DNA of 63,584 bases, counting the filler, from Acidimicrobiia bacterium (GTDB lineage: Bacteria; Actinomycetota; Acidimicrobiia; Spongiisociales; JAENVV01), in the NCBI GenBank assembly GCA_041577335.1. It is 6 parts of 4 records of this genome, joined end to end, with 100 filler letters (N's around TTAATTAATTAA, not from the genome) between each part and the next. Parts side by side here need not be neighbours in the genome. Positions count along the whole stretch, not along the records: positions 21,739 to 26,914 come from JBFGJH010000009.1; 5 more parts are not named here. One strand, 5' to 3'. Position numbers and translations under genes: made by a program. Positions 1-63,584 of this stretch are shown piece after piece. The notes beneath the pieces are model-generated. The model had not been told where the DNA came from. It saw nothing but the letters and a program-made list of their open reading frames with translations, and searched no databases. Each line of letters starts with the position of its first letter. The stretch's first letter is position 1.

Positions 1-749
1 TAGACCGGGTCTCCGACGACCGGATGGCCGATCGACGCGAAGTGCACTCTGATCTGGTGGGTTCGGCCCGTTTCGAGCTCGACCTCCAACAGTGTCACGC
101 CACCCAGGGCCTCGCGGAGCCGATAGTGGGTGCGCGCCGGGCGACCGTCGTTGCTGATCGCCATGCGCATCGGGGCATCAGGGTCCCGGCGAATAGGAGC
201 GTCGATGGTTCCGGTCGCCATCTCAAATGAGCCCACAACGAGCGCCAAGTAGGTGCGTTCAACGTCTCGGGCGCGGATCATGCCCGAGAGAGCCTCATAG
301 CCGGCCTGCGTGCGAGCGACGAGCATGAGCCCCGATGTGTCCCGATCGAGCCGGTGAACGATCCCCCACCGACCGGGCTGGCCCACTCCGCCGATTTCGG
401 GATACCGCGCCAACAACCCATGAACCAAGGTTCCCGTTCGGACTCCGGTCCCAGGATGCACGACAAGGCCGGGAGGTTTGGCAATGGCGAGGTACTCTGG
501 CTGCTCGGCGACCACCTCGAACGGCACGCTCTCGTCGGCGACCAGAGCCTCATCTGCCTCCGGTGGAGTGAACGAGATGGAATCGCCTTCGTGGACGGCT
601 GACCGGGGCGCCACGACCTCACCATTCAACGTTGCCTCACCGCGATCGATGAGCGCACGCGCCATCGATCGGGACAAGCCTCCCAGCGATGCCAAAGCCC
701 GATCGAAGCGAAGACCTTCCTCCTCGGGGCCTACCTCCACGACCGTCAT
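1..749 (-). CDS. rluD: RluA/RluD-family pseudouridine synthase (runs off window start)
   Basis: Manual translation from ATG 749 (ATGA overlap with lspA stop): S4-like N-terminus, KPPGLVVHPG and catalytic GIVHRLDRDTSG; absent from ORF track because no stop in window. Confidence 0.9.
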   Translation of the reverse strand, partial: MTVVEVGPEEEGLRFDRALASLGGLSRSMARALIDRGEATLNGEVVAPRSAVHEGDSISFTPPEADEALVADESVPFEVVAEQPEYLAIAKPPGLVVHPGTGVRTGTLVHGLLARYPEIGGVGQPGRWGIVHRLDRDTSGLMLVARTQAGYEALSGMIRARDVERTYLALVVGSFEMATGTIDAPIRRDPDAPMRMAISNDGRPARTHYRLREALGGVTLLEVELETGRTHQIRVHFASIGHPVVGDPV

Positions 750-1249
750 CGGTTGGCCGGCCGGGCGAACAACGCCAAGGCGACCAGCAGCGTGGCACCT
801 ACGGTGAGCGCACTGTCGGCGACGTTGAAGTTGGGGATCTCCCACAAACGCACGAAGTCCACCACGTAGCCATCGAGGAAGCCGTCGCCGTTGATGATCC
901 GATCCACGAGATTGCCGATCGCGCCGGCGGCGATCAGCGACACGGCAATGACCTCCGCTCGCCTGCCCAAGTTGCGGATCGAGAAGACAATCAACATGAC
1001 GGCGGCAACGGCGAGGATTCCGATGATTTGTCCGCCACCTTGGAACAGCGAAAACGCCGCTCCGGTGTTCTCGGCGTACTGCAAACTCAGGAACCCTTCG
1101 ATGAGGGTGATGGGTTCGCCGGGCAGAGTCTCCGCCGCCCATGATTTCGTCACCTGGTCGAGGGTGACCACCGCAGCCACGAGCCCGAGCACGAGCAGGT
1201 ATCGGCCGCGGACCTCCTCGACTGTTTCGTGTTCGGCGTGATCTGACAT
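746..1249 (-). CDS. lspA: Lipoprotein signal peptidase II
   Basis: LDQVTK, NTGAAFS, GAIGNLVDR, VVDF, FNVAD motifs; ATG 1249 chosen over 1273. Confidence 0.95.
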   Translation of the reverse strand: MSDHAEHETVEEVRGRYLLVLGLVAAVVTLDQVTKSWAAETLPGEPITLIEGFLSLQYAENTGAAFSLFQGGGQIIGILAVAAVMLIVFSIRNLGRRAEVIAVSLIAAGAIGNLVDRIINGDGFLDGYVVDFVRLWEIPNFNVADSALTVGATLLVALALFARPANR

Positions 1250-1269
1250 GAGTCGGCGGAACCTAGCAG

Positions 1270-1575
1270 TCACGACGCGATCCGCTGAGTGAGCCGGGCG
1301 ATGACCACCTCAGCCGGCAGGTCGACGAGTACTCGTTTCGACCGTGACGTTCGTCGCCGCACCTCGGTCCGAGCCTGCAGGACCTCAGACAGGAAGTCGG
1401 AGATCGCCTGATTGGCGGCATCCGCATGGGCAGGGGCCGCCACCCTGATGCGGACCGCTCCTGCGTGCATGCCTACGATTTCGGTCTGGCTCGCGCCAGG
1501 CACGGCCCATACCTTCACTTCCGTGCCCCGCGCCGACACCGACACGGCGCCTGCGATCTGTTCATCGAGTTGCAT
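1270..1575 (-). CDS. DUF167/YggU-family protein
   Basis: VKVWAVPGASQTEIVG..VRIRVAAP..AN pattern; ATG 1575 with -10-like CACAAT 6 nt upstream. Confidence 0.8.
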   Translation of the reverse strand: MQLDEQIAGAVSVSARGTEVKVWAVPGASQTEIVGMHAGAVRIRVAAPAHADAANQAISDFLSEVLQARTEVRRRTSRSKRVLVDLPAEVVIARLTQRIAS

Positions 1576-1663
1576 GCACTCATTGTGCCGCAGCCACCGA
1601 GCCACGGTGCCCGAAGCGGGCCAGCCGCGACGTTTGGCTACTATTTCGCTGCCGAGGAGGACC

Positions 1664-4600
1664 ATGAACGCCAAGAAATCCACCTTTGCCCGCGTCGAGC
1701 CGACGGTTGACTTCCCAGCGCAGGAAGAGGCGATCCTGGCACTCTGGAAGGAAATCGATGCATTTCGGACCTCCATCGAGCTGCGACCCGAAGACCGTCA
1801 GTACTCGTTCTACGACGGGCCGCCATTCGCCACCGGCTCGCCCCACTACGGCAACTTGCTGGCCGGGATCATCAAAGACATCGTTCCCCGCTACTGGACC
1901 ATGCGGGGCTACCGGGTCGAGCGGCGCTTTGGTTGGGACACGCACGGTCTCCCAGTCGAGATGGAGGTTGAGAAACAGCTGGGGATCAGTGGGCCCCGCC
2001 AGATTCAGGAGTACGGCGTCGACCGATACAACGAAGCGTGCCGGGCCGCCGTCCAGACCTCGACAGAACAGTGGGAGGAGATCACGGCCCGCATCGGGCG
2101 TTGGGTCGACTTCGACAACGACTACAAGACGCTCGACACCGATTTCATGGAGACAGTGTGGTGGGTGTTCCGTCAGCTGTGGGACAAAGGCCTGATCTAC
2201 AAAGACTTCAAGGTGTTGCCGTACTCGTGGGGCGCGACGACGCCGCTCTCGAACTTCGAGGCCAACATGGACTACCGCGACGTCGACGACCCTGCAATCA
2301 CGATGCGCCTCCAGGTCACCGAGGGCCGAGGCGCCGTGACTCCCGGAGACTGGCTGACGACGTGGACGACGACGCCATGGACGCTCCCGTCCAATCTGGC
2401 CATCGCCGTCGGAGAGGAAATCGACTACGTCGCCGTTCTTCACGATGGTGAGCGGCACTGGGTGGCCGCCAACCGCCTGGTCGATGTTTTCGGCGAGGAT
2501 TCCGAAATCGTCGCCAACGCCTCTGGGAGCGATTTGCTCGGCGTGTCATACGAGCCGCCGTTCGACTATTTCGGCGAGGAGCGAGACCGGGGCGCATTTC
2601 GCGTCATCGGCTCCGATGACGTCACCATGGAAGAGGGCACCGGGTTGGTGCATATGGCTCCCGCCTACGGAGAGGCCGACTTCGTAGCCTTGCAGGGCGC
2701 CGGTCTCGACGTTCTCGTGGACCCGGTCGACGCCGAGGCTCGCTTCACCGAGCCGGTGCATGACGTGGCGGGGATGTACGTCAAGGATGCCGACAAGGTG
2801 CTCACGACCATGATGAAGGAACGGGGGCTGATCCTCAAGCACGAACAGATCAGGCATAGCTATCCGTTCTGCTGGCGCACCGGGACGCCGCTTATCTACA
2901 AGGCGATTCCGACCTGGTTTGTCAATGTCGAGTCCTTTCGCGATCGCATGATCGAGCACAACAAGACCATTCATTGGGTGCCGACCTACGTCGGGGAGAA
3001 ACGTTTCGGAAACTGGTTGGAAAACGCCCGGGACTGGGCGATCTCTCGAAACCGATACTGGGGAAGCTGCATTCCGGTGTGGGAGTGTGACACTGGCGAT
3101 CACGCCGTGTGTATTGGATCCATCGACGAGCTCGAACAACGGTCGGGCGTTCGACTCGATGATCTCCACAAGCACCATGTCGACCCGGTCACTTTTGCAT
3201 GCCCCGAGTGCCCCGGAACGATGACCCGGGTGCCGGAAGTGCTCGACTGCTGGTTCGAATCGGGATCAATGCCGTATGCCCAGAAGCACTATCCGTTCGA
3301 GAACGCGGCAACCTTCGATCGCGGTTTCCCCGCCAACTTCATCGCCGAGGGCCTCGACCAGACCAGGGGGTGGTTCTATACCCTCGTCGTCTTGGCAACC
3401 GCACTCTTCGACAAGCCGCCGTTCGACAACTGCGTCGTCAACGGCCTCCTCTTGGCGGAGGACGGAATGAAGATGTCGAAGAGCCTGAAGAACTATCCGG
3501 ATCCGCGCCATATCTTGGACACCTACGGGGCGGACCCGCTGCGGGCGTATCTCATCAACTCACCGGCACTACGGGCAGAACCACTGCGCTTCTCCGAGGC
3601 CGGCGTCCACGAGGTGGCCCGCACCGTGTTGATTCCTCTGTGGAACGCCTTTTCATTCTTCACGACCTACGCCGAGGCCGACGGCATCACCATGGAAGAT
3701 CTCGCCAACGCTCCCCAGGTTTCCGACCGTCCCGAGCTCGATCGATGGATCCTCTCGGTCCAGCAATCGCTTTTGGCTGACATCAACCGGGAGATGGAGG
3801 GGTACTACCTCTACAACGTCGTGGGCGCCATGCTGTCATTCATCGATGACCTGACCAACTGGTACATCCGGCGTTCCCGCCGCAGGTTCTGGAGATCACG
3901 GAGTGGCGATGACGCCGACAAGCTGGCAGCGTTTGCCACGCTCTACGAGGTCCTCATCACCTTCGTCAAAGCGCTTGCCCCTGTGCTGCCGTTCGTGACC
4001 GAGCACATCTATCAAACGCTCGTCATCGCTGCTGCAGTGCCGGGCGCCCCTGCCAGCGTTCACCATTGCGATTTCCCCGAGAGCGAGAGCGAGAAGATCG
4101 ACCCGGCGCTCGAGACGGCGATGGGAGTCGTGCGCAGCGTCGTGAGCCTGGGCCACAACCTCCGCAAGCAAGAGGGAATCAAGGTCCGCCAACCCTTGGG
4201 AACCGTGACCGTGATGTCATCTGATCGGGCGACGAGGGCAGCCGTCGAGAGCCATGTCGGCATCATCGCGAACGAGCTGAACACTCGGTCGGTCGCCGTG
4301 GACGTCGACGATCACGGCATGGTGCAGGTGAGCGTGAAACCTGACTTCAGGGCATTGGGTCCACGGCTGGGGGGAGCCATGCCGGCGGTCGCCGCCGGCC
4401 TGGCATCGCTCAGCGAAGCTGAGGTCGCGGCGCTCAGTCAGGGAGATCACCTGTCGATCGAAGGCCACTCGATCGGTCGGGACGACGTGGAGTTCGTCCG
4501 AGCGGCTCGGCCAGGCATGGTGGTCGCCACCACTGGATCCGTCAGTGTCGCTCTCGACACCGCGGTAACCGAGGATCTTCTCCGCGAGGGCCAGGCTCGT

Positions 4601-4828
4601 GAGGTGATCTCGGAGATTCAACGGCTCAGGCGCGGCCAGGGCTTGGCCGTGAGCGACCGAATCATTGTTCGATGGAATGGCAATCAGGAGGTCGCTGCGG
4701 CTATCGCCGAGCATGAAGCCCTCATAAGTGATGAGGTGCTGGCCGATTCCATCGAACGTTCGGAGTCCCTGCCGCCCGTGGCAGTTGATGCGCTCGCTGG
4801 CGGTTTTGTGATCGAGCCCGCAGGCTGA
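1664..4828 (+). CDS. ileS: Isoleucyl-tRNA synthetase, type 2
   Basis: FYDGPPFATG, GWDTHGLP, WTTTPWTLP, DWAISRNRYWG, EGLDQTRGWF, KMSKS; RBS GAGGAGG before ATG 1664. Confidence 0.97.
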   Translation: MNAKKSTFARVEPTVDFPAQEEAILALWKEIDAFRTSIELRPEDRQYSFYDGPPFATGSPHYGNLLAGIIKDIVPRYWTMRGYRVERRFGWDTHGLPVEMEVEKQLGISGPRQIQEYGVDRYNEACRAAVQTSTEQWEEITARIGRWVDFDNDYKTLDTDFMETVWWVFRQLWDKGLIYKDFKVLPYSWGATTPLSNFEANMDYRDVDDPAITMRLQVTEGRGAVTPGDWLTTWTTTPWTLPSNLAIAVGEEIDYVAVLHDGERHWVAANRLVDVFGEDSEIVANASGSDLLGVSYEPPFDYFGEERDRGAFRVIGSDDVTMEEGTGLVHMAPAYGEADFVALQGAGLDVLVDPVDAEARFTEPVHDVAGMYVKDADKVLTTMMKERGLILKHEQIRHSYPFCWRTGTPLIYKAIPTWFVNVESFRDRMIEHNKTIHWVPTYVGEKRFGNWLENARDWAISRNRYWGSCIPVWECDTGDHAVCIGSIDELEQRSGVRLDDLHKHHVDPVTFACPECPGTMTRVPEVLDCWFESGSMPYAQKHYPFENAATFDRGFPANFIAEGLDQTRGWFYTLVVLATALFDKPPFDNCVVNGLLLAEDGMKMSKSLKNYPDPRHILDTYGADPLRAYLINSPALRAEPLRFSEAGVHEVARTVLIPLWNAFSFFTTYAEADGITMEDLANAPQVSDRPELDRWILSVQQSLLADINREMEGYYLYNVVGAMLSFIDDLTNWYIRRSRRRFWRSRSGDDADKLAAFATLYEVLITFVKALAPVLPFVTEHIYQTLVIAAAVPGAPASVHHCDFPESESEKIDPALETAMGVVRSVVSLGHNLRKQEGIKVRQPLGTVTVMSSDRATRAAVESHVGIIANELNTRSVAVDVDDHGMVQVSVKPDFRALGPRLGGAMPAVAAGLASLSEAEVAALSQGDHLSIEGHSIGRDDVEFVRAARPGMVVATTGSVSVALDTAVTEDLLREGQAREVISEIQRLRRGQGLAVSDRIIVRWNGNQEVAAAIAEHEALISDEVLADSIERSESLPPVAVDALAGGFVIEPAG

Positions 4829-4834
4829 GTCCGC

Positions 4835-5560
4835 TCAGTCGGTGCCTCGTTCCCAGGGGCGGCGCAGCGTCGGGACCTCCTGGGTGGGCGTGTCTTCGTA
4901 GGCAACTTCGGCGGTGTCGCGATCGGTGCCCGCCGCTCGAGTCCACGCCGTGATCGGGCCGACCGGCCCTTCGGCTTCGGTCCCGCCGGCACCCCCGTAA
5001 TCGTCATGACCATCACCTGGCGACTCGACCATCTCGGGCGGTTCGTCGAAGACGTCGGGGGTTGGTTCAGCGTCCATATCGATGACTCCGAACCGCTCAG
5101 CCGAACCTTCGATCTCCTGAGCCAGCTCCGACATTGCCTCGCTTTCTCGTCCGGCGACGATTCTCAGCCTCTCGGCCAGGTCGTGGGTGATGGACCGGAG
5201 CTCATCCAACTCGGCGAGCAAGACCGCCTTCTCGGCCGCCTGCTCTTCCGTCAGGGATGTTGCCTCATCGCGGGCCCTGGCGAGGATGGCGTCCGACTCG
5301 AACTTGGCGTTGGAGACCAATTCGTCGGCCGCCTTCTGCGCCGATACGAAAGCTCGCTTGATCGAATCGTCCGAATCCAGCCGATTGCGGAGCTGATCCT
5401 CCAGGACCGCCACTCGATCCTCGTTCTCGCGCACCCGCTGCTCGTAGTCGCGCAAGGTGACAACCACCTCGTCGAGGAACTCGTCGACTTCTCCACCGTC
5501 GTAGCCCTTGAACGCCTGACGAAAGGTCTTCTGTTGAACATCGATGGGTGTGAGCGCCAT
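4835..5560 (-). CDS. divIVA: DivIVA/Wag31 polar growth protein
   Basis: MALTPIDVQQKTF..GYD..EVDEFLD domain followed by coiled coil; end of dcw cluster. Confidence 0.93.
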   Translation of the reverse strand: MALTPIDVQQKTFRQAFKGYDGGEVDEFLDEVVVTLRDYEQRVRENEDRVAVLEDQLRNRLDSDDSIKRAFVSAQKAADELVSNAKFESDAILARARDEATSLTEEQAAEKAVLLAELDELRSITHDLAERLRIVAGRESEAMSELAQEIEGSAERFGVIDMDAEPTPDVFDEPPEMVESPGDGHDDYGGAGGTEAEGPVGPITAWTRAAGTDRDTAEVAYEDTPTQEVPTLRRPWERGTD

Positions 5561-5643
5561 GAACTGGTCCTTTGTGCCGGTGTCTTCAACGAATCCGTGA
5601 TCCGCGCTGCCGGGGCAGCTTAGTCATGCGGACGAGTGTCCTA

Positions 5644-5901
5644 TCAGCAGATGATCCGCCAGATGATCTGGAGGCCGACGATCAGGATGATGGCACTGAG
5701 GTCGATTGCGAACGTACCCGTTCGCAAGGGAGGAACGACCTTCCTGATGGGAATGAGAAGGGGGTCCATGAGCTTGCGCAGGCTTCGTTGGACCCGCGCG
5801 ACCGGGTGGTCACCTGGCACCCGAAACCATGACAGAACGATGGCTGCCACGATCAGCAGGATGTAGAGCTGAAGCAGGTAGCAGACGACCGTCAGCATCA
5901 A
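5644..5901 (-). CDS. yggT: YggT/YlmG membrane protein
   Basis: Two hydrophobic segments, LSWF..DPLLIPIRKVVPP..IDLS; between sepF and divIVA. Confidence 0.9.
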   Translation of the reverse strand: MMLTVVCYLLQLYILLIVAAIVLSWFRVPGDHPVARVQRSLRKLMDPLLIPIRKVVPPLRTGTFAIDLSAIILIVGLQIIWRIIC

Positions 5902-6455
5902 CGAACGTTGTCGTCGAGGTCGTACATGCCGAGATCCGCCAAACGTCGCTTTTCTTCACGGCCCAACGAGACACGCGGCGGGAGCACCAGGACGACGCCG
6001 TCGGAGACCTTGCGCATCGATCCGTCGAGGGCGTAGGTGAGGCCGGTAGCAAAATCCACGAGCCGCCGGACCATTTCCGGATCCGTGTCGCGGAGGTTGA
6101 GCAAGACCGCGGTACGTTCCCTGATCTTGTCCGCTAGGAGTTTGGCGTGGTCGAACCCGGTCACGGTGATGACCTCACACTGCGCATCGCTCGAAGGGAC
6201 CGGACGCACGGCCCCGGACGCCGCACCCGAGCCGCCGCCTGCGGAATCTTCGATGCCGCGTCGTGCTGTGTTGGATGGCGGCTCGACCCGACGTCCGCGC
6301 ACCCCTGACGACAGACCCGTGTCGAGCTCGGGATCGCTTCGTTCGACCCGACGCGACTGGGTAGCGTGACGAGGCTCCGATGGGGCGACGTCTTCGAGCG
6401 TCTCCTCGTCGACGAGCCCCAGGTACATCATCGATTTTTGCCACAGCGATGCCAC
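5898..6455 (-). CDS. sepF: Cell division protein SepF
   Basis: N-terminal MMYLGLVDE and C-terminal RRLVDFATGLTYALDG. Confidence 0.95.
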   Translation of the reverse strand: MASLWQKSMMYLGLVDEETLEDVAPSEPRHATQSRRVERSDPELDTGLSSGVRGRRVEPPSNTARRGIEDSAGGGSGAASGAVRPVPSSDAQCEVITVTGFDHAKLLADKIRERTAVLLNLRDTDPEMVRRLVDFATGLTYALDGSMRKVSDGVVLVLPPRVSLGREEKRRLADLGMYDLDDNVR

Positions 6456-6466
6456 AGCTGCCTCCG

Positions 6467-7132
6467 CTAGTGCTGATTTCTCGGGCCAAAGATAGCCGAA
6501 CCCACGCGTACCATCGTCGCTCCCTGCTCGATCGCGTCCTCGAAGTCATCCGACATGCCCATCGAGAGGTGCCGAACAGACGGGAAGTCGCGGACAATCT
6601 CGTCGCGCAGCATCCGCAGCGCGGCAAACCACCGTCGTGGCTCCCCGCCTTCGCCCGCTGGGGGCGGGATCGTCATGAGGCCCACAACGGGAACACCGGC
6701 GCCGATGGCGTGCTCTACTGCACGGAATGCGTCCTCGGGCTCGTAGCCATGTTTGGTTGGCTCGCCGCCGAGACGGATCTGCACGAGGGCCGAGGGACCG
6801 GCACCCCAGGCGACGGCCAGGGCGTCCCGATCGAGGCTGTGGAGCGCAACGGCCAACGGGCGAACGATCTTGACCTTGTTTCTCTGCAGAGGCCCGATGA
6901 AATGCCATTCGATGTCCGCGGGCAGCTCGGCTGCCTTGGCCTGAAGCTCTTGGGCCTTGCTCTCCCCGAATTGCCGGTGACCCGCCTCATAGGCAGCCGC
7001 CACTATTGCGGCGGGATGTCCCTTGGTCACGGCCAGCAGCTGGATGTCGTCCCCAGCTCGCCCCGACCGCTGCGCGGCCGCCTCGATTCGATCGATCGTT
7101 GCCGCAAGGCGTTGGGGGATCAGCGGGTCCAT
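6467..7132 (-). CDS. yggS: PLP homeostasis protein YggS
   Basis: LLAVTK, FGES, WHFIGPLQRNK, LSMGMSDDFE..GATMVRVGSAIFG. Confidence 0.95.
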   Translation of the reverse strand: MDPLIPQRLAATIDRIEAAAQRSGRAGDDIQLLAVTKGHPAAIVAAAYEAGHRQFGESKAQELQAKAAELPADIEWHFIGPLQRNKVKIVRPLAVALHSLDRDALAVAWGAGPSALVQIRLGGEPTKHGYEPEDAFRAVEHAIGAGVPVVGLMTIPPPAGEGGEPRRWFAALRMLRDEIVRDFPSVRHLSMGMSDDFEDAIEQGATMVRVGSAIFGPRNQH

Positions 7133-7737
7133 GTGAGTGCCGCCATCCGATGAGAAGTCCCGTCTCTGCGATGCGAGAAGTAGCCCGACTCACATCGCGT
7201 GCATAGGTCGGCGTTCCATACTTCGAGGCCTCCCAACTGGCGAGCCGCCACCGCCCGGAGGTCCAGGGAAGGAGTCCGCCACGAGGTCTGGCTATGGAAC
7301 TCGACAGGAAACTCCCGGAGCACCTCGGCACCTACCTCGAAGCAGCATGGGCCAATCGACGGCCCGATTGCCGCCCGGCGCGGCTGCATGCCGGAAGCGA
7401 CCATTTCAGCCAGTGCCGTTGCGACGACGCCGCGCTCGAGCCCCCGCCATCCAGCGTGGGCCACAGCTGCTCCGTCATCGCCTTCGATGATGACACCGAG
7501 GCAATCGGCGGTGAACACCGCGATCGGGACATCGGGCGCCGAAGTGAGCAGGCCGTCACCCTCGCCGGCGTCGCCGGGGTGAGTCACGATGACCACCCGG
7601 TCGCTGTGAACCTGGCGGACCGTGGCCCAGTTCGAGGATATGCCCAACGAGTGCGACACGGCCCGCCTGGAGCCGTGTCGCAGATCACCTTCCGAGCCGG
7701 TGGTGAAGGCTCCCCGCAGGTGGGGAGGCCTGATCAT
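7120..7737 (-). CDS. pgeF: PgeF/YfiH-family protein
   Basis: [34 protein letters not shown]. Confidence 0.92.
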
Positions 7738-8792
7738 CCTTGGACGAAGCTGGGAATCTCGAGTTCGTCATCCCGATCCTTCGGGCTGCTCGAGAGTGTC
7801 GAGGGTGAGAACGTCCCCGAAGCAAGGCCCCTCGTTGACCCCTTGCGACCATCAAAACCGGCTGCGATCACCGTCACCCGCATGTCGTCGCCGAGCTTGT
7901 CGTCGATGATCGCCCCAAAGATGATTTCCGCATCGCCGTCGCTGTGATCCGCCACGACCGACGCCGCCTCGTTGACTTCGTAGAGCGACATCGACGAAGG
8001 CCCGGCGATGGACAGGAGCACCCCACGGGCTCCCTCCATCGAGGTCTCGAGCAGCGGGCTGGAGATGGCCTTGTTGGCTGCCTGGCTGGCCCGCTCATCC
8101 CCTGTTGACTGGCCGATGCCCATCACGGCAGTCCCGGCGTCTTGCATGACGGTTTTCACGTCGGCGAAGTCGACGTTGATGAGACCGGGGGTCGTGATGA
8201 GATCGGTGATGCCCGAAACGCCACTGCTCAAAACCTCGTCGGCCATCCGGAAGGCGTCGACTATCGGGGTCTTCGCATCAGCGATTTCCAAGAGCCGATT
8301 GTTCGGGATGACGATCAGCGTATCGACCGCATCGCGAAGATTCTGGATGCCCTGCTCAGCCTGGAGCGAGCGGCGCCGACCCTCGAATCCGAACGGGCGG
8401 GTGACGACGCCCACCGTCAACGCCCCCAGGTTGCGGGCAACATCGGCAACGACCGGCGCGCCGCCGGTTCCGGTGCCTCCACCTTCGCCGGCGGTGACGA
8501 ACACCATGTCGGCGCCCTTGAGCACCTCCTCCAGCTCTTCGCGGTGCGCTTCGGCGGCAGCCCTCCCCACCTCGGGGTTGGCTCCCGCACCGAGGCCGCG
8601 AGTGATTTCCCGACCCATGTCCAACTTGATGTCGGCGTCGGACATCAGCAGGGCCTGAGCATCGGTGTTGATGGCGATGAACTCGACGCCGCGGATCCCG
8701 GCCTCGATCATGCGGTTGACGGCATTGACGCCACCCCCACCGACGCCGATGACTTTGATGACGGCGAGATAGTTGTGTGGTGTATTCGACAT
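7734..8792 (-). CDS. ftsZ: Cell division protein FtsZ
   Basis: [24 protein letters not shown] signature; RBS AGGAG upstream of ATG 8792. Confidence 0.99.
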
Positions 8793-8865
8793 GGGTGAAA
8801 CTCCTGGAGGGCTAACGGTCACGTCGAACTTTACATGGATTTCGCGATCCGTAAAGACCCCACTT

Positions 8866-8930
8866 CCTAACGCTCTAGTTGAGCTTGAAGGTTGTCGCTT
8901 TCAAACCTTCAATCATTAGTTGAAGGTTGT
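8866..8930. promoter_or_regulatory. Candidate regulator-binding site upstream of ftsZ
   Basis: AT-rich patch with perfect inverted repeat AACCTTCAA-N7-TTGAAGGTT (8904-8928) and direct repeat TTGAAGGTTGT (8885, 8920). Confidence 0.5.
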
Positions 8931-9676
8931 GGGCCTCCTTCCAAGCGGACGGTAGGCCGTGATGGGGCAATGACATTGATGATCGCACCGGCCGGTTGAC
9001 CCTCGCCCAGCACCGCTGCCAGCGCAGCGGCCTTCTGAGGCATCTCGATCGGGCGTCCCAATCGGACCAGATACTCCCCCAGCTCAACCCACAGCTCCCC
9101 TTCCGATTCGAAGAGCAGCGCCCCCGAGACATAGGGCGGCTCCAAGGTGGCGAAGAACGACGCCGCCCCGGTCACGCGCCCATCTTCGAACGCTGCGCCG
9201 AACGGTGGCTCGGGCGCGTCGAGGCGAATCGTGGGAAGCACCGAGTCCGCATCCCGGGCCAGAGCCACTCCCGTTTCGCCGATCACGGTTCGAGCAGAGC
9301 CTGTGTCCACGACGGCAACGGGCTGATACTCGATGAGGCGGATTTCGATGGTGTCGGGGAAGAGCCGGTCTACGGTGGCATCCGCGATGAAGGGATCCGC
9401 GAGCAGTTGTTCCCGGGCTTCGTCAGCCGGCGCCAGGAGCAACGGGCGACCCAACTCGAGGCCTGCCCTGGCCAAGGCGCCGTCGACGTCGGCACGTTGT
9501 TGTCCCGAGACCTCGATGCTTGAAACCGACAACCACGGGCTCTGTAGCAGCCAGGCCAGTGCGCTGACCACCGTGACCATCGTCACGAGCCAAATCACCC
9601 GTCGCACGCCACCACGAGCACGCTCCTCGAGCACATGGCGACGTCGCTCGGCGAGGCGGGGGTCCATCGTGCTCAC
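8909..9676 (-). CDS. ftsQ: Cell division protein FtsQ/DivIB
   Basis: Basic N-terminus, single TM helix, POTRA-like region (RLFPDTIEI); directly upstream of ftsZ. Confidence 0.88.
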   Translation of the reverse strand: MSTMDPRLAERRRHVLEERARGGVRRVIWLVTMVTVVSALAWLLQSPWLSVSSIEVSGQQRADVDGALARAGLELGRPLLLAPADEAREQLLADPFIADATVDRLFPDTIEIRLIEYQPVAVVDTGSARTVIGETGVALARDADSVLPTIRLDAPEPPFGAAFEDGRVTGAASFFATLEPPYVSGALLFESEGELWVELGEYLVRLGRPIEMPQKAAALAAVLGEGQPAGAIINVIAPSRPTVRLEGGPQPSTND

Positions 9677-10566
9677 CCCTCGGCCTCGAATCCGACGAAG
9701 CGGATTTCCGGCTCCAGGCGGACGCCGGTCCGTTCGGCGACGGTTCGACGGATCAACACCATCAGGTCGTAGATGTCTTGCGCCGACGCATCAGCGTCGG
9801 CAACAAAGAAGTTGGCGTGCTTCGCCGACACAGATACGCCGCCGACCGCAGTGCCCTTGAGGCCGAGTTCGTCGATGAGCCGGCCTGCCGAATCGCCTGG
9901 TGGGTTCTTGAAGACGGATCCGGCGTTGTAGGTGCCGCCCGGCTGGTGATCGCGCCGCCACCGTGTGATCGACCGCATCGTCGCCTCCATTTCCTCGGGG
10001 TCGGCCGGCGCCGTTGCGAACACCGCTTGGGTGACGAGGTCTGCCGAGACGATGTTGGTGTGGCGATAGGACATCTCTAGGTCCCGGGGATCGGAATCCC
10101 GCCAAACTCCGGAGCTCAGGTTGCATATCTGCGCGGTCACGAGGCACTCGGCGGTGTCGTGGCCGAAGCAACCAGCGTTCATGCCGACCGCTCCGCCAAC
10201 CGTGCCGGGCACGCCCACCATCCACTCCAGCCCCCCCAATCCTGCTTTGCTCGCAGTGCGCGCCAGCACTGGCAGCGCGACCGCTGCACCGGCGGTCACC
10301 GTGCCGGCGTCGCCGATCGATACCAGATTGAAGGAGCCACCGAGACGAACGACGAGACCATCGAAGCCGGCGTCGGCGATGACGAGGTTCGACCCCTTGC
10401 CAATGACGAGGACAGGGATTGCCAAGGGGACGAGATCAGTGATGTCACCCGTCGACTCGGCATCGAACACGTAGGAGGCCGGACCACCTTTCTTGTAGGT
10501 GGTCCAGTCGTGCGTTGGGACATTGCGCTGGATCCTCCCCGCTTTCAGGAGTGAATCAAGACTCAT
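9673..10566 (-). CDS. murB: UDP-N-acetylenolpyruvoylglucosamine reductase
   Basis: GKGSNL, GVPGTVGGAVGMNAG, AGSVFKNP, KHANFF, LEPEIR. Confidence 0.96.
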   Translation of the reverse strand: MSLDSLLKAGRIQRNVPTHDWTTYKKGGPASYVFDAESTGDITDLVPLAIPVLVIGKGSNLVIADAGFDGLVVRLGGSFNLVSIGDAGTVTAGAAVALPVLARTASKAGLGGLEWMVGVPGTVGGAVGMNAGCFGHDTAECLVTAQICNLSSGVWRDSDPRDLEMSYRHTNIVSADLVTQAVFATAPADPEEMEATMRSITRWRRDHQPGGTYNAGSVFKNPPGDSAGRLIDELGLKGTAVGGVSVSAKHANFFVADADASAQDIYDLMVLIRRTVAERTGVRLEPEIRFVGFEAEG

Positions 10567-11926
10567 GGCTCGTCAATTCCCTCGTGAGCTCATCGGCCAA
10601 CAAGGTGATGTCACCGGCGCCCATCGTGAGCACCAAGTCGCCGGGGCTCAGCCGCTCGGCGATGTACCGTGCCAGATCGGAGCGGTGCGGCACATAGTGA
10701 ACGATCGACTGCGTACGCGCCTCGGCGGCGTCGGCAACCAGCCGGCCCGTGATGCCCGGCACGGGGACCTCTCGGGCTCCGTACACATCGGTGACGACTA
10801 CATGATCGACACCGGCAAAGGCACTGCCGAACTCGCCATAGAGGCGTTCGGTCCGCGAATACAGGTGCGGCTGGAACACGGCCCACACCCGTCGCCAGTC
10901 CCCGGCCAGGGCTGCGCGAATCGTCGCCATGACCTCGGTGGGATGGTGGGCATAGTCATCGACGATCGTGACCCCGCCGATCGTGCCCTTTCCCTCGAAC
11001 CGGCGTTGGACGCCGCGATAGCGGCGAATTCCCTCGGCGGCGTCAGTCAGGGAATGTCCGAGCTCGCCAAGGAGGGCAAGGGCGCCGGCCGCGTTGAGTG
11101 CATTGTGCAGCCCGGGTTGAGGAACCGTGACGGGCATCGACCAGTCGTCGCGGTGCAGCATGAACGCGACCGAAGAAGCCCCCAGCTCCACGTCGGCCAG
11201 TCGCCACGTGGCTTCGGGATGGGTGCCATAGCCAGTCGCCCGGGTGCGGGCGGCAATGCGGCGAGCGCCGGGGTCGTCGAAACACGCTACTACCGGGCCC
11301 GTTGTCGCGCGTGCGACTGAGGTGAACGCGTCCTCGATGTCGGCGAGCGACTCGTAGAACTCGAGGTGCTCCGCCTCGACGTTGGTGAGCATCAAGCCTC
11401 GCAAGGTCAGCGACAGGAATGTCCCGAACGCCTCATCTGCCTCGAGAACGAGCAGATTCGGATCGCCGAGGCGGGCATTCGTCCCAAACCCGTTGAGCGT
11501 TCCCCCCACCACAAAACTCGGGTCGGCGCCGGTAGCGCGCAGCGCCGCCACGATCATGGCGGTCGACGTCGTCTTTCCGTGGGTGCCGGTTGCTGCCAGG
11601 GCCGGCGTCGCCTGGGTGAGCGCGGCGAGCAGGTCGGGGCGCCGCCACACGGTGATGCCCCTTTGGCGAGCGGCAACCAGTTCGGCATCTCGCTCCGGGA
11701 CCGCGGAGGACGCCACGACGATTTGTGCCTCTGCAATATCCTCGGGTCTGCTGCCCTCCCAGACGCGAATCCCCAGGTCGGCCAGCCCGCGCAGGGACGG
11801 ACCCGCTTTCAGGTCGGACCCCGATACCGTGTGACCCATCTGGCTGAGCAACTTCGCCAGCGCACTCATTCCGGCGCCGCCCGCACCGACGAGATGGATG
11901 ACCTTCGGCGTCGTCAGCTCAGACAT
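10556..11926 (-). CDS. murC: UDP-N-acetylmuramate--L-alanine ligase
   Basis: GAGGAGMSALA, GTHGKTTST, EADE, DDYAHHPTE, FQPHLYSRT. Confidence 0.97.
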   Translation of the reverse strand: MSELTTPKVIHLVGAGGAGMSALAKLLSQMGHTVSGSDLKAGPSLRGLADLGIRVWEGSRPEDIAEAQIVVASSAVPERDAELVAARQRGITVWRRPDLLAALTQATPALAATGTHGKTTSTAMIVAALRATGADPSFVVGGTLNGFGTNARLGDPNLLVLEADEAFGTFLSLTLRGLMLTNVEAEHLEFYESLADIEDAFTSVARATTGPVVACFDDPGARRIAARTRATGYGTHPEATWRLADVELGASSVAFMLHRDDWSMPVTVPQPGLHNALNAAGALALLGELGHSLTDAAEGIRRYRGVQRRFEGKGTIGGVTIVDDYAHHPTEVMATIRAALAGDWRRVWAVFQPHLYSRTERLYGEFGSAFAGVDHVVVTDVYGAREVPVPGITGRLVADAAEARTQSIVHYVPHRSDLARYIAERLSPGDLVLTMGAGDITLLADELTRELTSHES

Positions 11927-13010
11927 GGCGACTCACCAGCGCCTCGGCGATCACCCGTGCCGCCTCCGGATGTCCGATGCGACCCGCCGCCTCGGACATC
12001 GCTCGACGGCGCTCAGGATCGCGGGCCAGCGCTTCGACTGCTGCGACGATGCCGCCCTGATCGCCCTCATCGACGGCCACAGCCGCTCGGTTCTGCACGA
12101 GATAATTGGCGGACGCGTCTTGATGGCCCTTCGAGCCAAAGCCACCTGGCACCAGGATCGAGGGCGTCGCCGTGGCTGTGAGCTCCGCAACCATTCCTCC
12201 AGCTCGAGCAAGCACGAAGTCGATCGCGGCGAAGAAGTATTGCATCTCTGCCTCGAATGGTACGACGGCCCACCGGACAGCCGGAGGAATGTCGGTCTGG
12301 AGGGCGCGTTTCTCATACGCTGCGGCGTTGCGCGTTCCAACCAGGTGCACGATCTGAATGTTGGGGCCGGTCCACCCCGTGACGAGTCGCACCACAGCTT
12401 CGTTCAGGACCGTGGCGCCGAGGCTCCCGCCCACGACACCCACCGTGACCCGATCGGGAAGAAACCCGTATCGCTTCAGGGCAGCAGCCCTCAAATCGGG
12501 TCGAGAAAATGTTGAGAGTGACCGGCGCACGGGGTTGCCGACCGGCGTGCCCATCTCGAGCCCCTCGGTGTCCGGGAACGAAGTGAACGCTTGAACGGCA
12601 CCGCGGGCCATCAACCGGTTGGCCAGGCCGGCGTGGGCGTTTTGCTCCTGCACGAAGTACGGCACGCCTTCGGCGCGAGCTGCCAGTGCCACGGGCACCG
12701 TGGCATATCCGCCTGCGGCCAGGATCACCCCGATCTTGCGAGCGCGAATGATTCGGCGCGCCTGAGTGCGAGCGGACGCGACCGAGCCGGGGATCCTGAG
12801 GTTGTCAAGCGTGATTCGACGCTGCAAGCCTCTCAGTGGAAGGGAAATCAGTTCGAAACCTGCTGCCGGCACCGCTTCGGCCTCGAACCGGGTGCCCCCG
12901 AAGAAGACGACATGGGCAGGATCGATGCCGAGGTCCACCAACGCCTCGGCAACGGCGAGCGCGGGAAACACATGCCCGCCAGTCCCGGCGGCGGCGATCG
13001 CGTAGGTCAT
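11919..13010 (-). CDS. murG: Lipid II GlcNAc transferase MurG
   Basis: AAGTGGHVFPALA, EQNAHAGLANR, GNPVR, GGSLGA. Confidence 0.96.
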   Translation of the reverse strand: MTYAIAAAGTGGHVFPALAVAEALVDLGIDPAHVVFFGGTRFEAEAVPAAGFELISLPLRGLQRRITLDNLRIPGSVASARTQARRIIRARKIGVILAAGGYATVPVALAARAEGVPYFVQEQNAHAGLANRLMARGAVQAFTSFPDTEGLEMGTPVGNPVRRSLSTFSRPDLRAAALKRYGFLPDRVTVGVVGGSLGATVLNEAVVRLVTGWTGPNIQIVHLVGTRNAAAYEKRALQTDIPPAVRWAVVPFEAEMQYFFAAIDFVLARAGGMVAELTATATPSILVPGGFGSKGHQDASANYLVQNRAAVAVDEGDQGGIVAAVEALARDPERRRAMSEAAGRIGHPEAARVIAEALVSRHV

Positions 13011-14194
13011 TTTCTCTTTCGTCTGCTCGCGCCGTGGAGGCCGCCGGGTCGACCTTGGCGGGCGATGTTCACCAGCACACCCGCGGAGCCGAGGGCCATG
13101 ATCAACGCAGTGCCGCCGTACGACACGAACGGAAGAGCGATCCCGGAAATGGGCAGTACGCCCACGACGCCTCCGATGTTGATCATTGCCTGGGCTACGA
13201 TCCAGGCAGTGATCCCACCGGCCAGCAAGCGCCCGAAACGGTCGGGAGCACGCAACGCGATCATCAGACCGAGCACTGAAACGACCGAGAACAACACGAG
13301 GATGAAGGCTGCGCCGACGAACCCGATCTCTTCCCCGATGATCGCGAAGATGAAGTCGGTATGGGCGTTGGGAAGAAACAACCAGCGAGCACGACTCTCC
13401 CCGAGCCCGACCCCGCCGAGACCGCCCGTTCCCAAGGCCTTCAAGCTCTGGTCGAGCTGATAGCCGTCTCCGAGGATGTCGGGGTTGTCAGCGAAGAACG
13501 CGGACACACGGGCCATCCGGTAGTTGGCGGTCACGGCGAACAGCGACGCCAAGGCGAGGCCGGCCAGGATCATGGTCCCGATGTAGCGAAGCGGCGCCGT
13601 GGAGAGGGCGACCACCGTCATTGCACCGGCCACCACGACCAGCGTTGTCCCGAAATCGGGCTCCTGCAGGAGGAGGGCGGCAACGAGGCCGATGGGTATG
13701 CCCACCGGGACAGCGAACTGCCAGAAGCTGTCGAGTCGTCGCTCCTTGTTGGTGAGCACGGCTGCCACCATGACCACGAGGCCGAACTTGGCCAACTCGC
13801 TCGGCTGCATCTGAATCGGCCCCATCGAGATCCAGCGCTGGGCGCCGGCGCGAACATCGCCGACCACCAGCACTGCGACGAGGCCAGCCACGGCCAGCAC
13901 GAAGATCGGCACCGCCATTTTCTGATACCACTGATACGGAACCCGGCTGGCAACGATGGCGAGCCCAACGCCGATGATGAGGGCGAGCGACTGCTGCCGT
14001 ACGAATCCGAATTGATCGCCGCCGTCGAGGCCGACGATCCACGACGCCGACATGGTTGCTCCCAGGCCCACGACAACGAGCACGCCAATCACTGCCATCA
14101 AGAATGTCGCGGCCCGATCATTGACGATCTTGTTCTCTGCCCTTCGCTTGGCAGTCGAGCGCGCCTTGGCAATGGAAGTCACGCCGGTGGTCAT
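13007..14194 (-). CDS. ftsW: SEDS peptidoglycan polymerase FtsW
   Basis: QPSELAK, EPDFGT, LPNAHTDFIFAIIGEE, LPFVSYGG; ATG 14194 overlaps murD stop. Confidence 0.96.
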   Translation of the reverse strand: MTTGVTSIAKARSTAKRRAENKIVNDRAATFLMAVIGVLVVVGLGATMSASWIVGLDGGDQFGFVRQQSLALIIGVGLAIVASRVPYQWYQKMAVPIFVLAVAGLVAVLVVGDVRAGAQRWISMGPIQMQPSELAKFGLVVMVAAVLTNKERRLDSFWQFAVPVGIPIGLVAALLLQEPDFGTTLVVVAGAMTVVALSTAPLRYIGTMILAGLALASLFAVTANYRMARVSAFFADNPDILGDGYQLDQSLKALGTGGLGGVGLGESRARWLFLPNAHTDFIFAIIGEEIGFVGAAFILVLFSVVSVLGLMIALRAPDRFGRLLAGGITAWIVAQAMINIGGVVGVLPISGIALPFVSYGGTALIMALGSAGVLVNIARQGRPGGLHGASRRKRK

Positions 14195-15495
14195 GACAGC
14201 TCCTCCTTCTGAGCCAGCTCGTGCACGATGTCTGCGAACGCCTGACCGCGTGCTTGGTAATTCTCGAACATGTCGAAGCTCGCACACCCTGGTGACAACA
14301 AGACAACGTCGCCGGGTTTGGCGAGCGAGCGCGCAATTGCCACTGCGTGCTCGAGCGAATCTGCCCTGACAACTGGTCCGGAGGCGGCCGCCTCGAGCTC
14401 GGCGGCGGCCTCGCCGAGCGTGATGAGGTGACGAAGCTGTGGAGCGCGCGCCAGCGGACTGAGGTCGAGTCCCTTGTTGCGACCGCCTGCGATGAGCACC
14501 ACCGACGGGTATGCCTCGACGGCGGCCAGGGAAGCATGCGGGTTGGTGCCCTTCGAGTCGTCGACATAGGGAACACCCCCGATGGCGCCCACCACGGTTC
14601 TTCGATGCTGACCAGGCGTGAATTCTCGAACGACCTGGTCGATGGCCGCCGCGCTCGCCCCGGCAGATCCGGCTGCTGCGCATGCGGCCGCCAAGTCCAA
14701 CAAATAGGCTCGATCCGAGACGGCCAGGTCAGACACCGGGATAGCCGTGTGCCCTGTGCGAAAGAGGTCTCCGTCGCGGCCGATACCGTCGGAGGGGACC
14801 GACAGACCGCTCACTCCGATGGTCCTGCCGGCAGCATCGGATGAGAGCAACGCGGCCGTTTCGTCATCGAGGTCGAACACCAACACATCGTCTGCCGTCT
14901 GGTTCTCGAGGATTCGCGCCTTGGCTGCGACGTAGTTCGCCCGACTTCCATGCCAGTCGAGGTGGTCGTCGGAGACGTTGAGGATCACCGCAACGGAAGG
15001 ATGGAACGTGTCGATGAAGCGCAGCTGGAAACTCGACGCTTCGACGACCACGGTATCCCATTGACGATCGGCGATCTCGCTGAGGGCCGTGCCGATGTTT
15101 CCGGCAGCCACGGTGTTCTGGCCAGAACCGGCGAGCATGTCGGCCACCAAGCCCGTCACCGTCGTCTTGCCGTTGGTACCCGTGATCGCCACAACCGGCG
15201 CGGTCAGAGCTCGCGAGCCGTACTCCAGTTCGCTCCAAATGGGCATGCGAGCTTCCAAAGCGTCCGTTATGGGTCTCGATCGCTCCGGTATGCCGGGGCT
15301 GGTCACCACCAGCTCTATGCCTTCGAGCAGGTCGGCCGACCAAGCTCCGCCGACGACGGCGAGACCAGAGGCGAGAAGATCCTGTCCGGCCGCCGGGTCG
15401 GAGTCGAAAACGGTGACTGAGTCGCCACGCCGCACGGCCAACTGCGCGGCGGCTCTCCCGGAAATCCCGGCGCCCAGCACCAACACGCGCGTCAC
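14191..15495 (-). CDS. murD: UDP-MurNAc-L-Ala--D-Glu ligase
   Basis: VLGAGISG, GTNGKTT, EASSFQL, DDSKGTN, LLSPGCASFDMF; GTG 15495 overlaps mraY stop. Confidence 0.96.
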   Translation of the reverse strand: MTRVLVLGAGISGRAAAQLAVRRGDSVTVFDSDPAAGQDLLASGLAVVGGAWSADLLEGIELVVTSPGIPERSRPITDALEARMPIWSELEYGSRALTAPVVAITGTNGKTTVTGLVADMLAGSGQNTVAAGNIGTALSEIADRQWDTVVVEASSFQLRFIDTFHPSVAVILNVSDDHLDWHGSRANYVAAKARILENQTADDVLVFDLDDETAALLSSDAAGRTIGVSGLSVPSDGIGRDGDLFRTGHTAIPVSDLAVSDRAYLLDLAAACAAAGSAGASAAAIDQVVREFTPGQHRRTVVGAIGGVPYVDDSKGTNPHASLAAVEAYPSVVLIAGGRNKGLDLSPLARAPQLRHLITLGEAAAELEAAASGPVVRADSLEHAVAIARSLAKPGDVVLLSPGCASFDMFENYQARGQAFADIVHELAQKEELS

Positions 15496-16497
15496 AGCAA
15501 TCCCCCTGATGTCACGAAGTCCCCATAGAACAAGCCGAGACCGAGTGCGACGCCAATGGCCGCGATGATCCAGAACCGCACGATGATGGTGGTCTCCGGC
15601 CAACCGACAAACTCGAAGTGATGGTGGATCGGGGCGATTCGGAAGATCCGCCGGCCGAGCAGGCGGAAGCTGCCGACCTGAAGAATCACCGACATGGTCT
15701 CCAAGACAAAGAGCCCGCCCAGGATGGGCAGCAAGAGCTCGGTGTGGGTGAGCAGTGCCAATGCTGCAATGCCGCCGCCGAGGCTCTGCGATCCAACATC
15801 TCCCATGATGATCTTGGCGGGGGCGGTGTTCCACCACAGGAAACCGAGTGTCGCGCCGAACATGGCGGCTGCGAATCGGGCCAAGTCGAGCGCCGAGAGC
15901 TCCAGGGCCACGAAGTCTCCGTAGAACGACGGATTCCTGAAGATCCAGAATGTGATGATCATGTATGCGGCGGTCACCAGCGCACTCGATCCCGAAGCGA
16001 GACCGTCGAGACCGTCGGTGAGATTCACCGCGTTGGCGGTAGCGGTGAGCATGACAACTGCCACGACGATGAAAGCCCACAGCGGGAGGCCGAAGCCAAG
16101 CGGCTGGGTGAACCCAATGTCGAACACCATGTCCGATCTCGACAATGCCCAGGCAAACACTCCTGCAATCGCCAGCTGCCCGCCAAACTTACCGGCCTTG
16201 GACAGCCCGAGATTGCGCTCTTGGGATACCTTTTGATAATCGTCGAGGAACCCAATGACCCCCATGCCGACGAATGCCAGAACCGCCAGCATCCCGCCCG
16301 TGGTGAGCGGCAGCACCGTGAGAGCGGCGTTCCCAGAGCTCACCGACAACGAGAAATGGGAAAGCGCATATCCGGCCAGCACGGCGATCACGATCACGAT
16401 GCCACCCATCGTGGGCGTCCCGTGCTTATGCATGTGGCCCTCGAGTTCCTCCTGGATGAACTGGCCGATATTCCGCCTCCGAAGAACCCGAATCGCG
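15492..16497 (-). CDS. mraY: Phospho-MurNAc-pentapeptide transferase (5' truncated by contig edge)
   Basis: GTPTMGG, GFLDD, NAVNLTDGLDGL, MGDVGS, APIHHHFE; frame open to gap. Confidence 0.96.
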
Positions 16498-16597
16498 NNN
16501 NNNNNNNNNNNNNNNNNNNNNNNNNNNNNNNNNNNNNNNNNTTAATTAATTAANNNNNNNNNNNNNNNNNNNNNNNNNNNNNNNNNNNNNNNNNNNN
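16498..16597. other. Artificial contig linker
   Basis: N-run, TTAATTAATTAA (six-frame stop), N-run. Confidence 0.99.
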
Positions 16598-16705
16598 CTT
16601 GCCCGCCTGAGCCCGACCATCGAGACCCTTGCCGCAGCCGAGGGCCTCACGGCTCACGGGTTGGCTGCGGCGATCAGATTCGAAACGGAAAGGCCCACAT
16701 CGTGA
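16598..16705 (+). CDS. hisD: Histidinol dehydrogenase, 3' fragment
   Basis: Manual translation LARLSPTIETLAAAEGLTAHGLAAAIRF..*, matching HisD C-terminal LA..EGL.AH..A..R; GTGA overlap with hisB. Confidence 0.8.
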   Translation, partial: LARLSPTIETLAAAEGLTAHGLAAAIRFETERPTS

Positions 16706-17289
16706 CCAGAGCGGCGTCCATATCGCGGCAGACCCTGGAGACCAGCGTCTCGGTGACCGTCGACCTCGACGGTACGGGATCGTGCAAGGTCCGCACCGGT
16801 GTCGGCTTCTTCGATCATGTCCTCACCTCCTTCGGTCACCACTCGCTCATCGACCTCACCATCGAGGTCGACGGCGATCTCGAGGTGGACGACCATCACA
16901 CCGTTGAGGACACCGCTCTGGTCCTGGGTCAGGCACTCGGTGAGTCGTTGGGGGACCGTTCAGGAATCATGCGATTCGGCCAAGCCACGATCCCGATGGA
17001 TGAAGCGCTCGCGCAATGCGCAGTCGATGTAGGGGGCCGTCCCTTCGGGGTGATCGAACTGCCGCTCCGCACTCCCTATATCGGGAACCTCACCACCCAG
17101 AACCTCGCCCATGCCCTCGAGGCGCTGGCCCGCACGGCCGGGTTCACGGTGCATCTCGAGGCGTCGGGAAGCAACGACCATCACATCGCCGAGGCGGCGT
17201 TCAAGGCGCTGGCGCGCTCCGTGCGAATGGCCGTGACAATCGACGATCATCGCCTGGGAATCGCATCCACCAAGGGTCGGGTCACGTGA
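16702..17289 (+). CDS. hisB: Imidazoleglycerol-phosphate dehydratase
   Basis: DDHHTVED, PMDEALA, NDHHIAEAAFKA, STKG. Confidence 0.97.
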   Translation: MTRAASISRQTLETSVSVTVDLDGTGSCKVRTGVGFFDHVLTSFGHHSLIDLTIEVDGDLEVDDHHTVEDTALVLGQALGESLGDRSGIMRFGQATIPMDEALAQCAVDVGGRPFGVIELPLRTPYIGNLTTQNLAHALEALARTAGFTVHLEASGSNDHHIAEAAFKALARSVRMAVTIDDHRLGIASTKGRVT

Positions 17290-17299
17290 GGAGCCGGCC

Positions 17300-17905
17300 A
17301 TGGTGAAGCTGGCGGTGGTTGACCACGGCGCCGGCAACCTTGTCTCGATTCGCCAGGGACTCGAAGAGGTCGGGGCGGAAGTCGAAGTGGTCACCACGCC
17401 GGATTTCGGCCGCGCCGACGGCGTGGTTCTCCCCGGCGTCGGCGCCACTGCGGCAACCATGGAGCGACTATCGGCTGCCGGCTTCGTGGAACCGCTGCGC
17501 GCCCTCACCCGCCCACTTCTCGGCGTCTGTGTCGGCATGCAGGTGCTGTTCGACACATCGGCGGAGGACGGAGCCGAATGCCTCGGCATAATCTCCGGGA
17601 CCGTCGAACGACTGAGGGATGCTCCCCGCCTTCCCCACATGGGATGGAACGAGCTGCGCATCGTTCGACCCGACCCGCTTCTTGCCGGCCTCGGCGACCA
17701 ACCGCTCTTCTACTTCGTGCACAGCTATGCCCCCCTTCCGCTCGACCCTTCTGTGGTCGTAGCCACAGCCTCCCATGGAACCCCGTTGGTGGCTGCAGTC
17801 CGGCAACGGAACGTATGGGGAGCGCAGTTCCACCCGGAGCGATCGGGGCCGGCGGGGCTGCGTCTGCTCGCCAATTTCACCAAAGAGGTGCAGCGTGCTG
17901 CGTAA
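17300..17905 (+). CDS. hisH: IGP synthase glutaminase subunit
   Basis: LPGVG, GVCVGMQ, PHMGWN, YFVHSY, QFHPERS. Confidence 0.96.
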
Positions 17906-18656
17906 ACGAGTGATTCCCTGCCTCGACGTTGCCGACGGCAGGGTCGTGAAAGGAGTCAACTTCCAAAACCTCTCCGACGAAGGAGACCCCGTCGAGCTGG
18001 CTCGCCGCTACGCCGCCGAAGGGGCCGACGAGATCGTTTACCTCGACATATCTGCCTCCCCGCACGGCCGGGCAATCCTGCTTGACCTCGTCCGGAGAAC
18101 CGCCGCCGGAGTCTTCATACCGCTCAGCGTCGCAGGCGGCGTCCGCTCGGTGGACGACATGCGAGCTGTCCTGCGGGCGGGCGCCGACAAGGTCGGCATA
18201 AACACGGCCGCAGTGGAGCGTCCCGAGTTGGTGGCCGAGTGTGCCTCTGCCTTCGGCTCGCAGTGTGTGGTCGTATCCATCGACGCCGCTCGCCGGCGTG
18301 GGTGGTGGGAAGTCGTGACGAACGGCGGACGAATGCCCACCGGCCGCGATGCCGTGGAGTGGGCCCGTGAGGCCACAGAGCTTGGTGCCGGCGAGATACT
18401 GCTCACTTCGATCGACCGCGACGGCACCAAGGACGGGTACGACATCGAGCTCACCCGGACCATCAGCAGCGCAGTGCCCGTGCCGGTCATTGCCTCCGGT
18501 GGAGCAGGAACAGTCGGTCATTGCGTTGCGGCCATCGCGTCAGGAGATGCCGAGGCCGTGTTGGCCGCCAGCATCTTCCACCGCTCCGAGATCTCTATCC
18601 GCGAAGTCCAGCGAGCAATCTCCGCAGCCGGCTATCCGACCCGGGCAACGGCATGA
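17895..18656 (+). CDS. hisF: IGP synthase cyclase subunit
   Basis: [41 protein letters not shown] 17895. Confidence 0.97.
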
Positions 18657-19273
18657 TTCCCACCAATCTCGAGTTCGACCGCGATGGCCTGATCACCGTC
18701 GTGGCCCAGGACGCCGCTACCGCCCAGGTGCGGATGGTCGGATGGATGACCGCCGAAGCGCTCGACCTCACCACCCGCACCGGCGACGTCCATTTCTGGA
18801 GCCGCAGCCGCCAAACCATGTGGAGAAAAGGGGCAACGAGCGGGAACACGCTCCGCGTGGTCGACATCGCTGCCGACTGTGACGGCGATACGCTGCTCAT
18901 CAAGGTCGAGGCCGCCGGGCCGACCTGCCACACCGGTTCACAAAGCTGTTTCGGCGACGCAGCCATCCCCGGTTTCGCTTGGCTCGACCAGCTCGAGTCG
19001 GTCATCGTCGCTCGGATCACGGATGCAGAGCCCGCCAGCTACACGGCAGAGCTGGCCTCCCAAGGTGTGGAAGGCCCGGCACGGAAACTCCTCGAAGAGG
19101 CAGGTGAGGTGGCATTCGCAGCCAAAGACCACTCCGTGACGCCCGGTGCCGATACGGCAGCCGCGGTGACCTCCGAAGCCGCAGATGTCCTGTACCACCT
19201 GCTGGTGTTGCTGGCAGAGCGGGGAATACCCGCCGGCACGGTGGTTGACGAGCTTCGCTCCCGCCACCGGTGA
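18653..19273 (+). CDS. hisIE: Bifunctional PR-AMP cyclohydrolase / PR-ATP pyrophosphatase
   Basis: FWSRSR, KGATSG, DCDGD, CHTG..SCF then [20 protein letters not shown]. Confidence 0.94.
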
Positions 19274-19375
19274 CCTCGGCGCGACAATTGTCGCATTGGC
19301 CGACAATTGGAACAGGCGCAGCCGTCGGCGCGTTGGAACCACATAGACGCCCACCCGACAAATTGCGGAGGAACC

Positions 19376-20797
19376 ATGACCACCAACACCGACTATGACG
19401 TGCTCGTCATCGGCGCCGGACCTGCCGGCGAAAACGTCGCCGATGTCGCCACCCAGGGAGGCCTCAAGGTGGCCATTGTGGAACGTCAGCTTGTTGGCGG
19501 AGAATGCTCGTACTGGGGATGCATGCCTTCCAAAGCCCTGCTCCGGCCCGGCGAGGCGATGCGCATGATGAAGCGAGTTCCCGGTGCACGAGCCGCCCTC
19601 ACGGGTGACCTCGACGTCGAGAAGGCCCTGAAGCGCCGCAACTCACTCGCTGCCAACTGGGACGACTCAGGACAGGTGAACTGGCTCGACAGCGCCAACG
19701 TCGATCTCATCCGCGGTCACGGTCGACTTGCCGGCGAACGCACCGTGGAGGTCACTACCGATGATGGCACCGTCACCCGGTTCGCAGCCGCCAAGGCTGT
19801 CGTCGTAGCCGTCGGAACCGGCGCTCTCATCCCTCCCATCGAAGGCTTGCGGGAAACTCGCACCTGGGACAATCGCGATATCACCGAGGCCAAGGAAGTG
19901 CCCCGGCGCCTGCTTGTGCTCGGCGGCGGCGTCATCGGTGTCGAAATGGCACAAGCGTGGAACGATCTCGGCAGCGAGGAGGTCACGATCGTGGAGATGG
20001 CTCCGCGTCTCCTCCCCCGGGAGGAGCCATTCGTGGGCGCCGAGCTCAAGGAAGCTCTGGAGAGTTACGGCATCACCGTCCACGTCGAGTCCAAGATGGT
20101 CAAGGTGGAACGCGATGCCTCGGACGCCCCTGTGCGGGGGCACCTCGAAAACGGGATCATCGTGGAAGCCGATGAGATCCTGGTTGCGATCGGACGACGC
20201 CCGCTCACGGCCGATCTCGGGCTCGAGACGGTTGGCCTGGAGCCAGGCAAGTTCATCCAGGTCGACGAACATCTCCTCGCTACGGGAATCGACGGCCGGT
20301 GGCTCTACGTCGTTGGCGACGTGAACGGACGCGCGCTGCTCACCCATGCCGGCAAGTACCAAGCACGCATCGCCGGCAATCACATCGCCGGGCATGACAC
20401 CAAGGCATGGGGCGACGTCGCAGCCGTTCCGCGAGTGATCTTCACCGATCCGGCCATTGCCGCAGTCGGTTTGACGGAGGCCGAAGCCGCCGATCGAGGA
20501 ATGAACGTTCACACCGTGCAATACGATGTCGGTTGGACTGCGGGAGCGGCAGCCTTGGGCCAGGGGATCAAAGGCACCAGCCAGCTGGTCATCGATGGCG
20601 ACCGCCAGACCATCGTTGGCGCCACATTTGTTGGGCCTGGCGTCGGCGAGCTGCTTCACGCAGCCACCATCGCCATCGTCGGCGAGGTCGACCTCAACAC
20701 GTTGTGGCACGCCATCCCCTCGTTCCCAACCATCAGCGAGATCTGGCTGAGGTTCTCCGAGGCCTACCGCGACAAATACAGCGTGCACTTCACGTAG
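19376..20797 (+). CDS. Pyridine nucleotide-disulfide oxidoreductase (Lpd/MerA-like family)
   Basis: GAGPAG FAD motif, redox ECSYWGCMPSK, GGGVIGVE NAD(P) motif; RBS GGAGG. Confidence 0.9.
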   Translation: MTTNTDYDVLVIGAGPAGENVADVATQGGLKVAIVERQLVGGECSYWGCMPSKALLRPGEAMRMMKRVPGARAALTGDLDVEKALKRRNSLAANWDDSGQVNWLDSANVDLIRGHGRLAGERTVEVTTDDGTVTRFAAAKAVVVAVGTGALIPPIEGLRETRTWDNRDITEAKEVPRRLLVLGGGVIGVEMAQAWNDLGSEEVTIVEMAPRLLPREEPFVGAELKEALESYGITVHVESKMVKVERDASDAPVRGHLENGIIVEADEILVAIGRRPLTADLGLETVGLEPGKFIQVDEHLLATGIDGRWLYVVGDVNGRALLTHAGKYQARIAGNHIAGHDTKAWGDVAAVPRVIFTDPAIAAVGLTEAEAADRGMNVHTVQYDVGWTAGAAALGQGIKGTSQLVIDGDRQTIVGATFVGPGVGELLHAATIAIVGEVDLNTLWHAIPSFPTISEIWLRFSEAYRDKYSVHFT

Positions 20798-20817
20798 GTC
20801 GCGCAAGCACCGTTCTC

Positions 20818-21638
20818 TCAGACCTCCACCGGGTCGGCCTTGCCGATAACCACGATCCCGCTGTCGGTGACTGTGAATCGCTCCCGGTCTCGGTCGAGAT
20901 CGATGCCGATCTTGGCGCCCGCAGGCACCTCGACGTTCTTGTCGATGATCGCTCGCTTCACCTGGGCGCCCCGGCCGATATCGACACCGGAGAAGATGAT
21001 CGAGTCGTGGACCTCCGAATAGGAGTTGACCCGGACTTGGGGCGAGATCACTGATGTGTGGACCGAGCCTCCCGAGATGATGGCTCCGGCGCTGACGAGT
21101 GAGTTCACAGCCTCCCCGCGACGGTCGGCCGCATCGTGGACGAACTTGGCGGGCGGACGAGGGAAGTTCCATGTGAAGATCGGCCATTCCGAGTTATACA
21201 GATCAAACTGGGGATCAATGGATGTCAGGTCCATGCTCGAGTCGAAGTAGGCGTCGATCGAGCCGACGTCACGCCAATAGCCGCGCTCACGTTCGCTCTG
21301 GCCGGGAACGTCGTTATCTGCGAAGTCGTACCCATACGCCACTCCCTCGTCGACCAGAGCGGGCACGATGTTGCCTCCCATGTCGTGCGCGGTCTCGGCT
21401 TCCTGGTCGGCCAGAATGGCTCGGCGCAGCACGTCCGTCCGGAAGATGTAGTTGCCCATCGAGGCCAAGGCAATGTCGGGGTGGCCCGCCAGGGCGGGAG
21501 GGTCGTCGGGCTTTTCGAGAAACTGGCTGATCTTCCTGTCGGCACTCATGTCGAGAACACCGAAGGCAGATGCCTCGGCGCGGGGAACGCGAATGGCGGC
21601 GACGGTCACCCCGGCGCCAGACTCCAGGTGCTGATCGA
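20818..21638 (-). CDS. glgC: Glucose-1-phosphate adenylyltransferase (5' truncated)
   Basis: FLEKP, ASMGNYIF, YWRDVG, PPAKFV, left-handed beta-helix tail AIIDKNV. Confidence 0.95.
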
Positions 21639-21738
21639 NNNNNNNNNNNNNNNNNNNNNNNNNNNNNNNNNNNNNNNNNNNNTTAATTAATTAANNNNNN
21701 NNNNNNNNNNNNNNNNNNNNNNNNNNNNNNNNNNNNNN
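21639..21738. other. Artificial contig linker
   Basis: N-run/TTAATTAATTAA/N-run. Confidence 0.99.
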
Positions 21739-21904
21739 CGGTTTGGCCGGGTGTCGTGTCTGATGGGCTGTTGCCGGTTTGGCCGGGTGCGGTGTCTGAT
21801 GGGCTGTTGCCGGTTTGGCCGGGTGTCGTGTCTGATGGGCTGTTGCCGGTTTGGCCGGGTGCGGTGTCTGATGGGCTGTTGCCGGTTTGGCCGGGTGCGG
21901 TGTC
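21739..21904 (-). repeat. 36-bp coding tandem repeat (~4.5 copies, continues into gap)
   Basis: Unit encodes DT(A/T)PGQTGNSPS with alternating A/T variants; no spacers. Confidence 0.95.
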
Positions 21905-22330
21905 GTTGACATCGTCGGGATGGGGGATCTCGAGACCGACGAACTCGAGTGTGTCGGCAGCGGCGGCTTGCAGCGGGTCCGGGAGCACGCCGGCCGCCGC
22001 GGCAATTCCGGCGCTCGCAGTTGTCATCGCCATCGCGCCGACGGCAACCTTGAAGAACACGCCGGTGGCCAGCGACGAAATAACGGCAGTCCTCCTGGCC
22101 CAAAAGGAAGGCTGAACGATCACGTCGGTGGAAGTGGCGGCAGCGGCGGGTGGAGCGGCGAGGGCAGCGTCGGCTGCAGCAGCGATCTGGATGCTCCGCA
22201 GTACCTCGCTCGGGGGAGCGGTGAGTGCGTCCCGGAGGCCGGTTATCGCCGAGAAGAGCGCTGGGTCGCTCATGACCGATTCCCAGAACACACCGTCGAG
22301 GGGGTCATCGCTGAGGTTGAAGTCTGCCAT
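21739..22330 (-). CDS. Putative anti-sigma-like single-pass membrane protein B with 12-aa tandem-repeat tail (3' truncated)
   Basis: MADFNLSDDP.. N-terminus, hydrophobic Ala/Gly segment, AGVLPDPLQAAA, then repeats; paralog of 22790-23692. Confidence 0.75.
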
Positions 22331-22337
22331 CACGGTC

Positions 22338-22368
22338 GTTACCGGCGATGGCGAGAGATTGGTTACGG
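22338..22368 (-). promoter_or_regulatory. ECF-type promoter motif copy B
   Basis: CCGTAACCAA-N14-CGGTAAC, 7 nt before ATG 22330. Confidence 0.75.
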
Positions 22369-22549
22369 GCTGGACGGGATTTCTCGGCGGAGCAATACGA
22401 TGCCCGGTATCTCGTCGTTGGGCGCCGTGCACTGAGGTCCACGATCGAGGCAGCCGACGGGAACCGGCTGATCCCCTATGTGCTCAGAGTGCCGACGTCC
22501 AGGACCGCAATCGGCGCCGACAATAGAAGCCAACCGATCCATTGACGCG

Positions 22550-22579
22550 AAAAGGAGGCGGGTAGGTCGTCCGCCTCCT
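22550..22579 (-). terminator. Intrinsic terminator
   Basis: AGGAGGCGG-ACGACCTAC-CCGCCTCCTTTT. Confidence 0.75.
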
Positions 22580-22629
22580 CCCCGCAAGGGGGTCTTGCGT
22601 GCCGCTGATGAATCAACTCACGCACCATC
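22550..22629 (-). ncRNA. Candidate ~80-nt structured small RNA
   Basis: Begins 8 nt after promoter copy C; three hairpins, last followed by UUUU. Confidence 0.6.
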
Positions 22630-22636
22630 CAACCGG

Positions 22637-22667
22637 GTAACCGTTCATTGTCCCCGCTTGGTTACGG
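22637..22667 (-). promoter_or_regulatory. ECF-type promoter motif copy C
   Basis: CCGTAACCAA-N14-CGGTTAC in intergenic DNA. Confidence 0.72.
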
Positions 22668-22681
22668 GCGACTTCGCCCGT
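22664..22681. terminator. Inverted repeat, possible terminator of paralog A transcript
   Basis: ACGGGCGA-CT-TCGCCCGT, overlapping the -35 box of copy C; no U-tract. Confidence 0.4.
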
Positions 22682-22789
22682 GGGTCGTGGCGGGTCGAAA
22701 TCGGTCTGAAGCGGGAGAAGGCGACCGCTGGTCGCCTTCTCCTCGGGTGATGTTTCACCCGATCCCTGGTCTCATGGACATGTCAGAAG

Positions 22790-23692
22790 TTACTGGTCGT
22801 CGCCGCCCTGGTCGTCATCGGCGCCAGCGATGCCTTCGTCGTCGCCGCCCTGGTCGTCATCGGCGCCACCGTTGCCTTCGTCGTCGCCGCCCTGGTCGTC
22901 GTCGGCGCCGCCGTCGTCGTCGTCGTTGGGGGCGGTGGTTGTGGCGGGCTCTTCGTCGCCCCGGTCGTCGTCGTCCTCGTCGTCGTTGGGGGTGGTGGTT
23001 GTGGCGGGCTCTTCGTCGCCCTGGTCGTCGTCGTCCTCGTCGTCGGGGGTGGTGGCTGGGGTGGACTGGTCGTCAGACTGTTGGTCATCGTCATCCTCGT
23101 CATTGGGGCCGGTGGTCGTGATGGAAGGTTCGTCGTGTCCCTGGTCGTCGTCGTCTTCGACATCAGACATCGGGCTGTTCGTTGTCGGCTCATCGCCGGT
23201 CGCGGTTGTCGTGACAGTCGCGGGGACGACAACAGGGCCATCGAGCTCGTCGTCGATGGGCTCCTCGAGATCGTCCGGGTGAGGGATCTTGAGGCCGATG
23301 AATTGGAGCGTATCGGCAGCCGCCGCCTGGGCCGGGCCGGGGAGCATGCCTGCGGCTGCGGCAACTCCTCCGCCGGCCGTTGTCAATGCCAACGCGCCGA
23401 CGGCGACCTTGAAGAAGACACCTGTTGCGAGGGAGGAGACGATGGCCGTTCTCCGAGCCCAGAAAGAGGGTCGACCAACAATGAGGTCAGCCGATGCAGC
23501 TCCTACCACTGGCGTGGCCGCCGCGGCGGCATCGGCGGCCGCTGCGATCTGGATGCTCCGGAGCGCCTCCCTCGGAGGGGCAGAGAGTGCGTCCCGGAGG
23601 CCGGTTATCGCCGAGAAGAGGGCTGGGTCGCTCATGACCGATTCCCAGAACACACCGTCGAGGGGGTCATCGCTGAGGTTGAAGTCTGCCAT
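22790..23692 (-). CDS. Putative anti-sigma-like single-pass membrane protein A with Asp-rich repeat tail (300 aa)
   Basis: Immediately downstream of ECF sigma; N-domain, hydrophobic segment, AGMLPGPAQAAA, long D/E/T-rich tail. Confidence 0.8.
   Translation of the reverse strand: MADFNLSDDPLDGVFWESVMSDPALFSAITGLRDALSAPPREALRSIQIAAAADAAAAATPVVGAASADLIVGRPSFWARRTAIVSSLATGVFFKVAVGALALTTAGGGVAAAAGMLPGPAQAAAADTLQFIGLKIPHPDDLEEPIDDELDGPVVVPATVTTTATGDEPTTNSPMSDVEDDDDQGHDEPSITTTGPNDEDDDDQQSDDQSTPATTPDDEDDDDQGDEEPATTTTPNDDEDDDDRGDEEPATTTAPNDDDDGGADDDQGGDDEGNGGADDDQGGDDEGIAGADDDQGGDDQ
22793..23110 (-). repeat. Degenerate coding tandem repeats (39-bp and 60-bp units)
   Basis: GADDDQGGDDEG(N/I) about x3 and DDEDDDD(Q/R)GDEEPATTT(T/A)PN about x2-3. 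Confidence 0.85.
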
Positions 23693-23699
23693 CGCCTTC

Positions 23700-23730
23700 G
23701 TAACCGGAGCCCGCCCGCGGTTGGTTACGG
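23700..23730 (-). promoter_or_regulatory. ECF-type promoter motif copy A
   Basis: CCGTAACCAA-N14-CGGTTAC, 7 nt before ATG 23692; -35 box contains the sigma gene TAA stop. Confidence 0.75.
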
Positions 23731-24261
23731 ACTCGTGGGTATTTTCCTGCGAAGCGAGGTGATCGCTCGGTGCTGGAGTTGTTTGATGGCGTTGGCGTTC
23801 TTGTCCATGATGGCTGCCGTTTCCTCCAGGCTCAGGCCCGCAATCACCCGAAGGGCCAAGACTTCCCGCTGCTCGTCGGTGAGCACCTCCAACATCTCCA
23901 TGGCGGCGTCGAGACTCATGTTTTCGAACGCGCCATGCTCGGCCGAAGCGACGGCGGGGTGGTGGACCTCCCGCAGCTCCTGCTCCGGTCGGCGACCCCG
24001 CCTCCTCCGTTCGTCGATGACCCGATTGTGGGCGATCAGGAAGAGCCAGGATCGGAATTCGGATTCTCCGCCCTCGAAAGTGCCGACGTTCCGGGCAACC
24101 TGCAACAGCACGTCGCCGAGAAGGCCCTCGGGGTCCACAGCGCCACGCGAGCGCAAGTATCCGAGCACCCGGCCGGCATAGGCGTCGTGAAGGCGCGACC
24201 AAGCCCAGTCCGCACCCGCCTGAGCGGCGTGCAAGACTCCCTCGAATTCGTGGAGTTGCAT
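23725..24261 (-). CDS. ECF sigma-70 factor
   Basis: Region 2 FRSWLFLIAHNRVIDERRR; region 4 LTDEQREVLALR..GLSLEETAAIMDKNANAIKQLQHRA. Confidence 0.95.
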   Translation of the reverse strand: MQLHEFEGVLHAAQAGADWAWSRLHDAYAGRVLGYLRSRGAVDPEGLLGDVLLQVARNVGTFEGGESEFRSWLFLIAHNRVIDERRRRGRRPEQELREVHHPAVASAEHGAFENMSLDAAMEMLEVLTDEQREVLALRVIAGLSLEETAAIMDKNANAIKQLQHRAITSLRRKIPTSP

Positions 24262-24386
24262 ATGTCTCCGTCGGTATGAATCGGGCCGGACTTTAATGTT
24301 CCTGCTCCGCCCACTTGCCTAGGGTCACAACGGAATAGCTCGAACGGCTTACAGCGATGCCCATCCGCTCCACCGAGGGAGACCCA

Positions 24387-24797
24387 GTGAGAGATACAGA
24401 GGCGAGGGAACGGCTGACCACGGCGCGGGTGGCACGGCTCGCCACGGTGGATCGAGCCGGTCGGCCCCACCTGGTTCCCATTGTGTTCGCGCTTTCTGGC
24501 GAGACCATCGTCAGCGCCGTGGACTTCAAGCCCAAACGTACGAAAGCGCTGAAAAGGCTGTCCAACATTGGGGCCAATCCGCGCGTTTCGGTGCTTGTCG
24601 ACGAATACGACGAGGAGTGGTCGAGATTGTGGTGGGTCCGGGTTGACGGTTCGGCTCAGGTGCTCCCCGCCGCGGACGCCGAGGCGGGGCTGGCATCGCT
24701 GGTGGAGAAGTACCCGCAGTACCATTCGTCGGCCTTGGACGGCCCCGTGATCGTGATCACCATCGACAAGGTGGTGGGATGGTCTGGCTCTGACTAG
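24387..24797 (+). CDS. PPOX-class probable F420-dependent oxidoreductase (Rv0121c-like)
   Basis: ARLATV..PHLVPIVFA, AVDFKPK, NPRVSVLVDEYDEEWSRLWWVRVDG. Confidence 0.88.
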   Translation: MRDTEARERLTTARVARLATVDRAGRPHLVPIVFALSGETIVSAVDFKPKRTKALKRLSNIGANPRVSVLVDEYDEEWSRLWWVRVDGSAQVLPAADAEAGLASLVEKYPQYHSSALDGPVIVITIDKVVGWSGSD

Positions 24798-26047
24798 TCG
24801 TCGGTCGCAAGGAGACGCCGGCGTCCGAACGCCCACGGCCGCGCCGGATCGGCCAGGAGCGCCTGGTAGACGCTGATCGCTGCTCGGTCGAATGCCACGG
24901 CCGACCCAGCCATGTAGAGCCGCCAGGTACGGAAGATCCTTTCGTTTGCTGCACCTATCGCTGCGTCGGCGTTCGCTTCGAGGTTCTCTACCCAATGACG
25001 GAGAGTCAGCGTGTAGCTCTGTCGAATCGACTCGAGATCTCGCAGCTCCCATCCTGCCCGCTCTGCTTCGGCCAAGCTCAGCTCGATGGGATGCAGCTCA
25101 CCGTCAGGAAACACATAAGTGTTGACGAAGGTCGGTCGATTGCGAAGATGCCGAGTGCGGTCTCGGGTTGTGATCCCGTGGTTGAGGGCGAGGCCCCCAG
25201 GAGCGAGGAGGCCGCGTAGCTGGCGGAAATAGGTTCCGAGTCTGGCTTTGCCCACGTGTTCGAACATGCCTATCGAGGAGATCTTGTCGAAAGTGCCTGT
25301 GACTTCTCGGTAGTCCCGGACAACGAATTCGCAGCGGTCCGCGAGTTTGCGCTCGACAGCCCATGCGGTGGCGTAGGCGGCTTGTTCGTCGCTCAGCGTG
25401 ATGCCCGTCACGGAGCAGCCATAGTGCTCCGCAGCGTGGAGACCGAGCGCCCCCCATCCGCAACCAACGTCGAGTAGCCGCTCGCCGGGACGGAGGTCGA
25501 GCTTGCGGCAGATGAGGTCGAGTTTCCGTCGCTGGGCCTTGTCGAGCGGCTCGGTTGGGTCGAGGAAGTAGGCGCACGAATAGACCATGGAAGGGTCGAG
25601 GAAGGTGGCGAAGAACTCGTTGCCCGTGTCATAGTGATACGAGATGGCGCCGCGATCGCGGCGAACCGAGTGGGGAAGTCCACGCATTGCCGGCCGGGCG
25701 GGTCGTGGCGGCCGGGTGTCTGATGGCAGGCTCCGCAGGGCTCGCATCAGCCGAAGCCGTTGTCGCACAGTCGGGCCCGGATTCTGGAGCGTGGCGGCAA
25801 ACTCCAGCACCGGCAGTATCTCGCCTTCCAGGTCGATATCGCCGTAGAGGTAGGCCTCGCCCGCACTGAGGTCGTTGGGGGGCAGCAGCATTGATCGCAG
25901 CGCCCCAGGATGGTTCAACACGATCGTCGAGGGGGCGTGAGATGGTCCCCAGGATTCACCGGTCCAGGCTCGGGCCTTGGGAGGGGGAGACGTGCTGATG
26001 CGGCACAGCAGGTCATAGATAGACTGTGAGGCCTCCAGTGCACCCAT
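24794..26047 (-). CDS. cfa: Cyclopropane-fatty-acyl-phospholipid synthase family methyltransferase
   Basis: ISYHYD, MVYSCAYF, LDVGCGWG, SIGMFEHVG, YVFPDGEL. Confidence 0.9.
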   Translation of the reverse strand: MGALEASQSIYDLLCRISTSPPPKARAWTGESWGPSHAPSTIVLNHPGALRSMLLPPNDLSAGEAYLYGDIDLEGEILPVLEFAATLQNPGPTVRQRLRLMRALRSLPSDTRPPRPARPAMRGLPHSVRRDRGAISYHYDTGNEFFATFLDPSMVYSCAYFLDPTEPLDKAQRRKLDLICRKLDLRPGERLLDVGCGWGALGLHAAEHYGCSVTGITLSDEQAAYATAWAVERKLADRCEFVVRDYREVTGTFDKISSIGMFEHVGKARLGTYFRQLRGLLAPGGLALNHGITTRDRTRHLRNRPTFVNTYVFPDGELHPIELSLAEAERAGWELRDLESIRQSYTLTLRHWVENLEANADAAIGAANERIFRTWRLYMAGSAVAFDRAAISVYQALLADPARPWAFGRRRLLATDD

Positions 26048-26112
26048 GATCTGCAATGGTACGCGATGTCGGGTTGAGGCGTGACGGTGCCACGCCTCTG
26101 CCACTCTCCCAG

Positions 26113-26128
26113 TCGAACATGTGTTCGA
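26113..26128. promoter_or_regulatory. LexA (SOS) box
   Basis: TCGAAC-ATGT-GTTCGA, matching Gram-positive GAAC-N4-GTTC, adjacent to -10 TAGAGT of dnaE2. Confidence 0.9.
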
Positions 26129-26141
26129 TTAGAGTGACGAG

Positions 26142-26914
26142 ATGTACGCAGAGCTCCATTGTCACACGAACTTCTCGTTCCTCGACGGTGCCTCGCATCC
26201 CGAAGTGTTGGTAGAACAAGCAGCTGAGCATGGCTATGAGGCCTTGGCCGTGACCGATCATCATGGCTTCTATGGGGCAGTGCGTTTTTCGGAAGCTGCC
26301 AAAGCGATCGGCATGCCCGCGGTCTACGGGACCGAGATCGGGCTGTCGATGGATCTCACAACGGCCGCCGCGGATCCGTTCCGTCGAGCAGAGTTGCGTG
26401 ATCAGGAGCGACAGTCGGCCGACCGTAAGGGAAGGCGAGGGCGCTCAACGAGCATGCACGGCACCAAGCCGACAACGACCCCACCAACCAATCACCTGGT
26501 TTTGCTAGCTCCCGATCCCGTCGGTTATGCCGCACTCAGCAAGCTCGTGTCGACGGCGCAATTTCGAGGCGAAAAGGACCGACCCGTCTATCTCTGGGAG
26601 GACGTGGCTCAGGCAAGCGCCGAGTCGCAGCTCATTGCCCTCACGGGGTGCTGGCAGGGGGCCGTCCCTCGTGCTGCCCAGCGGGGTGACCTGGCCACAG
26701 CCATGCGCGAAGCCACTCAGCTCCGCGACGTGTTCGGCGATCGTTTGCGAGTCGAAATCTGGCATCACCGTATGCCAGAAGATGACCTTCGCAATGATGT
26801 GCTTGCCGAGGTGGCAGCCCGGCTGTCCATTCCCACAGTTGCCACCAACAACGTTCATTACGACGAACCAGTCGAAGCCGACCTATCCGAGGTCATGGCG
26901 GCAATTGCCGGACG
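26142..26914 (+). CDS. dnaE2: Error-prone DNA polymerase DnaE2/ImuC, PHP domain (3' truncated)
   Basis: YAELHCHTNFSFLDGASHPE, LAVTDH, VATNNVHY; SOS box upstream. Confidence 0.88.
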
Positions 26915-27014
26915 NNNNNNNNNNNNNNNNNNNNNNNNNNNNNNNNNNNNNNNNNNNNTTAATTAATTAANNNNNNNNNNNNNNNNNNNNNNNNNNNNNN
27001 NNNNNNNNNNNNNN
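26915..27014. other. Artificial contig linker
   Basis: N-run/TTAATTAATTAA/N-run. Confidence 0.99.
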
Positions 27015-27093
27015 AGCCGGCCCACCGACTCTGGCGCCGAAGGCGCCGTACCGATACCCTGGAGGGCATCGGCACCAACTGGAAGGGACCATC

Positions 27094-28149
27094 GTGAGCA
27101 ACATCGTTCATGTAGTGGGCACGGGAACGATCGGCGAACCGCTCATCGGCGTGCTGGCCGATCACCGGGAGGATTTCGGCATCGACGAGGTCACGTTCCA
27201 AAAGCGGACACCCCTCCGCGAAGAGCGTGGCAAGGTGGCAGACCTGCAACGCCGCGGCGCCTCCCTGGCGGTTGACGCCGATCGCCGAGCGGCATTCGAA
27301 GAGCTTGGTCACGCCGCCAAATACGAATCCTCCGAAGCGATCGGGCGGGCCTCAGTGGTGATCGACTGTACGCCGGCGGGCCTCGCCAACAAAGAGGCGA
27401 GCTACGTCAATGCGCACGGCCCGCTCGGGTTCATGGCTCAGGGCTCGGAGTTCGGCTTCGGCAAGATGTACGCCCGCGGCATCAACGATGAAGCGCTGGA
27501 TCACGCCTCGGACCGGTTCTTGCACATCGTTTCCTGCAACACCCACAACATCTCTGCGCTCATCAAGACCATCGCCATGACCGACAACGAATCGCAGCTC
27601 GCCGATGGGCGATTCGTCTGCCTGCGCCGGGCCAACGACATTTCCCAGGACGATGCCTATGTGCCGGCGCCCACGGCCGGCGCCCACGGCGTCGAGCGAT
27701 TCGGGACCCATCATGCTCGCGACGCTCATCACCTGTTCATGACAATGGGGCACGATCTTCCCGTCTTTTCGTCGGCCATGAAGCTGAATACGCAATACAT
27801 GCATTCGATGTGGTTCTCGTTGATGCTCGACCGTGAGATCACCCGCGACGAGGTGATCGACCGTCTCAATTCCAACACCCGGGTTGCCCTCACCTACAAG
27901 AACTCGGCGAACGCCGTCTTTTCGTTCGGCCGCGACCATGGCTACTACGGCCGGATCCTCAATCACGCCGTCGTTCCCGTCGACAGCCTCACGGTGAGAG
28001 ACGGGCATGAAGTGGTCGGTTTCTGTTTCACGCCCCAGGACGGCAACTCGCTGCTGTCATCGGTCGCCGCCACGCTCTGGTATCTCCACCCCGGCGGCTT
28101 CGAAGAGCGCATCGACTCCCTGCGCCGGTACCTGTTCCGCGAGGTGTAG
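27094..28149 (+). CDS. Archaeal-type (class II) glyceraldehyde-3-phosphate dehydrogenase-like protein
   Basis: GTGTIG Rossmann, VIDCTP, QGSE, catalytic VSCNT, RRAND, THHARD, TQYMH. Confidence 0.8.
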   Translation: MSNIVHVVGTGTIGEPLIGVLADHREDFGIDEVTFQKRTPLREERGKVADLQRRGASLAVDADRRAAFEELGHAAKYESSEAIGRASVVIDCTPAGLANKEASYVNAHGPLGFMAQGSEFGFGKMYARGINDEALDHASDRFLHIVSCNTHNISALIKTIAMTDNESQLADGRFVCLRRANDISQDDAYVPAPTAGAHGVERFGTHHARDAHHLFMTMGHDLPVFSSAMKLNTQYMHSMWFSLMLDREITRDEVIDRLNSNTRVALTYKNSANAVFSFGRDHGYYGRILNHAVVPVDSLTVRDGHEVVGFCFTPQDGNSLLSSVAATLWYLHPGGFEERIDSLRRYLFREV

Positions 28150-28152
28150 GCG

Positions 28153-28183
28153 CCGATCGGATCAGGATCCGATCGGATTTCTT
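28153..28183 (+). terminator. Intrinsic terminator-like hairpin
   Basis: CCGATCGGATC-AG-GATCCGATCGG followed by ATTTCTT, just after stop. Confidence 0.6.
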
Positions 28184-28247
28184 GACGTGCCGCACTTCGG
28201 CGGCGCTCATGATGTGGTTGGTGACGACGCGGTCGCCACCAACCACT

Positions 28248-28290
28248 TGTGAGGGGGACGGCGGAGCCTTCCCCCTCACACACCCCCCGG
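28248..28290. repeat. REP-like palindrome at contig end
   Basis: TGTGAGGGGGA..TCCCCCTCACA stem followed by C-run. Confidence 0.5.
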
Positions 28291-28300
28291 TTTCCTCCTC

Positions 28301-28400
28301 NNNNNNNNNNNNNNNNNNNNNNNNNNNNNNNNNNNNNNNNNNNNTTAATTAATTAANNNNNNNNNNNNNNNNNNNNNNNNNNNNNNNNNNNNNNNNNNNN
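28301..28400. other. Artificial contig linker
   Basis: N-run/TTAATTAATTAA/N-run. Confidence 0.99.
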
Positions 28401-29204
28401 ATTCCGGCCCTGCAATCTGGCTCATTGTTCGGCGACAAGGTGGGGATCGAGGTCGTCGACGCTCAATGGATCCAATCGACCGAGGCAACGGTGGTCGCCG
28501 AACTCCTCGTCGGCGTCGATCCTCAGGCCGTGGCAGTCGTGTTGGTGGCGGCCGGCTCCCTGCCGAAGGCGCTCGCCGACGTGCTGAAAGGTCGAGCCGA
28601 GAAGATCTCGATATCCAAGCTGAGAGACCGTGACATCCGCGACCTGCTGGGAGACGAGCTGAGCAAACGAGGTCTCGAAGCCGATCGCGACGGTGCTCAG
28701 GCGCTCATGGCACGGTTCGGAACCGACCTGGGATCGCTCCGCCGAGCTCTCGATCAGCTGGTCGGCACGCACGAGAAGATCACCCGCTCTCTGGTGCTCG
28801 ACCGCTTCAAGAATCGCCCCGAGGAAGGCATGTGGCATTACACGGACGCTGTGTCGGCAGGTCAGGTCGGGCAGGCTTTGTTGCACCTCGATGCGTTGCT
28901 CACCCACACGCATCCATTGGCTCTCATCGGAGCGTTGGAGTCGGACCTTCGCCAGAAGTCCTACGCGTCTGCTGCTCCTGACTTTGATACGTTCGCAGCG
29001 TGGATGCCGCCCCGGGCCCAGACATGGAAAGTCGAGAAGCTCTGGAAAGCACGGGGCCGGGTGTCCGATTCCGATCTCCACCGGGCAGTGTCGGCGCTCA
29101 CTCGAGCCGACCGGATTCTCAAATCCACCCCGGAGGAAACCCATCGGGTCACCATGGAGCGCCTCACGGTTGCGCTTTGTCGTTGGTATTCGAACCGTCC
29201 CTGA
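28401..29204 (+). CDS. holA: DNA polymerase III delta subunit (5' truncated)
   Basis: Frame open from gap, GSLFG motif, G.DL..L..ALDQL, RADRILK; upstream of rpsT. Confidence 0.82.
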   Translation: MPALQSGSLFGDKVGIEVVDAQWIQSTEATVVAELLVGVDPQAVAVVLVAAGSLPKALADVLKGRAEKISISKLRDRDIRDLLGDELSKRGLEADRDGAQALMARFGTDLGSLRRALDQLVGTHEKITRSLVLDRFKNRPEEGMWHYTDAVSAGQVGQALLHLDALLTHTHPLALIGALESDLRQKSYASAAPDFDTFAAWMPPRAQTWKVEKLWKARGRVSDSDLHRAVSALTRADRILKSTPEETHRVTMERLTVALCRWYSNRP

Positions 29205-29320
29205 GATTGGCTCACGCACAGGCCTTTGCTACAGTGCAGGCTGCGCGCTGAGCGTGCAGTTCCTTACGCCCTGTCGCCGGTCATTCGCGGCATGGGCCTC
29301 GACATCAAGGATTCCTTTCG

Positions 29321-29587
29321 ATGGCCAACATCAAGTCACAGATGAAGCGAAATCGGCAAAACGAGAAACGCCGCCTCGCCAACCGATCGCTGCGCTCCGA
29401 GTTGAAGACGCGGATCAAGTCGGTCGAGACGGCCGTCGAAGCCGGCGATATCAGTGCTGCCGAGACTGCGCTACGGCACGCCCAGAAGCGCATCGACATG
29501 GCTGCCTCGAAGGGCCTTCTCAAGAAGAACACCGCTGCCCGGCGGAAATCTCGGCTCGCCAAGCAGGTCCAACGGCTCGCTTCCTAG
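29321..29587 (+). CDS. rpsT: 30S ribosomal protein S20
   Basis: MANIKSQMKRNRQ..KNTAARRKSRL. Confidence 0.98.
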   Translation: MANIKSQMKRNRQNEKRRLANRSLRSELKTRIKSVETAVEAGDISAAETALRHAQKRIDMAASKGLLKKNTAARRKSRLAKQVQRLAS

Positions 29588-29614
29588 ACGGCGTCGAGAC
29601 TGCGTACAACGACG

Positions 29615-31411
29615 ATGTCGATACGCAATTTCTGCATCATTGCGCATATCGACCACGGCAAGTCGACGCTCGCCGATCGCCTCATGGAGAGGACAGGTGC
29701 AGTCACCGAGCGCGAGATGCGCGAACAACTCCTCGACACGATGGATATCGAGCGTGAGCGCGGCATCACCATCAAAGCCCAATCGGTGCGGCTGAGCTAC
29801 TCCGACCCGGCCGGTGTCGATCACACTCTCAATCTCATCGACACGCCTGGGCACGTCGACTTCAGCTACGAGGTGTCGCGTTCCTTGGCGGCTTGTGAGG
29901 GGGCGGTGTTGCTCGTCGACGCCGCCCAGGGTGTGCAGGCACAGACCCTTGCCAACGCATACCTGGCAATCGAAGCGGGACTGGAGATCATCCCGGTGCT
30001 CAACAAGATCGATCTCCCTGCTGCCGACCCCGAGCGCGTGGGAGCAGAGGTCGCCGCGATCATCGGATGCGACCCGGCCGAGATCTTGGCGGTGTCAGCA
30101 AAGACAGGGGAGGGCGTCGACGACCTACTCGACCGCATCGTTCGTGATGTGCCGCCTCCCGGCGGCTCGGCGGATGCGCCGCTGCGAGCCCTCGTTTACG
30201 ACAGCTACTTCGACTCCTATCGGGGGGTCGTGTGCTCGGTCCGGATCGTGGATGGCCATCTCGGCCGTGACGAGGAGATCCGGTTCATGGCGACCGGTGA
30301 CCGGTCCAACGTCAGCGAGATCGGCGTTCTCACGCCGAGAGCCAAGCCCATGACGCGGCTGTCGGCGGGCGAAGCCGGGTACCTCATCACCGGGGTCAAG
30401 GAGCTCGATCGGATCAAGGTGGGTGACACCATCACCAGCGTTCGTCACGGCGCTTCGGAGCCGCTGCTGGGTTATCAAGAGCCAAAGCCGATGGTCTTTT
30501 CGGGGCTCTTTCCTGCGGACGGTGACGAATTCGAGCGCCTCCGCGAGGCGCTCGAGAAGCTCCAACTCAACGACGCTTCGCTGATCTACGAGCCCGAGAC
30601 GTCCCGGGCTCTCGGGTTTGGGTTTCGGTGTGGCTTCCTGGGCCTGCTGCACATGGAAATCGTGCGGGAGCGCCTCGAGCGCGAATACGACCTCGACCTC
30701 GTCGCCACCGCTCCGTCGGTCGCGTATCGCGTCCACGGCACCGATGGGGCGATCACCGAGATCAGATCGCCGCAAGACCTGCCGGAAGCCAACAAGCGCG
30801 AGCTGCTGGAAGAGCCCTACGTGCGGGCGATGATCATTTCCCCGTCCGAGTACATCGGGCCGATCATGGAGTTGACGCAGACTCGACGTGGCCAGTTGGT
30901 TCACATGAACTATCTCTCACCCGAGCGGGTAGAGCTCGTCTACAACCTGCCGCTTGGAGAAGTCGTGTTCGACTTCTTTGACCAGCTCAAGTCCCGAACG
31001 CGCGGGTACGCATCGCTCGACTACGAGCCGAGTGACTACCGGGCCTCCGACCTCGTGAAGGTCGACATTCTGCTCGCCGGCCAGGCGGTTGATGCGTTCT
31101 CAGCGATTGTGCATCGTGACAAGGCGCAGGCCTATGGGAAACAGATGGTGGAGAGACTCAGGGAGCTCATTCCTCGCCAGATGTTCGACGTACCCATCCA
31201 GGCGGCCGTCGGTTCCAAAGTCATCTCACGGGAAACGGTCAAGGCCCGCCGGAAGGACGTATTGGCCAAGTGTTACGGCGGTGATGTCAGCCGGAAGCGA
31301 AAACTTCTCGAGCGCCAGAAGGAAGGCAAGAAGCGCATGAAGATGGTCGGTTCCGTCGAGGTGCCGCAAGAGGCCTTCATTGCTGCGCTGCGAGTCGACT
31401 CCGACTCATGA
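29615..31411 (+). CDS. lepA: Elongation factor 4
   Basis: [43 protein letters not shown]. Confidence 0.99.
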
Positions 31412-32628
31412 CCCTTCCCCCCGACTCGGCGGCGTTGGCCGAGCGTGCCGCGACGTGGAACTCGGCGTATGTCCACATCCCGTTTTGTCATCGTATCTGC
31501 CCGTACTGCGACTTTGCAGTGGTGGCCGGGCGTTCGGAATTGGTAGATCGGTACGTTGCTGCGGTTGTAAGGGAAATCCGGCGCGATGACCCTCGTGGGC
31601 CGCTTGATGCGATCTTTGTCGGTGGCGGCACACCGTCCCGCCTGAATGTTGCGCTCCTGGCCGAGATCCTCGACGCTCTCGACGGGACTCACGGGATCGC
31701 AGGCGACGCCGAGATCACCACTGAGGCGAACCCCGAGGACTGGGAGGCATCGTATAGCGATGGCGTCGCTGCGGCAGGTTTCACACGGGTGAGCCTCGGT
31801 GTCCAATCATTCGACTCGAAGGTGCTCGAGGCGCTGGGCCGCGTTCACACCGCGGATCAGGCAATTCGGTCGATCCGCAATGCCCGGGCCGGCCGCTTTG
31901 CCTCGGTGAACGTCGATCTCATTTTCGGGACTCCGGGCGAGTCGGTGCAGTCATGGGCGAAGTCGGTGGCCACTGCTCTCGGAGAAGGTGTCGACCACCT
32001 CTCTACGTACGGCCTCACGGTGGAACGGGGGACCAAGCTCAGCCGGGAGGTCGCCGCCGGAGCTCCCGCCCCCGACGAAGACGACCAGGCCACCAAGTGG
32101 GAACTGGCCGACGAGGCGATCAAGCAGGCAGGCATGGTCCGCTACGAGGTCTCCAACGCCGCCTCGCTTGCGCACCCGTGCCGCTACAACCTGTCGACGT
32201 GGGCGCAGGGCGACTATGCGGGATACGGCATGGGTGCCCACGGGCATCGCGCCGGCACCCGGTCTCGAAACTACCGGCGTTTGGAGGCATACCTGGAGGC
32301 CGTCGAAGCGGGGCGGATGCCCATCCAGGGTCAGGAAACACTCCCCAGCCACGATCGGGAGGTCGAGCGGCTCATGTTGGGTCTTCGGAGGACAGCCGGG
32401 GTGGAGCCAGGGGTGGGAGGCGCCCGGCTCCTGGCGTCTGCAGAAGGCCGGCGCCTCGCCGATGCCGGCGTGATCGCCCTACGGCACGGTCGCCTGATTG
32501 TCGAGCGACCCCTGTTGACGGATGCCGCCATACGGGCCGTGATGGCGCTCGAGGATATTGCTGACGCCGCCGCCCATCGGGGTGGTGGGGGAGTCGAACC
32601 GGTGGCCGACGAGTCACCGGCTTCTTAG
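31408..32628 (+). CDS. hemW: Radical SAM heme chaperone HemW
   Basis: [31 protein letters not shown]; lepA-hrcA context. Confidence 0.92.
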
Positions 32629-32651
32629 CACTCTCGCCACGCGACTGCTAA
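32625..32651. promoter_or_regulatory. CIRCE operator (HrcA site)
   Basis: TTAGCACTC-N9-GACTGCTAA (one mismatch to consensus) directly before hrcA. Confidence 0.92.
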
Positions 32652-32660
32652 CGTCGCGTC

Positions 32661-33659
32661 ATGTTGGATGAGCGTAAGGCCGTAGTTCTCGGCGCTCTGA
32701 TCGACGAGTACATCTCGTGTGGAGAGCCGGTCAGTTCGACCGTGGTTCTCGAAGTGAGCGGGCTCTCCGTGTCAGCCGCCACCATTCGAAATGACCTTGC
32801 CTACCTCGAGCGTGAGGGTTTTGCGGTACAACCGCATACCTCTGCGGGGCGGGTTCCTACGGCTCAGGGCTACCGCTGGTATGTGGACCATGCCGAGGCA
32901 GGGCGCCTGCGGGCACCTACGCGGGTCCGAATCCACGACTTCTTCTCGACGGTGCAAATGGAGTTGGGTCGGCTTCTGAAAGCCACGAGTGATCTCGTCT
33001 CGGAAGTCACCACCTACCCAGCAATCATCACTGGGCCCGGCCTCCGGGGAGACACCTTGCGTGGCACCCACCTCGTCCAGCTGGGCGCCCATTCCCTGCT
33101 CGTCGTCCTCGTGACCAACCAAGGAAGGGTGACCCAGGAGGTAATCCACCTACCGGATGAGGTCGGCCCCGACCTCGTCGACGCGGCGTCGGAGCTCCTT
33201 GCCGGTCTGATCGTCGGCAAGCCGCTCGATCGACTCGAAGACGAGGTGGACGGCGCGCTGGCGGGCGTCAGCAAACCGGTTGCCAACATTGTTCATCAGG
33301 GCATCAGCGTTTTGGAGAGGTCGCAGGAAGCCACTCGCGAGCTGTATATCGGCGGCACATCGCGCATGGCTTCGATCTGGGAGGACCTGCAATCCGTGCA
33401 CCGCGTACTCGAGGTGCTGGAGCGCGAGGCGATGGTGTTGAGCTTGGTCAGCGGGTTGACTCCCGGCACAACGATCCAAATCGGAGAGGAAATCCCCGTC
33501 GAAGGCGCCGAGGACCTGGCCATGGTCGCCGCCAACTATGAGTTGGGTGAGACGGGGGGGACTATCGGAGTGCTCGGCCCCATGCGCATGGACTATCGCC
33601 GGACGATCTCGATCGTCGAGGAAGTCCGCGATAACCTGGCTGACCGACTCGGTTCCTAG
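32661..33659 (+). CDS. hrcA: Heat-inducible repressor HrcA
   Basis: EPVSS, SAATIRNDL, QPHTSAGRVPT, GVLGPMRMDY. Confidence 0.97.
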   Translation: MLDERKAVVLGALIDEYISCGEPVSSTVVLEVSGLSVSAATIRNDLAYLEREGFAVQPHTSAGRVPTAQGYRWYVDHAEAGRLRAPTRVRIHDFFSTVQMELGRLLKATSDLVSEVTTYPAIITGPGLRGDTLRGTHLVQLGAHSLLVVLVTNQGRVTQEVIHLPDEVGPDLVDAASELLAGLIVGKPLDRLEDEVDGALAGVSKPVANIVHQGISVLERSQEATRELYIGGTSRMASIWEDLQSVHRVLEVLEREAMVLSLVSGLTPGTTIQIGEEIPVEGAEDLAMVAANYELGETGGTIGVLGPMRMDYRRTISIVEEVRDNLADRLGS

Positions 33660-33673
33660 GAGGGCCGCTGCCG

Positions 33674-34741
33674 ATGCCCAAGGACTATTACCGCACGCTT
33701 GGCGTTTCTGAGAGTGCTACTCCCGAAGATCTGAAGAAGGCGTTTCGACGCCTCGCTCGAGACTCACATCCTGACGCCAACCCTGACGACCCCACCGCCG
33801 AGGCGAGATTCCGTGAGATCGCCGAGGCATATGAAGTGCTGTCGGATCCCGACAAGCGCCGCGCATATGACAGAGGCGAGACGCTGGACTTCGGCGACCT
33901 CCTGTCCGGTTTTGGTCTCGACGACTTGCTGCGAACGGTGTTTGGCGACGGCGGGATCTTCGGGGGAGGCCGCAACTCGAACCGACGAGGTCGCGATCTC
34001 ATGGTGACCGCCAAGATCACGCTCGAGGAAGCTGCGTTCGGGACAACTACGGAGATCTCGTATCGCGCCGCCGGGAGCTGTGAGACGTGCAACGGCACCG
34101 GAGCGGCCCCGGGCACGACCGCCTCGACGTGTCCACAGTGCCAGGGTGCCGGTGCGGTTCGTGCAGCTCGCCGAACCGTGTTCGGCACCATGATGAGCGT
34201 CGCCGATTGCGACGTGTGCGATGGCGCAGGAACCATCATCGAACAGCGTTGCAAGCCGTGCGGTGGCCGTGGATCGGTGGTCGGGCCCCGCGAGGTGCGG
34301 GTCGAGATTCCCGCCGGCGTCGCCGAAGGCACGCGCCTGCGGCTGACAGGCCAGGGTGAGGCAGGCGAACGAGGAGCGGGGCGGGGCGATTTGTACGTCG
34401 AGATTGCTGTCACGCCGCACGAAGCCTTCGTACGCTCGGGGGATGATCTTCTTCATCGTGCGCCGCTCGGTGTGGCCCAGGCAGCGCTCGGTGCCACGAT
34501 CGAAATCCCTCACATCGACGGCACCAGCCAAGAGCTCAAGATTCCACCAGGCACCCAGCCTGGCGCAACGTTTTCGTTTCCCGGGATGGGCATGACCCGG
34601 CTGGGGAGACGTGGTAGAGGGGACCTGATTGTGGAAGCTCGCGTCGTGGTGCCCACGAAGCTGAGCGGTGCTGCCAAGCGGGCTCTCCAAGCGTACGCAG
34701 CGGAAGTCGACGAAGTAACCGGCCGCAGGCGTCGCACCTGA
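33674..34741 (+). CDS. dnaJ: Chaperone DnaJ (DnaJ2 locus)
   Basis: J domain with HPD, four CxxCxGxG repeats, C-terminal domain. Confidence 0.96.
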   Translation: MPKDYYRTLGVSESATPEDLKKAFRRLARDSHPDANPDDPTAEARFREIAEAYEVLSDPDKRRAYDRGETLDFGDLLSGFGLDDLLRTVFGDGGIFGGGRNSNRRGRDLMVTAKITLEEAAFGTTTEISYRAAGSCETCNGTGAAPGTTASTCPQCQGAGAVRAARRTVFGTMMSVADCDVCDGAGTIIEQRCKPCGGRGSVVGPREVRVEIPAGVAEGTRLRLTGQGEAGERGAGRGDLYVEIAVTPHEAFVRSGDDLLHRAPLGVAQAALGATIEIPHIDGTSQELKIPPGTQPGATFSFPGMGMTRLGRRGRGDLIVEARVVVPTKLSGAAKRALQAYAAEVDEVTGRRRRT

Positions 34742-34744
34742 GCC

Positions 34745-35395
34745 GTGGGACACGTTCCGGTGGTCTACGTTCCGGCGCCCTGGACCGGTGAATCCCTGCC
34801 GGTGGACGACGGTCAGCAGCGGCATCTGGTCAAGGTGCTCCGCAAGAGGCCCGGAGAGACGATCCAATACACCGATGGACTGGGGATCGCCGGCACCGGG
34901 ACGTTGGATACCCAAGGGATTCTCCGAGGAAATGAACGATCCGTTCGCCGGTCATCGAACGTTGCCGTGTACCTGGCTGCTCCCAAGGCGAAGGAGCGGC
35001 AGCGCTTTGCTGTTGAAAAGCTGGTGGAGATAGGAGTCGCCACGATTGGCTGGCTCGACACAGTTCATGGCGAGGGTCGCGCGATTCGCCCAGAGAAAGC
35101 CCAGTCGTGGGCCATCTCGGCCTTGGAGCAATCGCGGGGCGCATGGCTGCCCACTTTGCGTGACAGATGCCACATCGCAGAAATCCTCGATTGGCACTCA
35201 CGCGTTGTCGCCGCAGATCAGGGCGGTCGCCGCGATATCGCCGGAGGCTCTGAGGTTGCCTTGTTGGTCGGCCCCGAGGCTGGTTGGGCGGATGGGGAAC
35301 TGCCCGAGTCGGTCGAAAGGATGTCCTTGGCAGACTCCGTGCTCCGTACGGAAACGGCGGCACTGGTGGGAGCCGTCCATCTGTTGTACTCTTGA
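34745..35395 (+). CDS. rsmE: 16S rRNA m3U1498 methyltransferase
   Basis: HLVKVLR, EKLVEIGV, EQSR, VGPEAGW, VLRTETAA. Confidence 0.93.
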   Translation: MGHVPVVYVPAPWTGESLPVDDGQQRHLVKVLRKRPGETIQYTDGLGIAGTGTLDTQGILRGNERSVRRSSNVAVYLAAPKAKERQRFAVEKLVEIGVATIGWLDTVHGEGRAIRPEKAQSWAISALEQSRGAWLPTLRDRCHIAEILDWHSRVVAADQGGRRDIAGGSEVALLVGPEAGWADGELPESVERMSLADSVLRTETAALVGAVHLLYS

Positions 35396-35463
35396 CCACG
35401 GTCAGTGATCCTCTCGCGCGGAAGATGTTTTGCTAACCTGCCCGAGAGCCAGGAGGGGTTCGC

Positions 35464-35952
35464 GTGTCAACTACCTATAACGAGACGGTGGGGCGTCGGC
35501 TTCGATCGATCCGAAAGCAGAAGGGTCTTTCGCTTCAAGATGTCGAAGCCGAAAGCGCGCAGGAATTCAAGGCATCGGTACTAGGGGCTTACGAACGGGG
35601 TGAACGAAGTCTGTCCCTACCTCGGATGCAACGGTTGGCGTCCTTCTATGGGGTGCCAGTAGACCAGCTGCTGCCTGATGACGGGCGGTCGCAGAGTGCT
35701 GGGATTCCAGCATGGAACTCGGGAGGGATCCAGATCGATCTGTCGGCGGTGGAAACCGCAACCGGCACGTCGGCTGCAATCCTCGAACGGTTTCTGAAGG
35801 CGATCCAGATCATGCGGCAGGACTTCAATGGTCGGGTGCTGACGATTCGTCGGTCCGACCTGCGGCTGTTGGCCGGCCTGCTCGAGGAGTCGGAATCCTC
35901 GATTGGGGCGGTGCTGGAGTCGTTGGGCGTCGCAGGCTCTGCGACCGACTAG
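35464..35952 (+). CDS. bldD: BldD-family XRE transcriptional regulator
   Basis: XRE HTH (GAYERGER..FYGVPVDQLLP) plus C-terminal RQDFNGRVLTIRRSDL, collinear with Streptomyces BldD. Confidence 0.88.
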   Translation: MSTTYNETVGRRLRSIRKQKGLSLQDVEAESAQEFKASVLGAYERGERSLSLPRMQRLASFYGVPVDQLLPDDGRSQSAGIPAWNSGGIQIDLSAVETATGTSAAILERFLKAIQIMRQDFNGRVLTIRRSDLRLLAGLLEESESSIGAVLESLGVAGSATD

Positions 35953-36372
35953 TCAGATTCCCGACTCGAATCCGGCTGCCCGTAAGGCGGCCGTGATTCG
36001 GGCGGAATCTTCATCGAGTTGCTCCGGGGTGATTGACGCGTCTGCGTTGGCAAAGTCCATGTCGGCCATGGTGTCGATTGGAATCACATGGATGTGCAGG
36101 TGGGGGATCTCGAATCCCGCCACCATGGTGCCAACTCGAGACGGCTCATACGCAGTTTGCACAGCAACGCCGATCTTGCGAGCGACCTCGGAGAGATGAC
36201 CCCAAAGTTGCGGATCGGCGTCGATCCAATGGTTGATCTCTTCTCGCGGCACGACCAGCACGTGCCCGCGTCGGATAGGGGCAATTGTCAGGAAAGCGAC
36301 ACAACGGTCGTCGGTCCATACAAAACGACCGTCGAGGTCTCCATTGATGATCTTCGAGAACAGGGTTGGCAT
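35953..36372 (-). CDS. HIT-family hydrolase
   Basis: TLFSKII, GHVLVVP, HLHIHVIP triad. Confidence 0.93.
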   Translation of the reverse strand: MPTLFSKIINGDLDGRFVWTDDRCVAFLTIAPIRRGHVLVVPREEINHWIDADPQLWGHLSEVARKIGVAVQTAYEPSRVGTMVAGFEIPHLHIHVIPIDTMADMDFANADASITPEQLDEDSARITAALRAAGFESGI

Positions 36373-36476
36373 GAGGGGAATGCTACCGACAGGAACTCAC
36401 CCATGGTTGCGAACGTTTTCTGGCCATGAGCGATGGGGCCGGTATACTGACCACTTCTTCCTTCCCAGAGGATTTC

Positions 36477-37460
36477 TTGCTTCCTACTGACGCTGAAGCG
36501 CGTATCCAGGTTCCCCGTTCCGACATGGTCATCAACCTCGTCGGCCAGCACGACGCGCACATTCGAGCGCTCGAACAGCACTATCCGAATACGCGGATCA
36601 TCGGTCGCGGGAACGAGATCGTGTTGAGTGGCCCCTCTCGAGAGGTCGCCCAAGCAGAGAAGACAATCAACGAAATGATCGCTCTCCTGGTTGATGGACA
36701 GCAGCTCGACGAAGACCGCGTGCGCAGGCTGGTCGACATGGTCAGCTCCGACGTGCCGAGTCCCGCCGAAGTCTTCTCCGGCGGTATCCCGGTTGCTCGG
36801 GGCCGACTGATACGACCAAAGACGCTGGGACAGCGCACCTACATGGATGCCATCGCCGAACACACCGTTGTCTTCGGCATTGGGCCGGCCGGAACCGGCA
36901 AGACCTATCTGGCCATGGCGGCGGCTGTCGAGGCGCTCCGCTCAGGAGCGGTGCGCAGGATCCTGCTGACGAGGCCGGCAGTTGAGGCCGGAGAACGTCT
37001 CGGCTTTCTTCCCGGGGATCTCGCCGCCAAAGTCGACCCATATCTGCGACCGCTGTATGACGCTCTCTACGACATGTTGGGCCCAGATGAGACGGTGGCC
37101 CTCATGGACAAGGGGGTCATCGAGATCGCTCCGCTGGCCTACATGCGAGGCCGGACCCTCAATGACGCCTACATCATCCTCGACGAGGCGCAGAACACCT
37201 CGCCCGAGCAGATGAAGATGTTCCTCACGAGGCTCGGATTCAACTCGCGCATGGTCGTGACCGGTGACGTCACGCAGGTTGACCTTCCCAACGGAAAGGC
37301 GTCTGGTTTGCGCAAGGTTCGCGGGATCCTGGGGGACATCGACGGGATTGTCTTCATCGAGCTTTCCTCCAAAGATGTGGTCAGGGCGCGTATCGTGGCG
37401 GATATCGTGGACGCCTACGAGCGTTACGAAGGCCAAGAACCCCAGGGGAAGCCGCAATGA
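36477..37460 (+). CDS. phoH: PhoH-family ATPase (YbeZ-like)
   Basis: GPAGTGKT, RPAVEAGE, YMRGRT, LDEAQN; TTG 36477 with AGAGGA RBS (alternative 36426). Confidence 0.95.
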   Translation: MLPTDAEARIQVPRSDMVINLVGQHDAHIRALEQHYPNTRIIGRGNEIVLSGPSREVAQAEKTINEMIALLVDGQQLDEDRVRRLVDMVSSDVPSPAEVFSGGIPVARGRLIRPKTLGQRTYMDAIAEHTVVFGIGPAGTGKTYLAMAAAVEALRSGAVRRILLTRPAVEAGERLGFLPGDLAAKVDPYLRPLYDALYDMLGPDETVALMDKGVIEIAPLAYMRGRTLNDAYIILDEAQNTSPEQMKMFLTRLGFNSRMVVTGDVTQVDLPNGKASGLRKVRGILGDIDGIVFIELSSKDVVRARIVADIVDAYERYEGQEPQGKPQ

Positions 37461-40132
37461 CGAGAGCATCATTTCTTTTCTCGCGCGTTGCCATCATCGT
37501 GCTCACCATTGCCGGGATCTGGGGCGCGGTCGCTTGGAACCAGACCCAGGCCCGGGTCGTTGTCGAAATCGGGGAACCGTCCCCGGAACGCTTCGTGGCA
37601 ACCGAGGACGTCATCGGGATCCAAGATCAAGCTGCCACCGCCGCAGCCCAGGAAGTGGCAGCCGAAGCAGTAGAGCCGATCTTCGTCACTGCGCCAGAGA
37701 TCAACGATTCGGTTCGCGAGAACATCATCCAGCTCTTCGACGACATCAAAGCCAATGTGCCAATCGCCGATCCGGTGTTGGCGGTGGACTATGTAGACCC
37801 GTTTGAGGGTCTGCCTGATGCCGACGAGTCCGAGGCGGATGCTGCTCAAACAGAGGATTCCACAACCACGACCGCTCCGCCGAACCGGATATTCGCATCG
37901 GGCAGGCTCTACCTGGATCTCGATGGCGACGGATTGTTCTCCGAGGAACTCGGCGATGTTCCACTCCCGGATGTCGAAGTTCGGCTCACCGACGCGGAGG
38001 GCACCGTCACGAGAGTCTCCTCGGACCAGCTCGGATTCTTCTCTGCTGACGTAGAGGTCGAAGGGCCGCTCCTCGTGGAGGTGGCCACCGGCGATCCGCA
38101 ATTCCCGGACTCCTTCGGGTTGTCCACGAACAACAACCCTCAGATCATTCTCGACACGACCGACGATACGGTGGATCTCTCGTCGATCGGCTTCACGCCC
38201 GCCGTCACGGCGGCTGATATCCAGATCGGCCGCCTGGAAGAGGTGTACCCGATCTTCGTCGATGACGCGACCATCCCAACGCTGGTGGCGCTCGCGACCG
38301 GCGATGTCACTCGCGCCGCGGTCGGTGAGGAAGGCCGCCTCGACGTCGTCGAGGCGAAAGCTATCGAGCGGGCCAACCAGGCACTGAGCGGTGGCATTTC
38401 GGCAGAGCAACTCAGCCAGGCTCGCCAGCAGGTGCTCGAGGTGAAGCCCCTGATCTTCTTCGACAACCAGATCGATATTGACGCAGAGGCGGCGGCCGCG
38501 GATGTGGTTGCCACCAATCTCGTTCCCAACCTGGTACTCGATACCGACCGAACTGAGCTAGCTCAATCGGAGGCAGCGGCGGCAGTCGAGCCGGTTCTGG
38601 TCGATTTCCGGGCGGGAGAGACCCTCGTCGACGAAGGCGAACGAGTCTCCGCCGTGCAACTCGAAGCCATCAACATGCTCGAGCTGTTGCGTCCCGATGG
38701 GTTCCAGTACGCAGGTATGGCGTCAGTCGCCACTGTCTTGGTGCTGTTGGTCATGCTGTACCTCGCACGATTCCGCCCGGGTTTCTGGCATTCGACGCAG
38801 CGCCTCAGCCTGTTTTCGTTGCTGATGGTCCTTGCCGCCGTTGCCGTACGGCTCTCCGACGAGATCGAGGCCATCGCGCCAAGCCTGGCGGGATTTGGCG
38901 GCTACGCCATTCCGGCAGCGGGCTTCGGCTTCGTCGTCGCCATCCTGTTCGACGGGAGAATGGCTGTGCTGATGGCCATTTCGATCGGGGTGATCACCGC
39001 CGTGGCCACCTTCGATCCAGGTTTCACCACCTATGCCATGCTGTCGGCGATTGGTCCCATTCCGTTTGTTTCGTCGATCTCCACCCGGGCCGACTTCCGG
39101 AGAGCATTGGTGTACGGCTCCTTGGCTGCCGCCGTGATCGCCGCCGGCACCAGCTGGTACTTCCACTCGTCACTCGTTGAAGAACTGGCGGTGTCGCAGA
39201 TCGTTACCCGAGCCTCGCTTGTGGCTCTGGTGGTGAGCCTCATCGCAACGCTGGCCGGCGGCACATCGCTGTCATTCTTCGAGGTGATGTTCGACATCAC
39301 CACGACGCTGCGGCTCCTCGACGTCACCGACCGCAATCACCCGGCGCTGCAGCTCTTACAGGACGAGGCCTGGGGTACCTTCAACCATTCGCTCATGGTG
39401 GGCTCGTTGGCGGCCAGCGCCGCCAAGGAAATCGGAGCCAACAATCTCCTCGTGTTGGCTGCTGCGTACTACCACGACCTGGGAAAGACGCAGAACCCGA
39501 AGTTCTTCATCGAAAACCAATTCGGGCAGAGCAACCCTCACGACAACCTCCCCCCCGAGGAGTCGGCAGCCATCATTCGCCAGCACGTGACCGACGGTGT
39601 GGAGCTGGCTCATCGTTATCGGATCCCCTCCGAGGTCGCAGTGGGCATTCAATGCCACCACGGCGACGGGATCATGCGCTACTTCTACGAAAAGGCCAAG
39701 GAGCAGTACGGCGAAGAGAACATCCACGTCGAAGACTATCGACACCAGGGATTCCGCCCTCGGACGCGCGAGATGGCGATTCTGATGATGGCCGATGCCC
39801 TCGAAGGCGCCACACGCGCCGTGTTCAGCGACGAAGATCCTTCGCCGGAAAAGATTCGCAAAGTCGTCGAGCGCGTGGTGGCCGAGAAGATCAATGACGG
39901 TCAGCTTTCGGCATCCGATCTCACCCTTGGGGATCTCACCGATGTGAAGGCGGCGTTTGTCGAGGCGCTGGTTGGCCACTATCACCAACGGATCCCCTAT
40001 CCGAACTTCCCGGATGCTCCGGCCATGCCGGGCGGAAGCGCCCGCCTCCCTGAGCCCGCCGGGCCGGCCGTTCCTTCGGTAGAGTCGGCATCACGCCAGC
40101 CCATCCAGACATTGCCCGAGGACAACGCTTGA
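37457..40132 (+). CDS. 7TM-HD phosphohydrolase (PgpH-like)
   Basis: N-terminal TM, large extracellular part, about 7 TMs, GTFNHS, YYHDLGK..FFIENQ, HHG, MMAD; phoH-ybeY context. Confidence 0.92.
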   Translation: MTRASFLFSRVAIIVLTIAGIWGAVAWNQTQARVVVEIGEPSPERFVATEDVIGIQDQAATAAAQEVAAEAVEPIFVTAPEINDSVRENIIQLFDDIKANVPIADPVLAVDYVDPFEGLPDADESEADAAQTEDSTTTTAPPNRIFASGRLYLDLDGDGLFSEELGDVPLPDVEVRLTDAEGTVTRVSSDQLGFFSADVEVEGPLLVEVATGDPQFPDSFGLSTNNNPQIILDTTDDTVDLSSIGFTPAVTAADIQIGRLEEVYPIFVDDATIPTLVALATGDVTRAAVGEEGRLDVVEAKAIERANQALSGGISAEQLSQARQQVLEVKPLIFFDNQIDIDAEAAAADVVATNLVPNLVLDTDRTELAQSEAAAAVEPVLVDFRAGETLVDEGERVSAVQLEAINMLELLRPDGFQYAGMASVATVLVLLVMLYLARFRPGFWHSTQRLSLFSLLMVLAAVAVRLSDEIEAIAPSLAGFGGYAIPAAGFGFVVAILFDGRMAVLMAISIGVITAVATFDPGFTTYAMLSAIGPIPFVSSISTRADFRRALVYGSLAAAVIAAGTSWYFHSSLVEELAVSQIVTRASLVALVVSLIATLAGGTSLSFFEVMFDITTTLRLLDVTDRNHPALQLLQDEAWGTFNHSLMVGSLAASAAKEIGANNLLVLAAAYYHDLGKTQNPKFFIENQFGQSNPHDNLPPEESAAIIRQHVTDGVELAHRYRIPSEVAVGIQCHHGDGIMRYFYEKAKEQYGEENIHVEDYRHQGFRPRTREMAILMMADALEGATRAVFSDEDPSPEKIRKVVERVVAEKINDGQLSASDLTLGDLTDVKAAFVEALVGHYHQRIPYPNFPDAPAMPGGSARLPEPAGPAVPSVESASRQPIQTLPEDNA

Positions 40133-40593
40133 ACATATTCCTGGCGGACGAGCAAGACGAGCCGCTGAGTACCGACACCCTATGCCGCCTGGCTGAGAAG
40201 ACGCTGGCGGCCGAGGGACTCGAAGACGAAACAGAGCTCACCCTGATGCTCGTCACCGACGAGGTCATCGCCGGCTACAACGCCCAGTTCATGAGCCGAA
40301 CGGGGCCAACCGATGTGTTGGCGTTTCCGCTCGAAACGCTCGAACCGGGAAAAAAGCCCAAGCGGGTGACCAACGGTCCGCCCGTGAATCTCGGTGATGT
40401 CATCATCGCCCCGGCATATGTCCGCGCCAACGCGAAAGCCAACGGTGTTGCGTTCGACGACGAACTGGCGCTGATGGTCGTCCACGGCATCCTCCACCTC
40501 CTCGGCTATGACCACCCTTCGGACGAGGCTGCCGAAGCGATGGAAGAGCGCGAGCGACAGATCCTTGCGCAGGTGGGAGTGCGGCGCCCGTGA
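40129..40593 (+). CDS. ybeY: rRNA maturation endoribonuclease YbeY
   Basis: PTDVLAF, LGDVII, HGILHLLGYDH. Confidence 0.96.
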   Translation: MNIFLADEQDEPLSTDTLCRLAEKTLAAEGLEDETELTLMLVTDEVIAGYNAQFMSRTGPTDVLAFPLETLEPGKKPKRVTNGPPVNLGDVIIAPAYVRANAKANGVAFDDELALMVVHGILHLLGYDHPSDEAAEAMEERERQILAQVGVRRP

Positions 40594-41801
40594 CTTGGTT
40601 GGCTTTGGCTACCGCCGCCGTCCTGCTTCTTCTCTCCGCTGTGCTTCGCTCCGGTGGTGCTTCGCTCGTGCGCACCTCGCGTGCCGATGCGCTTCATGAC
40701 GCCGCCGATGGTGACGAGCGGGCCGCGATCGTTGCAGAGCTCCTCGTCGACCGGACCGGCCTCCAGCCGGCGATCGGCCTTGTTCACTCGGGTCTTCTCA
40801 TCGTGACGACGCTCCTTGCCACCTGGCTCCTCAGCATTCGAATCGACGAAGGTTGGCTGCTGGCGTCGAGCCTGGTCGCCGCGGCGGTGTTGTTGCTCTT
40901 CCTTGCCGACGTGTTGCCGAGAACCATCGGTCGGCGAAGGCCTCGAACTCTGGCGTACCGATATGCGCGTTTGCTGCGGTGGGCGGCCTCCTTCGGGGCG
41001 GCCGCCACTGATCTCGGCGAAGACGAAGATGAAGGCGACGCTCGTCCCGGGGTGCAGTTTGACGGGCACGACCGCGACGAGGACGACCGCAAAGAAATCG
41101 AGTTGATTTCTTCGGTCCTGGAGTTCTCGGACACCCTGGTCCGGGAGGTCATGGTTCCTCGGACGGACATGGTCACCGTCCCGGCTTCGGTCACTTCCGA
41201 CGAGGCGCTCGATGCCGTGATCGAGCACGGATACTCCCGTGTGCCAGTGATCGGTGGCAGCAGTGACGACATCCTCGGTTTCGTGTATGCCAAGGATCTC
41301 CTCAAGCTCATGGACGAGGGCAGCGATGCGATCTCGGTCCAGCAATTGATGCGCCAGGCCGTATTCGTGCCCGAAACCAAGCGGGTCTCAGATCTTCTCC
41401 GGGAGATGCAGGCAACCCAACATCACATTGCGGTCGTCACAGACGAATATGGTGGCACTGCAGGCATCGTGACCATCGAAGACCTCTTGGAGGAGCTCGT
41501 CGGTGAAATTGTCGACGAATACGACACGCCCGAGGAATTTGTGATCGCCGGTCCCAATGGGGAGCTGCATGTAGACGCTCGCTTGCCGGTCGAGGACTTG
41601 TCTGAGCTCGTAGGTGACGAGTTGCCCGACGAAGAATGGGACACGGTGGGCGGGTTGATGTTGGGCCTCGCCGGGCGTGTGCCCAAAGAAGGCGAGGCCT
41701 TCATGATCGGCGACCTGACTCTGACGTGCCTCGCAGTGCAAGGCCGCCGGGTGTTGCGTGTCGGGGTCCACCGAACCGGCGTAGCGCTTTCTGCGGAATG
41801 A
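40590..41801 (+). CDS. CNNM/CBS/CorC transporter (hemolysin-family)
   Basis: TM domain, REVMVPRTDM, YSRVPV, DEYGGTAGIVTIEDLLEELVGEI. Confidence 0.92.
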   Translation: MTWLALATAAVLLLLSAVLRSGGASLVRTSRADALHDAADGDERAAIVAELLVDRTGLQPAIGLVHSGLLIVTTLLATWLLSIRIDEGWLLASSLVAAAVLLLFLADVLPRTIGRRRPRTLAYRYARLLRWAASFGAAATDLGEDEDEGDARPGVQFDGHDRDEDDRKEIELISSVLEFSDTLVREVMVPRTDMVTVPASVTSDEALDAVIEHGYSRVPVIGGSSDDILGFVYAKDLLKLMDEGSDAISVQQLMRQAVFVPETKRVSDLLREMQATQHHIAVVTDEYGGTAGIVTIEDLLEELVGEIVDEYDTPEEFVIAGPNGELHVDARLPVEDLSELVGDELPDEEWDTVGGLMLGLAGRVPKEGEAFMIGDLTLTCLAVQGRRVLRVGVHRTGVALSAE

Positions 41802-42691
41802 GCGCTTCGCGGTCGGGGTTCGTGGCGGTGGTAGGCCGTCCCAACGTGGGAAAGTCGACCCTGGTGAACGCGCTGGTAGGCGAGAAGGTCTCGATCACAT
41901 CGACAAAGCCTCAGACCACACGCAACGTCATCAGAGGCGTGATGACTGTCACCGACCCACCCGCACAGGCGGTACTTGTGGACACGCCCGGGCTTCACAA
42001 GCCGCGCACGGCCCTTGGAGAACGGCTCAATCGCCTCGTCTATGGATCGTTGGCGGAGGCAGATCTGATTGTGTTCGTCGTAGATGCCAAGGCAAAGGTC
42101 GGGCCGGGTGATCGACGCGTCGTCGAGCGAGTCGTCGCCTCCCAGACCCCTGTGGTGTGCGTCGTCAACAAGGTCGACGCCGCCCAAGCCGGGCTCATCG
42201 CAGAACGGCTCGGCGAGGTGGCGCCGTTCGATTTCGCGTCGTATGTGCCGCTCAGCGCCGCCACGGGTGAAGGCGTCGAAGTGCTTCGCGAAGAGATCAT
42301 CGCCCGATTGCCCGAAGGGCCGTTCTACTTCCCGCCGGAGGCGCGCAGCGATCAACCAGAACAGCTGGTCGCTGCTGAGATCATCCGCGAGAAGTTCCTC
42401 GATCGCCTGCGCGACGAGCTTCCTCACTCTCTGGTCGTGATCGTTCAGGACATGGAGACACGGCCGAACGGCACGTTGTTCATCGGCGCTGCCGCCGTTG
42501 TGGAGCGCGACTCGCAAAAGGGGATTGTCATCGGGAAGAAGGGTGCCTTGTTGAGCACGGCGGGCGCTGATGCGCGTCGTGAGCTCGAGACGTTGTTCGG
42601 AACGACCGTCTTCCTCGATCTCCGCGTTCGCGTCGAGAAGGATTGGCAGCAGCGCCCCGAGATGCTCGACCGGCTCGGCTTCGACGCGTAA
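41798..42691 (+). CDS. era: GTPase Era
   Basis: GRPNVGKST, KPQTTR, DTPG, NKVD, KH domain IVIGKKG. Confidence 0.97.
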   Translation: MSASRSGFVAVVGRPNVGKSTLVNALVGEKVSITSTKPQTTRNVIRGVMTVTDPPAQAVLVDTPGLHKPRTALGERLNRLVYGSLAEADLIVFVVDAKAKVGPGDRRVVERVVASQTPVVCVVNKVDAAQAGLIAERLGEVAPFDFASYVPLSAATGEGVEVLREEIIARLPEGPFYFPPEARSDQPEQLVAAEIIREKFLDRLRDELPHSLVVIVQDMETRPNGTLFIGAAAVVERDSQKGIVIGKKGALLSTAGADARRELETLFGTTVFLDLRVRVEKDWQQRPEMLDRLGFDA

Positions 42692-42760
42692 CGGCCGTTT
42701 CTCGCCGGTCGATTGAGCCAACAGATCGTCGCTTCCGGCGGAATCTCGCCCTACGCTCCG

Positions 42761-43492
42761 GTGGTGGCGATCACTCACGACCAAGGCATCGTTCTCCGGT
42801 CCTACTCCTTTGGAGAGGCGGACAAGGTCGTCATCCTCATCAGCCCCAATCGCGGCAAGCTCCGCACCGTTGCCAAGGGGATTCGGAAGACGAAGAGTCG
42901 TTTCGGGGGCAGGCTCGAGCCTTTCAGCCATGTCGACCTCGTCCTCTATGAGGGACGAAATCTGGACACCATCACCCAGGTTTCCGTCATCGAGGCGTTC
43001 CCACGACTGCGGGCCGATTACGACGCCGTCATCCTTGCCAACGCCATGACTGAAGTCGTCGATGCCGTCGTGCAGGAAGACGAAGCGGCGTTTGGCCTCT
43101 TCCTCACACTGCAGCGTGGCCTCATGGCGCTCGAGGCCGGGAATCGGAGCCGTGACGTGCTGGTGACGGTCTTTCTGAGAGTCGCCGACATCTTGGGTGT
43201 GGCGCCGTCGCTCGATCGGTGTGCCGGGTGCGGCCGGGCCGAGAGCGGGCCCGAGCACTTCCGGTTCGGTTTCGCCGCCGGTGGCTTGATCTGCGAAGCA
43301 TGTGCTCCGGCAGGCGCATACCGGCTACGACAAGGCGTCATCGAGCGCCTCGCCGAGTTGGCCTCATCCGATCTACGCACACTGTCTTCGGAGGAATCGG
43401 ATCTCTCTGCAGACGCTCTCGGCGTTGCGAGGCGATACCTCGAACATCATCTCGAGCGCCGGCTCAGTTCAATGGCGGTGATGTATGAGTGA
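42761..43492 (+). CDS. recO: DNA repair protein RecO
   Basis: GIVLRSYSFGEADKVV, SRFGGRLEPF, Zn finger CAGC..CEAC. Confidence 0.94.
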   Translation: MVAITHDQGIVLRSYSFGEADKVVILISPNRGKLRTVAKGIRKTKSRFGGRLEPFSHVDLVLYEGRNLDTITQVSVIEAFPRLRADYDAVILANAMTEVVDAVVQEDEAAFGLFLTLQRGLMALEAGNRSRDVLVTVFLRVADILGVAPSLDRCAGCGRAESGPEHFRFGFAAGGLICEACAPAGAYRLRQGVIERLAELASSDLRTLSSEESDLSADALGVARRYLEHHLERRLSSMAVMYE

Positions 43493-44234
43493 CCGTCCCT
43501 CGTTCGACGTGACCAAGGTGGATCTTTCCAGCGTCCCCCGACATGTCGGCGTCATCATGGATGGCAACGGTCGGTGGGCCAAAGCGCGTGGACTTGAGCG
43601 AACCCAGGGTCATACCGCCGGCGAAGTAGCGATATTCCGCGCGGTCGACGGTGCACTGGCGGTGGGTTTGCCATGGATGACGCTGTATACGTTCAGCACT
43701 GAGAACTGGTCACGCTCCGAAGAGGAAGTTGCCTTTCTCATGCTGTTCAACGAAAGCATCATCGTTCGACGCCGCGATGAGTTGAACGAAAAGGGAGTTC
43801 GGGTCCACTTCACCGGAATGCTCAATGATCAGAGGATTCCGGATCGCAACCGTGAGCTGATGGCCGAGACCTCGGAGATGACCGCCGGCAACACCAACCT
43901 GAATCTCGTGTTTGCTTTCAACCACGGTGGTCGGTCCGATCTCGTCGGGGCGGCAAGACGAGTGGCACGGCTTGTCGAAGATGGTGCCATGACCGCAGAC
44001 GAGGTTGACGAAGCTGCCATGATCGCTGCGATGCCCATGCCGGAGATGCCCGACTGCGATCTGGTCATCCGCACCTCCGGAGAGCAGCGCATCAGCAACT
44101 TTCTCCTGTGGCAGGTGGCCTACGCCGAGCTGCTCTTCCCAGCGATCCTGTGGCCGGACTTCACCGGACAGGACCTGATCGACCTGATCGTCGAATATCA
44201 GCAGCGTGAGCGGCGATTCGGGGCGGCCCGCTGA
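43485..44234 (+). CDS. uppS: cis-prenyltransferase (polyprenyl diphosphate synthase)
   Basis: HVGVIMDGNGRWA, FSTENW, IRTSGEQRISNFLLWQ. Confidence 0.96.
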   Translation: MSDRPSFDVTKVDLSSVPRHVGVIMDGNGRWAKARGLERTQGHTAGEVAIFRAVDGALAVGLPWMTLYTFSTENWSRSEEEVAFLMLFNESIIVRRRDELNEKGVRVHFTGMLNDQRIPDRNRELMAETSEMTAGNTNLNLVFAFNHGGRSDLVGAARRVARLVEDGAMTADEVDEAAMIAAMPMPEMPDCDLVIRTSGEQRISNFLLWQVAYAELLFPAILWPDFTGQDLIDLIVEYQQRERRFGAAR

Positions 44235-44300
44235 GCGCCGGCGGCCCCCGGCGGGGCAGCACCTCCATCTAGCTATCATCGCTGCTTCCGAGGAGGGCAC

Positions 44301-45602
44301 GTGCCAGCTGACTTCGACACCATCGTCAATCTCTCAAAGCGTCGCGGCTTCGTGTTCCAGTCGTCGGAGATCTACGGCGGCTTGCGCTCCGCCTACGACT
44401 ACGGGCCGCTCGGCGTGGCGATCCTCAACAACGTCAAGAATCAGTGGTGGCGGTCGATGGTGCAGCTGCGCGGCGATATCGTCGGCATCGACTCGGCGGT
44501 CATTCAAGCTCGATCGGTCTGGCAGGCGTCCGGCCACGAAGCCGGGTTCCATGACCCGCTCGTCGAATGCCGGACATGCAATAGCCGCCACCGCCTCGAC
44601 AAGCTCGACGACCCGGACACATGCCCGACCTGTGGCAACTCTGGCACCTTCACCGAGCCGCGGTCGTTCAACCTGATGCTGAGCACCCACATGGGCCCCA
44701 TCGAGAGCGATGCCAACCTCGTCTACCTCAGGCCAGAGACTGCCCAAGGGATCTTCATCAACTACGAAAACGTTCGCCGCACCCAACGTCTCAAACTGCC
44801 GTTTGGCATTGCCCAACTCGGGAAGTCGTTCCGGAATGAGATCACCCCTGGCCAGTTCGTGTTCCGGACCCGCGAGTTCGACCAGATGGAGATGGAGTAC
44901 TTCTGTCGCCCGAGCGATGCGGCCGAATGGTTCGAATACTGGGTGCAGGCCCGGCACGACTGGTACACCGATCTCGGGATGAGCGCCGAACGGCTCCGGA
45001 TTCGTGAGCACGACGCCGATGAGCTGTCCCACTATTCCTCCGCCACCGTCGACGTGGAATACCTGTTCCCGTGGGGCTGGGACGAGCTCGAAGGTATTGC
45101 CAACCGCACGGATTTCGACCTGCGCCAACACACCGAGCACAGCGGCGAGGACCTTCGTTACTTCGATCAGGAGGCAGACGAGCGCTTCTTTCCATACGTG
45201 ATCGAGCCGGCTGCCGGCGCCACACGCACTACGTTCTCTTTCCTACTCGACGCGTACGACGAGGAGGAGGTGCGCGGGGAGACTCGGGTGGTCCTCCGGC
45301 TCGACCCGCGTCTGGCGCCATACAAGGTGGCCGTTCTTCCTCTCTCGAAGAAGCCCGAGTTGGTGGCCGGGGCAGAGGAGGTCGCCGACATGCTGCGGCC
45401 CATCTACGAGCTCGAAGTCGACGTCACCCAGGCGATCGGTCGACGATATCGCCGCCAGGACGAAATCGGTACGCCGTACTGTGTGACCTTCGATTTCGAT
45501 TCCCTCGACGATCAGGCTGTGACGGTCCGGGATCGAGACACGATGGCCCAGGATCGGGTCGCCATCGATCAACTACCGGCCTACCTGGCCGACCATCTCT
45601 AG
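44301..45602 (+). CDS. glyQS: Glycyl-tRNA synthetase (alpha2 type)
   Basis: [45 protein letters not shown]. Confidence 0.97.
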
Positions 45603-45611
45603 CCCTTTCTG

Positions 45612-45640
45612 TTGACACCTCCAGGCCGCGAGGATAACGT
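45612..45640 (+). promoter_or_regulatory. Primary-sigma promoter of LacI-PfkB
   Basis: TTGACA-N17-TAACGT. Confidence 0.75.
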
Positions 45641-45645
45641 TCCGG

Positions 45646-45659
45646 TGGAACCGATTCCA
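45646..45659. promoter_or_regulatory. LacI-type operator
   Basis: Palindrome TGGAACCGATTCCA with central CG at the predicted transcription start. Confidence 0.75.
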
Positions 45660-45689
45660 TCTACAGTTGGTCGGTTTGAAGGGGTAGAT

Positions 45690-46691
45690 GTGGCCACGAT
45701 CCTCGATGTTGCGAGGGAAGCCGGCGTCGGCGTCGGCACCGTTTCGCGGGTTCTGAACGATCATCCGCGCGTCTCGCCGGCCACTCGATCCCGAGTACGG
45801 GAAGCCATCGAGCGCCTCGACTACAGCCCCAACCCCATGGCCCGGGGACTCTCACTCGGCAAGTCCGCATCGATCATGGTGATCACTCCCGGCCTGACCT
45901 CCGCCTCGGTCGGCCAGCGGCTCCGAGGGATCATTCCCACCTTCAACGCCGCCGACCGAGACGTCATGATCACGAATGTCGATACGCCCGAGCAGCGGCG
46001 TCGGGCGCTTCATTCGGTCGTTGATATCAGCCATCCGGCAGGACTGCTCATCATCTCGATCGAGCTGACCCCAGAAGAGGTTGCCCGTATCGCCGGCGCC
46101 GGAATACCGCTGGTCATGGTGGATGCCTGTGTTCCTGGCGCTCACTGCTTCATCGTCGACAACGAGGCGGGGGAACGGACAGCCACCGATCATCTCATCT
46201 CGCTCGGCCACCGCCGGATCGCCTTCGTTGGAGACATCGTCCAGGGTGAGGGTGTCGCCTCCAGCGCACCACGGCGGCGCGGGTTCTTGCAGGCGATGGA
46301 AGCGGCCGGACTCGAAGTCCCGGCCGGGTTCGTTGCAGAAGGCCCGTTCGGTCGGGAGACCGCTCTCCAGCTCACCAATCGCATTTTGGACCGGCCTCAG
46401 CCGCCAACGGCCATCGTGGCATCGTCCGACTCCATGGCGCTCGGCGTGCTCGAAGCTGCGCAAGCGCTCGGGATGGGCATTCCCGACGATCTCTCGGTCG
46501 TCGGCTTCGATGACATCGACGCCGCCCCGTATCTCGGCCTGACCACCGTGCGGCAGCCGCTCGAGCAGTCCGGAAGCGAAGGTGCCCGCTGTCTACTCGC
46601 CCTCGTCGACGGGCTGGAAACCGAGCCCGAGAGAACCTATCTCGATTTGGAGCTCATCGAGCGGTCGACGACCGGAGCGCCTCGTGTTTGA
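45690..46691 (+). CDS. LacI-family transcriptional regulator
   Basis: TILDVAREAGVGVGTVSRVLN, GHRRIAF, LSVVGFDD, LTTVRQP. Confidence 0.95.
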   Translation: MATILDVAREAGVGVGTVSRVLNDHPRVSPATRSRVREAIERLDYSPNPMARGLSLGKSASIMVITPGLTSASVGQRLRGIIPTFNAADRDVMITNVDTPEQRRRALHSVVDISHPAGLLIISIELTPEEVARIAGAGIPLVMVDACVPGAHCFIVDNEAGERTATDHLISLGHRRIAFVGDIVQGEGVASSAPRRRGFLQAMEAAGLEVPAGFVAEGPFGRETALQLTNRILDRPQPPTAIVASSDSMALGVLEAAQALGMGIPDDLSVVGFDDIDAAPYLGLTTVRQPLEQSGSEGARCLLALVDGLETEPERTYLDLELIERSTTGAPRV

Positions 46692-47574
46692 TCTCGTCTC
46701 GGTCGGTGAATTGCTCGTCGACCTCATCTCCGACGAGGGAAACGGCGGGCTGGCCGGGGCCGATCGATTCCAGTCATTCCTGGGCGGTTCGCCCGGCAAC
46801 ACTGCGATCACGGCGAGCATTCTCGGCGGTGCCGTCGCAGCTGTGGGCTGCGTAGGCAACGACGGCTTCGGCGACAAGGTCGAGGCGGGCCTGCAGGCGT
46901 ACGGTGTCACCCCGTTGGTCATGCGAGTCCCGACTCCAACGACTCTTGCCCTGGTGAGCAGGAGCGCCGGCACTCCCGAGTTCGTGATCGTGCGGGGCGC
47001 CGACCGCATGCTGAGCGGCTTCGAAGTGCCGCCGGCTCGCTGGTTGCACACGTCGCTGTTCGCCCTTTCCGAGGATCCGCAGCGAACGTCGATTCTGGCG
47101 ACGCTGCGTTCCCTCGTGGGCTTTGTCTCCGTTGATTTGAATTTCCACGATTCCATATGGACCCACGGGCACCTCGAAGAGGTGCTCGACGAGCTCGGCT
47201 CCCTGGTCGACGTCGTGAAGGCATCCAGCGATGACTGTTATCGAATGTTCGGTGCTCGCTCCACGGACGAATGGGTCGACCGCTTGCTCGGCTTTGGTTT
47301 CGGCACGGTCCTGTTCACCCACGGAGGTGAGTCGGTGGTACTCGCCGCCGACGGCGAGATCACAGAGATGCGCGTGCCCGAGCGAGATGTCGTCGATGTC
47401 ACCGGCGCCGGCGATTCTTTCATGGCCGGCGTGATCATGGCCAGGCTCGATGGCCTTCCCTGGCAGCATGCCGCGGCCGTCGGCATCGAGATAGCCGGTA
47501 GGAATGTGGGCGTACTCGGTCACGTTCCCGGCCCGCTCGACCGCAAATCGGTCTACGCCGCCGCCATCGCGTGA
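46684..47574 (+). CDS. PfkB-family sugar kinase (fructokinase-like)
   Basis: GELLVD, GGSPGN, VGNDGFG, DVTGAGDSF. Confidence 0.9.
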   Translation: MFDLVSVGELLVDLISDEGNGGLAGADRFQSFLGGSPGNTAITASILGGAVAAVGCVGNDGFGDKVEAGLQAYGVTPLVMRVPTPTTLALVSRSAGTPEFVIVRGADRMLSGFEVPPARWLHTSLFALSEDPQRTSILATLRSLVGFVSVDLNFHDSIWTHGHLEEVLDELGSLVDVVKASSDDCYRMFGARSTDEWVDRLLGFGFGTVLFTHGGESVVLAADGEITEMRVPERDVVDVTGAGDSFMAGVIMARLDGLPWQHAAAVGIEIAGRNVGVLGHVPGPLDRKSVYAAAIA

Positions 47575-47740
47575 ACCTCGTCCGCGGCCGGAAGGTGTCC
47601 GATTCCCGAGGTGAGCGATACCAGGCGAGCCAAGATCGAGTGAACCCGGAACCGTCCTCGTTTCGTATTGTCCACATGAGATTCCCTGAAACATCACCTA
47701 CGGTTGTCGGCTCGTCCGTCGTTGAAGACGGTAAAAGAGC

Positions 47741-48487
47741 ATGAAGCGGATTGGACTGCTGGTGGTCATCGGCGCTGCCATCGTGATTGCCTTGGGAGCG
47801 TGGGTCTTCTTCTCGGGCGGTTCGGGCGAGCCGTCGACGGAGGTTACGGCGCCTCCGATCTCCGCAGCTCCCACCACAGAGGCCGCAACCACCGAGGCTC
47901 CCACAGACACGACCGTGCCCACACCGACGACTGGTGCGGCGGCAGCCAACGTGGTTGTCTTCGAACTCGATCAGTCAGGTTCGACAGCCTCGTTCACCTT
48001 GAACGAGGAGCTGAGCGGCTCGCCTGCGACGGTGGTGGGTGTCACGGATGAGCTTGCTGGTCAGATCCAGGTCGACTTCGGTGAGTCCGCCAACTCGCTG
48101 GTCGGCGACATCGTGATCAATGCCCGGACCCTCGAAACCGACAGCGCCTTCCGGGACCGGGCCATCCGCGGCCAGATTCTGAATTCGGCCAGTGACGAAT
48201 TCGAGTTCATCACCTTCGCTCCGACGAGCGTCGACGGTCTTCCCGCAGACGCAACGGCTCCCTTCGCGTTCACCGTCACCGGTGACTTGACCATCCGCAC
48301 GGTCACCCAATCCGTGACCTTCACCGTGGAGATCACCGAGGCTTCCGAGACGATGCTGGTGGGAACCGCAACGGCCGAGGTCCTTCGATCTGACTTCGAT
48401 CTCAACATCCCGTCGGTGCCGCGCGTCGCCAACGTCACCGACGAAGTCCAGCTCGACCTGTCTTTCACCGCCATCCCGGCGGAGTAG
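47741..48487 (+). CDS. YceI-family protein with N-terminal membrane anchor
   Basis: TM/signal, Thr/Pro linker, LETD..RD.., TGDLTIRTVT..V, RSDFD. Confidence 0.88.
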   Translation: MKRIGLLVVIGAAIVIALGAWVFFSGGSGEPSTEVTAPPISAAPTTEAATTEAPTDTTVPTPTTGAAAANVVVFELDQSGSTASFTLNEELSGSPATVVGVTDELAGQIQVDFGESANSLVGDIVINARTLETDSAFRDRAIRGQILNSASDEFEFITFAPTSVDGLPADATAPFAFTVTGDLTIRTVTQSVTFTVEITEASETMLVGTATAEVLRSDFDLNIPSVPRVANVTDEVQLDLSFTAIPAE

Positions 48488-48657
48488 TTCGGGCCTGCGG
48501 CCTTCACGACTCCCGTCTCAGTCTCAAGCCCTGTGGTAGCAGACGCTCTGGTTTGCATGAGGGGCTTACGTTGTGCACCGGGGAGTGTTGGCTCTGGAGC
48601 CAATCAGGGATGACCGGTGCGAGATGTGTCGGCGATGGCCCAGAGGGCCGCGCCTGC

Positions 48658-49386
48658 TTACGCGTTGGCGCCGTACCAGGTGCCGACCAGGTAGCTGACG
48701 ATGGCGCCGAGGCCGCCGAGCAGGAGGTTCTCTGATCCCGAGCGCCACCACGACCCGCGAGTTGCCACCGTCTTGAGGGCCCCAACCAAGAAGAGGGCCG
48801 CGCTGGCGAGAATCGCCGCGATCGTCAGGCCCGTTACCGGTGTGACATCGAATACAAACGGCAGCACCGACGGCAGCGAGCCAGTGAGAAAAAGGCCCCC
48901 GGAAACGAGCATGGCCACCCACGGATTGCGGCGCTCCTGATCGATGACTCCGAACTCCAGGGCCATCATGATCTTCATCATCGCCTCGTCGTCGTTGTTG
49001 TAGGCAGCGACCACCTCCGCAGCAATGGCGGGGTCGAGGCCCGTTTCCACGAACATGTCTGTGAGCTCGGCCAGCTCTCGTGGTCGATGGTGAACGAGAT
49101 GCTCGCGTTCGAGTTTCATTTCTCGGTCGAATATCTCTTCCTGCGACTTGGTGGCGATGTATTCGCCGACGCCCATGGAGATCGCTCCGGCGATGGCTCC
49201 GGCCACGCCGGTGAGAAGAACCTGGGCGGTGTCGAGCCCACCACCGACGACGGCCGCCACCAGGAGGAACATAGACACGAGGCCGTCATTGACCCCGAGG
49301 ATGATGTCTCGCCAGTACTGGCGGGAGTCTCCGAGGTGCTCGATGTACGGGACTTCAGCATCGATGTCGACGGTCGAATCACTCAT
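48658..49386 (-). CDS. VIT1/CCC1 Fe/Mn transporter family
   Basis: RDIILGVNDGLVS, AGAISMGVGEY, five TMs. Confidence 0.92.
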   Translation of the reverse strand: MSDSTVDIDAEVPYIEHLGDSRQYWRDIILGVNDGLVSMFLLVAAVVGGGLDTAQVLLTGVAGAIAGAISMGVGEYIATKSQEEIFDREMKLEREHLVHHRPRELAELTDMFVETGLDPAIAAEVVAAYNNDDEAMMKIMMALEFGVIDQERRNPWVAMLVSGGLFLTGSLPSVLPFVFDVTPVTGLTIAAILASAALFLVGALKTVATRGSWWRSGSENLLLGGLGAIVSYLVGTWYGANA

Positions 49387-49439
49387 GCGGGATCATTCTA
49401 AGGAGAATCACCGATGAACATCCCGGCTACCGTCCTGGC

Positions 49440-50879
49440 ATGCACATTGCATTCTTGAATCCCCAGGGCAACTTCGACGCCAACGATTCTTACTGGAGCG
49501 AGCACGCCGACTTCGGTGGCCAGCTTGTCTACGTGAAGAACGTTGCGCTGGCGCTTGCCGCCCTCGGCCATTCGGTCGACATCGTCACCCGCCAGGTCAT
49601 CGACTCCGATTGGCCTGAGTTTTCGCAGCCGCAAGACGGGTATGCGGGAGTCGAGGGGTTGCGGATCGTGCGCATTCCATGCGGAGGCGACCGTTTTGTG
49701 CGCAAGGAAGACCTGTGGCCGTTCCTGGCGACAGAGTGGGTCCCCGGAATCGTCGAGTTCTACGGCGACGGCCCCCCCGATGCGGCCACCGCCCACTACG
49801 GCGACGGCGGAATCGCCGCTGCCCTGCTGCAAGAGCACCTCGGGGTGCCGTATACATTCACCGCTCACTCCCTTGGAGCTCAGAAACTCGACAAGCTGCT
49901 CGCGTCGGGTGAAAGCCTCGAAGATCTGGATGACCGCTACCTGTTCCGGCGGCGACTGGCAGCCGAGCGGAGCGCGATCGCCAATGCCTCCGTGGTCATA
50001 ACGTCGACGGCGCAAGAGCGAGACCAGCAGTACGAGCACCGGGCCTACCGATCGCCCGCCTCACATGAGCGTTTCCAGGTCGTGCCACCGGGCGTATCGC
50101 TCGAGGTGTTCGATGTCGACGCTCGTGCCGCGAATGAATCGGAGGTCATCGGCAAGCTGGAGAGTCGGCTCGCCGACCAGATCGACGCTGGACGTCTCGG
50201 CTTGCCGGCAGTGGTGGCGTCCTCGCGTCTCGATCCCAAAAAGAACCCAGCCGTTCTCATTGACGCCCTCGCTGATCCGGAGCTGCGCGAAATGGCCAAC
50301 CTCGTGTTCGTGACTGGAGCACTCGAAGACCCGCTGCACTCCGATGAAGGCGCCGGTCCCACGGAAGCGGCGGTACTTGCAGACATGAGGTCGAGAATCA
50401 AGCTGCATCGCCTCGAGGGCGCCGTGGCGGCGGTGGGCGTTCGCGGCCAGGGTGGGCTCGCCGCGGTCTATCGACGACTGGCGGCCGGCGATGGTGTGTT
50501 CGCCCTCACCGCGCTCTACGAGCCGTTCGGCCTGGCCCCGCTGGAAGCGGCTGCGTCGGGGTTGGCCGTGGTCGCCACCAAGAACGGTGGTCCCTCCGAA
50601 TCGTTGGTCGACGGAACGACGGAGTACGGCATTTTGGCAGATCCCACCGACCCGGCCGATATCGCCGCAGGCATCAAACGGGCACTGCGAGACCATGCTG
50701 CCCTGGCGTCGGCTGGACGGCGCAGGGTGCTCGACACCTACACCTGGGATCGCACTGCTCGCGGCTATGTGGCTGCCATCGAGTCTGGGGGAGTCGACCA
50801 CACCGAGCCAGTGCATTCCTACTTCGCGGGTGGCCCCGACGTGACACTGGCAGAACTCGTCACCTGGATGGGGCTCTAA
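49440..50879 (+). CDS. Sucrose-phosphate synthase-like GT4 glycosyltransferase
   Basis: AFLNPQGNFD..HADFGGQLVYVK, HYGDGG, HSLGAQK, SSRLDPKKN, YEPFGLAPLEA, TKNGGPSE. Confidence 0.88.
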   Translation: MHIAFLNPQGNFDANDSYWSEHADFGGQLVYVKNVALALAALGHSVDIVTRQVIDSDWPEFSQPQDGYAGVEGLRIVRIPCGGDRFVRKEDLWPFLATEWVPGIVEFYGDGPPDAATAHYGDGGIAAALLQEHLGVPYTFTAHSLGAQKLDKLLASGESLEDLDDRYLFRRRLAAERSAIANASVVITSTAQERDQQYEHRAYRSPASHERFQVVPPGVSLEVFDVDARAANESEVIGKLESRLADQIDAGRLGLPAVVASSRLDPKKNPAVLIDALADPELREMANLVFVTGALEDPLHSDEGAGPTEAAVLADMRSRIKLHRLEGAVAAVGVRGQGGLAAVYRRLAAGDGVFALTALYEPFGLAPLEAAASGLAVVATKNGGPSESLVDGTTEYGILADPTDPADIAAGIKRALRDHAALASAGRRRVLDTYTWDRTARGYVAAIESGGVDHTEPVHSYFAGGPDVTLAELVTWMGL

Positions 50880-50941
50880 CCCGCTCATTTGAGAGCGATG
50901 TCGCCTGCGCCGCACGATGGGCGCGGGCCTACAATCGCAGC

Positions 50942-52684
50942 ATGGCCTACGACCGCGATGACATCGAGAAGATCCGGCAGTCGGTCAACATCGTCGAGCT
51001 CATGGAGGCGGTGACCACCGTCCGCAAACGAGGTCGCTCGTTCAAGGCGATCTGCCCGTTCCATCAAGAGAAGACCCCCTCGGTGTCGCTCGATCCGGCC
51101 CGAGGGCTGTTCCACTGCTTTGGCTGCGGCGCCGGTGGCGACATCTTCAAATTCGTCATGGAATCCCAGGCGATGAGCTTCAACGAAGCAGTGGAGCACC
51201 TCGCCCAACGGGCGGGTGTGACCTTGCGAGTCGATCCGGCGGCTGCCCGTCGTCGCAGCGAACGTAAGCGCCTCACCGATGCCATCGAAGCAGCGGTTGT
51301 GTTCTACAAGGAGCGTCTCAAGACTGGATCGGATGCGGGCGGCGCCCGCTCGTACGTCCGGTCGAGGGGGTACGACGCAGCCGTCGTGGAAGAGTTCGAA
51401 ATCGGCTACTCGCCGGATTTACCGGGGAGAAACGATCTGGTGCGGGCTCTCAAGGATCAGGGGTTCACCAACAGTCAGATGATCACGGCCGGCCTGGCAC
51501 GACGAGGTCGCCAGGGCGGCGTGATCGACTGGTTCAACGGACGGCTCATGTTTCCCATCCGCAACCTCAGTGGCGACGCCGTGGGGTTCGGGGCGCGACT
51601 TCTCGAAGGCGACGGCCCCAAATACCTGAATACTCCCGAGACCAAGCTGTATCACAAGGCGTCTTTGCTCTACGGCCTTGATCGCGCCAAAGCCGCAATC
51701 ACCCGCACCGGATACTCGATCGTCGTGGAGGGCTACACCGACGTCATCGCACTACACCGGGCAGGCCTGCCGCTGGCGGTCGCGTCATGCGGGACGGCAC
51801 TGGGCGAGGAGCATTTTGATTTGTTGCGCCGCTTCTCCGATCGCATCGTGTTGGCCTTCGACGCCGACCAGGCAGGGGCCGGAGCCGCGATTCGCGGCGA
51901 TGAGCTACATCTCCCTGCTGAGCTCGGCCTCGATCTCCGGGTGGCAGTGATGCCCGAAGGCCGCGACCCGGCCGATCTCGTCCAGGACGGTGACACGACA
52001 CTTCTCACCGTGGCCGTCGAGACGTCGGTTCCGCTGCTGCAATTTCGCCTCGAGCGCGAAGTGACCGCATTCCCGCTCGACGAGCCCGAAGGTCGGTCGC
52101 GGGCGGTGGCCGCCACGGCGCCGATGATCGCCCGACTCTCCGACCACGTGATGCGGGTCGAGTACAGCCGCTACGTAGCCAAACTCACCGGGACCGACGC
52201 GTCGGCGGTTGAACAGGCCGTTGAGCGTGCTCGGCGCTCACGAGGGAGCGCCCGCCCGTCTCCCGCTCCACCTGCCGAGAGCGCTCCTGAGAGCTACCCT
52301 CCACCGCACACCGGGCAGGAACGCGCCGAGCTCGATCTGCTGCGCCTGGTGGCGGCGCAAAAGACCGGAACCTTCCCGGTGACCGAATCGTTGTTTACTC
52401 GCTCCGACTACCGCGCCGTACTGGGGGTGTTGGAGTCGACCCCGGTCGACGCCATCGAGGATGAAGGGATTCGATCGTTCGTCAGGAGGTTGCTTCTCGA
52501 TGATCGGCCCGAAGCCGATCCCGAGGAGCTCTACCGGCGGTTGGACGGGTGGCGCTTGGATCGGCGGATCTCCGAAGTGCGATCTGCGATCGAACGTTCC
52601 GACCCACAGGATCGAACCTATACCACTCTCATGGAAGAGTTGATAGCGTTGGAGCGAATCCGCCGAGAGTCAGAGAACGAATGA
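50942..52684 (+). CDS. dnaG: DNA primase
   Basis: CPFH..CFGC Zn finger, [28 protein letters not shown]. Confidence 0.97.
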
Positions 52685-52691
52685 GCGGCCG

Positions 52692-53840
52692 ATGAACGAA
52701 GAAGTCGAAAAGATCATTGGCCTCTTGGCGAAGCGTGGGACCCAACGCGGCTTCCTGACGATGGGGGAGGTCCAACAAGACCTGGAAGACGCCGACGCCC
52801 CGGCGGAGAGTTTCGAGCTCGTCTTCGAGTCGCTCAACAAACAGGGTATCCGGGTGGTGGAAGACAGCGCTCTTGAAGTGCTCGACGACCCCATTCTCGA
52901 CGATGACTCCGTGCCGCTTTCAGACCCGGTTCGGATGTATCTCCAGCAGATCGGCCGCGTGCCGCTGTTGACGACGCAGCAAGAGGTTGAGCTGGCCATG
53001 GCGGTCGAAGCCCGCTCGCGCGCCAAGGTCAAACTGGCCGCGATGGCCGAATCCGGAGTTGAGCCTTCGGCAGAGGACCGGGCGATTCTCTCTCGCCAGG
53101 TTCGCCAGGGAGACCGCGCCGAGAAGCGGCTGGTCGAGGCCAACCTGCGGCTGGTCGTCTCCATCGCCAAGAAGTATGTCGGGCGCGGCATGGCCCTGCT
53201 CGACCTCATCCAAGAAGGCAATCTCGGCCTGATGCGGGCGGTGGAGAAGTTCGACTACCGCAAAGGTTTCAAATTCTCGACGTACGCCACCTGGTGGATC
53301 CGCCAGGCGGTTACTCGGGCGCTGGCCGATCAGGCGCGCACCATCCGAGTCCCTGTGCACATGGTGGAGACCATCAACAAGTTGGCCAAGGCGCAGCGTG
53401 ACCTCCTGCAAGACCTGGGACGTGAGCCGACCATCGACGAGATCGCCCGCGACCTCGAGGTAGAGCCCGGCCGGGTCACCGAGCTCCGCAAACTGGCGAT
53501 GAGCCCGCTGTCGCTCGAGTCACCGCTCGGAGCAGAAGAGGATTCCACGTTGGGCGACTTCGTCGAGGATCTCGACGCCGAGGTCCCGGTCGAGGTTGCG
53601 TCCTTCAAACTCCTCCAGGAGTACATGGCCCATGCGCTCGAAGACCTCAACGAGCGAGAACGGCGGGTTCTCATCCTCCGTTACGGGCTCGACGACCAGC
53701 CACCGCGAACCCTCGAACAAGTCGGCGCCGAGTTCAACGTAACCCGCGAGCGGATCCGGCAACTCGAGACGAAAGCGCTCGCCAAGCTGCGCCATCCCAT
53801 GCGCAGCAAGAAGCTCGAAGGGTTTCTCGAAGACAACTAG
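52692..53840 (+). CDS. rpoD: Primary sigma factor RpoD/SigA
   Basis: [42 protein letters not shown]. Confidence 0.96.
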
Positions 53841-53847
53841 CGGCTGG

Positions 53848-55236
53848 TCAGTCCTCGCCCACGGCGGCAGCGACGGCCCCGGCAACGGCCGAGGCAACAT
53901 CAGGGTTGAACACCGACGGGATGATGTACGAGGCGCTCCGCTGAGCGTCGGTCACCACCGCCGCGATCGCTCGTGCGGCGGCAACCTTCATCGGCTCGGT
54001 GATCTTGGTGGCGTGGGCGTCGAGCGCCCCCCTGAAAACACCCGGGAACGCCAACACGTTGTTGATCTGATTGGGAAAGTCGGATCGCCCGGTGGCAACC
54101 ACTGCTGCGTACTTCCTGGCACCGCGAGGGTCGACCTCGGGGTCGGGGTTGGCGAGTGCAAACACGATCGGGTCGGGTGCCATGCGGGCGATGTCCTCAG
54201 GCTGGAAGAGGTTGGCAGCGCTCACGCCGATGAAGACGTCGACGCCATCGAGAATATCCACGATGTCGCCTGACCGTCCGTCGGTGTTTGTGTTGTCCGC
54301 CAGCCACTGTTTGGAAGCGTCGGCGAACTCGCGCCCCTTGTGAATGATGCCCTTTGAGTCGGCGGCGATGATCTCTCCGACGCCATCGGCGAACAGGATT
54401 TTGGCGATTGCCACGCCGGCCGCACCGGCTCCGACGAGAGCAACCGATATATCCTTCTTGCTCTTGCCGACCACCCGGAGGGCGTTGGTGAGCGCCGCCA
54501 GCACCACGATGGCGGTGCCGTGCTGGTCGTCATGGAACACCGGGATGTCGAGCCGCTCCCGAAGCTTGGCCTCGATCTCGAAGCATCGGGGAGCGGAGAT
54601 ATCCTCGAGGTTGATCCCTCCGAACACCGGAGCGAGCATCTCGCAGGCGCGAACGATCTCGTCGGTGTCCTTCGAGTCCAGGCAGATGGGAAACGCATCG
54701 ACGCCTGCGAATCGCTTGAAGAGCGCCGCCTTCCCCTCCATGACCGGCAGGGCAGCCACAGGGCCGATATCGCCGAGCCCGAGCACGGCCGTACCGTCGG
54801 TGACGATTGCCACCATGTTGCCCTTGATCGTCAGGTTGCGCGCATCTGACGGGTTTTTCGCAATGGCGGCCGATACTCGGGCAACGCCCGGCGTGTAAGC
54901 CATCGACAGCTGATCTCGCGTGCGCAGGGCCACCCTGGAGGTGACCTCGATCTTCCCGCCCAGATGCATGAGGAACGTCCGATCAGAGACGTGATGTACA
55001 TGCACGCCTTCGACTGCCTCGATTGCGGCAGAGATGGCCTCGGAGTGGTCGACGTTGCGGGCGTTGGCCGTGATGTCGACGATCATGCCTCGCTCGTCGG
55101 TCTCCACGAAGTCGAGTGCCGACACGGCACCTTCTGCCTCTCCCACGGCGGTGGTCACCTTGCCGATGAGGGTGGGGTCGTCTGGGTCGACGATGATGCG
55201 CACCGTTATGGAATAGCCGGCGCTGGCGATAGCCAT
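53848..55236 (-). CDS. NAD(P)-dependent malic enzyme with N-terminal ACT-like domain
   Basis: AYTPGVA, PVMEGKA, VFHDDQHGTA, NQINNVLAFPG. Confidence 0.94.
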   Translation of the reverse strand: MAIASAGYSITVRIIVDPDDPTLIGKVTTAVGEAEGAVSALDFVETDERGMIVDITANARNVDHSEAISAAIEAVEGVHVHHVSDRTFLMHLGGKIEVTSRVALRTRDQLSMAYTPGVARVSAAIAKNPSDARNLTIKGNMVAIVTDGTAVLGLGDIGPVAALPVMEGKAALFKRFAGVDAFPICLDSKDTDEIVRACEMLAPVFGGINLEDISAPRCFEIEAKLRERLDIPVFHDDQHGTAIVVLAALTNALRVVGKSKKDISVALVGAGAAGVAIAKILFADGVGEIIAADSKGIIHKGREFADASKQWLADNTNTDGRSGDIVDILDGVDVFIGVSAANLFQPEDIARMAPDPIVFALANPDPEVDPRGARKYAAVVATGRSDFPNQINNVLAFPGVFRGALDAHATKITEPMKVAAARAIAAVVTDAQRSASYIIPSVFNPDVASAVAGAVAAAVGED

Positions 55237-55357
55237 GATGTCTCTCTTTGATCGGGTCGGTCACCTCAATGTTATGCGGCCTGCTGCGGGGAACGGCGAC
55301 CATCTCCGGCTTTTGTGCTGGTAACCTGCCCGCCGCGGACAGTTCCTGTTCATCCTT

Positions 55358-55433
55358 TCCGGGGTAGCTCAATTGGCAGAGCGTCGGACTGTTAATCCGC
55401 AGGTTGTGGGTTCGAGTCCCACCCCCGGAGCCA
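55358..55433 (+). tRNA. tRNA-Asn (GTT)
   Basis: Cloverleaf: TCCGGGG/CCCCGGA acceptor, TAGCTCAATTGGCAGAGC D arm, CT-GTT-AA loop, GTTCGAG T loop, encoded CCA. Confidence 0.97.
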
Positions 55434-55501
55434 CTCAATTCCCTTCCTGGCGTAGGCTCGAGGGCGCGCGTACGCGTCGAGCACCACCCGAGAGGGAGAC
55501 C

Positions 55502-56137
55502 ATGGCAGCCGGAAATTCTCTTGCGAAGAGAGTGATTCGGCGCCTCACCGGCCGTCGGCCGACCAGTCAGGAACTCTGGCAATGGAAATGGGCGACGAGA
55601 GGCCATGAGGGCTCCCAGGCGCCCAGGGGTTTGGATCGTTTGCCGACCGTGATCGAGTCGGCGATCGAATCAGGCTGGTTCCGCAGCGGAACATCGTTGT
55701 TGGATATCGGCTGTGGCGCCGGTGATATGGCCGCCATGCTGGCGGCCCGAGGCTTCGACACACTCGGTATCGACTTCGCGCCTGCTGCGATCGAACTCGC
55801 TCGGGAATCGCACCTCGGACACGAACCCATCACCAGCCTCCGGTTCGAGGTGGCCGACTTGGCGACCGACACGACGGGGCTGGGGGTCTTCGAGAATCTC
55901 GTTGACCGTGGTTGTTTCCATTGCCTCGATGTCTCCGACCACGGCGCCTATGGGCGCAATGTGGCGGCCATGAGCTCACCCGGTGCTCGCTTCTTGATGA
56001 TCTGCGGGCTCGGCGCCGTCTCAGCGGCGACGCGCGAAAAGCACGTCCGGGCGGCGCTGGAGGAATTCTTTGTGCTCGAAGGCGTCGATGACGGTGGGGG
56101 CGCCGACGGCCTGGCCCTCTGGATGATCCGACGCTGA
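55502..56137 (+). CDS. Class I SAM-dependent methyltransferase
   Basis: LDIGCGAG, GIDFAP, DRGCFH; RBS GAGGGAG. Confidence 0.85.
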   Translation: MAAGNSLAKRVIRRLTGRRPTSQELWQWKWATRGHEGSQAPRGLDRLPTVIESAIESGWFRSGTSLLDIGCGAGDMAAMLAARGFDTLGIDFAPAAIELARESHLGHEPITSLRFEVADLATDTTGLGVFENLVDRGCFHCLDVSDHGAYGRNVAAMSSPGARFLMICGLGAVSAATREKHVRAALEEFFVLEGVDDGGGADGLALWMIRR

Positions 56138-56164
56138 CCGCTGCGGACGCCCATCAGATGGTGA

Positions 56165-57550
56165 TCACACGGTGAAAGTCTCGCCAAACTGGGGCATGGA
56201 GACCGTGCCCGCCTCCAACAACTCGGAGAAGTTCTCCATCACTTCCTCTTCGCCGTGAACGAGGAACGTGTGGTCAGCGGCGACCGAGCGATGCCAGGCG
56301 AGCAGCTCGTCGCGGTCGGCATGGGCCGAGAATCCGTTGATGGTGTGGATTTGTGCCTTGACTGGGATCTCTTCTCCGAAGATGCGCACTTCTTCGGCGC
56401 CGTCCACGAGTCTCCTGGCCAGGGTGCCGGCGGCGGCGAATCCGACGAGGATCACGCTGGCGTTCTTGCGCCACAAGTTGTGTTTGAGGTGGTGGATGAC
56501 CCGTCCTCCGGTCGCCATCCCGGAACCGGCCATGATGACCGCTCCTCCGTCGATGTTGTTGAGAGCGATGCTTTCGGCTGTTTCCCGAGTGAAATGCAAC
56601 CCAGGCAGGAGGAAAGGATCTTTCCCGCTCCGGAACAGCTCGGCGACGTCGTCGTCATACCCTTCCGGGTGCCGCCTGAAGATTTCGGTTGCCGAGATGG
56701 CCATCGGCGAATCGAGATAGACCGGCAGCGCCGGGGGAAGGCGGCCATGCTCGACACCTTCGCGCAGGTAAAAGAGGACCTCTTGGGCACGCTCGAGCGC
56801 AAACGTCGGGATGATCACGTTGCCGCCGCGCCGGATCGTGTCTCCGACGACTTGTTCGAGCTCCTCCACCGAAGGTGCCAGGGCCCTGTGGAGGCGGTCT
56901 CCATACGTCGTCTCCATCACCACCGCATCGGCGCCTGGCACGGTGACCGGCGGACGCAACAAGGGACGGCCGGCATTGCCGATATCACCGGAGAAGGCGA
57001 TGGCTCGTTGGGCGCCGCTTTCCTCCGCTTGGAGGAGGATGCTCGCCGAGCCGAGGATGTGTCCGGCGTCGGTGAAGGTCGCTTCGAGCCCCGGGGCGAT
57101 CTTCAGAGGCTCGTTGTAGGAAGCGATGCGTCCGAAGTACTCGAAGGTCTTCAGGGCGTCGAGGACCCCATAGAGGGGTTCGACCAAATCGTCCTTACCT
57201 TGGCGGGCGGCTCGTTTGGCGTCCCGGCGTGCCTCCGACTCGTGAAGGTGGGCCGAATCGAGGAGAACCACTCGCACGAGCTCCTGAGTGGCACTGGTGG
57301 TGATGATCTCGCCGCGGAAACCTCGCTTGACGAGAAGCGGCAAGCGACCGCAATGATCGAGGTGGGCGTGGGTCAGGAGGAGGACGTCGATGGAGGCAGG
57401 TTCGAAGCCGAAGTCTTCCTCGTTTTCTTCGGCGAGCGAGCGTCCCCCCTGATACATGCCGCAGTCGATGAGCACCCGCTGCCCGCCGGCCTCGACGAGA
57501 TGGCAAGAGCCGGTGACCTGCCGGTCAGCGCCGTGGAACGAAAGCTGCAT
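56165..57550 (-). CDS. MBL/beta-CASP nuclease (YSH1-like)
   Basis: VTGSCH, THAHLDH, AGHILG, ETTYGD, FSAHAD, LVHGE. Confidence 0.93.
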   Translation of the reverse strand: MQLSFHGADRQVTGSCHLVEAGGQRVLIDCGMYQGGRSLAEENEEDFGFEPASIDVLLLTHAHLDHCGRLPLLVKRGFRGEIITTSATQELVRVVLLDSAHLHESEARRDAKRAARQGKDDLVEPLYGVLDALKTFEYFGRIASYNEPLKIAPGLEATFTDAGHILGSASILLQAEESGAQRAIAFSGDIGNAGRPLLRPPVTVPGADAVVMETTYGDRLHRALAPSVEELEQVVGDTIRRGGNVIIPTFALERAQEVLFYLREGVEHGRLPPALPVYLDSPMAISATEIFRRHPEGYDDDVAELFRSGKDPFLLPGLHFTRETAESIALNNIDGGAVIMAGSGMATGGRVIHHLKHNLWRKNASVILVGFAAAGTLARRLVDGAEEVRIFGEEIPVKAQIHTINGFSAHADRDELLAWHRSVAADHTFLVHGEEEVMENFSELLEAGTVSMPQFGETFTV

Positions 57551-57785
57551 TTCCGGTTCCTTTCAATCGAGAAGAATCATCATTGGTTTCCGGGAAGGGC
57601 GCGATTCCGTTTGCCACGTGGCACGAGGACGTTCGCGGGTCGGGGTGTGGCGATGTCCGGAACCTCCCGCGGCGAGCGACTCAGCATTGTACGGCGCGGC
57701 TCGGTGTCCGATGCTGCGACCCGGAGGACATTCACGCGAGGTGCTGCTTCGCCTCCGCCGGCCCAACCGCCACTAGCCTCCCGCC

Positions 57786-59074
57786 ATGCGCGCCAGGTTC
57801 GACGACTTGCGGCCCACTCACCGGCTCTCGTTCGGTTTCGACGGGCTGATCGACGAGATCGCCGCTCATCGGGTCGAGGACGTGTTGCCTGCCCTGCAGC
57901 GGGCCGAGCGCGCCGCTCAAGACGGCTACTGGGTGGCTGGTTACGTCGGCTACGAGGCAGCTCCCGCCTTCGACGACTTTGCGGTGGTGGGGCGCCGGCC
58001 AGCGGAGGGTCATCGCTTCCTCCCGCTGGTGTGGTTCGGCGTCTTTGCCGAGCGGGTGGAGGAGCCCGCCTGGCCTCCACCGGGGAGCTACGCATTGGGG
58101 GAGTGGTCGGCGTCGGTCTCCCGGGCTGAGTACGACGATGCCATCCGTCGGATTCGCGAACACATCCGCCAGGGGGACACCTACCAGGTCAACTACTCCA
58201 TGCGCCTCCGGGCGGCGTTCTCCGGCGATCCGGTTGCGTACTACCGCGACCTGTGCGCCGCCCAATCGGGCGGTTACGGCGCCTATCTCGACACCGGTCG
58301 TTTTCGAGTGCTGTCCGCCTCACCGGAGCTGTTCTTCGAACGGATCGGGCCCAAGATCAGGACTCGTCCCATGAAGGGCACCGTCGGGCGCGGCCGCTTC
58401 ACCAGCGAAGACGAGGAGCGGAGAGAAGCGCTCGTTGCGTCGGTGAAAGATCGCGCTGAGAACGTGATGATCGTCGACCTTCTCCGCAACGATCTCGGCA
58501 GAGTCGCCGAGTTTGGCACCGTCCGCGTCGACGCCCTCTTCGAACCTGAGCGTTACGACACTCTGTGGCAGTTGACATCGACCATATCGGGCTCCATCGC
58601 CTCGCACGTTTCGACGACGGATGTGTTTCGGGCGCTGTTTCCGTGCGGGTCCATCACGGGAGCACCCAAGGTGCGAACCATGGAAATCATCGCAGCCACC
58701 GAAGCGGGCGCCCGCGGCGTCTATTGCGGAGCGATTGGGTACCTGAGCCCCTCGGCGCACGGCGAGGCGCCTGACATGGCCTTCTCGGTTGCCATACGCA
58801 CCGTGGTTGTGGACATGGTGGAAGGGGACGCCGAATACGGGACCGGCGGCGGCATCACCTACGACTCGTCGGCCGAGAGCGAATACCGCGAGGCGATGGT
58901 GAAGGCGGAGGTGCTCACCCGCAGCAAAGCCTCCTTTCGGCTGTTGGAGACCGTGCGCTGGGACCCAGACGAGGGCTTCGCGCTCCTCGATGAGCATCTC
59001 GGGCGCCTGGCGGACTCGGCTGCCTACTTCGGGATCTCCGTGGATCTCGGTGACGTCTTGGCCGCCATGAAGCG
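57786..59074 (+). CDS. pabB: Aminodeoxychorismate synthase PabB, probably fused to a PabC-like lyase domain (3' truncated)
   Basis: GDTYQVN, SPELF, PMKGT, AENVMIVDLLRND, SITGAPK, VAIRT; then LLETVRW..LLDEHLGRL..SA.YFG. Confidence 0.92.
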
Positions 59075-59174
59075 NNNNNNNNNNNNNNNNNNNNNNNNNN
59101 NNNNNNNNNNNNNNNNNNTTAATTAATTAANNNNNNNNNNNNNNNNNNNNNNNNNNNNNNNNNNNNNNNNNNNN
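59075..59174. other. Artificial contig linker
   Basis: N-run/TTAATTAATTAA/N-run. Confidence 0.99.
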
Positions 59175-59653
59175 CCGGCGTCGCCGGCCGTGGTGGCGGG
59201 ACGATGGGAAGCCCGCTGCGGTGGCGGATCGACAAGCTGTGGCAGGCCGGCAATGAGTTCGCCCAGCTCCTTCCGACCGACTTCTTTGGCGGCCTCGTCA
59301 ACCGGGAGCCAGCGTCGGCGGCGAAGGCTCGACTCCGGCCACTCCGCCAGCTCGTGGTGAACCAACATCGGGTACACCTCCACCTCGCATGTCCCTCCCC
59401 ATTTTTGATAGCGGTACCGACCGAGGGGTGTGATTCCGACGGCGCCCTCGACCCCGGCCTCCTCCGCCGCTTCAGCGGCCGCCGATGCGGCGGGGCTCAG
59501 GCCCGGCTCGACAATTCCCTTCGGCACCACCCAACGCTTGCCGCCCGACGACGAGATGATGAGCACGTCGAGCTTCCCGTCCTTCCAGCGGTAGGGAACG
59601 ACCGCGGATTGGCGGTAGATCCATGCCGGGTAGGGTGTCGTGGGCACGGTCAT
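59175..59653 (-). CDS. NUDIX hydrolase (DIPP/Ap6A-like), open into gap
   Basis: QSAVVPYR, WVVPKG..EAAEEAGV Nudix box, WPES..RRRRW; RBS AAGGAGG. Confidence 0.88.
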
Positions 59654-60515
59654 CGGGGACCTCCTTCGATCCTTGGCGGAGCCGTCGTCGATGATCGTAG
59701 AAGCCGAATTGGCTGGACGCCACGTCATTGGACCGCGGCGGTTCGGGCGCGATCATCTCGATGTCTCACTCGCCTGTATTCGGATCGCCCATGGCCACGG
59801 GGCCCAACTCGATCAAACCCCAGGACAGGTACGAACCGCAGGGATTGCAAAGCCGGTCGTGCTCCGCTGGTGGCCACAACCTGACCTGACGTTGCATGCC
59901 GGTCGCCTCGCGAATTGGTGTGCTGCTGCCGATGATCATTAGAGGGCGGGCGGACGTCGAATCCAGGACTGGCCTGTTCGGAGTGCGCCGCCTTATCCTC
60001 CCTGTCGTCGGAGGATGATGTGATGGTGGAGCTTCTGCCAGAACTGCCGGACAGGTTCGTGTTCGGGGTGGTGTCGGGAGAAGGCGCGCATTTCGAGTTG
60101 AGCGTGCTCGAGGGCTCTCCCGTCGACCAGATGAGCGTGCGGTCCGAGGCTCTTGATGAGCTGGCTCGCGATGGGCCTCGTTCGGTTCTCCACGTGAGAG
60201 GAATGCCCTCGAACCGATAGAGAAGAAAAACACCGGGCAGGCGCAACTCGCAGAACCGGCTGCCACTCGCTTCGCTTCGTAATGCGGGCGGCTCCTTCTG
60301 ATGGTGCGAATCGATCAATCTGGCGGGCCAGGGGCTGCTCGTGTCATCCCGATCGATATGTTCATTTCAAGGCCGAGTGCGGCTGATGGGAATTGCTGCT
60401 TGCTGACGTTTTCCGAGAGCGCTCGGACACGTTCTGGTCGGCAGGTGTCTTGAGGAGGAGATGGGGGACGCAGAACCACCAGCCGGCTGTGGACTCGGCG
60501 AAAGGAGAACAAGGA

Positions 60516-60902
60516 ATGACGAATCGAGCCGATATTGAGGCGGACATCACCGCCACCTTGGGCATGGTGCCGAGTTTCTTCGGCCGCATTCCCGACAAGC
60601 TGATCGAGGCCGAGTGGGATCTCTTCAAGACCCTAGAGTTCGGGGAGACCAACATACCCAACAAGTACAAGGAACTCATCGGGGTGGCGATTCACTCGGT
60701 GACCCACTGCCAGTACTGCATTCTGTTTCACCAGGAGGCGGCCAAGCTCTTTGGGGCCACCGACGAGGAGATCCAGGAGGCGGTGCACTACGCCAAGTCC
60801 ACCGTCGGGTGGAGCACGTATCTGAACGGAATGCGGGAGGACTACGACCAGTTCGAGACCGAGTTGTCCAAGATCGGCGAGTTCCTGGCGGCCCAGGGCT
60901 AG
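60516..60902 (+). CDS. Carboxymuconolactone decarboxylase/AhpD-family protein
   Basis: KELIGVAI..CQYCILFH..GATDEEIQEA; RBS AAGGAG. Confidence 0.9.
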   Translation: MTNRADIEADITATLGMVPSFFGRIPDKLIEAEWDLFKTLEFGETNIPNKYKELIGVAIHSVTHCQYCILFHQEAAKLFGATDEEIQEAVHYAKSTVGWSTYLNGMREDYDQFETELSKIGEFLAAQG

Positions 60903-60906
60903 TCGT

Positions 60907-61113
60907 ATGAGAATCGAGCGGACTCGGCAGCCCCATTACGTCGTGGAGTTGCATGCCTACGAGTTGGCTCACCTGATGACGGCGGCTCGTTGGACTCTCG
61001 AGAACGGCGGGGGGCAGCTGCCGCCCGATGCGGTGAAAGGACTCCAGCGGATCGTTGAGAGCTACGACGAGCAGCTGGAGAAGCTCGGCGCCGAGTCCAA
61101 CTCGCCGGCCTGA
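60907..61113 (+). CDS. Small hypothetical protein (68 aa)
   Basis: ATG 4 nt after CMD stop, plausible codon usage, followed by inverted repeat. Confidence 0.6.
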   Translation: MRIERTRQPHYVVELHAYELAHLMTAARWTLENGGGQLPPDAVKGLQRIVESYDEQLEKLGAESNSPA

Positions 61114-61236
61114 ACCGGTTCCTTGTCTGTGCGGCCGACATCCGTCGGGCCATGGGCGCGGCGCCGCAGACAATCCGACAGGACTAGCCCCAATTTCCGT
61201 TAGGTCTTGAGGGCCGGTTCGGGAAAAGCCCTTCGT

Positions 61237-61418
61237 TCAGGGCCGGCTCAACAATTCCCTTCGGCACCATCCAACGCTTGCCACCCGACGACGAGATGAT
61301 GAGCACGTCGAGCTCCCGTCTATCCAGCGGTGAAGAACGACCGCCGACTGGCGGTAGATCCATGAGCGGCTGGACGCCACGTCATCGACCACGGCGGTTC
61401 GGGCGCCATCATCTCGAT
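61237..61418 (-). pseudogene. Degenerate duplicate of the NUDIX 5' region
   Basis: Aligns by eye with 59497-59625 then 59711-59762; 1-bp deletion and loss of RBS/start segment. Confidence 0.85.
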
Positions 61419-61711
61419 TCCATCGTTGGGCCATGGGCATCGTGGGGGCCGGTCTTCATAATCACACCGGGTACCCGACACGAGGCTGATGGGGTACAGT
61501 TTTTTGACCGGCGCTCCGGATGGCTCGGGGGCCCTTTTTGGCAACCACGGCGTCAATCCGACGTTGGTGAAGAAGCGAAAAAATACCTGATGGTGCCGAA
61601 CCCCCACGAGATACGTCTTCGACTCGCCCAACGAGAGCGCGATGGCCTCTTCGGGTGAGGCTCCAGCCCCACGAGAGCCAAACGCGACCCGGTGCTGGGG
61701 AAGCCGTGCAC

Positions 61712-62344
61712 GTGACACCGACGTCGCCTGACCGTTCCGCAACCGTGAGCCTCCGATTGAGAGTCGCCGTTGCCGCCTTCGCCCTCATCGCCGCCACCGT
61801 CTCAGCCGTGAGGGCGGTGCGTACCGGCCTCGACGGCGGCTCGACCGGCGTTGTCCTCGCCGCCGTGGCGTCTCTCCTCGCCCTACTCGGTGCAGCGGCC
61901 GCCTTTCGATCGCTACGTTTGGCCGCCCTGCTGCTCTCAGGCCCACTCCTGTTGGAGCTGCTCGTCCTCGACAGATACGGCAACGTCGCTCCTCCGCGGC
62001 TGATCAACGCGATCCCTCTGATGTTCGCGCTCGCACTGGCTCTCGTCTTCGGACGATCGAGTACCGGGCGAGCACCGGCACGGGGATCCCGTCTGCAGAA
62101 GATCGCGACAATCGTTGCGCTGGCGCTCATGGCGCCCATCGGTGTCGTCTACCTCGTCACCGGCCTCGTTGCGCCGGTGCCGGACGTCTACGGCGCCTAC
62201 ACCATCTTCGCCTTGCTGCTGGGCGGCGCCGTTTGGCTGGCCCGCCGGCGCAGCTGGTGGGTGGTGGCCATGCCCATCGTGTCCGCCGGCATCTGGCCAC
62301 TCATGATCTGGGCCGGCGAGACCTACCTCGACTGGTCCCCCTGA
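61712..62344 (+). CDS. Multi-pass membrane protein of unknown function
   Basis: About 7 hydrophobic segments; start uncertain (61655-61745). Confidence 0.65.
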   Translation: MTPTSPDRSATVSLRLRVAVAAFALIAATVSAVRAVRTGLDGGSTGVVLAAVASLLALLGAAAAFRSLRLAALLLSGPLLLELLVLDRYGNVAPPRLINAIPLMFALALALVFGRSSTGRAPARGSRLQKIATIVALALMAPIGVVYLVTGLVAPVPDVYGAYTIFALLLGGAVWLARRRSWWVVAMPIVSAGIWPLMIWAGETYLDWSP

Positions 62345-62419
62345 CGCAGCTCGTGCCGTCAAACCCCACAAGAGGGACCACCAGATCCGGCCGAGATCCG
62401 CTGCCATCGAATCGCTGCT

Positions 62420-62600
62420 GAACTTCGACGATACATCGCGGGCGTTCTTGCCGATGAGGTTGGTGGCGGCGATCAGCAGCCGGTAGGAGAACTGACTGGG
62501 CGGGGACGCAGAGATGAAGGTGTCTACGTCCTTCTTCTTGACCGAGTAGCCGGGGCTGTAGGCCTTGGCCTGGTAGCCCACAAATCCCCCTCGGGGGTCC
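62420..62600 (-). pseudogene. Mrr-like restriction endonuclease domain remnant
   Basis: EGDLWA/(frameshift)/YQAKAYSPGYSVKKKDVDTFISAS..FSYRLLIAATN resembles QxK nuclease domains at the N-terminus of SF2 helicase/type ISP-like proteins. Confidence 0.6.
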
Positions 62601-62860
62601 GTGGCGACCCGGCGCCATAACCCTCTACTTCCGACGGCTCCGCCAACGCCTCGAGCTGGACCATCTCACCTTCCACACGCTCCGGAAGTTCATGGAGACC
62701 TACGGCCAAGACCTCGGCTTCTCACCTGTCCAAGTGGCCATCCGAGCCGGCCGGACTCGACCCGGCCATCGCAACCAAGCACTACACCGGCAAAGTCGAC
62801 CAGACCGACCGGGAACTCGCTGCAGCAATGGCCTGGCTCCTCGTCGACCAACAGAGCTGA
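62599..62860 (+). pseudogene. Tyrosine recombinase (integrase) C-terminal remnant
   Basis: PWRPGAITLYFRRLR..TFHTLRKF..QVAIRAG/(frameshift)/DPAIATKHYTG: HxLR box and catalytic Tyr. Confidence 0.75.
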
Positions 62861-62958
62861 CCGCCGGATGCAACCGTAGGCCCGGTGGCCAGCCGCACCA
62901 CCCGCATCACACTTCACGCCCGCAGCGTCACTCGGGGCAAGCACGCTTTCCTGGATGA

Positions 62959-63480
62959 ATCCTGGATTTTGGCAGAAAGAACAAACGAGGCGGGATCAGT
63001 GGCGCCAGCTACTTTGTCGACGTAATCAGACGACCCGGCCGAGCCACCACCGGCGAAACCGTCAACGGGTTACTACGACTCCGCCTCGCCAAGGACCGGG
63101 CCGGATGGCTACGGGGCCGCCACCCGGGAAACCTCCCAGTCGTCGCAGACATCGAACTAATCGCATATCCCGACGGTGGACTGACGTTTCACGTCTTGGC
63201 CGGCGGACAGTCCACCACCGACACAACCGACGAACTCGCTGAAGCAATAGTCGGGTATCTGCTCGTCTCCCAAGGCCGGCCCGGCGAACCAGGCGAATCC
63301 ATCGGAGCCATTGCCCAAGGGATCGGGCGAAGTCGAACCGACGCAACGGTCGGTGCCAGGCTCACCGAAATGGTCCAAGCCGGATATCTAACCCGGGAAC
63401 CAGGAGCCCGAGGCGCCAAGCTCCACGCCCTAACCGAGGCCGGACTCGAACACTACAACGACGACAGCGACCAGAAATGA
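62959..63480 (+). pseudogene. Truncated replication ATPase/helicase C-terminus with winged-helix-like tail
   Basis: Open frame ISGASYFVDV..LRLAKDRAGWLR.. without proper start; resembles AAA helicases of actinobacterial integrative elements/phages (recall only). Confidence 0.5.
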
Positions 63481-63535
63481 CCGTATTTGCGTCAACGACA
63501 CTCAACGCCGAAAACCGCTCTGTTCTAGATGGGCC

Positions 63536-63581
63536 GACTGGTGAGTGTCTGACTGTCGTGAGTGTCTACATAGACACTCAC
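63536..63581. repeat. Direct plus inverted repeat cluster
   Basis: GTGAGTGTCT twice (63541, 63558); palindrome GTGAGTGTCTA-CA-TAGACACTCAC. Confidence 0.8.
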
Positions 63582-63584
63582 TCA

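Follow-up and report, generated by a model that had tools for sequence, protein, structure and literature searches.

What is encoded by a locus at which one promoter-like motif is repeated three times behind an extracytoplasmic function (ECF) sigma gene, before two paralogous membrane-protein genes and a short hairpin-rich unit? An earlier note on this Acidimicrobiia genome read the locus as a self-contained module, in which the sigma transcribes two alternative sensors or anti-sigmas plus an RNA, and considered the architecture unlike described systems. The window (the whole stretch of DNA that was analyzed, 63,584 nucleotides) is stitched from contig pieces, with the locus at the start of contig C9, and contains the following features.

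24270..24295, minus strand: candidate WhiG/sigma-28-type promoter of the sigma gene (TAAA, 16 nt, one-mismatch GCCGA box)
23725..24261, minus strand: ECF sigma factor, 178 aa, BldN/ShbA/SigD-like, with Pfam sigma-70 r2 and r4
23700..23730, minus strand: predicted promoter copy 1, an exact motif match overlapping the sigma stop codon; predicted start 23693
22790..23692, minus strand: putative anti-sigma paralog 1, 300 aa, with a three-helix head (10-58), one membrane segment, and an Asp/Glu-rich tail
23585..23693, minus strand: gene-conversion tract in paralog 1 (codons 1-36), 1/108 nt differences
22713..22763, minus strand: two terminator-like hairpins 3′ of paralog 1 (fold z −4.84), duplicated after paralog 2
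22637..22667, minus strand: predicted promoter copy 2, with the top matrix score genome-wide (25.6); predicted start 22630
22543..22630, minus strand: candidate noncoding RNA of ~88 nt, with two hairpins
22338..22368, minus strand: predicted promoter copy 3, an exact motif match; predicted start 22331
21739..22330, minus strand: putative anti-sigma paralog 2, with the same head and membrane segment; runs on into contig C67
22223..22331, minus strand: gene-conversion tract in paralog 2, present as one 109-nt collapsed contig of raised depth in run X2

The predicted transcription start of promoter copy 1 is placed by the pyrimidine-purine rule.

The sigma factor comprises sigma2 and sigma4 only and scores 68.5 bits against TIGR02937 (cut-off, 42.9), as is required of ECF (group IV) sigmas. 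Its top NCBIfam match is TIGR02952, the BldN family (107.2 bits, below the cut-off of 206.45), and the closest solved structures are BldN (6DXO) and ShbA (9ISN). Set against the ECF group features given in the PMC7826278 supplement, the protein has no BldN-type N-terminal extension (the open frame has 197 codons, the protein 178 aa), and its gene has an F420 PPOX protein gene and a cyclopropane synthase-like gene as neighbors, not the hem genes of ECF121. The sigma2 cysteine pair of ECF40 is likewise absent, there being no cysteine anywhere in the protein. Among the ECF123 traits, a single-pass protein is encoded at position +1, and the succinate dehydrogenase context of some subgroups was not seen at the locus. 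Since the sigma lacks defining features of both ECF121 and ECF40, we file it as BldN/SigD-like and place it in no numbered ECF group. Relatives at E ≤ 1e−32 are found in 162 of the 399 genomes of the order (the unpublished genome G036 is counted in this tally and in the 93 of 401 reported below; claims outside such tallies do not depend on it). The sister species (G001) has the same genes adjoining the sigma locus, and the sigmas of the two species are 61% identical.

The motif described in the earlier note, CGTAACC-N16-CGGTWAC, matches the minus strand exactly at 23729-23700, 22666-22637, and 22367-22338, with an extra C before each copy and with spacers that are unrelated in sequence, all as described. 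Copies 1 and 3 end 7 nt from the ATGs (23692 and 22330) of paralogous membrane proteins, each with a single hydrophobic segment starting near residue 82-83; copy 2, whose position is shared with the sister species, precedes a unit that does fold into two hairpins (z −3.56). Because copies 1 and 3 are part of a duplicated unit, the three copies do not represent three independent inventions. In the entire genome (3,375,592 bases), the strict motif occurs three times, every time at the sigma locus. When up to two mismatches are allowed, the window has eight matches, versus 0.35 expected, and three of the five extra matches are the same near-palindromic sites read on the opposite strand. A matrix scan of the whole genome returned 25 sites scoring ≥13, versus 22 to 38 in shuffles; as such sites are no commoner than in shuffles, no regulon is seen beyond the sigma locus. 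Two further candidate targets were rejected: C33:25959 (matrix score, 22.6) because it sits within a gene on the opposite strand, and C11:42518 because its score of 15.6 does not stand out from background.

Whether the motif belongs to the sigma was addressed in 84 related loci (80 regions from 150 of 206 matches, plus 6 loci, minus 2 duplicates), with whole-genome searches used instead of two collection scans that, with the single sigma sequence, had recovered 1 and 8 loci. A variant of the motif, CGTA(A/C/T)C, 17 nt, CG(G/A/T)T(T/A)AC, lies at the sigma 3′ end in 80 of the 84 loci, the clade pattern and matrix having been derived from the same loci on which both were counted. A start codon follows 9 nt after this sigma-end motif in 59 of the 80 and 6 to 9 nt after it in 68. 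Extra copies, 53 in total, are present in 45 of the 80 loci (shuffled versions of these 622 kb contain 1 to 2); 51 of the 53 agree with their sigma-end copy in the third base of the −10 box; downstream of them are the sigma itself or exported, TadE-like, or HD-GYP-like proteins (labels assigned by reading translations). That third base also tracks residue 79 of the sigma: G goes with H, N, or S in 42/42, A with R in 29/29, and T with R in 9/10, a covariation that, once kinship is considered on a quick tree of the sigmas, comes to 2 independent pairs on starred branches (P 1) and is not significant. Residue 79 aligns with RpoE Asn80, with an offset of three tag residues. Asn80 is a −11 contact reported in PMC7776599. 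The ShbA promoter is CGTAAC-N16-CGATGA (PMC12019637), and the Corynebacterium SigD promoter has GTAAC and GAT, with rsdA under SigD control and sigD not (PMC6338062). The motif is thus most likely, judged from these sequence comparisons, the promoter of the adjacent BldN/SigD-like sigma, as had been proposed, and its presence in extra copies in 45 of 80 relatives makes repetition normal for the clade.

The unit behind promoter copy 2 consists of a hairpin with an internal loop (22624-22596) and a 15-bp terminator-like hairpin (22585-22547), and none of 200 shuffles is equally stable. The order of elements (terminator, promoter, bulged hairpin, long second hairpin) is shared with the sister species, and the two units have no significant sequence similarity, 215 of 1,000 shuffles aligning as well. 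No conserved seed sequence was found in the alignment of the two units or across 21 genomes, and Rfam offered no credible match for the unit or for seven related loci. A covariance model built from the single sequence (R2) found nothing at E < 0.09 in 21 family genomes, including that of the sister species; another model (R1) was rejected, its structure being misaligned and its matches falling mainly on promoter boxes. The terminator scan did not call the hairpin of the unit. A 50-codon frame from 22628 was rejected, and the only ATG frame in the unit crosses the hairpin, with a frameshift close to the end of the frame in run X7. A search for RNA targets by exact 12- to 14-mers and duplex energies, run without a control, gave nothing interpretable, and none of the public runs listed holds RNA.

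We give about even chances that this middle unit is a functional, sigma-dependent small RNA. It could also be a remnant, a reading that we place somewhat short of even: either what is left (promoter, leader, and terminator) of a secreted-protein gene that has been lost or a second, attenuated promoter serving paralog 2. Precedents for the remnant exist in relatives, as the promoter at the same position drives a secreted protein in four f10 loci (L039, L043, L045, and L082), and four of five g69 genomes have the promoter, a structured leader of 100 to 370 nt, and a secreted gene, such that a fold as stable after the same promoter is there the leader of a secreted-protein gene. In G198, also of g69, promoter and leader are retained with the gene reduced to its tail. 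The lack of sequence conservation between the two species and the empty covariance search fit a remnant as well. Against a remnant, near-perfect boxes and the two-hairpin layout are kept in two species whose sigmas are 61% identical, and of 54 extra promoters near sigma loci, only the two before these units have a fold of z ≤ −3. Decay is seen in the copy of the second hairpin that lies after paralog 2 and has no promoter (−18.2 versus −28.5 kcal/mol), whereas the two X7 changes listed inside the unit (on one low-depth contig) keep the fold.

The proteins encoded behind copies 1 and 3 had been considered anti-sigmas on the basis of their position and membrane segment. Searches of Pfam, NCBIfam, and PDB sequences found no family for their shared head, no sequence match to RsbN, and no RsdA Pfam match; Foldseek and VIA-align assigned it no fold (best Z, 4.1). 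We read nothing into these blanks. Weak DUF5667 matches occur in 6 of 80 relatives and in none of the window proteins, and an atlas cluster, RsdA_SigD_bd, at 0.81, is a lead only. The paralogs belong to a large family (5072 profile matches, 820 of them at E ≤ 1e−10). The head of paralog 1 is modeled as three helices (10-21, 23-37, and 42-58), and the model of its residues 1-78 in complex with the sigma scores 0.87, versus 0.01 for the best of three controls, well in line with the earlier proposal; the mark applied to this score is passed by 116 of 157 solved pairs and 2 of 215 mismatched pairs. Model runs share ≥81% of contacts, with partner pLDDT of ≥73. The modeled interface spans both sigma domains, and its surest pairs place helix 3 (residues 48-56) on sigma2; PMC6101532 describes the three-helix head of RsbN likewise, as contacting both sigma domains and having helix 3 bound to sigma2. 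The pass may reflect likeness to the solved RsbN-BldN complex. Paralog 1 thus models as an RsbN-like three-helix anti-sigma, and the two paralogs differ at four residues within head positions 1-58. The description of the pair as alternative sensors fares less well: no folded or sensing domain was found in the outer parts of either protein, which are low-complexity sequence. The tail of paralog 1 is 41% D+E, that of paralog 2 has 12-residue Thr/Pro/Gly/Ser repeats and a Gly/Asn-rich end, and acidic and repeat types are both common across the family.

The two paralogs are identical at all 36 residues of positions 1-36 and at 73 of 98 in positions 37-135. In nucleotides, they differ at 1/108 positions over codons 1-36 versus 85/294 downstream (Fisher P 2e−12), whereas an ortholog (L022) diverges evenly from paralog 1 (21/108 and 54/297), the mark of gene conversion over helices 1-2 after the duplication. 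The similarity extends beyond the genes: on contig C67, the region 3′ of paralog 2 is 84% identical over 67 nt to the hairpins 3′ of paralog 1, and the last hairpin also has a match there, at 70% over 46 nt (E 0.02); the second copy of the unit has no counterpart of the ~128 nt that contain promoter 2 and the first RNA hairpin. Phylogenetically, both paralogs cluster with the L022 protein, and the single protein of the sister species falls outside. Judging from these alignments, the second paralog is a local tandem duplicate, and the duplicated unit spanned the promoter through the downstream hairpins. The second paralog is dispensable at the genus level, since the sister species encodes just one. 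A low-depth contig of run X7 has 29 differences in 251 nt at the start of paralog 1, versus 1.6 to 3% elsewhere; this would fit an unconverted paralog 1, the positions of the differences being mostly unlisted.

Similar pairs occur elsewhere. The subfamily profile matched 93 of 401 genomes, with adjacent paralogs in at least six (the present genome, G210, G110, G111, G114, and G115), a lower bound given fragmented assemblies and the scoring of 10 candidates per genome. The pair studied here, that of G210, and those of the remaining four genomes form separate starred clades in a quick tree, suggesting at least three origins of such tandem arrangements. In G210, each paralog is preceded by a promoter, and the tails come in the same order as here, acidic then PGQ/Gly-rich; in G110, G111, G114, and G115, where promoters were read by eye, paralog 2 has one to itself and paralog 1 is coupled to the sigma.

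The second paralog could nonetheless be a redundant dosage copy whose tail drifts fast and whose conversion is neutral, which we regard as possible but unlikely. Most genomes make do with one copy, tails are free to vary across the family and even inside one genus (L084 versus L093), and adjacent duplicates are generally known to undergo conversion without selection. Against mere redundancy stand the intact frames, with 42 synonymous versus 25 nonsynonymous codon differences over residues 37-135, the retention of the promoter 3 boxes though the spacer diverged, the repetition of the acidic-then-PGQ/Gly-rich order in the unrelated G210 pair, and the retention of f10 pairs across two genera.

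Far less probable is an operator function of the motif, in which a dimeric transcription factor would recognize GTAACC...GGTTAC as an inverted repeat. All three copies do match the opposite strand too, with 1 to 2 mismatches, but the right box is of the CGA or CGT type in 39 of 80 relatives, so that the symmetry is gone; spacing (17 nt) and start-codon distance are both fixed; and the motif resembles the ShbA and SigD promoters.

Paralog 2 leaves contig C9 within a tandem repeat of 36 nt. This repeat forms the overlap with the end of contig C67, which carries the end of the gene and, after it, a convergent quinone-oxidoreductase-like gene (label by translation reading); with the contig break inside the repeat, the assembly does not fix the repeat count of paralog 2. 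Despite the draft state of the genome and this break, it is hardly credible that assembly error produced the duplication or the identical stretch of 109 nt, as both paralogs and the middle unit are covered, with 0 to 2 differences, by contigs from X1 and X2 (runs of two studies, either of which may be the assembly source, with no listed piece spanning the whole locus), X2 has the stretch as a collapsed 109-nt contig of depth 7.7 versus 4.3 to 4.7 beside it, and run X7, from a third study, has a diverged version of both paralogs.

The sigma gene itself seems to be controlled from elsewhere. The matrix scan found no copy of the cognate motif before it. The site at 24295-24270 fits the WhiG2 query, T(A/C)AA-N16-GCCGA with ≤1 mismatch in positions 1-2, as given in bioRxiv 10.64898/2026.01.14.699351 (see also PMC8325347); it lies ≤200 nt from the start, in a genome that has a WhiG homolog above the cut-off. 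WhiG is present in 5/5 genomes tested, and a WhiG-like motif, by a pattern composed after the sequences had been inspected, is enriched before related sigma genes, although it precedes a minority of them (14 of 82; control windows, 4 of 481). The target table of the same preprint may already include such ECF targets. Given a WhiG-type promoter upstream and no cognate site there, the module is probably not self-contained, contrary to the earlier note.

The preferred explanation, which we consider probable on the basis of sequence and models, is that a BldN/SigD-like ECF switch controls a small regulon at its own locus and is held by a brake that has been duplicated. A WhiG-type sigma would transcribe the ECF gene, and free ECF would fire three promoters, two giving near-leaderless paralog mRNAs and one a short RNA. 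Each paralog would then clamp the sigma at the membrane by its RsbN-like three-helix head, closing a negative feedback. By analogy with RsdA and Rip1, cutting of the membrane proteins would release the sigma, and because both heads are predicted to bind the same sigma, full release would require removal of both paralog pools. The unrelated low-complexity tails would probably set differing cues for stability or cleavage, or they may be the surface product themselves, perhaps, because other targets in the clade are mostly exported proteins.

More speculatively, and in our estimate improbably, the class III (RsbN-type) family would be large outside Streptomyces and, in several lineages, would form a cassette system with converted heads, exchanged tails, a two-input gate, and a small-RNA arm downstream of WhiG. 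The order in Streptomyces development is the reverse of the one proposed here. Were the 5072-match family to model alike, class III anti-sigmas would widen beyond Streptomyces. With heads nearly identical and tails unrelated, the present pair offers a natural test of the tail as signal setter, and the clade promoter and its variants, being now predictable, could give access to local regulons of uncultured sediment actinobacteria.

How new, then, is this architecture? The earlier view that it is unlike described systems was too strong: a sigma-dependent anti-sigma promoter is described for both SigD-RsdA and BldN-RsbN, 45 of 80 relatives have extra copies of the motif, and 6 of 93 genomes have paralogs in tandem, so a repeated cognate promoter at a BldN/SigD-like locus is ordinary. 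A literature search, with most subscription papers outside it, found no report of this sigma clade or of the middle-unit RNA and none of tandem membrane anti-sigmas with converted heads.

RsiA1 and RsiA2 of Sinorhizobium meliloti, which are NepR-type, are soluble partner-switching proteins of another domain class. They resemble the present pair in that one ECF (RpoE2) has two paralogous anti-sigma genes, and differ in that here the proteins are tandem membrane proteins with a converted head and swapped tails. The RpoE-dependent small RNAs MicA, RybB, and MicL likewise provide an ECF regulon with a small-RNA arm, for which there is a candidate here, although this candidate has no family match and no target was found by the search described. 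PMC8103513 contains precedents both for one ECF with two anti-sigmas and for ECF-dependent small RNAs.

Closer are SigD-RsdA of Corynebacterium and Mycobacterium and ShbA (ECF40), which share the −35 element GTAAC; in Corynebacterium, the sigma transcribes the anti-sigma gene and not its own, as is predicted here. Unlike these systems, the present locus has no sigma2 cysteine pair, a −10 of CGGT rather than CGAT, and no RsdA Pfam match. Closest is BldN-RsbN of Streptomyces (ECF121, class III): BldN is the best family and structure match of the sigma, the anti-sigma is an adjacent single-pass protein and itself a sigma target (predicted here), its three-helix head contacts both sigma domains (modeled here), and the targets are largely surface or exported proteins (as at the clade loci). 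According to PMC6101532, RsbN occurs in Streptomyces only, and the signal for its release is unidentified. The present system differs from BldN-RsbN in having no N-terminal pro-extension, no hem context, and no sequence match to RsbN, in its −10 box, CGGT(T/A)AC, and in its two paralogs versus one per genome. The locus is, in sum, an unusual twist on the BldN-RsbN/SigD-RsdA design, the basic circuit of which is textbook.

Copies of the bipartite promoter are followed by predicted RNA structure at other loci as well. The features discussed here, in locus coordinates unless the window is named, are as follows.

1530-1700, promoter strand, five loci of genus g69 (L148, L151, L153, L156, L115): leader, with promoter and fold
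1530-1653, L125 (genome G210): orphan promoter copy with hairpins
3100-3950, L128 (genome G114): inserted small gene pair
After 1950, L127 (genome G110): third promoter-led gene
Window 21639-21738: N linker
Window 24357-26104: F420-dependent PPOX gene (TIGR03668) and cyclopropane synthase-like gene
Window 26142-26914: error-prone DNA polymerase-like gene, start only, truncated by the window's linker

In the g69 loci, the hairpin leader that follows a distant promoter copy is long and folds with very high stability (z down to -5.7), and a secreted Ser/Asp-rich protein is encoded downstream of it; three of the five leaders share an internal-loop word. An Rfam search of these leaders gave no match, and it is possible that they represent a cis-regulatory RNA. 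The orphan copy in G210 has three hairpins on its 3′ side, reaching the contig end, and this unit is possibly another short RNA.

Gene order also varies: at L107, L136, and L141, the promoter-bearing anti-sigma gene lies upstream of the sigma gene. The G114 gene pair sits between the two anti-sigma paralogs and contains a motif that we take to be Fic/Doc-like, and in G110 the tandem pair is followed by a third gene with its own promoter copy, whose N-terminus resembles the membrane segment of the paralog family. In the window, the PPOX gene matches TIGR03668 above cut-off, and both it and the cyclopropane synthase-like gene are syntenic with the sister species (G001). The gene at window 20818-21609 belongs to a different contig (C6) and is not a genomic neighbor.

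In the sister species, a third promoter copy precedes a secreted-protein gene (L122). Its homolog in the window's own genome (contig C15, near 48298) has no promoter copy in the 330 nt upstream; a WhiG-like site, read by eye, lies upstream of it. Genome-wide, this genome holds 29 strict WhiG-type sites, versus 6 to 9 in mononucleotide shuffles, an excess in sequence matches that suggests a WhiG regulon of considerable size.
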